A stretch of 64,000 nucleotides of DNA, taken from the NCBI GenBank assembly GCA_024679065.1, contig JAGIQG010000009.1, forward strand, positions 42,098,001 through 42,162,000, written 5' to 3'. Origin of the DNA: Sphyrna mokarran (taxonomy: Eukaryota). The notes below the pieces were generated by a model. It made no database searches. It worked only from the letters and a program-made list of their open reading frames with translations, and was not told the origin of the DNA. Every line of letters begins with the position of its first letter. The first letter of the stretch is position 1. Shown piece after piece: positions 1-64,000 of this stretch. Both the position numbers and the translations under genes were made by a program.

Positions 1-59
1 CATGTGGCGCATCTTTGCAGATGGCTTAAGAGGCCAATCTTTGCAAGGCAAATTCTGTC

Positions 60-170
60 ACAAGGGCTACACATAAAGCTACCAATTTTGTGGGTCAATT
101 GTGCCCTGAATGAACTCTGCATCACCAACATCTACTTCCAGGGCATACACTGACACAAGATCCCATGGCC
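60..170 (+). mobile_element. RTE-type LINE endonuclease remnant
   Basis: Translates as CALNELCITNIYFQGIH*HKIPW, resembling the RTE APE motif (..L.ITNT.F....HK.SW). Confidence 0.55.
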
Positions 171-1295
171 TTAGAATGTTTTACTACGCTAAAGGTGCTA
201 AATAAATGCAGGTTGCTGTTGTCACTAATCCTCTCCATTGGTAGAAAATCAGTTGTTGGTGCCCATTGCCTTCACAGACACTATAATTCTTTTTTGCAGA
301 GTTCGACAAAGTAGGATCATGTGATCACACAGGACAAAAGAGCAAAAGCTCAACATCTGTTGGCATTCTGTGTTCACTTATTGTTATCTGTTACTTTCTT
401 CCGAGGTAACAGCTAATGCTGCTCATTATAGTCTGCGTAGCAACTGTTCAGCAGTACAACATGCTTTGCTTCATCAATGTGAACATCTGCATGCTGAACT
501 CTGAACCCATGTGACAGCAACTGTCTGTTAGAGTTATCCTCATTTATGTTGTTATCTTGATGTTGGGTGATGGGGAGGGTTAAATGGTTTCTGCGACAAG
601 ATACAAATCCAATCACTGATCTGACTTCAGCAGGAGAGAGAAGTATGTGAAAAGATTGACCTCAACAGACTTGTTAAAATTGGATGCTGTTTACCAGAAT
701 TTAATTAAGACTCTTCAGGTAAAGATTCAGTGGCTGGACGCTACTGCAGCCCACACTCAAGCAGCTGCATGATTCATGGGTCCCACCTCTAACCTTGTAG
801 GTAACATGCAATACTTCACTTGTGTGTGCTGCCTAGCGGCCATGTCTGAGGGTTTGCTACACCATAAATCTGAGGGATAACGAGACATTTTGGAGAGTGC
901 TGCACAGGCGTGCCTTCACAATGACCTGAAATTCCTTGAAGCTGCAATTGCTCTCTCGCTTACTGGGTGTATGGCAGAACGGGAGCAGCAAGGGGGAACT
1001 TTCTGGTGAATAATTGTCCAGTGTAATGTGTTGCAAAGTGGAACTTGGAGTGAAACAGGAATTGCACAGCCAACTGCCCATCTAACCAGATGTTTGCACA
1101 CCTCTCTGTTAAACACTTAGGGTTGAATTTAACGGCTGCAATGTAGACCTGTCTACTAACACCAGTGGCAAATCTATCACTTTATTGGAATTCTCGAAGG
1201 GATTAAATGTCAATCAGGCAGTAAATTGCCAACAATAGAGGTATCTGTGCCTTTAAAATTGGAGTGCCCACGTTCAGGAGCTGTTGGCCAGAGAA

Positions 1296-1420
1296 CACAG
1301 TAAGAAGTCTGACAACACCAGGTTTAAGTCCAACCGATTTATTTGATAGTAAACTCACAAGCTTCTGGGATTTGTTCCTTTGTCAGGTGAATGGAGAGTT
1401 CTGGCCTCAGACAGAGCATA
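1296..1420 (-). mobile_element. Penelope-like terminal repeat fragment
   Basis: Similar to 61566-61690 and 33666-33800 (acagtaagaagtct.acaacaccagg...ttcctt.gtcaggtga). Confidence 0.7.
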
Positions 1421-1607
1421 TAACAGCATCTACTGCCAGAAAACCAGCAGCTCTTCCCTCTCAGGGATTGGTTACTGTGTTGGCACTGCAACCTTCCCAG
1501 ATGTAACCATGATGAAGAAGACCTCTAAACATAAGTGAATGGACTGGACTTGCCTGGGCCAGTCAGCAAAGTAATGGTAAGCATGTTTGTGGTAGGGTCA
1601 ATGCTGA

Positions 1608-2070
1608 ATCACAGAATACTACAGTACAGAAGAGACCCATCAAGTCTGCACTGACACATGAAATGCCCTGACCTGTCCATCTAATCCCACTTGCCAGCAT
1701 TTGGCCCATAGCCTTGAACGTTATGGCATACCAAGTACTCATTCAGATACTTTTTAAAAGGATATGAGGCATCCCGCTTCCACCACCTTCCCAGGCACTG
1801 CATTCCAGACAATCACCACCTTCTGAGTAAAAAAGTGTTTTCTCAAATCCTCCCTACACCTCTCATCCCTCACTTTTAAATTGTGTCCCCTTGTTAATGA
1901 TCCTTCAACTAAGGGGAACAGCTGCTCCCTATCCATCCTGTCCATGCCCCTCATAATCTTGAACACCTCAATCAGGTCACTCCTCAGTCTTCTCTGCTCC
2001 AATGAAAACAACCCATCTCTATCCAACCTCTCATCATAACTTAAACATTCCATCCCCGGTTGCATCCTGG
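1608..2070 (-). mobile_element. CR1 LINE 3' end
   Basis: ORF 1754..2065 (LSYDERLDRDGLFSLEQRRLRSDLIEVFKIMRG...FFTQKVVIVWNAVP) is the typical CR1 ORF2 C-terminus, followed by the CR1 3' UTR and tail. Confidence 0.92.
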
Positions 2071-3728
2071 TAAAAGGCAGAAGAAATGTTTGTTCAGTGG
2101 AAATGGTCCTTGCTGCCTGAGGAGAACTCCGTGGGATAAAGAGAACTCAATTAGAAAAGTCCCACTAGCGCACTGGGAGACTGCCAGGTTTTAATGGGTT
2201 AGCACACATGTCATATGGTCCCTCCATGGCTCATCCATTAATTAGCCACTTAAGAGCCTTAATTGATGTCCAAGTTTGGGGGGAAGACATTGTCAACCTT
2301 CTTCGTCCCTGACTTAATCAGGGAAAGCTGCAAAAGTGATGGAGTCTTTGCTTTCTGCCTTCCCTTCTGATTCCACATCCCATCCTGATTGCTAGCCTGC
2401 TTCTGGGGGGAAAGTGGAAGAGTTAAATTCTGTTCTTAGGACTATAATCCTTTCTGTTAAGTATGTCAATTTTAGAATATAATTGGTCTCTTGCACCATC
2501 ATTCAGTTTTTTCTGAAGAAATTACACTAGCTTACAGGAAATCAGTCAATTGCATGTCCCCTAACTGCTTCAGCATGCAAACTGAAATCAATTCACAAAG
2601 GCACAGGTAGCCAGCATCATTGGGTGCTGTTTATATTTGTACTTAAATGATGCAGATGCTCCATGAATATAATCAGTACAATTGTGCTATTAATTACAGT
2701 GGAGTTTATTTTCTGTAGACTGATAAGAGTACTGAGGCAATTCACCACCCTAGCACAAATCACATTATGGTCAGAGAATTGCATGAGCTGGGCCAGACAT
2801 GATTTGCACTGAGGAGAACCCCTTTTGTGATTATAGGCGTTTAATGACCCAGGCATTTAATGATGGGGGTAGGATGTGGGAAAGGTTTCCTCTTTGGGGT
2901 TCGGGGTTAGGGATGTTCCATATGTCTATAGGGGAATGGTCACAATGTCCATAGGTGGGGAGGTGGAGCTTTAAGAATTTGGTCTTGGCAGCCTCCTTCA
3001 GTCCTGTACATCTCTTTGCCAGTGGGAATCTCCCCAAGCTCCAAAACACGAGTAAGTTTGGGAGAATTGCAATCTGCACTGCACCGACCCACCTAGTAGA
3101 ATGCTCACCAAGTTTTGTGTCAGAGATGACATTCGGTATTTTTTTTAAGGAGAATTTGGCTCACCATCACTGGTTGGTATTATTTAGGACTGAGAAAAGG
3201 AGGCCAAAAATTGTTTAGTATCCTAGATTATCATGCTGCCTTTTCCTTCCTCCTCCAGGTACTCTTAAGGGGGGTCTCCTGACAAAGAGAAATTATGTAG
3301 CGTAAAGTGTATTACCGCAATCCTTAGAAGTTCTTATCTGCCTATATGTAAGTGAAAGCTTGGTCGATACAGGGACCTAACTGTTAAATGTCTACTGGAT
3401 GATGATTCTGGTGGCAGGAGTGAATCTATTGTAGTGGTGCTCAGTTGGTACCCTAAAAAAAGCCACTGATATCACTAACCATTAATAGCAGAAGGGATCC
3501 TTAAGTCTCCCAGGATCCAACCAGACATACATTTCCAGTGATGGGCTAACGAACAAAAACGTGGCGGCTACCAGAATAATTAGTATTATACTTAATATGA
3601 AGAGTAATCTCTTTCACCAAGATATTTAATGAGATTGTCAAAAGGATCACACATGGCCACGTGAGTGCAATTGAATGTTTCTCTGAATTTTGGGGAATAG
3701 TGCTACAAAGCTCTCATCAGCGTGCTGC

Positions 3729-4241
3729 TACACCTGGAGTATTATCTGAGGATATCCTTGCTACAGAGGGAGTACAGCGAAAGTTTATTCAGTTGATTTC
3801 TGAGCCGGCAAGTCTGTTACATGAGGAGAGACTAAGTTGGTTAGGAGTCTATTCACTGGAATTTAGAAGAGTGAGTGGGAATCTCATAGAAGTTTACAAA
3901 TTCTTACAGGTTAGACAGGGTAGATTCAGAAACAATGTTGCCAATGGTGGAGTCCAGAACAAGGGTTCATAGTTTGAGGATAAGAACTGAGATGAGGAGA
4001 AATTTCTTCACCCAGGGAGTGCTTAATATGTGGAATTCACTACCACAGACTGTAGTTAAAGCCAAAACATTGTTTGATTTCAAGAAGAAATTAGTTATTC
4101 TAGGGTCTAAAGAGATTAACGGATATGAGGGGGAGGGGAGATCAGGATGTTGAATTCAACGATCAGCTATCATCAAAATGAATGGTGGACCAAAGCTGAA
4201 GGGCAGAATGGCCTACTCCTGCTTCTAGTTTCTATGTTTCT
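3729..4241 (+). mobile_element. CR1 LINE 3' end
   Basis: Frameshifted ORFs 3661..3972 and 3935..4153 (EGVQRKF...YSLEFRR..GNLIEVYK; RRNFFTQGVLNMWNSLP). Tail is ctcctgcttctagtttctatgttt. Confidence 0.92.
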
Positions 4242-4977
4242 ACAGAGAACTAAAGACAGCTGGAACAAACAATGTATCTGTAAACTTGTTTCATACATCT
4301 GTGCACAATTAATTGGATAATAATGCCCTTGGAGACAGCATGACACAACACTATGTTAAGAAATTCAAAGTGGTGGTGGTCTTTACTGCTACTAGTATTG
4401 TAATGCCTGTGGGAACGGGTGGTCTCTAAGGCACTGCTAACATACAAACAATATAAATTATAACTCTGTGACAGTTTTCTATGTGAAGCACAATCTACTA
4501 AAACATTATTCATGAGTCAGTTACAGTAAGGAGCACCTAAATTGCTGTACACAAGTGTGAAGATGCAGGTGGGTGGGGTTTATAATGCCTCTTGGACAGT
4601 ATGATGAATCTGGCCTTAGAAATAGAGATAGAGAACAACTTAGACAAATAGATGCTATTGCCAACTTTGTGTTGTACACAGGGGAATAAAATCTGAAGCT
4701 CCAAGCACTAGATAAAACATGGATCTGAAGCAGGATTCATCAGGAAAAAGGACTGCAAATGATAGGGAAGAAGCAAAAGTTAGAGTATTGTTTGGCCTAC
4801 ATCCTCATGAGGACATTTGTTTTGAATTTTAGTATATCTGTAGCTACAGGTGCTCATTGCTGCTGCTTTCATCTCTCGTGGGAAATGATCACTGACATTC
4901 CAAGGAGGCAGGATATGATCTACTGCACACCTGCCTCACTTATGCTCCTGTCAATCTCAAAAGCACCTTAAAGTTAG

Positions 4978-5406
4978 GAAAGAAAGAAAGACCTGCATTT
5001 GTATAATGCTTGTGACCTCACTGAATGCCTAAGGTGCTTTATAGCCACTAATGAAATACATTTGAAGTGTCATCACTGTTGTAATGTAGGAAACACAGAA
5101 TTCTGTTTACATGCAGCAAACTCAGCACAAACAAGCTAATAAAGATCAGATTATCTGTTGCTGTGAGATTGATTGAGAGAGAAATATTGGGCAGGTCCCC
5201 TGCACTTCTTCAAAATAAAGATATGGGAATTTTTTTAATATTTGCCCAAACACAAAAATGGGCCTCGGTTTAATATCTCATCCAAAATAAAATATCTCTG
5301 ATATTAGAACACTAGCCTTGGTTTTTGTGCTCATATCTCAGAGCGGGACCTGAAACTGGAGCTTTTGACTCAGAGGGGAGGGTACTATCGATTGAGTCAT
5401 GGCTGA
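4978..5406 (-). mobile_element. SacSINE1-like DeuSINE (tRNA head, Deu core, L2-like tail), degraded
   Basis: Reverse-complement similarity to the element at 51575-52335 (aaagaaagac.tgcattt.tata...gttgtaatgtaggaaac...ggcctcggtttaat.tctcatcc...gactcagagg). Confidence 0.65.
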
Positions 5407-8400
5407 AAAGCTCAAAGGCAAGCCCATACTAAGATAGTCTCAGTTTCTGCTGGTGTCCTGCAGATACTCCAGTGAAACCCGATGCATTCCTTCTTAGTCC
5501 ACCAGTGATATTGGTGATATTGTCACATTTGTCCAGTGAAATGTGATATTGTCATATTTCCTCCAGTATTACAATGCTGGCATTGACGCCACTGCTGATT
5601 TTCCCCATATGAATCATAACAAGATTTGATATCAGTGTTGCTTTGGTCCTCTGTCAAAATACCTGTAAACTGATGATGGTGGAAGACCAATGCCAGAATG
5701 CTGAAAATCCCACTGCACAGAATGTTCTTCTATGTATCCGACTATTTAGCCATCTTTAAGAGCATCTATTGCTGAATTCAAAACAATCCCCTTTCAGTCC
5801 ATTTCATATGTTTGCAACTAGATGTAAAAGGCTAAAATCTGGATAATTTTTGCTATTTAATTTGGCTTGGAGCCCCTTTCTCATAACATCACTCATTCTA
5901 CTGTCTTATGCTCAAGATATGTTTCATATTTTACAGATTATTCCAAATATCTCTCCAATAATAAACTTGAAAGATTTTTATACACAGGTCAATTAATTTT
6001 TCCTCTTTTGATGCAAAGGCCCTGGGAGGCATTGTCCAATTTTAAGCAGTTAAAATGATCTGAGAAAATGCTATTACAAGCCAGTGATTTTTTTTAAAAC
6101 ATCAGTGTTGATTCAAATGCAGTCAGAAGCACTGATTCTTTCAGAGGCCAACGCTGCGAGTTGCAGAAGTAGTTCGCAGATGAGCTATCTCCCTCCCATC
6201 ATGGGACATGCACAGGAACAAAATATTTAATGAGAAGTAAAGAAAAAGCCTCTTAGAGAGTGTTAACTCTGCCATTTCGCTAACTCAAAGAGTATTTTAT
6301 GCTTGAGTAATAGCTTCCTCTCATTATGCCTTTCTTTTGCTCATGAAAAAACATCAAAGGGCGCTGCTGGCCTACCTGCTCTACCAGAGGGGTTTTCAGG
6401 ATATTGCGGTGCAAATTCTAAAGAGCCCGAGTGTCAGCTGCGAAAGACCCCTGCCGACAGACCAGTTCAACACAAATATTTCACCAGTCATTACATTTCG
6501 GAAATCTCTTGACAAAAGACAGCTCATTTCCTGCTTTCTTCCCCTCTTTTTTTTTCTTCTTTTTGGAAATAAAGGATTGTGGTCTTGTTGGAAAATAATT
6601 ACAATAAACGTATTCACAGCGTTAGGATTATAAGGAAAATGTCCGGTTCCTGTTAATCTAAAAGGACAGGAAACATGCAACCGCGATAGAAAATATAGTA
6701 ACATGATTAACAGGCATAGCAAGACATTGGTTTTAGTTTTTAGGAAATATGGTCAGCATTAGGTGAGCAATTAGATACAGGAAGAGCAGCCTGCCCTTGA
6801 TAATTGCTTATTCTTTTGTCATAAATAGTAAGCAATAATAACAATCATTTAGCCACCATGTCCAGGTAAAATATTACCCCTTCACTTATAGTCTGTATCA
6901 AATTGTAATCTTATTTAAATATATAGCATTACTATTGTAGATACAATTATAACTTTAATTTTGCTTAGTCTCACATAAAGTAAATGCAGGTATTATTGCA
7001 ATCACTAACTAACACGCATTTGTACTTTTACGAAGCCAAGTTCAGAAATGTTTGAACATTTCTCTCAGTCACAGCTTGGGCAAGGTCTAAAACATTGCTT
7101 ATCTGTCACATTTTTACTTTGTTGGCTGATGGCAATGCCACTTCTGTCAGAGGTTGAGGTTTTATAAGGACTACCTGATTGCACTTGGGCACAAAATCCA
7201 TTCTTTTACTGAACACTGGCAACTTCTTTCTACCCCCAAGCCACCTTACTCCCTTTGCTTATGAATGCAGCTCTGTAGCAAGTTCAAGTTCATGTCATAG
7301 GAAGACACTCTCGAGCAGCATGCAGTGAAATTAATTTTCACGTGATTTCTTTGAACCTCTGCTATGCTATAGCAAAGTTGTTTCCAGGACAATTGAAAGG
7401 AATTTTCTCCCAGTTTTTTAAAGAGTATCCTTACACAAGATGAAAAGTGCAATCTCAGTAGTGAGATATTAATTCTTCTCCTGTATTTGCTGTGGCTCAC
7501 CTTCCAATAATGTTTCCCTTGTAAATAATATTAATCCCAAGTAAATATTGAATTTAAAAACATGTAGTTCTTGAATTATTCCTCTAAATATGAACTTTTA
7601 TTAAGTGTAGATATCTCATTACTGAATAAATAAATAGTTTATCAGTGTTTATTTACTACCAGTAAATATAATTTAAAGGATTAGAAGGAATCAATAGTGC
7701 ACATTTTGGAGCATTCTCACAGTTCAGGAAACTTAACTGCTCACTCAAGTTGCAATGGACTGATCTTTGAAATTTCTCTAAGTTAGCCATCATTACTAAT
7801 ACTTGATCTATATTGGGCCTAGTGCTGAAAGCGGGTTTACCATTCAACATGATGCCTTCCAGTTTAAAAGCAGCAGCAGGATGCAATGGCAGGGAGAAGG
7901 AACCCTCTTTTAAATAAATGGCCTTTGCAGCAAGGTCACCACTGTGACAGGGTTGGGGGAGGGGAAGCCCCTCTAGAATTGCTGCTGTGAAAATCAGAAA
8001 GATAGGCAGAGCCTCGTAAACCTGCCCAGAGCATTGGCCCCTCTGCCTGCCATCAGGAACTTTCATCGAGGCAACTGCAATGTATCCCATTTCACCTGAA
8101 AGTTGCCTGGAAAATCTGAAGTTGGCTAGTGATAACTTTCATCCCCACAACTGCTCCCACCCTCCACTGGTGAGAATGGCCTGGCGGCAGGATGAAGCTA
8201 AAATTCTATGTCTGTTTGCCTCTGCACTTGGTACAATCAAAAAATTCGAGCGCATGATTAAATTATGATAACCTCAAAGGTTTTCTGGAAGATCTTACAT
8301 AGACGTGAGTAGCTAGTCTTGCACCATCTTCTGTGAGAAATGTGATTGATTATGAAAACACAACTGAAACACCTCTGGAGATGATGTTGCTGCCTGTATG

Positions 8401-8611
8401 GCTAAAAATTAGGATCACAGTCTTGAAATTTGGTGGTACAAGTATTTAATGTTTGAATTCTAGATGTAATTGTAATGGCTTGCTGGTTTTAGGTGATGAG
8501 GAAGTGCTGGCTATTTATCACCCTGACCTATCTTTTTCTCATACAATGCTATTGGAAGTAGTCAACAATCCAATTAGCTATTTATCTAAGGAGTGGCATT
8601 ATAAAGTAAAA

Positions 8612-8880
8612 TAAAGTTTATTTATTAGTCACAAGGCTTACATTAAAACTGCAATGAAATTATTATGAAATTCTCCTAGTTGCCACACTATGCTGCCTGT
8701 TCGGGAAAACACACCTAACCAGCATGTCTTTCAGAATGTGGGAGGAAACTGGAGCATCCGAAGGAAGCCCACGCAGACATGGGGAGAATGTGCAAACACT
8801 GCACAAACAGTGACCCAAGCCAAGAAGCGAACCTGGCTCTGTCAGGCAGCAGTGCTAACCACTGTGCCACCATGCTGCCC
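8612..8880 (-). mobile_element. HE1/V-SINE (non-CR1 tail type)
   Basis: tRNA-like head GGGCAGCATGGTGGCACAGTGGTTAGCACTGCTGCC, V-core, and tail ending ...gactaataaataaacttt. Confidence 0.88.
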
Positions 8881-9635
8881 CGGGCATTGGGTCAGTTGTC
8901 CAAACTGAGCATCTGTCAGAGCAGGTACTAGCAAGTGTGCATACATCTTGCATGCATCCTTCCACAGGTCTTTGACCTGCATCATAAAATAATTATACTG
9001 GAAGATTCTAGGTAGGTATTTCATTGGTGACAGCAGGAGTGGTTTGAGGAAAAAAGTAAACAATTTATAACTTATCCAAAGATTTCTGAGAACCCGAGTG
9101 TCAAGAATGGAAAATGGAGAGTTGAGAAAGTACTGAAATGCACTGCAGCATTAACTTATTAATATCTACTTCTGCTTTGGAGTCTGAGACACCCATCTGA
9201 AATGAATGATTAAAGGCTGACATGCAGACAGCACATTGGAATGAACATGCACCCAAATTAAATAAATTGTTCACTTGTTGAAGTTGACCGATTCCATCAT
9301 CATAGTTCCCTCCTTGTATAGGAAGTACCAGTTGCATTTTGTGTAAAGTTTTAGCAGGGCATAATTTCTGCTGTTGGCTGCCCATTTTGCTACACTTCAA
9401 GGGAAAATCTAAGCTATTCTCTAAACCAGGAAATAACACACCAATAAAATATAATAGCACAAAACATGTTGGGGTAGAAATCTGTCTTGCACAGGATGCA
9501 GAAGGAGCAGCTAATGGAATTAAATATCAGTCAATTTGATATCATCTGTTTTGGACCTATTGAGTTATGGCCAAAACCTTTGCATCTTTGGATTTATGAT
9601 TTAGAATGCATTCTGTGGATAGATTATTACGTACA

Positions 9636-9893
9636 AAAGTTCAAGCTTATTTAATAGTCACAAGTAAGGCTTACATTAACATTGCAATGAAGTTACTGTG
9701 AAATTCCCCCAGTCGCCACACTCCGGCACCTGCATTAACCAGCACGCCTTTCAGACTATGGAGGAGACCGGAGACCAGAAGAAATCCAAGCAGAAGAACG
9801 TGCAAACTCTACACAGTGACCCAAGCCAGGACTTGAACCTGGGTTCTTGGCAATGTGAGGCAGCAGTGCTAACCTCTGTGCCACTGTGTTGCC
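9636..9893 (-). mobile_element. HE1/V-SINE (non-CR1 tail type)
   Basis: Same head, core and tail as 8612-8880. Confidence 0.85.
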
Positions 9894-11757
9894 TATTCCT
9901 CTGATGTAACTGTGTCACAAGTGAGAAAAAGAAAATGAGATACTTTGTGTAGGATCATGTCATGAAATAAATAAAAGGTGGCAATGACATTCTTGAGAGA
10001 TGCAAGCCATAAACAGATCTGTTAAACATTTAAACCCAGGTTTTCTAAATGAACCATGAGTATTTTGGTAAAATCAGAAATGGCATAAAACAAGACAAAC
10101 CTTATCTAAGCTAATCCTTTTTAGGGGGACATGGTCAGAATTAAAAATACAGAGAAAGGGTAACTGTGTTTGCTGCATTTTCTAGCATAGTTTAACATAG
10201 CATAGAAGCAGCTCACTGTTGGTCATTGAAATCAAGGCTGGATTTCAATTCAAAACACTCAGGAAAGAAAATCTGCCAGTGTTGTCTAGTCATACTGCTT
10301 ATTGAATGAACTACAAATTCATTTTATCAATAAGCTGAATACTGTCAGTTGGGCCAAAATATGATCCAATTGCAGTCTGAGGAAGGAAACAGAGGGGGAA
10401 AAAAATGCTGCAGGTTGGTCAATGTCTCCGTCACCTACAAGAAATCAAACACTACCTTTCTGTGAAACCATGCAGTTCTGCAGAGCTCTGAACTGGGGTT
10501 AATTAATAATGCACAACCATCTGATTAACTGAAGTGCTCTTTCCTGTGTAAACATTTAAAGATGCATAAGGTAGAAAAAGTAGATGTCATATTTTAGTTT
10601 TGATGCAGTGCACTCTCGCCTTCCATTCCTCTCCTTCAACAATTACTTACTATGCTGACAAAGTCAATAAATTGATCTTGCTCCTGATGTGCTATACAGC
10701 AAGCTAATCCAATACTGTGCTATCTGCAGTAAAAATAATCAGGGAAGACGGATAGAAGAGGCAGCAGTAATATATGTACATCTCTGCAATCCGCTGGCAC
10801 CAATCTATTGATAGACATAATGTTTTTAAAGTAAAATCAGATTCTTCCACAATTACCTCAACACCAAATGCTCACAAAGTATGCCATGTTCCAGTGATGC
10901 TAAGTGAACATTTAACTATTTTAGAACAGGATTGCTTCCAGTGGTAATAGATACATTTGGTTAGATTCCGGTGCTTCTGGGCCAATTACAGATTACCAGC
11001 AGCAGTGTGTACAGAAGGTTATACCGTCGCAGTTAAATGATTAGGCTCCAGACATTCAGCAAATAGTATGGGAAAACCAATATTGTAAGGACTGCTGAGC
11101 AACAGCTAGAAAGAATATTTGCAGAATGGTTGGATTGTGCTTCTGACAGTAATATAGATAGCTAAAGATAAAAGGCAAAGATTCTGATAGGCATATGATG
11201 CAATAATAATGAAGATCTTGACTAATTGTGACAAACCATTTCTGTCTAACACAGCAGGTGAGAAGTGGTGGAAAGGTTTGGAAATCCTCAATTTAAAGTC
11301 ACCTTTTCCTCCTCTTGAGACTGGGACCATCACGAGGAAGCCCTAGTGCTACCTTATTTATATTACACAACCCACAGCTATGCATTGGGTTCATAAACAA
11401 GGCACGAGCCATACATCAATTTGTGTATTTTATTTAGATCATGTCTTTTGGATACAATGTAAATGAATTTGGTCATCAGCAGCATTATAATATCAATGAA
11501 AGGAACTGACAACCTGTTCTATACCCCACTTTTATTTATGTCAAAGACTAATTTCATCTCTGTTGTTTTTGATGGTTGAAAAACTCCACTGCGGGTTGAG
11601 AAAGAGAGAGTCATAAAAAATGTTGTAAAAATGGGATATTGAGACTGATCAATCAGATAAGGCCAAGATAGCCGAGCAAATGGCCAACTTTTATCACTGA
11701 GAAGTCACAAGGTTTCCTATCTATGTAGCATTTAATTATATCAGAATTCAAGAGATC

Positions 11758-12478
11758 ATGGGTGGAATCTTGCACAAGCAATGGTGGTCTCAGCTGTTAG
11801 CTGGAAAGTCAGTGAGATCCCTGTGTCACCTCTTTGAGATGGCTGGCTGGATCTTCTACCACTTAGGCACTTGGTGGGTCAGCAGTGAGCACTTCCTTGG
11901 AATCAAGACTGCTGGGAGTGGAAGCCCCTTTAAAAGAACTGGCAGTCAATCAGAGGTGAGCAGGGCTATTGAGGAAGAAGTGGCTGCTGATGGCATAGCA
12001 CTTTTCCAACACCTGATATCATGGATTGACCAGGTAAGAGGTGGAAGGGCTGGTTTCAGTGTAGGGATCATTGGCTGCAGGGAGGATTGGTGTTCAGGGG
12101 ATCAGATTGGGGGTGAGGGGGTTTAGGGAGGCTCAGCAGCAAGGGCATGAGGCTCCTAGTGGGCCAAGCCTTCCTGATTCTGGGTCCCATGATCAAACTC
12201 TGGAGCCTTTGAATGAGGGTCTTCTCTGAAGAGCCTGCAAGTAAATATACTAGGGTTGGCTTGTTGCCCTTCCTGCACTGCAAACACCGTGTCCTCCAAT
12301 GTGTTAGTATTAGCAGTACAGAGATGAGGCTCTTTAGTTGCCGTGGGAGGGTCCCACTTAAAGGGCTTAATTGGCAGCAGTTCTTCCCACCATGGACTAA
12401 ATCTGGATAGAGGTGGGAAGGTGGTTGGATCCTCATCTGCAATCGCTGAACGAATTGATTAAATGCACCCCTCTCCAT
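11758..12478. mobile_element. Degraded non-autonomous DNA transposon-like repeat
   Basis: Begins gggtggaatctt and ends attaaatgcaccc, like the other GGG..GAATT-ended MITEs in the window. GC-richer than its flanks. Confidence 0.4.
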
Positions 12479-12489
12479 CAAACTCACTT

Positions 12490-26224: not shown

Positions 26225-26582
26225 AGACCTCGCACATTTGACAAAGTGCAGGAATTCACCAAGTCTTTTTACACAGCATCTTCAAACTCATGACTGCTAC
26301 CATCTAAAAGGACAAGAGCAGTATATACCTGGGAACATGATCACCTACAAGTTGCTCTTCAAGGCACTCCCCATCCTGACTTGGAAATATATCACTGTTT
26401 CTTCACCATCTCTGGGTCAAAATCCTGGAACTTCCTCCCCATCAGCACTGTGGATATACCCACATTGCCTGGAGTACAACAGTTCAAGGAGGAGCACACC
26501 ACCATCTTCTCATAAGTAATTACGGATGGGCCACAAATACAGGCCCAACCAGTGATGTCCACATCTTTTGAATGTATGAAAA
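26225..26582 (+). mobile_element. 3' end of the same LINE family as 12490-14108
   Basis: gaattcaccaag...ctaccatctaaaaggacaagagcag...atcctgacttggaaatatatc...gaatgtatgaaaaaaa. Confidence 0.8.
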
Positions 26583-26844
26583 AAAGTATAATACCTAAAA
26601 TGACGCATTCTATTCCACTCAAAAATATTTGTTTTCTATGAAAGTAAGAAAGGAACCTGCTGATTAAATTCATTAATGCTCCAACTACTTTTATAATATC
26701 TTTAAGGTCAAAAGTCCATGATTCAGTTCTAACCAGCTTCAATTCACTTCTGGAATGGATAAGGGCTTCCAAAATGTCACAAATTCCCAACTACCTGTTC
26801 CCATACTCATCAATGACATTATGAAAAAATTTCCATCCAAAAGG

Positions 26845-27290
26845 TACAAATTAGGAGTGTGATGGAATACTCTCTACATACTAGATGAATACAGCACAGA
26901 TCCAAAAAAGCTCAAGAGGTTCGACCCCACCCAGAAACCTCAATCTTGAAGTCTTAATCGCTCCACTATTGATGCACTATAGCTGCAGTACGTGCCATCT
27001 ACAAATTGCACACCTTTCAAATCTGTGACCTCTATCACCTAGAAACATCAGAGCAGCAAATCCATGGGAACACTATCACTTTCAAATTTCTTCCCAAGCC
27101 CAACACCATCTTAACTTGGAAATGTGCGGCTGTTCCTTCTAAGTCAAAATCCTGAAACTGCCTACCCAACAGCATGGTAGGAATACCTTCACCACAATAT
27201 GACTCACCACCAAATGGTCAAGGATAATTAGTGATTGGCATACATGCTGGCCTTCCCCATCATGCCTACATCATGTGAGTGAATAAATAA
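26845..27290 (+). mobile_element. 3' end of the same LINE family as 12490-14108
   Basis: ttaggagtgtgatggaatactctc...gccatctacaa...atgtgagtgaataaataa. Confidence 0.78.
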
Positions 27291-27489
27291 GAAATAGTCA
27301 TGTTCCATTGGCTTGGACTAGCGCAGATGTAAGGTTAACGTGCCCATATCAGTAGCACTTCTATCATCACAAAGCTGTGTAGCATTCCTGTAACAGTGTC
27401 TGTAACTTTGAATTCTCAGAAAACACAGCATATGATCCTCTACCGCTGGTGAACTCTCAGTCACACTCATTGAAGCAAATGGATAATGA

Positions 27490-27590
27490 AATAAAAACAG
27501 AAAATACAGAAAACACTAAGTCGATCAGCCAGCATCTGCAGACTTAATTGAATTAATGTTTCAGGTCGCTGATCCATCATCAGAACTGGT
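27490..27590 (-). mobile_element. Penelope-like terminal repeat fragment (second subfamily) with a hammerhead-like core
   Basis: aaaaacagaaaat.c.gaaaacact.ag....cagcatctg on +. The minus strand reads CTGATGA-tggatcagcgacct-GAAA-catta. Confidence 0.6.
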
Positions 27591-27615
27591 GTCATCAGTT
27601 GTTGCATGCAGATAT

Positions 27616-27752
27616 TGGCCGAATTCTCCAGTCTCTCATACCCCACTACCATAGCCAGTGAGAACGGAGAATTTGGCTCTCAGCCAAATCTCTGTTGACA
27701 CCAGCAGGACCGGATAATCCTGGCAGTGGGCAAGGTTGGAGAATTCCGGCCA
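27616..27752. mobile_element. About 135-bp MITE with terminal inverted repeats
   Basis: tggccgaattctcca ... tggagaattccggcca. The interior is self-complementary. Confidence 0.8.
27673..27687. promoter_or_regulatory. Perfect NFI consensus site TTGGC(N5)GCCAA
   Basis: TTGGC-TCTCA-GCCAA read directly from the sequence. Function is unknown. Confidence 0.45.
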
Positions 27753-28381
27753 GTGAGTCTTCTGTATCAAATACAGCTTTTCAGTTGGCTTTGCAATTAC
27801 CCATCCATGCTGTACCTTAAACCAGAGACAAACAAAGTAGTATAGCAAACGTTCGGGAAGCAAAGAAAATGGCACAGCACAAAAGAAGGGAACAGAGGAA
27901 CAAAACAGATTAAGATGTCTAGAAGTAGCACACTTCAGTTTCAATTAAATTAATTCACTTGTGATATGTCTTGCAGACTGTCATTTCGTTATTGTGCAGA
28001 AGACAATGTCAGTTGACCAAATGCAAATCAAACCAAACATATGCAATGCATATGAAAAACTAAATGGCACAGGCAAATAATAATAGTTCAGTAATCATAA
28101 GTGCAGCCAAAGGAATATAATAGAGCTCAATTAATGTAATGCTCTCTGAAGGAATGAGACAATCAGACCTTTGTAAACCCGTCTGTCTCTGTCTTTTCCT
28201 GTGTCTGCAGTGATGTTTCTGCTGCTATATATCATCTTTTTAATAATTTTTTAGCAGTTTTTGTCTAGGTAGGTGATGAAGCATTTTCCTATTGCAATAT
28301 TGTGTAGCATCGGAACATAGAATAGTAGTGTACAGAAGGCTGCTATTTCACCAATGGAGTTTACGCTTGTTCTTTTGAATA

Positions 28382-28505
28382 TCTGACAAAAAGTCATTGA
28401 CTCTGTTTTTCTCTCTCTCCACAGACGCTGCCAGGCCTGTTGACTATTTGAATCATTTTCTGTTTTTATTTCAGATGTCTAGCATCTGCAATATCTTACA
28501 TTTTG
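28382..28505 (+). mobile_element. Penelope-like terminal repeat fragment (second subfamily)
   Basis: ctctctccacagacgctgccaggcctgttga.tatt....cattttctgtttttatttcagat...cagcatctgca, inverted relative to 27490-27590. Confidence 0.6.
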
Positions 28506-28754
28506 CATTGGTGATATGATTATGCCAATTACAAGAGATTAGAATCACAAATTAGCTTTTTAAATATGTTATGTTGCAGCCAACAACCAGGTGGCATTCT
28601 CACCTACCTCAGTTCAATTCAGAATCTTGGTGTAATCTGTTACACATCACAGAACAAAAACGGAAATGTCTATTCATTGACAGGATTAAATCTTCTATCC
28701 TTCACACTTTCTTTGTTTTGCAGAAAATAGTAGTTGAAGACCAAGATGATTAAG

Positions 28755-29990
28755 ATGCTTGGCAGTCTTGAAAGTGGATAAATCATTAGACCTGGATGAC
28801 ATGTATTTCAGGTTGCTAAGGATATAGTGGAGATTTTGACTGACACTTTCCAAACTGCTCTGACTCCTGGAGTGATGCCAAAGAACTGGAGGAGTGCTAA
28901 CACTGTACTATTCTTTTTAAAAGCGAAGAAGGGATAGCCAGAGAAATTACAGGCCAGTTAAACTAACCTTGGTATTTATACAAAAAAAATTCTGAGAGTG
29001 CAAAATAGTCCTTTAGAAGGCATAGATTAAGCAAGGTTAGTCAGATTGAATTTGTTATGGTATTTTTTAAATTCACTTATGAGATATGAGCATTGGTGGC
29101 AAGACCAGCACTGGGTGCCCATCCCTAATTGCTTGAGTGGTTTCCTAGGCCATTTACGAGTCAACCACATTGCTGTGGGTCTGGAGACACAAATAGGCCA
29201 GACCAGGTAAGGACAGCAGAGTTCCTTCTCTGATGGGACTTTAATGACAATCGACAAGGCTTCATGGTCATCACTACTCTTTTAATTCCAGATTTTACAC
29301 GATAAATGGGAGGATTCTGAGAGGTGTGGAGGAACAACAGGACCTGGAGAGTATGTTGACAAATTCCCGATGGTAGCAGGACAGGTAAAGCACTTAAGGA
29401 GTTTTACAAGATACTTTTCTTTTTTAACCATGATCTAGAGAAGAGGAGGGAGATTATGCTGGAGCCGTATAGACTACAGGTAGTGTAGTGTTCACAGTTC
29501 AGGTACTCATAGCGCAGGAAGGATGTGGTTGCACAAGTGAGTACAGAAGAGATTTAAAAAGATGTTGCCATAATTCGACGATTGTATAATGGAGACCTTT
29601 AGCAATAAGATTCAATACACTGTGCTTGTTTTCTTTGGAATGGAGGAGACCAAGGGGACATTTAATTAACGTGTATACATTTATGAGGAACCTAAATGGA
29701 GTGGATAGGAAGGACCTATTTCCAATAGCAGAGATCAATATTTAAAATAATATTTAGAAGGATTACAGGAGAGTTGAGGAGATTTTTTTAAAAATATGCT
29801 GCAGATCTGGAACTCATTGCCTGAAAGAGTGGTAGGAGCAGAATCCCTTCGTTCCATTTAAATATGACTTGGTTATGCACTTGCTATATCATTACCTACA
29901 GGGTTATGAATCAAGACCTGAGAAGTGGGAAAAGACTGGGTAGCTCTTTTTCAGCTGGCATGGACATGTTTTGTGATGTAAATGCTTTTT
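28755..29990 (+). mobile_element. Decayed CR1 LINE with a nested LINE tail
   Basis: RT remnants (..PENWRSANTVLFFK..., NYRPVKLT) and a CR1 C-terminal region. Interrupted at 29066-29296. Confidence 0.8.
29066..29296 (-). mobile_element. LINE/SINE 3' tail fragment nested in CR1
   Basis: ttcacttatgagatatgagcattggtggcaagaccagca....tgcccatccctaattgc is the reverse of the 14040-14108 tail. Confidence 0.7.
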
Positions 29991-31793
29991 GTTTCCATGG
30001 TGCTAACATACCATTCTCCTTCTGTTTTTTTCATGAGATCTGTGTGTTGTCTTCAAATAATGGGAACCGACCATTCAGGAAAACAGGTTTAACTAACTGT
30101 ATTACTTTCGTATGTTTCCAGCATTTTAGTTAGCAGTTTGATTGCTCAAATTACAAGCAAATTTTGTATTTGGCTGTGGAGTATGTAGGTTTTGTAATAA
30201 TGAAGTAAAGAACACAAAGTTCAAGTTGCAGATCTTCTTCAAAGTTCCTCATTCAGAGCATTCCATCAAGAATCCCTTCTGAACTCAGAAAACCTGACAA
30301 TCCTGCATTGTCATTTCCCTGATCTGGGAGAAGCTATGAAAAAAGTTTTAATGATTTGACAAAGTGCTCGAAGATATACTAATTAAAAACATGCTGTCTC
30401 AATAGGAGTATAGAAGATATATTTGCACTGTTCTTTTAGCTTTTTTTTAAGTAAACTTTAAGTAAATTTAAATAAAATTAATTGAATAGAAAACTGGGCC
30501 AGGTGCAACACAAGCTTTTGATTCACTATTGGTCATATTGTGCTATTGTCCAAGACAAATTTTACATTTAGCAATAATAATTGGTAACAGTGATATAAGA
30601 CATCAACAGCAATTAGCTTTCCATCTCTCTCCGCACATTTTGCTTTTCCAACCAAACTTTCTCTTGCCCTTTCCCAAGTATGAAAAACCATAGCACTATC
30701 TCCCACAAACAATTCTCTAGGATCATTACATCTGTTAAAACACTGTACCTGACAATTGGAGCAAAGTCAAAACTCCAATAAATTATTGAGAGACCATTAC
30801 AGAAATGTTCTCTCTGGCAGCAATGGTTTGAATGTTGCTAATGACGCCTGTGCATAATGACCTTCATGGTCTTCTGCTTCCCTCAATTGCTCCTTTTGAT
30901 GAGGTACATTATCTATGGTAGCATGATATAACACATGGCACAATGTCACAATGTTGCCCATCATCTCCATGGAACACTGTAAGGATCTCCTGATGCATGC
31001 AAGCATCTGAACCATTACTTAACTTCTCAAACTTACTCTTTGCAAGGGTCCTCATCTGTGAATGCGTACTACTGAATTTAACCTCTGCTGGGTTTTGGAG
31101 TTTATGCTTGCTTCATGACAGCTTGCAGTTATGAGCAACTATTAATCTTCCTTTCCTTCGTCTTTAAAGAGTTGTCTAACATTGAATTGCTTCAGAATGA
31201 AAACATTATGTGTATTCCCAAGGAAGTGTACATTAACATGCAAAACTTTCTGGCAGTAGTAATAAACCATTTGCATGTTCCTGGAATGATATTTCTTTGG
31301 ATTTATGGATGCCAAGGAATTATTGGCAGTGCACGGATGGCTATATGCATACAGCATAATGATGCTCTGTAACTTGGGAAAGTGAGCCACGTGAGAAAAC
31401 TGTACCCTCTCTCTTCCTACAGGTTCATTTTGATGTATACATTGGTGAGTCTGTGAAAAAACAGAGTTTTAATTGTGCTTTCTTTGTGGCAGTGAACATC
31501 AGTGTAATTAATTCCACTGATATTCCCCAAAGCATAAGATTAAGAGCAATTGTGACATTCACAATTGGGAGGAGACTATGGACCAAATAATACCCTAAAA
31601 ATAAGAGCTTCTTTACTGAGTCTCAGCATTTTATCATACTGTTCCTGCTGTAGGGTTCAAATATCCACTCCTTCTGTGATTGATTCATTCTCGAGATAGT
31701 TTCTTGTTAGTTATACATCATTCTTGGACTCTACATTCCTATGTTAAATTCTCCTCTGATTCTGGTTTCAGTATGCATTAACTGTCAATGGTT

Positions 31794-32094
31794 CCATAGA
31801 AGCCCTACAGTACAAAAAGGAGTCCATTTGGCCCATCGAATCTGTACCAACCACAATCCCACCCTATTTCTGTAACCCACATATTTATCCTGCTAATCCC
31901 CCCGACACAATGGTCAATTTATTATGGGGAATCAACTCAATCTGTACATCTTTGGACTGTGGAAGGAAACCAACCACCTGATTGGAAACCCATGCAGATA
32001 CAGGGAGAACACGCAAACTCCACACGATAGTGATCAAGGAATTGAATTGAGACCCTGCCGCTATGAGGCAGCAGTGCTAACCACTGTGCCACCC
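31794..32094 (-). mobile_element. HE1/V-SINE (CR1-type tail)
   Basis: catagaagccctacagt...gaggcagcagtgctaaccactgtgccacc. Confidence 0.88.
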
Positions 32095-32303
32095 TGGTGA
32101 ATGCTGCGAGATGAATACCCTCAAAACTCTGATCACCTGTCAGTGCAATTATGAAATATTTCCTCTTTGTTCTTGAACTAATGTGTAGGTAAAAAAGTGA
32201 TTAGTGAACCCAATTGTTGTGCTACCCCTGCAGAAAGTAAAAATAAATAGCCAGCATTCTGATCAGAGATCAGGCGGCAAGTCACAGTTTCTGATTAGAC
32301 ATT

Positions 32304-32429
32304 GTGAGGAATTTTCCGGTCCTGCCCACCATGGGAACAGTAGCAGGCAGGACGTGGGATATGCAAAGTCTGTTTGACCTCAGGTAGAATTTTCCAGCTT
32401 AGGGTGAGGGCAGCCGGAAAGTCCCACCC
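32304..32429. mobile_element. About 125-bp MITE
   Basis: ggaattttccgg ... ccggaaagtcccaccc. Homologous to 35576-35706 and 48287-48415. Confidence 0.7.
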
Positions 32430-33665
32430 ACTGCTTGGAGATTTGGTATGAGACATCAAAAGCTATTTTTCCTCTTATCTGATTTTCTGAGGGAGGCATG
32501 TAAATTACTGCAAAATGGTATGGTTCCACTGTAACCCAATTCCCCTTCATTTCTGCCCATTTCACACTGTTTGCTCTACTTGCCCTGCAACTGGTGTTCA
32601 AAGTTGTTGAGCTGCAAATGCACATCATTATAAAGAGGTTAAGAGGAAGATTGGAAATTATGCACAGTGACCATTTTTTAAAAATCACATTCTTTCCCCC
32701 TCTGCTTTAACTTAGGCCTTTTCAGAGCCTTTGCTATGGTTGCTGTGGTGCTATCTGAAAACTCTATGTAATCTCTGCTTTTTTTTAAAAAGAGGAGAAA
32801 CAAGCATGGATGCCAGGTATATCTGGCTATACATTAGTCACTTGGAACACCTTGAAACAAGAATCAGGCAGGGGTATATACATTTGTTCCAGCAGCAGTG
32901 CTTGCAGAAGCTTCAATCTGCTAGGAAAGCTACTGTGGAGGCATACTCTATCTTTTTATTCTATTTTAAATTTATATCCAATCAAAAATCAAATTGGTCC
33001 AATCAAAGTTCCTACAAGAGAGACATTACACATCCAAACTGACAAGACAGGCCCCACCTTCCCTGTCTTGGGCTTGATCAACATGATCCAAGCTGATAGG
33101 AATAGGCATTACACCCCCTCCAGTGTTTGATCTGAGCTTCATCTTATTCTATATGTTGAAAGCACAACTATAGCCACAGCGAAAACTGTACTCAATTTAA
33201 GTGCATTGAAGAATACTTCAAACATCTGCCAGGAACACTGCAAATATCAGCCAATCAACATTGCAGAGATAGGTGAAGTAGGTCACTGACACTGTGAGAG
33301 CATCAGATTTCAACATCTTTCCACAGACACCTACAGCACTTCAAGACAGCTTGGCGATTTTAAAGTGGCAGGATTTTCAAAGTACAAAACATTATTGATC
33401 ACAAACATGTGGTCTAAAAATTCCATTACATAATGTCACTTGTCATACTTGTGCAGGCATGAGGATTATGCATTTTGAAAAGTTTTATTTTAAGATTACA
33501 GTGGCGATTCTCCGGCCCTGCGCACTCATGCGCAGATCATACTGGGCATAGAGAATCATGAGGGCAGGGCCATAGTCCATGTAGTGTCGGCAAGAATCCC
33601 CTTTGGGATTCTCCCCACCCCCCGTATTGATGTAATCTAGTTTCCACACTGTGAGATATTTGAAG

Positions 33666-33860
33666 CACAGTAGGAAGTCTCACAACACTAGTTTAGAGTC
33701 CAACCAATTTATTTGATAGTAAACTCACAAGCTTTTGGAAACGGTATTCCTTCGTCAGGTGTGTGGAAGGTTCTGATCAGAGAAAGGCATATAAAGTCAC
33801 ACACAGTTTACAGAATACTGATTAGAATGCAAGTCTTTGCAGCTAACCTGCAGTACAGAG
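33666..33860 (-). mobile_element. Penelope-like terminal repeat fragment
   Basis: Similar to 61566-61745. Contains CTGACGA..stem..AAAA on the minus strand. Confidence 0.72.
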
Positions 33861-33861
33861 A

Positions 33862-34700
33862 AGGTTCACTCAATTGATTACTAGAATAAGGGGATTATCC
33901 CATGTGAAAAGCTGTACTATTTGGGTCTGTATCCATTAAAGTTTAGAAGTTATCTTATTGAAATGTAAGATTTTGAGGGAACCCAAGGGGCTGAATGGCC
34001 TACTTCTGCTTCTAGTTTCACTGTTTCTATGACTTGATCAGGTGGATGTGGGGGGAATATTTCCCTTCGTGGGAGAGACTAGAACTAGGTAACACAGTTT
34101 GAAAATAAGGGGTCTCCTATTTAAAGTTTGTTTTAGTGTTTAAAGTTTTTAAAGTTTATTTATTAGTGTCACAAGTGGGCTTACTTAAAACTGCAATGAA
34201 GTTACTGTGAAAATCCCCTAGTCACCACACTCCAGTGCCTGTTCAGGTACACTGAGGGAAAATTCAGCATGGCCAATGCACCTAACCAGCACATCATTCA
34301 GATGGTGGGAGGAAACCAGAGCGCCCGAAGGAAACCCATGCAGACACAGGGAAAACGTGCAGACTCTGCATAGATAGTGGCCCAAGTTGGGAACTGAACC
34401 TGGGTGCTTCAAGCTGTAAAGCTGCAGTGCTAACCACTGTGCAACCGTGCCATCTTAAGACAGTGATGAGGAGAAATATTTTTCTCAGAGGGTCAAGAGT
34501 CTGTTGAACTCTTTCTCAGAGGGCAGCAGAGGCAGAGTCATTGAATAGTTTTACGGATGAATTAGATGGATTCTTGATTAACAAGGGAGGGATCATAGGT
34601 TATGGGGAGAAGGAAGGAAAGTGGGATTGAGGCCACAATCAGATCAGCCATGCCCTGAGGGACTGAAAGGCCGACTTCCATTCCGATTTCAAATGTTCCT
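33862..34700 (+). mobile_element. CR1 3' end interrupted by an HE1 SINE
   Basis: CR1 text resumes across the SINE: aaaataaggggtctcctatttaa | ttaagacagtgatgaggagaaat. Confidence 0.82.
34141..34452 (-). mobile_element. HE1/V-SINE (non-CR1 tail type) nested in CR1
   Basis: aaagtttatttattagtgtcacaag...cagtgctaaccactgtgcaaccgtgcc. Confidence 0.9.
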
Positions 34701-35211
34701 ATCTTTGTTACACATTTTTATGTCAACTTGCTTCTCTTAAATTCTTAGGCCCATGTATGCAATAGGAACTATCTTATAAATTTTTCATGATGCAATTTTA
34801 GTTTCCGCTAGTGGTGGTTCTATATTTCTAATGCCTAACTTACTCCCTCTGCAGTACAGCAGAAAAGAAGTCCTATGCTCCAACCAACTCTATTTCTTTG
34901 TTTCTCCAGATTGCCCTATTATTTGCTATTTCCATATAAATCCCTGCTTTCCCTGAAGATTATACTGCTTGCCTTACTGTGAGAACTGCCATAGGAGCTT
35001 AATTAACAATATTACAGTAAGGCTGACCCTGGAAGCTATGTGGGATACATGTCTTGTACATTGTGCTGAAATAATGGGTGGGATTTTCCAGTCGTGCCCA
35101 CTCCATGACTGGAAATTCCCCCTCGAGTTCAACAGACCTTTAAGTGGTCATCAAACTTTATGTCCAGCCAGTATGATTCCCGCAATGAGCAGGACCTCAC
35201 TGATGAGTAAA

Positions 35212-35436
35212 TACTCTACCATTGATGGCTGTGCCTTTCATTCCCTTGGCTCTAATCACTGCAATACCTCCTCTACACTTCTCTAACTCGTTTTCCTCCT
35301 TTAAGACACTCCTCAAGTCCTACAGGTTTGATCAAGCTTTTGTTCAACCAACCTAATACTTAGTTCTATAAAGTTCCTTTGAAGTGCCTTGGAATATTTC
35401 ATTACATTAAAGACACTATATTAATGATTGTTGTTA
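35212..35436 (+). mobile_element. L2 LINE 3' end
   Basis: Same tail as 21240-21620. Preceded by a partial MITE at about 35076-35195. Confidence 0.7.
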
Positions 35437-35575
35437 TGAAATGAGAAATATTTCACTTCAATTGCTTTTTTTTGGAAAGAGAAGCTCCAGAAATAATATA
35501 ATTTTAAAATCAACTATCTGGGATAGCATAATGGAGCCAACAGGCTCTATCTGCTTTGTGCGGTGCCTGGAAACT

Positions 35576-35706
35576 GAGGATGGAATTTTCCTGTTCTGCC
35601 CACCATGGGAATTGTAGAGGGTGGGACACAGACCATGTAAAAGACCCGTTGACCTTGGGTGTGATTTTCCGCTCTTGAGGCGAACGTGGCCAGAAAATCC
35701 TGCCCC
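35576..35706. mobile_element. About 130-bp MITE
   Basis: ggatggaattttcc ... agaaaatcctgccc. Confidence 0.7.
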
Positions 35707-36939
35707 AAATCCTTCATCGGTGGAAGGAAAAGAAAAATCTATCCCAAATTTTTTGTTGATAGTTTTCCAAGCCATTTAGGATCACATGGCAAGCTCAGTG
35801 GGAAATCTACCCCCTGGTTAATCAGATATTTTAAATCACAATTTACCAGCAAATCTACTTCCATCATAAATATCTCTGCAGCATTGCAGACTTCTTTTGC
35901 ATCTGCTTATGGAAAAACTCAGAGTAACCTGGTTGCCTTTTACAATATCGAATCTGAACTTGTAGTGTTCAATAATTCAAGAGTTTTCAGATGAGCTGAG
36001 CAAATGAATACTCAAGCATAAATGTTAGTGTATTGATTTGATGTCTAGACAAGTATGTATCTTCTAACTCACTGCAGACATTATTCACTTCCACGTCGTC
36101 TGGGATATCTGAAAGCATGTTTGTGTAGAATAATGTATCAAGTATAACGTGTTTAATGTATCTACTATGAATCGAATCTCAAGTAGTCCGTCACCATCTT
36201 GTCATTAAAGTAGGTGTTCTGTTAGGTGTCATGGTGATACGTAATAGAAAGTTAATTTTAAAATTAAGCTATAGACACAACATACATATTTTTACATCCA
36301 CCTACCTACATATATTTAAAATTGAATAAATTGTTTCAGCAGTACAAAATGCAGGCAGACTATGAAGAATTAATCTCTTCCCCAAGAAAGTAGAAACAGT
36401 CTCTTATTCATTGACCTTTATGCTTCATAGAGATGGAATATCCTCTGCTGAGATTTTACCTAATAGCAGAATCAGCAACAAAGCCATGCACTGAGTGACA
36501 GTGTAATGCCAGGGAGTCACCATTTCCATTTAAACCAATTTTCTTGGATGCTTAAATACATGATTTTGGTCATTACTTTACTTTGTAGAAAGATAAATTA
36601 TGTAAAAGGAATAATGTACTAATTATCCTAATGTAGATTTGGAAAGATAACACACAGACGTCACCAAGTCTGTAACAATTCTGCCAGGACTTTCCCATTT
36701 CAATATTAAATAGATCCACAGAGTTACTCAGTTACAGTGCAAGACCAGTTGGCACCAGCCGACTGTTCTATTTTTACCCACGTTAGACTGAACTGTAATC
36801 TTGTAACAGAGGTTCCCTGGGCTGACTGAAGAGGACAGAACTGTTGGTTGTGCTGACAAATGTGATTAAAACATTACAGCATGATACTGGAACTTATTAT
36901 GACTTGCCCAAAAGGTATGATCACCAAAGGAAGTAAACT

Positions 36940-37790
36940 AGAAGATAAGAAGTAGGAGCAGGAGTAGTCTTTGAGTCTGTTCTGCCATTCAATCATGGTT
37001 GAGCTTTTGTCTGAATGTAAGTTCCTGCCTGCTTCCCATATTCCTTGATTCTCTTATAGGCCAAAAATCTGTCGATTAAACATACTCAACAATAGGACAT
37101 TACAACCCTGTGTGTAGATAACTCTGAAGATATACAAGTCTTTGAGTGAAAAAGTTTCTACTCATCTCAATCCTAAACGATCAACTCTCAATCGCAAAAC
37201 TGCACTCTCATGTTCAGGACTCCTATTCTCTCAGTGTCCACCTTGTCAAGCCTTTCCAAAATTTTCCAAAATATGTTCCAATAGGTCACCTGCCATTCTT
37301 CTGTGCTCTAAAGGTTTAGGCCCAATTAACTCAGCCTCTCATCATAGGATAACTCTCTAAGCCCAGGAACCAATCTAAATGAATTACTTTACTGTCTCCA
37401 ATGCAAGTATATCCCTCCTTAAACATGGCCAAAACTGCACACAGTAGTCCAGGTGTAGTCTCAACAAAGCCCTGCAGAGCTATTGCAAGACTTCATTAGT
37501 CTGTAAGGCCATCTGCCTTACAAATTGCTTGCTACCTTTCTGTGTTCCTTGCACAAGTACATCCAATCTACTTTGGCAGCAACACAAATCTCACACCTTT
37601 TAAAAAATATTCTGCTTTTCTATTCTTACTAAATGAATAACCTCACACTTCCCCATATTATCCTCCGTCAGTTACCTTGCTTTGTATTCAATTAAGCTGT
37701 CTCTATCTCTTTGTAACCTCTGTAAGTTCCTCACAGCTTACTGTTCTCACCTACCTTTGTATCAGCAGATATAGATACATTACTCTCAGT
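36940..37790 (-). mobile_element. CR1 LINE 3' portion
   Basis: gaagataagaagtaggagcaggagtag tail. caaaactgcacacagtagtccaggtgtagtctcaacaaagcc reads ALLRLHLDYCVQFW on the minus strand. Confidence 0.85.
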
Positions 37791-38262
37791 TTTTGATGAC
37801 AGCACAGACAAGGAATATTATTTCAGTACAGCTGAAAAAAAGAGACATGTCGTTGGATGTGTTTCATCACATCCTGTGTGTGATTTCAATTTCAGTGTCT
37901 ATGTGATGCCAGGTATGTTGACCACTGTCCCACTGATTGGGAGATATCAAACAGCACTCCCTTTCAGCTATTGTCAACAGGCATGAAGCATTAACCATAC
38001 TCAACCAGCTTGCCAAACTCAGAAAATAGCGACTAACATTAGAAAGATGTGATTCTGTGAGTGGACAGTATTTGCTGAATAACCTTGACAGTGCTAAAAA
38101 TAACATTAGCAATGAATTTAAAATTCTCATTTGGGCCTACAGTGTGACTCACTTAGACTTACTAGAAGTTAAATATATTCATATGCAGGGACCTGTCCAC
38201 TGCAGGCAAAAGGCATATTTCCAAGTATTGCAACTTTTCTAAATTAGACATAAGCATTCAGT

Positions 38263-38610
38263 TGCGGCATGGTCAAGCACTGCTGCCTCAGAACACCAGG
38301 GACCCAGGTTCAAATCTGGCATTGGATGACTGTCTGAGTGGAATTTGCACATTCTCCCCATCTTTGCATGGGTTAACTCAGGGTGCTTCAGTTTCCTCCC
38401 ACATTCAAAGATGTGCACGTTAGGTGGATTGGCCAGGCTACATTGTTCATTAGCATACCAAGATATGTAGGTTAGGTGGATTAACCATGGGAAATGTGTT
38501 GGGTTACGAAGGTAGGGTGGGGGAGAGGACCTGGGTAAGTTATTCTGTCAGAGGGTTGGTGCAGACTCAATGGGTCGAAAGGTCTGCTTCTGCACTGTAG
38601 GGGGTCTATA
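38263..38610 (+). mobile_element. HE1/V-SINE (CR1-type tail)
   Basis: agcactgctgcctcagaacaccagggacccaggttcaaat...tctgcactgtagggggtctat. Confidence 0.88.
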
Positions 38611-40680
38611 ATTACATTTTCCATACAGTAAATATATCAAGTAAGCTTTAATGCACATGAGACATGAGACTGCCCACACATCAAAAATAGCAAACTGTCT
38701 TTTGATATGCAGAACATTTGTTGCTAAAATCAGGCATTATGTTTTGAAACCTGAGGACTGATGCAAATATGTATAGATCTGTAAGTAAGGCCAGATATAA
38801 TACATGCTTTACTTTCTCCCTCTCACATCTGAGAATTTTGCTACACCCCCCAATTACTTAAAAGTGTTCACCAGCTGTCACCTCTACCCCTTCCCATTAA
38901 GTGACTTTTTCATCTTCTGTAGCTGCCCTCACGACTGAAAACTTGCTTAATTCCTACTTGATATGAGAACTGTATTTGGCCTCGACTCCATGTAAATATT
39001 TTGGTCTCCTTGTTCCCTTTCACACTTTGCAAGTTACTGGCCTCTATCCTAAACCTATCATGATTCCCACCACATTCCACAACCCTACCCCCACCCCTTT
39101 AATCTTCTCCCCAAATATCCACCGTAACCTGAAAGAAATAAACTCCATTAGCAAATGATGCTAGGTAGCAATTGTAAAGCTGCAATGAGCAATTAGTCAT
39201 GAAATGCATGCATTTAACTACCCACAGTGCCACCACCACCACCAACAGCTTAAATTACCATTCATTCACGCTGGCTGCATTTCCTGTTCCAACTCACCAG
39301 CTGGCTACTAACCAACCCTCCCTCCTCCACCCCACCCACCTGACCAAATCTCCCCTGGTTTTGTTCCGCCCTCAGGGGCTACCCCACCTCACATCACTTC
39401 CTCTTTTAGAACAGTCCCTCATGACTTAATTTCGCATCTAAGGCTATTTGCTCCACTGACTGGCTCTCCCATTCTTTAATCACTGCGGCCCAACTGATTT
39501 CAGCCCAGTTGCCATTGCTCCACACTGCTGTCATTATCTACAAGAGTTCAAAGGATGTTTTAATTTTCCAGGTTATGTAACGCAGAGCAGATAAACGATA
39601 TCCTTTTAGTCTGCTGGAAACCTTGCTTGATTTGACCATCTGTTCATCTGATATGCCAGCTGACTGTATAGACCTGGCCTTGATAAAAATATTTACTTGG
39701 TATGATAAAAAAAATGCCTTACACACATCTGGCTTGCTTGTATGTCTGGTAGATGGACAGAGATGTGCTTAAAAAAAACTGACAAGCAGAATGTTTTCGT
39801 GGAGGGCCAAGTACCCAGGTGTGTACGAGGAAATTGGAAGTGCTTTGCCCCTCCGTGCCACATGTAACATTTTGGAGCATTGAAGATGCACAATGATAGT
39901 GCTCAATGACATGCTAGCCCTGCAGCTGGCTGTTTTCGGTTCTCTGATTAAACATCTTCTGTTTTATTTTTCTGTCTTCGGTCCAGGTTTGTGAGCAGAC
40001 TCCCTAAGTCTCAAAAAATGAACTCCTTGTTCTCGGTAACATTGCTACGAGGATGCACCTGTCCTGGGAGAGGGGATAGATAGAAATGAAGAGTCATTTC
40101 CTATCTATTATTCCGTGCCTCCTAATACACAGCCATACAGCAGCAATGCGGGAAGGCTGCTTATTTAGTCACAGGAGGTTGTGCGCTTGCCAAAACCTGC
40201 AGTGAGAAACAGTGGGAGAAGCACTGCATTTTCATAATCCTAACAAAAACAACTCCTTATTATAAAAATCTATTTCTAGATATATCTATATATAAATGAA
40301 ACTTTCATTCAATGACCAAAATACTGGTTAGGAATTTTAGAAGTTACAAGATAATTTGCAACCTCTGTTTTTATGTGCAAGATCTTTACTGACACAAGGT
40401 GAATTTGCTATGTTTCTATCCCTTGCAAACATTAAACATTTTCACAGACACACAACATAAATTTCAGCATTCTTAAAAGCCTAAAACTGAGAAAGAAGTA
40501 AACTTACATTTTTTGATGTTTCATTGCTTACACTATCTAATGCAATTTGCAACCTCACTAACCAAGTTTAAAATAAACACACAAGTTTCCAATGATAGCT
40601 TGAGATGCAAAGTGCCATGAAGCTAGAAGGTTATATCTATGTATCTGTCAATCTACATATAAAATAAAAAGTGGCCTTAC

Positions 40681-40868
40681 ATTTAGGAACCCCACCTGTC
40701 CTGACTGCTGGCTGGTGTCAGGGCAGACCAGTTGAACAAACTCCTTCAGAGTTTCCTGACTAGGATGTGGATGATAGCGGATGGCCGTATGCGAGAAGTA
40801 AGGACCTGGCTGCTGGATGATGGGAGAAGTTGGAAAATGTAGAGTTGAGGCTGTTGCATGGGGACTCG
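40681..40868 (-). CDS. NFIA: NFIA coding exon (about exon 8), 188 nt: (A)[62 protein letters not shown]
   Basis: Manual translation of the minus strand matches the vertebrate NFIA segment [48 protein letters not shown]...QVGFLN. Acceptor is ttttcttacag (AG at 40870-40869) and donor is AAT|gtaagg (GT at 40680-40679). Phase 1 in, phase 0 out. Not present in the ORF track. Confidence 0.97.
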
Positions 40869-41948
40869 CTGTAAGAAAAAGAGAAAAGATACTGTAATTC
40901 TAGGTTGCAAAATGATTCATAATGTTTCAAAATGACAGAACATCGTATGAGAGATGAGAAATTATTACATTGCCTGTTACTTCACTTTGCATTCACAGAA
41001 TTTTTCACTGGGGAGTCTAGCTCCATAAAATATATAGATGCTGCTTTATAATATATAAGACATTTAAATTTAAATTACCATTGCCAACATTGCATAAAAC
41101 CTTTCATTTTGCACAGTTTATACAAACATAGATACTTTGTTCATATTTACTTCCCATTTTACTTTATTTCTTCAAAAAATCTTTGTTGTGAAAAGAAAAT
41201 TATTCTAGCCTTTTGGCCATATTATATGCCAGATGAGTTATCATGTTGTCTGTTCATCTCAGTGTTGTGCGGGTGAAGGTGAAAAATGTTCCACAAATAA
41301 ACAGTTAAATCTGATTGAGGAGCTTAGAGAATATGTAGAAGCTGTAAGTGCCACTTCAGAAGTGACATGACCTTCAATTACTGATATTGAACATTATTTC
41401 ACCTGACAGATAGAAGAACTATCAATTCAATCACATCTCGTTTCAATAGTGACATTTGATTGGCTAAAGAATATTCGCCTTAATCAACTGGGGACAGTTG
41501 AGCTTATCTTGCCAGATCCAAGCACTGTAGCATTACAATGCTACATGTTGTAATGTGGGATACAGCCATCCTTATGCTGCTACAATGGTCACAGCTTACA
41601 TGAGCAATCCAGAACATCAAAATTGACTTTTAAGAGCAACTCTTCTACATAGGAAATGGAAATTGAAATATACTTGCAGCTTGACTAAAGAGAACACAAG
41701 AACCCATTTTCTTCTGGAAATTAATGCTAAGAAACAGGTGAAGAGAATAAGGAAGCATAATTAGTTTTAAAGGAAACTTGGGACAGAATTTTGGAATATG
41801 GGTGAGCACCCCAACATCAGGTGCATTTTTGGATCCCAACATTTGACATGTGATGCAACTTTAAACCAGAAAGCAATTACTGGCCAGGGAGCGTGTTAGC
41901 CATCCAAATCAGTGATGCAGAGGCAGAGAGGAGGTAGATAGGATTTAA

Positions 41949-42256
41949 AGAATCATAGAACCCTTTCAGTGCAGAAGGAGGCCATTCAGCCCTGAGTCTG
42001 CACCAACAACAATCCCATCCAGGCTCTATCCCCGAAACCCCAGTTATTTACCCTGCTAGTCACTCTGACACCATGGGACAATTTAGCAGGACCAATCTAA
42101 CCCCACATCTTTGGAATATGAGAGGAAACTGGAGCACCCAGAAGAAACTCACAGGCACGAGGAGAAAATGCAAACACCACACAGTCAGTCAACCAAGGCC
42201 AAAATTGAATCTGGGCCTCTGGCCTGACAGGCAACAGTGCTAGCTACTGTGCCTCC
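41949..42256 (-). mobile_element. HE1/V-SINE (CR1-type tail)
   Basis: agaatcatagaaccctttcagtgcagaaggaggccatt...ggcaacagtgctagctactgtgcc. Confidence 0.88.
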
Positions 42257-43320
42257 AGTAACATTACTGAGGTGGCCAGTTTATGGCAATGATGGTAGAA
42301 CGGGATTAATATGCCCAGAGGAAAGACACATAAATGTCAGTACAGCACTCTAATTTAATGATTCCTCCCTTGAGTCAGTGATTGCAGAACATTTCTGGTG
42401 AGTGGCAGAAGATTTGCTGGAAATAGCAGAGGAAGTGAATGAATATAATGGTGTTGGGAAGGATGTAGGTTTAGCGCCACAAATACTTCAGAGAATTTCT
42501 GAAGGCTGGTAAGGTTGGTGTACCCAGACGTCAGTTCTCCATATCTACTGTTAGATGTTGAGCAGTCTGAGGGTGCATGGTTTCATGAACAGTCAATACA
42601 TGTGGGAAGAGCATCAGTGAGCTGTGGGTGAAGATCACCTCTCTACCCAAAGTGCAGGAGGCAATATTTGGCCAGTGAATCACATGCCTTGATGCAGTCG
42701 AATGCAGCAAAGGACTGCACACAGTTTCTAACATTAATCCTCTTAACCTTGCAGAAGAAGAGTACATAATGATAGAGAGATGGCTCAGTCATGCTGGTCA
42801 TACAGACATCAATGGAGGAGGTAGCCCTTGATCTGCCAGAGTTCCAGCACCTGATGGAGTTGTGATTGGCAAGTGTGTAGCCCGTTTAATGTTGAGTGAG
42901 AAGTTCTGAACATCTTCATCCTTTTTGTCTGGTTTTCTTCTTGACAAAGCAATGATTCTCATGACCTGCTTATCTCTACAGAAGCACATAGTGATGGAGG
43001 TAATTTGGCATAACCGACTTCTTCTATCTCCCATGAGCCTAATGTGAAGGAGCAAGCAATGTAGCCAAGAGCAACAGCATCATCATTATCTGATCCGGAT
43101 CAAAATTTCCTACCAGCAGACACGCTCACCTCATTGTAATCTCAAGCAATTGGAGAAAGAGTGGCACAGGGTAAGCACCATACCACATCAGAGGTAAAGA
43201 GAGCATGGACAGCTATGGGAGGTTCCTCTCAGAGGATGGAGGATAGCCATGCTAGCTAGACAGAGATACAGAGCATCAGTTGTCACACAAAAGGCATTTT
43301 TTTCCCTAAAGTAAAATGGG

Positions 43321-43906
43321 AGGCCCTATTTTACCGTTTTGATTCAAAGTGCTGGGCAGACTTGAAACTGGGAGTGTTTCAGATCTGACGTAAAGACCCA
43401 TTCTGAGGTGTCCCCATACACACACTGTCTGACAAAATATCAACAATTCCGAAACGCGCTGTAGAAGCCTGTGGGTGGGGCTTAACACACCCAAAATCCT
43501 GTAACTTCCATTGGCTCCTCCACTGCGCATACACAGCAAAAAAAGATAGAATGCTGCTGCTTTGCCACATTCCTCCCGTGTCGGATAAGGCCTCCCCGGC
43601 CCCTCAGACATTGCCCCAACCTCACAACGTTTTGCCCCAATTCTGGATGGGGGAAGACGGTGGTAAAGGGGGAAGTGCCATTAAGATTGGGCATGCAGCC
43701 AATTAAGTCAATTTAAATGCATGCAAATACATTTAAATAGTTGTCGCGCCCATTTCAGGCATGATCCCGATCGCGGCCATTTTCAGATCTTGGTAAAGGA
43801 GGAACCGGCATGAGGGTGGGCGTGAATCATGCTACTTGCCTCATGCCTGACTTTACCAGGTTTTTGCACTTGAAAACGGATGCAATGCGATGGTAAAATC
43901 GGGTTC
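43321..43906. mobile_element. About 585-bp MITE nested in the Harbinger fossil
   Basis: TIRs ggccctattttaccg / tggtaaaatcgggtt. Relatively CpG-rich, so probably younger. Internal palindrome atttaaatgcatgcaaatacatttaaat. Confidence 0.75.
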
Positions 43907-45051
43907 ATGGTATCCAAATGGCGGAACTCCATAAGACTGTCATGGAGCCATTGGCAAAAAAGAATAAGTCTGACCACTATGTGCATCACCATGTTGGATG
44001 AGTTCATCCACACAGAATGACCAACCTCTTAGACAGCCACATGTAGAATCACACTGAGTGGATGCATGAGAAGCACACGCTTTCCTATCACTGACTGTTC
44101 AACATTGTATGGACTGGAAGAAACGTGTACTACAGCTAGTCATCCATTCTGATGAAGAGTTGAGGAGGCTACCTCTCAAAAAGTTCCCTCGCACCGCCCT
44201 CTTGACCCTGAATAGGGGGCAGCAGTGCAGGAGTGCCAATCACTGAGATAAGTCTGTTAGCATTAGTATATTAATGGAAATGGCTTGAAGACCATGGCAA
44301 ACATTAGCTAATGAGCATGAAAAGACAACACTCTTAAGTGCTGCAGTGCTTGAGGGGGAGGGAATCACCCTGCAGAGGCATGCCAGATGTTTTTACCAGC
44401 TGCTGAAGCCAAGGGATGCCTGGTAAGATTATGCTGAGCCTCTTGGATTTGGGAGAAACAATGATGGGTAGCAGTTACTCACAAAAATGCAGGCCAGTGT
44501 TGTTGAAGCAGGGAATAGGCATTAGACTATGAGCTTTGAACAACAAAAAATTACCCCTCACATAGGGTGCACCCACAATGACACATGGACCTATTGCAGG
44601 CTAGTTGTGTGAGAGGTTGCCCCCATGATCACCACCTTTATCAGCATGCCCGCAAAGTGATTGTGGCACTGACCTTTTTTGTCTCTTCATCCTTCCAGCT
44701 GACCTCACTGGCAGCTGGCAATCAATTGTGGCTCAGCAGACGGATGGATGTACTATTTGAGAGAGCAACAGATTGAGCTCACTACCAGTAGAGCCATACT
44801 GGTGCAAAGGGTGGTGGGATTTGCTTCAACATTGGAGTCCTCCAGATGTAAAGATTATCAACTGCACCTATGTGGCCATTAAGACTCAGGGGCACACATA
44901 AACAGGAAGGGATTCCACAGTTTCAACATTCAACTGGTGGCAGACCACCACAAGTATTTCTTTTAGTCTGCAAATGCCACAATTCCTTCTTTCTTGGGGA
45001 TTTAATAAGTATCACTGCAGTTCGTGCTCCCGAAGGACCCACTTGGATGAC

Positions 45052-45235
45052 TTTTATTTACTTGCAGGATGTGGGTGTGTCTGGCTAGGCCAGCATTTAT
45101 TGTCCGCCCCAATAAGAAAGTGGTGAACTGCCTTCAAGATCCACTGCAGCTCATTTGGTATGGGTACACCCACAATGCTGTTAGGGAGAGAGTTTCAAGA
45201 CTTTGACCCTGTGACAGTGAATAGACACTGATAGG
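45052..45235 (-). mobile_element. LINE 3' tail nested in the Harbinger transposase
   Basis: tttatttacttgcaggatgtgggtgtgtctggctaggccagcatttattgtcc is the reverse of the 14040-14108 tail. Confidence 0.8.
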
Positions 45236-45609
45236 GATAAATGCTATCCATTGAAGAGGTGGCGAATAATTTTACAAAACCCTTTGAGAGAAGCACAGAG
45301 GCACTCCCACCATTGCCAATCTTAACCCAAGGGCCACCATGCAGCAAGCCATTAAACTGCTCAGGACTCCAGAGATGCTGTCAGGCCTGCTCAGATTTTC
45401 CAGCATTTTCTGTTTATATTTTTTAATGATGCTGACTATGGACTGAAAATATTTAAGAAAATGGGTTGATATCAAAAAATATCATCCTGGTTCTAATACA
45501 TTGGTCTATGTTTTTTTCATTTTTTTCCCCTTTGTTCACAGAGGCAGGAACCAGCAAACTGAGGTTAACACCAACAGCATTAGCAAACATTAAACCAAAA
45601 TACTCTTGC

Positions 45610-45735
45610 AGTTTAAGTAGTTTGAGTCATACATATGGACCGAGTGCTGGCAGGTGGAATTAGGTGGGAGTTCAGATGTTTCTAATGTTTCAGCGTAGAT
45701 TCGATGAGCCTTTTCTGCGCTGATGATTCCATGAT
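45610..45735 (+). mobile_element. CR1 3' UTR fragment
   Basis: atatggaccgagtgctggcaggtggaattag...ttttctgcgctgatgattccatga. Confidence 0.65.
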
Positions 45736-47104
45736 ATTATACAACGATGATGGCCTCTTGGGTTGGATTTAGTATTTCCAAGTCGAGTGTGTTCTTGACT
45801 TGGAAATACATCTTGACTTGGAAATGCTCTTGACTTGTCATCATTGAGTGACAATGATGACAAAATGTTCAGTGTGATAACACCAGCAACCCTACTCCAT
45901 CACACTCATCTCATAATATGGAAGGCACATGGGTTCTGAAATTGGCAACCCATATGCCATTTTGAAGTCATTAATTAACAAGCTATTAACAACCCACTGT
46001 CCTCAATTTTGCATTGCCTGCTGCATTTTTCATATCACTAAATAGTTTGGGAGTCTTTTAATGTCAGCTACAACGAGGTGGCTGAAGGCTGATGGAAAGG
46101 ACCTACCCCTGAAACTGTGTACTGGCAGATTCTACTAGAGGAAGTAGCAGCAGCCATATGATTTTTAACAACATTTTAAAAAACCTTTTTTGTGAGTTCA
46201 ATGAATAAGATTGATTTTAATAGCAGAGGTGCTTACAATTCTAGCATTTATTGCTGCGTAACCCCTCTTCCATATAACTTCCCAGCACTGTCCCTCAAAA
46301 CCTCCAAGTTACAGCAAACTGTGATTCATATTCCACGATGAATGGAACTACAACAAAAATTCAACACTATCATATTTTATGTCAACTCAAAGCCAAAAGA
46401 GCTGACTGTTTCATGGCATTGAAAAGCAGATATAAAAAACTGCTCCTCATAATAATTGGGTGGAAGGGAGTAAGGAAAAGGGTTTGTCTTCCCATATCTT
46501 CTTCCTGCTGGATGGCTACTAACTGGCCATCTGACCATCTCTCAGGTGCAGAGAGATGGCGGGGACAAGACTGAGCAGACCTCTCAAACTTGTCTCTCTG
46601 TCACTCCGCCAAGAAACCCAACTCTTTGTCACAACCTTTTTATTGACTGTCAGCTCTTGCACTAGCTGACCTGCTTTCACATTGCAACCCTATAGTGAAA
46701 TTAGAATAACCAGCAGCAAATATGAAAACAAAACTGTGTAGCCTCAAGGAAATAATGGCTTCACATTGCATTCCCAAATTTAATTTAAATGTACTGCTAC
46801 AAATTACATATATTGCAGCAATATTTCCCATCGTGTGACTTGACCAAATGACACGTAAATCATTTTAAACCACTATTCAATGTGAAAAATAAATTATATC
46901 AATGCTGCAACTATTTGTTTAAATTACTGTGTGGTACATTACAAAGCCAGATAGTTTATATATTTTTGTTGATTCATATGCCAGCATTCACACTGTTTTG
47001 GAAAACAGGCAGTTCTTTTATTTTTTAAATGTACAAAGTACACTCACCCCAAGACCAAAATATTTAATTGAATTAAATGTATTCTGTTGAAAATACCTCA
47101 GGGT

Positions 47105-47375
47105 ATTTTTGCGATGAGCAGTTGAGTCATAAAAGTAAGGAAGGTCTCACAGTTGATTTGGAGTCTGTGCTGAGTAGCTGATCTCAGCTGGGATGATGAT
47201 TTTTGGAAAGACATAACTGGCCTCAGCACGACTGGGTTAGGGAGTGTAAGGTTTCCCTGTGTCCCTGTCCATAATCTTTACCCAGTGAATCTGAAGTGAG
47301 GGCAGCTTTAGTCCACTCTGGGCAGCCTGTCAAAACTCACAGGCAATATTCATGAACAATGAGCACTTGATTATG
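47105..47375 (+). mobile_element. Old SINE-like repeat, family uncertain
   Basis: gtctgtgctgagtagctgatctcagctggg...ggcctcagcacgactgggttagggag resembles a recurrent shark interspersed repeat (recognition only). Confidence 0.4.
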
Positions 47376-48286
47376 AACTAAATGCTTCCCACTATTTGTA
47401 CTATTGTGCCCAAAAGATTTTCAGGAAAGAAAGGGAAAAGTGAAGAAATGATTGCAAACAGCCAAGATAGCAAAATTGCAGCCCTGTACTCCTCTAAAAC
47501 CACTAGAACACAAATAGGACAGATTATAGGCACATACACTGCCACAGCCTTGACAATAGGCCTGTGATCACTTGTAGTCCTGCAGCTCTTTATTCTGGCC
47601 TTCAAACGTCTGACTTGCACTTTACACTTGTATTTCTTCATGACAGTTCTGTTCTGTTAACTTTGAAGTCAGAGAAAACTTTTTTTTTGCTCACAGAATT
47701 GGAAGAAGGTAACTATCCTATCGCAAACCTCATGCAAAAGAGAATTCCACACAAATTATGATGCAAACATTTACACAACTTGCGGATTCAAGAGGGTGTG
47801 TCACACATTTATGAACCGATTGGACATGTTGGGTTTCGAGATATAAAACCCCTCTAATTAAAACTTCTAAGTTCTGAATTCTTCATTTCTAACACTAAGA
47901 TCCTCAATTGTGCTTGGCCTAACAAAGTATAAAGAACTAATATCAAGTAGAATCTGTTAAGCAAGATTTTACAGATACTTAACACAAAATAATGAAGGTG
48001 ACATGGAAGTCCTTTATCCCTCAAGTTCCTAGGAGTCCTTGACCATTGCCAGCTCAGGCAATGGCCTTCTCTCCTCTGCCTTTAAAGTGATGTCCAGAAG
48101 AGTTGTACTCCAGAAACCATAGTAACACTGTGCCAATAAAGATGCCAATTTTCCAACTTTCAGCCCCATTTCTCATCATTTCAGAACGCTTTGTTTGGAA
48201 ATACTCCAAATTCACTTCCATTAGCTCAAGCTGCGAATCATCTCGTGTTCCCTCACCTTTGTAACTCGTCACATGGGCGAAAGTTA

Positions 48287-48415
48287 ATGACCTGAACTTT
48301 TCCATCCCACCAGCCACAGGAATAGGAGTGGGTGAGGGGCAGAGCATGGAGAGGTCCATCAACCTTGGGCGGGATTTTATAGTTTTAGGGTGAGTGAGGT
48401 CGTAAAATACTGTCC
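48287..48415. mobile_element. About 130-bp MITE
   Basis: Homologous to 32304-32429 and 35576-35706 (..acc.tgggcgggatttt..). Confidence 0.6.
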
Positions 48416-49124
48416 AGTGTTTAACCCTTATCCCATGACCTCCAGAGTTTACAATCCATTGGGAACAAATAACATATTTCCTTTACATACAGAACAATTA
48501 CAACAAGCAAATGTAACCTGAATCCTGCAGATGTTAAAACCATTAAGAACAAATGTCAATATCATTTCTTACAATAATACCAAAACGAAAAAAATCTCCC
48601 TTTTAATTAATGTTCTACCCTTCAAATATAATTAATCAATTAAATCAATCAATAGATTCTGTTTAAAAATAAGGGGTGTGATGTCCCCACTCAAAAACTA
48701 ATGGGAAAACCAGAGATTTTCCTGGCCGTTTTTAGGGCAATCTTAGTAAAATTAATTTCTGTAACACAGAGGCCATTGGGAGTGGTGGTGATGGTGGTGG
48801 TGGGGAGGGCGTGGTTTGGCCCTGACTGACTCCTGACGTACAGCCTCTTAATAGCTGGCCCCAGTCTCTGACTGCCAGCCAGCCCCCTCAGCATCCGCCC
48901 CCCCCAACCCCTCCTTGCAGAGTTCCTCCCTCTCCTCCTACTAGTTCCTGGTCTGGCTGTGTCCCACATGACCTTGGCCCCATCAGGCCCCTCTGAGGCT
49001 CCACCCCATTGTGATATATTTAAATATCAACCAAAACATATTTTCCCAAAATCCATGTTTAAATCTCTCCATTAGTGGTTTGAAATGGCACAAATGACGT
49101 CTTTTTCCTGCATAGGGGTGCATA

Positions 49125-49375
49125 CTATTCCTCTTCTTCCTTCTCAGCTTTTCTACGGTGTCTAACATGGTTGATCACACCATTTGCCTCCAAAATCTCT
49201 ATTCTATATTCCAACTCAATGGATAATTCTCATTTGGTTCCATGTTTACCTTTCTAACCTAGACAGAGAGAAATGACTACTTTTCCCAGAGTTTATGGTA
49301 TCATAAACTATCTATTCTTAATGTTCTCCTTTCCCTGATCAACACGCTACCCCTTAGCAACATCATCTAAAGACA
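49125..49375 (+). mobile_element. L2 RT fragment
   Basis: Remnant ..NMVDHTICLQ....WFHVYLSN, equivalent to the L2 motif FDTVDH.ILL.RL...WF.SYLS.R. Confidence 0.65.
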
Positions 49376-49896
49376 TGGGGCTGGATTTTCATCATGAGGC
49401 AGGAAGCTGAAGTCCAGACTCAGCCACAGAAGAGTTCTCTGAAATATCTGCCCAGTTTTAGAAAAGGCTGTGAGGCCCTCAAGCCCTAACTCTCATACCC
49501 CACCACCCGCTCACCCCATGCCCTCTCAGGTCTCTTCCATAACCATTCACCAATATCCAGTATGCACTCACCTCAGGAGCCATCTAGAGATGAAAAAAAT
49601 GAACTCTGAATGATCTAACACAATTCCCTCACATACACATTTCAAATGGAATGTAAAGATAGAGAGGGAATACTTGCCCCACAGCTTAATGAATCATGCA
49701 GACCAGAGAAGTTCACTTTTTAATCTGTGATGCTCCTTGATCTTATCTGAAGCAGGAAATTTTGCACAATAATTAGTCTCAATATCTGTCTGCTGGAGTA
49801 GAACAACCACTGCTGTTGCTATCCAAAAACTAGTGCGCGTGTACCTGTGTACTTGCATTGGAAGGATCAGGCTGGGTTGCTATACACTCCATAGTT

Positions 49897-50250
49897 GCAT
49901 AGAAACATTAGGCCATTCAGCTCTTCAAGCCTGCTCCACCATTCATTTAGATCATCACTGACCCACAATTGCTTGATACCATTCACAACAAAATTTCCTG
50001 GTCCTAGTCTTAATTTTTTGAATTGATCCAAAATCCATGGCCTTTTTCAGCAAGTTCTAAATATTCATTGTGTGAAAGAAGTGATTACTAAAATAGCTCC
50101 ATTTTAATTCTATTCTGACTTTTTGCTGTAGATTACTCGCAGAGGAAATAGTTTTCTGCATATACTCTATTGAACATTTATATTTATTTCAAGGATTAGA
50201 TCACTCTTCAACCATCTAACTCAAGGGAGAACAAACCAAGTTTATGTCAG
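49897..50250 (-). mobile_element. CR1 3' fragment
   Basis: catagaaacattaggccattcagctcttcaagcctgctccaccattca. Confidence 0.68.
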
Positions 50251-51574
50251 GAGACATGATATTGGGTCAATGTATAAAACCTGCCTTCAGTGGTGAGGTA
50301 AAAGAGAGTAGTTTACATCTATGGATCAGTACTCCAGCGACAACATCCACAATAGACGAGGTAACAAAAACGTAGAAATGTGGAAAAGCAAGTTTTAAAA
50401 ATAGAATTTGAAATGAATCTTGAAGAACAGTTAAGTACAATAGGCTTTTTTTTCCCTATTGCTACATTACCACATGTGTAATATCTGACTCAGGGAAGAA
50501 TTAAGAACAAAGCATGACACTACTATTAGTTCAGATTCAAATCTCAGGAACACCATGAAGATAGAAATTTGAGTTCAGGTTCAGACTTCCTGGAAAAACA
50601 AAATCTGCTGTGCAAATGGTCTACAGGGAAAAAATCTGCTGCAGTCTGTCAGACGAATAGACCACATGAGACAACCATGAAAGTGGATACTGAGCGTGGG
50701 AAGCCCCAGACTACCAGAAAAATTAACAGATTAGATACAGAACTTCAGTAGTCCTCATGGCCACGCACCAAGATGGACAGATGAAATCTGTCAGCATGAA
50801 GTGTAAAACTGAAATAAAAACCTCCTTCCACACTCGACCTTTCCTAATCTACACTGACCATTTGTGAAACCCCAAGAAAAAGTAACAGAATACTTGCAAA
50901 AATGGAATGCCTACTACGAAAGGGGAACAACATTTCTTAACATGTATATTGGGACAAGATTTGAAATTTTCTTATTTAAATCCTAATCAATTTTGGATTG
51001 AACATTCCAGGGCAATATTCATGCCATTGGCCCCATGTGTGGCATTTGATCTGGCATGATAGGATAGAAAAGGGCATATCTGTAATGCCAGGCTTCTCCC
51101 CCTTATGTAACTGACCAGCCTTTTAGAATGCCATGGGTAAGATATAGTTATGCTTCAAGATGCACTGTGCACTTTCTAGCATTTCCCTTGCACAGAATCA
51201 CTTTATTCACTAAAAAACTGCAATAAACAACCCACTATTAACTTCTTCCAAAACCATCATCTATTATCAGATTTGAGAATACACTACCAACACTGAACAT
51301 CTTTAAACATGATGGTAAGGATACATTGCCAAAGCCACATTATTGATAAATGTTTCTGCTTATGTAGGGGAAGACAAGAGTCACAGACTGGAATTTTCCC
51401 ATCCCGCTCTGTGTTGGCAGGCACTCATTTCAGAGCCATTTGTTTGATATTTGTTTGAACCAAGGGGAGGAATACCATTGCTGGGCATTAGATTATTTCC
51501 CATTTCAGACTCCCAGGACAACTACTGTACAGTAAGAAGTAAGGTCATCAATTAAGATGTAAAGAATGGCCTTC

Positions 51575-52335
51575 TCTAATCAGTGTGTAGCAGCCCTACC
51601 AGAAGATTGGAAGCTCAGAGCCACTCGAGGACTTCAGAACAAATATCACGTCTCTAATGAGGGAATGCCACACCATCAGAGGTGCCATCTAGCCAATGAA
51701 AATTTAAACCAAAAGTCTATCTACCATTTCAAGTGCATGTAAAAAATTCCATAAAACGGTGGCATAGTGGTTAGCACTGCTTCCTCACCGCATTGAACAA
51801 GGTTCAATTCCAGCCTTGGTTGACTGCATGGAGTTTGCATGTTCTTCCTGTGTCTTCATGGGTTTCCTACAAGTGCTCCTATTTCCCCCCACAGTCCAAA
51901 AATGGGCAGTGAAGGTGGATTGACCATGATAAATTGCCCTAAGTGGTTCACAATATGTAGATTAGGGGAATTAATGGGGCAATATGTGAGGTTACAGGAA
52001 TAGGCCTAGGTGGGATATTCTGTCAGAGAGCCAGTGCAGACTTGATGGGCCGAATGGCCTCCTCCACGCTGTAGGGATTCTATGACTATTTTGAAAAAGA
52101 AAAGAGGAGTTATTGCTTGTGTCCTCGTCAATATTTATCTCTCAATCAACACCACAGAAACTTATTTTTTATTCATTATCACATTGTTGTTTGTGGGAGT
52201 TTGCTGTGCACAAGTTGCCTACTATGTTTCTCACACTGCAACAACAAGGACACTCAAAATACTTCACTGACTACAAAACATCTTGAGATGTTTCGTGGTC
52301 ATGAAGCGTGCTATACAAGTGCAACTCTTTCTTCT
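51575..52335 (+). mobile_element. SacSINE1-like DeuSINE interrupted by HE1
   Basis: tgagggaatgccacaccatcagaggtgcc...[HE1]...caatatttatctctcaatcaacacca...tttgtgggagtttgctgtgcacaa...gtgctatacaagtgcaactctttctt. Confidence 0.75.
51756..52086 (+). mobile_element. HE1/V-SINE (CR1-type tail) nested in the DeuSINE
   Basis: cggtggcatagtggttagcactgc...cacgctgtagggattctatga. Confidence 0.9.
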
Positions 52336-53817
52336 TCTGTCTTAACATGCCTCAGCCCTCACTTCACCCCCGTGGCACTATACCAATTCTACATCTGTTT
52401 TTTAGTACAATTGCTAATTAATGCTAAATTAAAGACAGTTTTGAGCAGTTGGCTTCATGTCCGTTATGTTCTGGTTTGAAGTTACCAAACATCCATTTTG
52501 CACCAGCACATTACAGTCAACAGGCATAGCAGATTTTCATTCTCTCAATTTGGAGCAAATTTGAATCAAAGTACAAGAGGAAAATGCCATCATTTATCCC
52601 ACTGTATGAGTCAATTGCCCCATGTTAATATTTTATTGGAATCTTCCATTCCTCGCACACTTTGTGATGTGACAGCAATAATGCATTATGCACATTTGCA
52701 TTTGTAAAATGGGGTTAAATAACAAGCATGTCCTCTAACTGGGATGGTAATGTCACTTTAATAGATTGTACACTGGCTGACAAATAACCCCCGGGGTCCT
52801 CTGTTCTGTGGCTGTTTCAGCTAATTTTGATATTCAGAACCATTAAAAAGGAACTAAGTGTGGCCTAAGTTGACAATGTTTTTAGAATCTTCCTTGAGAG
52901 GGAAGGGAAGAGTTAAAAGGTGGAACTGGAATCCCAAAGAAATACCCTAAGGATCAATTTCTCAGTGTACCAGATACATTGTTGCAGCCGCATTTGCTGC
53001 ATCTTGGAGCTGTCTTGCCAGATGGCAGCAGCAGAAAGGGCAGAGGATTGCTGATGCAGCACTTCAGGCCCCTCTTTTTCATCTTTAAAGCAGTAAGATG
53101 ATACTACATAAACAACGTAAAAGCTATAATTTTGGGCTACAGTAATTCACTTAACATTTGGATGATTTATGGGGCTGTCACTGCAGTGTCTTGAAGCCTG
53201 TAACTCACAAGGTTATACAGTGGATGTTTCATTCACTCAGTTGTTATTTGTTACAGGAGTGATGTTTTCATACTTCTTGGGGAGGGGGGAAAGTAGAACA
53301 GGCTGATAAATGTCAGAAAAGCTGCAGCAAGTCAACTCTGTTGGGGCTCTTTTACAGTACATTTTTAAGTATCTATTCTGGAATGCAATACATTCTTAAG
53401 TATCTATTGTGGAATGACAGTGAGAGATTATTTTCTTTCAATTAAACTTATCTATGCCTTAGGACTTATACCAGGTCTTTGCAACAGTACAGATGTTACT
53501 TTTCCCTTTTTGTGATATACATGTGTAAAGTGTTATGACAGATTCCTTTTTGTAGGTTAGAAAGAAGAACCAATTGTTATCAAGAATTTCACTACACTGG
53601 GGCTGAGTGTTTGTTAATCTAAAACATTCCAATTTTCAGTGCTCGTCAGCAACAGAACTGCTGACCTTCTTATTCCAACAATTCACACGAACTTCAGACA
53701 GACATGCTCGTTTTCACAACTGCCAGCAATCTAGCTGAGATGTGTAAGGAAGAAGGGAAAGAAACTTTGGCCCTGTGATATTTCTTTTCTGTCTTTTCAT
53801 CGTCAGTAATTCCCCAT

Positions 53818-54734
53818 CTTGGGGAATTTTCTCAAAAAATTTCTGTGTCACAAGAGTGAGAAAAATGGGGTGAACTGCGCTGGTCTCTCAGACACGCTTG
53901 GGTCTGTAATCTTCCCACAGTCACTTTTTTTGCAGAGTGGCAAATTGTGCACTGGTACCGGGATGGGGGTTGGGGCGGGGTGGTATACGCAATACCTAAG
54001 CATGTCAATGAGCCGGCTGCAGAAAGTTTGGGCACCATTTCTAAAGAGCATCGCAATCTCTCAGTGCACTGAGTGACCACCCCTCTCCCACAGACAGGGG
54101 AGGTCAAGACACACCCCCTCCCTTTTATCACTGGCATGTTCCTCACCCTCTTCCACACAAGGCGCCAGTATCAGGGCCCTCTTGATGAGTCCCCCAGTGT
54201 GAACCTGATAATGTCCCCTTTTATGATCTATCCCCATATGAAACCCCCTGTAAAGTGCCTCCCCATCATAGCCTACTCCATTGCACAACTCCCACCCCTT
54301 TGTGTTGCTCCCGGCACAGTATCCAACTGGAAATGCCAGTTTGCCAAGTAGGCAATGTCTGATGGGCATTCCTCACCCAACTATTTGAGGACTTCAATGG
54401 CCTCCCATCTGCTGGCGTGGCCATCTCAGCTGGTCTCCAGTAGTGCAGACCAGTATTGATTAAGGACAGCATGACATCTCGCCGGAGATGTGGGAAGCAT
54501 CCAGGAAGGGGGAAGCATGCATGCCAAATTTGCTAATGATACTGAAATCCAGCCAATCTCATACTAATAAGCTTCGTGCCCTTTCTGAGCACAAAGCAGT
54601 TTGCGCTATTGGAAAGGGAACAGGATCATAGCATACTGTTTGGCGCCAGGTGTGAATTGTATTTTAAGTATCACGCTAATTTCCAGCCTTGCCATACAGT
54701 TCACCGGGCGTGCTAAGGTGGTAAAATCAAGCCA
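53818..54734. mobile_element. About 900-bp non-autonomous DNA transposon related to 43321-43906
   Basis: Ends ggggaattttc ... ggtggtaaaatcaagcc, sharing the right terminus with the 43.3-kb MITE. Confidence 0.6.
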
Positions 54735-54989
54735 TTGAACTTCATGAAGGATAGGCAGTTGCTACAATGCATTAAAGAAATTGTTCTTTCATCAAGATTT
54801 CAATTATCCTTAAATGTTTTTGTGGCAAGTAAAGGTAAACATAAATAATTTGCCCTAAATACTACTATTCTGTGCTTTGCTATGGGCTTCTTTTGAGAAA
54901 TCTCCACTCTTAATCCTCATGACACTGTGAATGGGGTAATGAAAAAATAATAGTAGGATCAAAGCAATCAATTCTCTGGTTTCCACAAT

Positions 54990-55048
54990 ATCGAACCCTG
55001 ATCCCTGGCACTATGAGGCAGCAGTGCTAACCACTATGCCACCATGCC
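54990..55048 (-). mobile_element. HE1 SINE head fragment
   Basis: tcgaaccctgatccctggcactatgaggcagcagtgctaaccactatgccaccatgcc. Confidence 0.8.
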
Positions 55049-55194
55049 ATCCTTCTCCTTCAGTTAGTCATTTAATATTCTTTGATCATTCTTGACTAGA
55101 TGTGATAAGACTGCTTAGTCCTGATTGTAGAATGCTGTTTCCAGTGTTCAGTATAGATACAGTCTACAACTTCATCAGATTGGCATTTTATTTT

Positions 55195-55745
55195 TAGGTA
55201 GGCCTGCTACTGCTCCAGACATGCTCCCCTACATTGCTCACTGAACCAGGGTTGACAGCCAATTTGCAGTCAATTGTATAGTGTGGGATATAATGCTGAT
55301 GGCCAACAGTGCGTCATGGATATTGCATTTTGAGTTGCTAGATCTGTTCTGAATCTATCCCAGTTAACGTGATGAGACTGTCACACAACACAATGGAGGA
55401 AGTCATCAGTATGAAGACAGGGTTTGTCTCACAAGTGGCCATTCCTACCAATACCATAACAGAGAGAGGCATCTGCGATAAGTGGATTGATAAGGATGAG
55501 GCTAAGCAGGATGTTTCCCTTATGTTGGTTCTCTTATACCTACCACAAGCACATACTGGCAGCTATGTCATTCAGGACTCAACCCTCTTAGTGAATATTG
55601 GTGGTACCAGGCCACTTTTGATAATGGACGTTGAAATGCCTCAAAGTTCAGCGGTGCACCAGTTAAAGAGATACGCCTTTTGCATGAGACGGTGGACAGA
55701 ATTTTCCATTCTGAATGCTGGCTGAGGCAAGAAAACCAGCATGCA
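55195..55745 (-). mobile_element. LINE internal fragment (endonuclease region), probably the 12490-14108 family
   Basis: gccacttttgataatggacgttgaaa reads FNVHYQKW on the minus strand, an APE GDFN.H motif remnant. Confidence 0.6.
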
Positions 55746-57677
55746 GCTCTCCAGTCACATAGCCGAGTTTTCTTTTCAGATGTTATGGTGATCTGTTCAC
55801 CTGGAGGTGTCGTCTTTGCCATCATGCTGGTGGGAGTGGGTGAGAGAAAGGGGAAGGGGCATGTAGAGCCAAGAAGGGGAACACCCTGCCCTCCACAAAA
55901 GTTCCAGGCAAGTTCATTCACTATCATCCCCACCAACAGATGAGGGACACCCTTTCCCTTACATTCCCCCCTTAAACAGATGAGGGGAACATCCCACATC
56001 CACTAGGGCTACCTCCTGCCAACACACAATGCAAAACCTCATTACCTCACTGGCAAAGGGCAGAGAAAATCAGAAAACAAGATCTCACTGGCAAGATTCT
56101 CGTTTCCTGATTCTCATGGGATTTTGCATCCATGCTGCTGTTTGTGTTTACGGTTAGAACGGGTGCAAAATCATCCCTGTAATTCAGAAAAATGTCATCT
56201 GGAAGAGCTGTATTTTAATGCGTCTATGTCAGCACAGTGTAAAACTGATTTTCCATAGTAAGATACATCAAATATAAAGGCAGCATTCAAATCTCATTTA
56301 AAAATAATTTCTTTAGAACAATGCTGCCATATAAAATCTATAAAATGCATTATTTTTTGCAACAAAATAACAATACTGGAACGGTGAAACAGGTGAAGAA
56401 AATAGTTGTTTATATATGATTGAGAAAATGAAATCTGATTTGCTTCTGGGAGGAAGTTAATGTATGTATATGAGAATGCTGTACGATGTTAAAATTTGAT
56501 GAATTCAATTCATTTAACCCAGTCTGCTTTGGTCTCTAACAGGACAGACCCTCCTGTCTCCTGTGCCTTACGACAAGCTAGTAACATGTTTAAGCACAAC
56601 TCACAATCTAAACAACCCCTCTTTAGAGGTTTGCTGCAGGGATAACAAATTTACCCAGCATGGTGCCACACATACCCATCTCTGAAGATTAGTGTAATAG
56701 AGCTTTTAGTTATGCATTTACCTTGTAATTATTGAGCCATTACAACAAGATGTAACTGTACTCTCATACCTCTCCGTGAGAATTTCTCAGCAGGAGGGCT
56801 TCATGTTAATCTATGATAGTGCTCCTCTAAGGAGCTCAGTCAGAGGTAAATATAAAAAAATGTCTGAAATAGATCGGTGCAGATGGTAATGAATAGCTCG
56901 TATGATTGTATATAATGCATCGATCATAGGCTGAAAGGGTCTGGAAAACATTAAGATTTGACTGCAAAAGCATGCAAATAGACATAAAATGATGCGAGCC
57001 ACAGTTGTCAATTTTACTGCAGCGTAGAACAAGAGCATAAGAAGGTAGAATTTTTAGCACTTTATCTCAACTTAATAAAACAACAACAAAAAACTTTTCT
57101 ACTGAAGCAAGGGCTTCCCTATCTTTGAAATTTCTTACAAGAACTAAAATGTCCTTTCAGAGCTTACTGATGGAACTATCATTGATAGGGACTCCCTGAT
57201 TATGGAACCCTTTACATGATCCATCTTTTCTTGTATACTTTTACAGAAGGAGATTCAAGGTTTCGTCGGGTCCTTGATGCCTCACTTAAATTTCCAGAAT
57301 AGTTAGCTTGTATGTAAAGGACATGTGATATGAGATGAAATGACCAACCTTCTGGAAAATTCTAAGTTAATCAGGGCTAGGCAAAGTCAATTTCTAAAGG
57401 GCAAGCCTATGAAAGAAACAGAAGAGGTAGGAAATGCAATGGTGGCTACTTGCTTTGATTTTCAGAGAAAAATAAATAAGGAGATACCACACTGGGGACT
57501 GATACAAAGGTAATGGGATACTGAATTGAGAGGCTTCTATCCAGACAGTCATGGTTAGAAGGCAGAAAGCTAAAGACAGAAGTGTAAGGAAGTTTATCAA
57601 CTGAGAAGCTGTTGTGTTCCGCAGGACCTATGCTGCGGCCACGTTTATTTACACAGGCACACATATGCATGTGCTTA

Positions 57678-57707
57678 GACACAAACACACACACACACAC
57701 ACACACA
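57678..57707. repeat. (CA)n microsatellite
   Basis: acacaaacacacacacacacacacacaca. Confidence 0.9.
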
Positions 57708-57823
57708 GTCTAAACCTTAGGAAGTGAAAAAATAATGCTGACATTTACCGTTTACGTGAATTAGCAAAGGGTCGACAAATTATAAACAGGATTGTTAGAA
57801 ACTGCAGGAAGACACAGGCTATC

Positions 57824-58122
57824 AAAGTTTAAGCTTTATTTATTAGTGTCACAAGTAGGTTTACATTAACATGACAATAAAATTGTGAAAATCCCCTAGT
57901 TGGCACATTTCGGCACCTGTTCAGGTACACTGAGGGAGAATTTAGCATGGCCAATTCATCTAATCAACACGTCTTTCAAACCATGGGAGAAAATCAGAGC
58001 ACCTGGAGGAAACCCACGCAGACATGGGGAGAACGTGCAGACTCTGCACAGACAGTCATCCATGCTAGGTATCAAACCTGAGTCCCTGGCACTGTGAGGC
58101 AGCAGTGCTAACCACTGTACCA
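57824..58122 (-). mobile_element. HE1/V-SINE (non-CR1 tail type) nested in CR1
   Basis: Same structure as 34141-34452. Confidence 0.9.
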
Positions 58123-58779
58123 TCCTAACAGGGTGGGAAGACAGATTCAATACATATATTCTGCAAGTAATCATACAGAAATGAAATAACTTCTGATCAA
58201 GTCAAAGAGAAAAGGGCACACAGGCCGATAAAATACAGTAATGTCAGAATTAGGGTCGTTAAAAACAAACCCTTGATTTGGCATCTGGAACAGTGTAAAT
58301 AGTAAAGCAGAGAGATAATGTTGAGCTTGTACAGAACATTAGTTGGACCTTTGTTGGAGTATTTGGTTTTATGTTTTCCATTACTGAAAGGACATAAAAG
58401 TAATGGAAAAGGTGAAGGCAAGATTCACTAAGATATTAACAGAGGTCAAGTTAATGGAGAAATTGGAGAAGTAGGGATATTATTTTTACACTGGAGAGGA
58501 GAAGTTTAAAGGGTGACCTGATAAATGTTTTCCAAGTTGTGAATGAGTTTCGAAAGGTACATACTGTAGTAAAATGTTGATTCAACTAGCCGAGAATTGG
58601 CAACAAGGGAAAGACAAATCTTAAGTAAATACAAAAGAATTAAAAGGAGAAGTTGGGAAAAAAAAATACTTGTGCAGACAATAGAAGAATATTGACTTTT
58701 CTGCCAAACTTCTTTGCTGAGACAAAGCATACAGATATTCTTCGGAAGGGAAGGAATGGAAACACAATTAGTTTTACAA

Positions 58780-59275
58780 GATGTGGGTGTTGCTGACTCT
58801 TGAGAGGACGCTGGTTAGCTGCCTTCTTGAACCACTGCAATCCATGTAATGTAGGTACACCCACAATGCTTTAGAGAGGGAGTTCCAAGATTTTGACCCA
58901 GCAATAGCAAATCAACAATGATAAATTTTCAAGTCAGAATGGTGAGTCAAGAACACAATCACGTGGAAGTTTCCCTCCAAATCACCCCATGGGTCTGCTA
59001 CCTTGTCCTTCCAGATGGTAATGGTCATGAGTTTAGAAGGTGCTATCTAAAGAGTCTTGGTGAATTCCTGTGGTGCATCTGGTAGATGGTACCAACTGCT
59101 GCTACTGTGTTAGTGGTGGAGGGAATAAATGTATATAGAAGGGGTGCCAATCACTGAGCTGCTTTGTCCTGAGTGGTGTCAAGCTTTGAGTGTTGGTGGA
59201 GCTGCACGCATCAGGCAAGTGAAGAGAAGTGCATTACACTCCTGACTTGTACTTTGTAGATTGTGAATAGGCTTG
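58780..59275 (-). mobile_element. 3' end of the same LINE family as 12490-14108
   Basis: cttggtgaattcctgtggtgcatctggtagatggtac is the reverse of 13900-13935. Confidence 0.82.
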
Positions 59276-59744
59276 AGTATATACAATCTCAAACTGAGAT
59301 TTGGGCTATAAAATAAATTAATTGTATTTTCTTTAAAAAAAGCATCCCATGCCATTGCCATGCAAACATACACTGAAAACATGCGTTGACTTTGTAGTGA
59401 AACAGATTCCTCCACAACTTGTTTCTCATTTGGCCTAAGCTGGATTTCTTCCACAATATCTTGTCCATCACAGAGCTTGCCTCAATCTCAGTAACATTAG
59501 TCATACTGTAGGTATACCCACAATGCTGTGTATTCTCCTACCTTAGCCCAATTACCACTAAAAACCCAATGCCCTATGACCTCAGCATGCCAGTCTTCCT
59601 ATCCTTTATCTTCCAAGAACATCAGTTCATTGAAAGCTCCACTGTGCATAATATAATCCATACTAAGTTCATCCATTAAAATCCCTCCATGATCACAGCT
59701 TCTCTTTCAATAAATATCTGCTTTACAATCCTGCTCTCTAAAAA

Positions 59745-59985
59745 TTCTCAGTGCACTGGTTACAACCTCTTGTGAACCACATTCTCTTCACTCCAATATT
59801 GGAGAGTGTACATTCAGCTTTCGAGGTTGCTTACCCTTGAATGCTCTGCTTAACTCCAATTCTTTCTCCTGATTTGAAACCCTCATTAAAGACTACAGTT
59901 TCAATCAAGTTTTTAGCAATTTCTTCTTGGTGTCAACTTATCCTCCTGGGTCTGTCAATTACCTCAAGACATTATGCAATGAGGA
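59745..59985 (+). mobile_element. Old L2 3' fragment
   Basis: Weak similarity to 21360-21620. Confidence 0.45.
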
Positions 59986-60654
59986 AAGGTTCTCACAATT
60001 TGTTCTTGCCTTTAGTAATTGAAAATCTGCCACTGGGCGGAAATGTTTCAACACCATTCCTCTCTGCTGGCTTTAGTCTATTGACTGGCTCAGGTAAACT
60101 TACCCACAGAAATACCATTCCACTTCTTTAGGGGGTCTGTTGCATACAAAGCTCGTTCATAAATAACTGCATTTTCTTTAATTAAATTAAATGATTAGCC
60201 ATTCCTTGAATATTACAAGGATGCTCAATAGTTGAAGCATAACTCTCTGCCTTACCATCCATCAAAGATTCTATAAATAGATACAGCTCAATTGGTATTA
60301 GCATATTGAAACCATCTTTTGTCTGACACAAGCCAAGATGTATACACATATTAATCAGCCTTTCATTTTCTCGAATCAAACTGTGCACCTCTGTTCCTCA
60401 CAGTCACAACCCACAGAAACAACAATTAACCTCATCTGCTGTGTCTAGTAATAAGAAATTGAAATCAATAATCTAATATAAAAGCACAATTTTAACACAG
60501 TAGAATTATATTAAGTGATACACGTAGGAAAAAAAAACACACTGGTATACATTTGATGAACAAATGGCCTATTTCTGTGTTACAGCACTCAGCAATTTTA
60601 AAGACCATCAAAATATCAACTGTCACAATGCTAAATCCATCATTTTTTAAGTAC

Positions 60655-60999
60655 TAATCTAGAATCCCTACAGCGCAGAAGGATGCCATTGAGCCCAACA
60701 AATCTGCACTGACTCTCCAAAACAGCATCTTACCCAGACACAGTTCCTCACCCTATCCCCATAACCCTGCACATTTACCAAGGACAATCCACCTAATTTA
60801 CATATCTGTGGACACAAAAGGTAAGTTTGAATGGCCAATCCGTCTAACCTGCACATCTTTGGACTGGAGAGGAAATCGCAGGATCTGGAGGAAGCCCATG
60901 CAATCATGGGAAGACCTCTACACAGGCAGTCACCCAAGGCCAGAATTGAACCCTGCTTCTTGCCGCTGTGAAGCAGCAGTGCTAACCACCATGCTACCC
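60655..60999 (-). mobile_element. HE1/V-SINE (CR1-type tail)
   Basis: tagaatccctacagcgcagaaggatgccatt...gcagcagtgctaaccaccatgctaccc. Confidence 0.9.
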
Positions 61000-61559
61000 A
61001 AATGTAACCTTGAAAGTGCAACACAGAACTAAACTGACCTGATTCCATAGCCTGTGACAATGTGACACATTCTGTTATAAGCAGCATGGGAGAGAAGGAT
61101 GTTTGGTCAGGTCAGTGTTTCAAAAAGGAATACTGAAAAGTTAGATCCAATTCCAAAGAAATTCATCAGGCTACATTAACACTGTATTGCAAAATCAAAA
61201 ACATTCTTGTCACTTTTACACTGCATGTATCTGAACAGAACATCTTTAATGCTCTGACTCTGTCATTCCATGCTAAGGACAAAGAGGTTTGCACCACAGA
61301 CTTGACAAAGTAAAACTTGCAAATAATTTGTAGTGGCTAATAAGGCTGGCAATGAGGCATTTAAGGTGGCCTCCTCACAGCTTCCATCTTGAATGTCATT
61401 CTTGTGGAAGTTTAAAAGATCAAATAAATGCTGGTCTTTGAGAAAGGGTTCAAACTATGCAGTTTGGCTAAAATAGCCAAAACTGTGGTTATAAGCAAGG
61501 CAGAGTATCATTCTTGCTGTTCAAATTCACACTCCATAGGTGTGAAATAACTGCTCAGA

Positions 61560-62611
61560 CAAAGCTAAAAGTCTCACAACACCAGGTTAAAGTGCAACAG
61601 GTTTATTTGATAGCACAAGCCACAAGCTTTTGGAGGGCTGCTCCTTCATCTGGTGAGTGGGATTTCAGTTCACAAACAGGACATATAAAGACACAAATTC
61701 AATTTACAAAACAATGGTTGGAATGCGAGTCCTTACAGGTAATCAAGTCTTAAAGGTACAGACAATGTGAGTGGAGAAAGGGTTAAGCACAGTTTAAAGA
61801 GATGTGTATTGTCTCTGGACAGGACAGTTAGTGAGATATTACAAGCCCAGACATGCGGATTAAAGATAGTGTGACATGAACCCAAGATCCCAGTTGAGGC
61901 TGTCTTTGTGTGTGCAGAACTTGGCTATCAGTCTCTGCTCAGCGACTCTGCATTTTCGTGTGTCGTGAAGGCTGGTTTGAAGAATGCTTACGTGAAGATC
62001 AGAGGCTGAATGCCCATGACCGCTGAAGTGTTCCCCAACAGGAAGAGAACATCTTGCCTGGTGATTGTCAAATGGTGTTCATTCATCTGTCGTTATAGCA
62101 TCTGCAAGGTCTCCTTGGGGCATCCTTTCCTGCAGCGTATCAGGCAGACAACACACTCCCACCATGTGAGAACACCATCTATCAGGTGCACAGTACATAC
62201 ACTCGCTGAGCAGAGACTGATAACCAAGTTCCGCACACAAGGAAGGCCTTAACCGGGATCTTGGGTTCATGTCACACTATTTGTAACCCCCGCGACTTGT
62301 GTGGGCTTGCAAAATCTCACTAACTGTCCTCTACACATCTCTTTAACCTGTGCTTAACACTCCCTCCACTCACATTATCTGTATCTTTAAGACTTGATTA
62401 CCTATAAAGACTCACATTCCAACCACTATTTTGTAAATTGAGTTTGTGTCTTTATATACCCAGTTTGTGAACTGAAATCCCACTCACCTGATGAAGGAGC
62501 AGCACTCCGAAAGCCAGTGGCTTTTGCTCCCAAATAAACCTGTTGACTTTAACCTGTGTTGTGAGACTTCTTACTGTATTTACCCCAGTTGAAAGCCAGC
62601 ATCTCCACATC
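61560..62611. mobile_element. Penelope-like retroelement remnant: GIY-YIG C-terminus between inverted terminal repeats
   Basis: The minus strand encodes VCLIRCRKGCP..ETLQML*RQMNEH...LPVGEHFSGHGHSASDLHVSILQ...RVAEQRLIAKFCTHKDSLNWDLGFMSHY, a GIY-YIG endonuclease end. 61566-61945 is the reverse complement of about 62203-62570. Confidence 0.9.
62481..62520 (+). ncRNA. Minimal type-I hammerhead ribozyme-like motif in the Penelope terminal repeat (possibly inactive)
   Basis: cac-CTGATGA-a-GGAG-cagca-CTCC-GAAA-gcca-gtg: core boxes, stem II and short stem I are present. The cleavage-triplet U appears mutated to C compared with the sister copies (gcttgtg). Confidence 0.6.
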
Positions 62612-63082
62612 AGATAAAGCTGTACAGGATGTTCAATACTTCAAAAAAAAAGCAGTTGAGAACTTCTTCCGTTTCATGAACATATAAAAATGCAGGTGCA
62701 AAGCCTAACCACATCTATCAATATTTGTCTTTTTATGATCAGGAGATCTGGAGTCAAAGAGTGTGCACAGGTACAACATTACGACTAGAGTCAAAAGGTC
62801 AATACTCTATTCATAGCATTGTACTGACATGAGGCAAAGGCCACTCCCTGGTTCACCAAATCCGCCTGAAACTACTTCAGGCGGATCTGAAGATTTTACA
62901 ACTTACAAACCTGTCAACATTTCTCAGCTTCATTATCTCGAGATTTATGTGAAACGTATGAAGAGAATTGTAAAAAAAACCTTTTGTTTAAAATCAATTC
63001 ACAATTAAAGCTCAGGATTTCCTTTACAAAATGATCATTTTGTAAAATCAACGAGCTTCTAAAGTAAAATACTACCATTTAC

Positions 63083-63124
63083 CTCGCGCTTGCATTGAAC
63101 TTTTGAACAAGCCGGCCGGGAGTA
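63083..63124 (-). CDS. NFIA: Candidate alternative 42-nt in-frame NFIA cassette exon, (V)LPAGLFKSSMQAR
   Basis: Acceptor ctatctctattttAG with a CTGAT branch-like motif about 30 nt upstream, and donor GAG|gtaaat. Length is a multiple of 3 and it is open in the phase-1 frame required by the next exon. CpG-rich in CpG-poor surroundings. No transcript evidence. Confidence 0.55.
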
Positions 63125-64000
63125 CTAAAATAGAGATAGTAATTTTTCAAAAATGATCAGTCGCTGTTCCTGTTAAGACAAGTGAACTCAATACCCTGTC
63201 GCTCTTTTCAGAATAAAATTATATTTAGATGTATATGAGGAATACAAAACTTCAAAAGGGAAGCAGGCTGTTTATAATTTTGTTCCTTTTTTAAAAAAAA
63301 TTCACATTTTTTTCAAGTAGTCATTAGAAAGATATAACAGAATAAGTGCACACAAAATAAAAGTATATGCACTGCTTTTCCAAAGAGTCAGTAATGTTGT
63401 TCAGCAGTATGCAGATCAAGGAAGTTGCAGTTTTGCTCTTGGATTCTCCCAGATTAGTCAATGTTAACCAGTGAGAATGCTGCAATAAGGGTCAGGTTCA
63501 GACAACTACTCATTTTAAGTCATTTTTGTTCAGCAGTCTTGCTACTTTGTTTTCTGACACAAGCATGTGTGAGTAAAGATGTGGGTGCGAATATTCTAAG
63601 CTTTAAAATTTCCGGCGTAAATTGTTAATAGGTGGGAGGCTTGAGTGTATTCAATATAATTGTCCTCTTCACCAGGACCTAACTTTAAAATCTTCCTGAA
63701 GGTTAATAAAAGATTGAAATGTCTGCTTGTTGCACTGTGCATGTTGGTACGCACAAGCATTGGATAAAAAAAAAGTGCATGGAAACAAGTTTTCCATTTT
63801 TCACATTCACTTGTACAGTGAATGCTCGATGCACGGCAACATTCCCTTTAGTCTGCCACGACAATGTGATTTAACCCTGTAATCAGAAAGACACTGCAAT
63901 AATTTGATGTTTCGTTTTTCACATCATAGAGCCTATTCAGTGCTATTCTGTGCTGAACAGAGTATGATGTGGCCCAATAAGGGAGAAATTAAGTCTACCA

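Follow-up and report, generated by a model that had tools for sequence, protein, structure and literature searches.

Does the intron that separates exons 7 and 8 of the NFIA gene in Sphyrna mokarran hold a small optional exon, or a stretch that merely looks like one? The question was raised by a sequence-only reading of 64,000 nucleotides of genomic DNA (hereafter the window, meaning the whole stretch that was analyzed), which proposed a 42-nt, frame-preserving exon on the minus strand and suggested that it might be ancient and lost in mammals, or else shark-specific. Here we compare this candidate with the real exons of the gene, with chance expectation, with known NFIA proteins, and with the corresponding DNA of two close relatives.

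NFIA Gene Context and Structure of the Candidate

The translation of exon 8 is 100% identical to shark NFIA RefSeq models, and the window therefore represents the shark NFIA gene, carried on the minus strand, as the sequence-only reading had held. Exons were mapped by tblastn over the window and 200 kb beyond the window end (Table 1), and their numbers follow what we take to be the mammalian scheme. Intron 7 is 29,329 nt long (29.3 kb), and it places the candidate 7,073 nt downstream of exon 7 and 22,214 nt upstream of exon 8. The earlier placement of the site in the C-terminal (transactivation) region of the protein is thus supported. Between exons 6 and 7, the gene carries exon 6b, an exon shared by shark, ray, and chimaera models but found in no bony-vertebrate model examined.

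Table 1. Coordinates of the candidate exon, its signals, and the mapped NFIA exons. Positions are those of the window unless a contig or locus is named.
Feature	Position	Strand	Basis or remark
Candidate 42-nt phase-1 cassette exon, NFIA intron 7	63083..63124	minus	GC 0.55, 4 CpG
Acceptor AG of the candidate	63126-63125	minus	sequence
Acceptor region of the candidate (branch-like CTGAT, T-rich tract, TAG)	63125..63162	minus	sequence; unchanged in organisms A and B
Branch-like CTGAT of the candidate	63160-63156	minus	36-32 nt upstream
Donor GTAAAT of the candidate	63077..63082	minus	5/7 consensus positions, including the last three exon bases; unchanged in both relatives
DR2-like direct-repeat motif of nuclear-receptor type, inside the candidate	63096..63109	minus	one mismatch; unremarkable
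NFIA exon 8, downstream partner of the candidate	40681..40868	minus	tblastn; identity to RefSeq models
NFIA exon 9	22184..22349	minus	tblastn
NFIA exon 10	19026..19117	minus	tblastn
NFIA exon 7	G000:C1548:42168326-42168198	minus	tblastn; outside the window, 6.2 kb past its end
Exon 6b, 75 nt	L022:9371-9445 (G000:C1548:42169745-42169671)	minus	intact, 1.3 kb above exon 7

When the sequence was read directly, the AG, the 42 nt, and the GT at 63124-63083 (minus) matched the letters given earlier exactly, and the exon shape, the coordinates, and the GTAAAT donor were all confirmed. No further AG occurs over the 37 nt upstream of the candidate. Its length is a multiple of three and its phase-1 frame is free of stops, in agreement with the 14 frame-preserving codons that had been claimed for it. 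The first residue had been assigned on the assumption that the upstream exon ends in G. The last base of exon 7 is indeed G, followed by GT, and exon 8 begins at 40868 with CG, so that both junction codons work and the Ala is restored.

Two further observations concern the neighborhood. A homolog of a 15-residue cassette found only in catsharks lies at about G000:C1548:42174330-42174287 (minus), 12.3 kb beyond the window end, with 11 of 13 aligned residues identical. It has an AG just upstream, but its donor place lacks a GT, and judging from these letters the exon annotated in the catshark lineage is apparently not spliceable at that donor in this genome. In addition, the repeat behind a 50-residue insert in Scyliorhinus torazame has copies in the same intron as the candidate, at 60871-60999 (+) and at L002:178-297, the latter just beyond the window end.

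Splice Signals Compared with Chance

We scored splice signals by a simple rule based on what we take to be the splice consensus, with thresholds set at the candidate's own values and hence favorable to it. The branch-like motif, pyrimidine tract, and good donor described by the sequence-only reading were recovered as CTGAT, 12 of 17 pyrimidines in the acceptor, and 5 of 7 donor positions. By this score, the candidate is on par with real NFIA exons and equals exons 6b and 7 within 2 pyrimidines.

Across 175.6 kb of NFIA intron, the sense strand has 2 frame-keeping look-alikes that pass the strict rule (the candidate included) and the antisense strand has 0-3, while a set of 20 shuffles gave 1.25-2.75 per shuffle. 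When the branch-point rule, failed by five of the nine real NFIA exons, is dropped, the same 175.6 kb yields 8-12 look-alikes in sense, 11-14 in antisense, and 7-11 per shuffle. Within the 29.3 kb of intron 7, the candidate is the only look-alike that meets the branch-point rule. From these counts, signals alone would be expected to produce roughly 0.5-1 such case per 64-kb window, and the candidate exceeds chance in part. A second frame-keeping look-alike, of 60 nt (L022:8492-8551, minus), lies between exons 6b and 7 and meets the same strict rule; it has no CpG, and none of the segments that the stored proteins show between exons 6 and 7 corresponds to it.

Base Composition and Copy Number

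The GC and CpG content is the unusual part of the candidate, rarer than its signals. GC is 0.55 in the candidate vs. 0.26 and 0.31 in the 100-nt flanks, and the four CpGs attributed to the 42 nt were counted again. The candidate is one of ten such GC islands in these introns, and 0.16% of the 42-nt intronic windows contain 4 CpG, forming 20 clusters. The CpG density of the candidate, roughly double that found in any real NFIA exon, was equaled by 0 antisense look-alikes and by 0 look-alikes in the 20 shuffles, a control that is lenient for CpG density because block shuffling dilutes CpG clusters. Two other CpG clusters, at 43732-43809 (6 CpG) and 33491-33546 (4 CpG) in introns 7 and 8, have no second copy within the 264 kb examined and are possibly regulatory elements.

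The candidate is single copy in the genome (G000), where searches with both DNA and protein returned only the self-match; this genome search skips very common words, and an old diverged repeat could escape it. No second copy was present within the 264 kb examined, and no paralogous copy was found in G000. Within the reach of these searches, we rejected the idea of an exonised transposable element, as the candidate showed no dispersed-repeat membership and its sole match in the genome was itself. The DR2-like motif was recognized with what we take to be the half-site consensus, and sites of this kind with one mismatch number 19 in about 176 kb. No Rfam family reached threshold (best E 0.098), the three sub-threshold matches in 62000-64000 lay elsewhere than on the candidate, and the fold of the candidate did not stand out from shuffles (z -0.12 to -0.78 and +0.28); these results speak against a structured or known non-coding RNA. 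A hairpin or terminal inverted repeat was likewise rejected, as it does not beat shuffles.

Search of NFIA Proteins

A large protein collection cannot be searched directly with so short a peptide as that of the candidate, and the absence of this peptide therefore rests on 465 distinct stored NFIA proteins. This set comprises the best 120 of 573 exon-8 matches, the best 120 of 576 gar-region matches, and the listed cluster members; 35 members of three shark/ray clusters fall outside it, and coelacanth is represented by one model without exon 7. Proteins of cartilaginous-fish type account for 168 of the 465 and represent 22 named species.

None of the 465 examined proteins (0/465) shares even a 5-residue word with the candidate peptide, and the best local score among them is 24 (self 67), with shuffled peptides scoring 21-32. 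The peptide had been described as missing from canonical mammalian NFIA, and its absence extends to all of the 465 proteins examined. The candidate is absent from the listed models of the 22 cartilaginous fishes, gar, bowfin, bichir, sturgeon, paddlefish, and teleosts, and from the examined models of coelacanth (the one without exon 7), frogs, and amniotes. Exons 7 and 8 were both recognized in 295 proteins, 278 of which join them directly, while the inserts at this junction are the 50-residue insert of S. torazame (10 proteins), a 19-residue insert of Pristiophorus (6), and a mammalian read-through-like model (1); in 44 proteins, one side (exon 7 or 8) was unrecognized. The candidate occurs in 0 of the 121 cartilaginous-fish models that have both exons. 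RefSeq models do capture rare exon 7/8 inserts in other sharks.

The exact pattern of a 25-nt core of the candidate gave 0 matches in metagenome contigs, a collection unlikely to contain shark DNA. Among the matches listed, literature titles and abstracts held nothing on such an NFIA exon, supplements and subscription papers being beyond the scope of that search. Shark is unmentioned in the sections consulted of a 2025 NFI review (PMC13637464), and the corresponding portion of another paper deals with first-exon isoforms only (PMC2805660).

Variation in Two Close Relatives

The set of relatives consisted of six runs of unrecorded type, from three organisms and three studies. The candidate was covered in organism A by run X1 (depth 10) and in organism B by runs X5 and X6, which come from one sample (depths of 8.6 and 4.8). 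The runs that lacked cover there, X2 and X3 of organism B and X4 of organism C, count neither for nor against it. The contigs of the relatives are continuous through the intron and so behave as genomic DNA, and X5 and X6 agree across the candidate. In the flanks, about 7% of the sites in organisms A and B diverge from the window. Counts of variable sites are limited to L022:583-1153, and the difference tables omitted 5 and 9 differences, whose position near contig ends we infer from how the tables are sorted and from their tallies of changes.

The AG, the GT, the branch-like motif, the length, and the frame of the candidate are kept in both covered relatives (2/2, A and B). At the flank rate of change, the AG and GT would be kept with a chance of 72% and the 12 signal bases with a chance of 38%. 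A 44-nt invariant run that covers the acceptor region is no longer than chance (P 0.60), and the 25-nt core with the DR2-like motif, unchanged in both relatives, is also not beyond chance length.

Five sites within the candidate vary vs. the two relatives, and four of the five changes are non-synonymous, where the neutral expectation for the non-synonymous share is 0.71-0.75. Organism A has three residue changes among the 14 (Pro to Leu, Ala to Thr, and Ala to Val), and in organism B one change is synonymous and a single codon has changed at two of its positions (Ala to Met; 1/14 residues). The point estimate of dN/dS is 1.35-1.6, on five changes, some of them adjacent and perhaps single events. 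At a dN/dS of 0.1, at least four non-synonymous changes would have a P of about 0.01 by proportion or 0.0001 by count, probabilities that are weakened if the adjacent changes are single events. By comparison, shark models from different orders depart from the real exons 6b, 7, and 8 of this genome at 0-1 of their 24, 42, and 62 residues, and ray models at 1-3. The 14 residues of the candidate are thus likely to be under no detectable purifying selection, and the check for a conserved codon pattern that the sequence-only reading had proposed, as run in these two relatives, speaks against protein constraint.

The candidate and its flanks have similar proportions of variable sites (5/42 vs. 37/477, P 0.37), and between organisms A and B the candidate differs more than the flanks (4/42 vs. 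10/477, P 0.02). Only 1 of the 30 differences from the window that are common to A and B falls inside the candidate. In both relatives its CpGs are eroding, with 2/4 hit in organism A and 1/4 in B. The near flanks are less variable than more distant sequence at widths of 100 nt (8/184 vs. 29/293, P 0.034) and 150 nt (14/275 vs. 23/202, P 0.015); at 40 and 60 nt, which complete the four widths tried, the P values are 0.17 and 0.10. The share of 31-mers kept is 0.09-0.13 in the local stretch vs. 0.23-0.26 in the surrounding 10 kb. A perfect palindrome of 24 nt lies at 63023-63046, 37 nt below the donor of the candidate, and neither a substitution nor a gap is listed for it in either relative.

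Weighing the Possible Explanations

Our preferred explanation, held tentatively and with somewhat less than even confidence, is that the candidate is a young, lineage-restricted, rarely included cassette of NFIA, with its inclusion in transcripts being putative. Unique intronic DNA would have gained or retained an acceptor-donor pair. Exons 6b and 7, like the other inserts of this region, keep phase 1 and have lengths divisible by three, so that an occasionally included candidate would lengthen the protein by 14 residues between exons 7 and 8, in the low-complexity activation/repression region of NFIA, with the frame kept. Such rare inclusion would therefore be tolerated while the skipped form would remain the main product. 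The comparison of models indicates that the exon 6-8 part of NFIA repeatedly acquires lineage-restricted phase-1 cassettes, and rare inclusion and amino-acid drift would be expected of a young exon in such a setting. In favor of this explanation we count the exon-grade signals, the GC island with its 4 CpG between AG and GT, the unchanged signals and length in organisms A and B, and the quieter flanks at 100 and 150 nt. Counted against it are the chance rate of such signals, the 72% and 38% odds of their being kept at the flank rate, the variability of the candidate relative to its flanks, the low share of 31-mers kept locally, the eroding CpGs, and the 0 of 121 cartilaginous-fish models. According to parts of a review, species-specific exons tend to be alternative and of low inclusion, and cassette exons have higher non-synonymous rates and raised nucleotide conservation (PMC6695735). 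The raised nucleotide conservation expected of cassette exons is not seen inside the candidate.

Ranking close behind, and nearly as likely, is the explanation that the candidate is a decoy (pseudo-exon), that is, a chance AG...GT around a GC-rich intron patch that the spliceosome does not use and that was chosen post hoc as the best-looking one. It stands so high because decoys are common and the earlier reader did choose the best-looking case; in human introns, decoy exons outnumber real ones tenfold, as stated in a portion of one study (PMC3098058). Equal signal pairs arise 1.25-2.75 times per 175.6 kb in shuffles, or 7-11 times without a branch-point rule that 5/9 real exons themselves fail, and the same introns contain the 20 CpG clusters and 10 comparable GC islands described above. 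The neutral-looking change (4/5 non-synonymous vs. 0.71-0.75 expected) and the absence of the peptide from all 465 proteins are also what a decoy would show. Against it, a CpG cluster bounded exactly by in-frame signals is the sole case on either strand and in the 20 shuffles, and the near flanks are somewhat conserved. This quietness of the flanks, whose variation within 150 nt is roughly half that of distant sequence, would suit a modest intronic regulatory DNA element with the CpGs and the DR2-like motif at its core and with incidental splice signals, as would the unchanged 25-nt core in both relatives and the single-copy nature of the stretch. We consider such an element improbable: one-mismatch DR2-like sites abound (19 in about 176 kb), the 25-nt run does not exceed chance length, the CpGs are the very sites that change, and neither Rfam (no family at threshold, best E 0.098) nor folding (no better than shuffles) lends it support. 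It would account for the CpGs and the quieter flanks, and would leave the exact borders unexplained.

Least probable of all is that the candidate is an ancient coding cassette with a function, conserved in sharks or in jawed vertebrates at large and later lost from mammals; this is the bolder of the origins first suggested for it, and we regard it as largely refuted. The exon-like signals, the phase, and the GC step agree with it, and with only 1 of the 30 differences common to A and B in the candidate, constraint on that branch is possible. However, the peptide is absent from the 465 proteins, the shark and bony-vertebrate models examined included, with a best score (24 vs. self 67) within the shuffled range of 21-32. 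Residue changes of 3/14 and 1/14 have accumulated at only about 7% intron divergence, where real exons show 0-1; four of the five nucleotide changes are non-synonymous, and at least four of them at a dN/dS of 0.1 would have a P of about 0.0001-0.01. The failure to find a paralogous copy in G000 also counts against it. Among the features that would mark a conserved coding cassette, the candidate has the signals and the frame, whereas selection on codons, conservation above that of the flanks, and presence elsewhere were not found.

Returning to the candidate as a young optional exon, a more specific version would make it a tissue-specific newborn exon, derived from unique intronic DNA and not from a transposon, restricted to one shark lineage, and encoding a fast-evolving 14-residue spacer; this version is putative and, in our judgment, unlikely. 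If it is true, the exon 6-8 region would be a hotspot of exon birth and loss, given also the inserts in catshark, sawshark, ray-finned fishes, and frogs. If spliced, the candidate would yield another lineage-specific isoform of NFIA and would illustrate, on a small scale, how exons arise in the slowly evolving genomes of sharks. NFIA isoforms are many and their roles are poorly worked out, as parts of the 2025 NFI review put it (PMC13637464). The candidate would leave knowledge of NFIA and of splicing unchanged.

Comparison with Known Systems

Several annotated NFIA exons resemble the candidate. In catsharks, an exon of 15 residues ahead of exon 6b (in 17 models that include exon 7) is lineage-restricted, small, frame-keeping, and phase-1, and the 17-residue exon of ray-finned fishes and the 10-residue exon of frogs are small, frame-keeping, phase-1, and limited to one lineage. 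All three are annotated and occupy the interval between exons 6 and 7; the unannotated candidate sits in the next interval, between exons 7 and 8. We rejected homology of the candidate to the fish, frog, catshark, or sawshark inserts, with which it has no sequence in common. Closer in position are the 50-residue insert of S. torazame (10 models) and the 19-residue insert of Pristiophorus japonicus (6 models), each at the exon 7/8 junction, in the same intron and phase as the candidate, and each seen in a single species only. These two inserts match dispersed repeats in G000, whereas the candidate matches only itself.

Exon 6b is, like the candidate, optional, symmetric in phase 1, and set in low-GC flanks. 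It differs in being annotated in sharks, rays, and chimaera and nearly invariant (0-1/24 residues among sharks), whereas the candidate is unannotated and freely changing. The decoy exons of long vertebrate introns, as portrayed in part of a study (PMC3098058), share with the candidate good signals, no known use, and neutral change. What the candidate has beyond a typical decoy here is a GC/CpG island that ends at both signals. By analogy with these systems, the candidate, if real, would belong at most with the lineage-restricted cassettes of NFIA.
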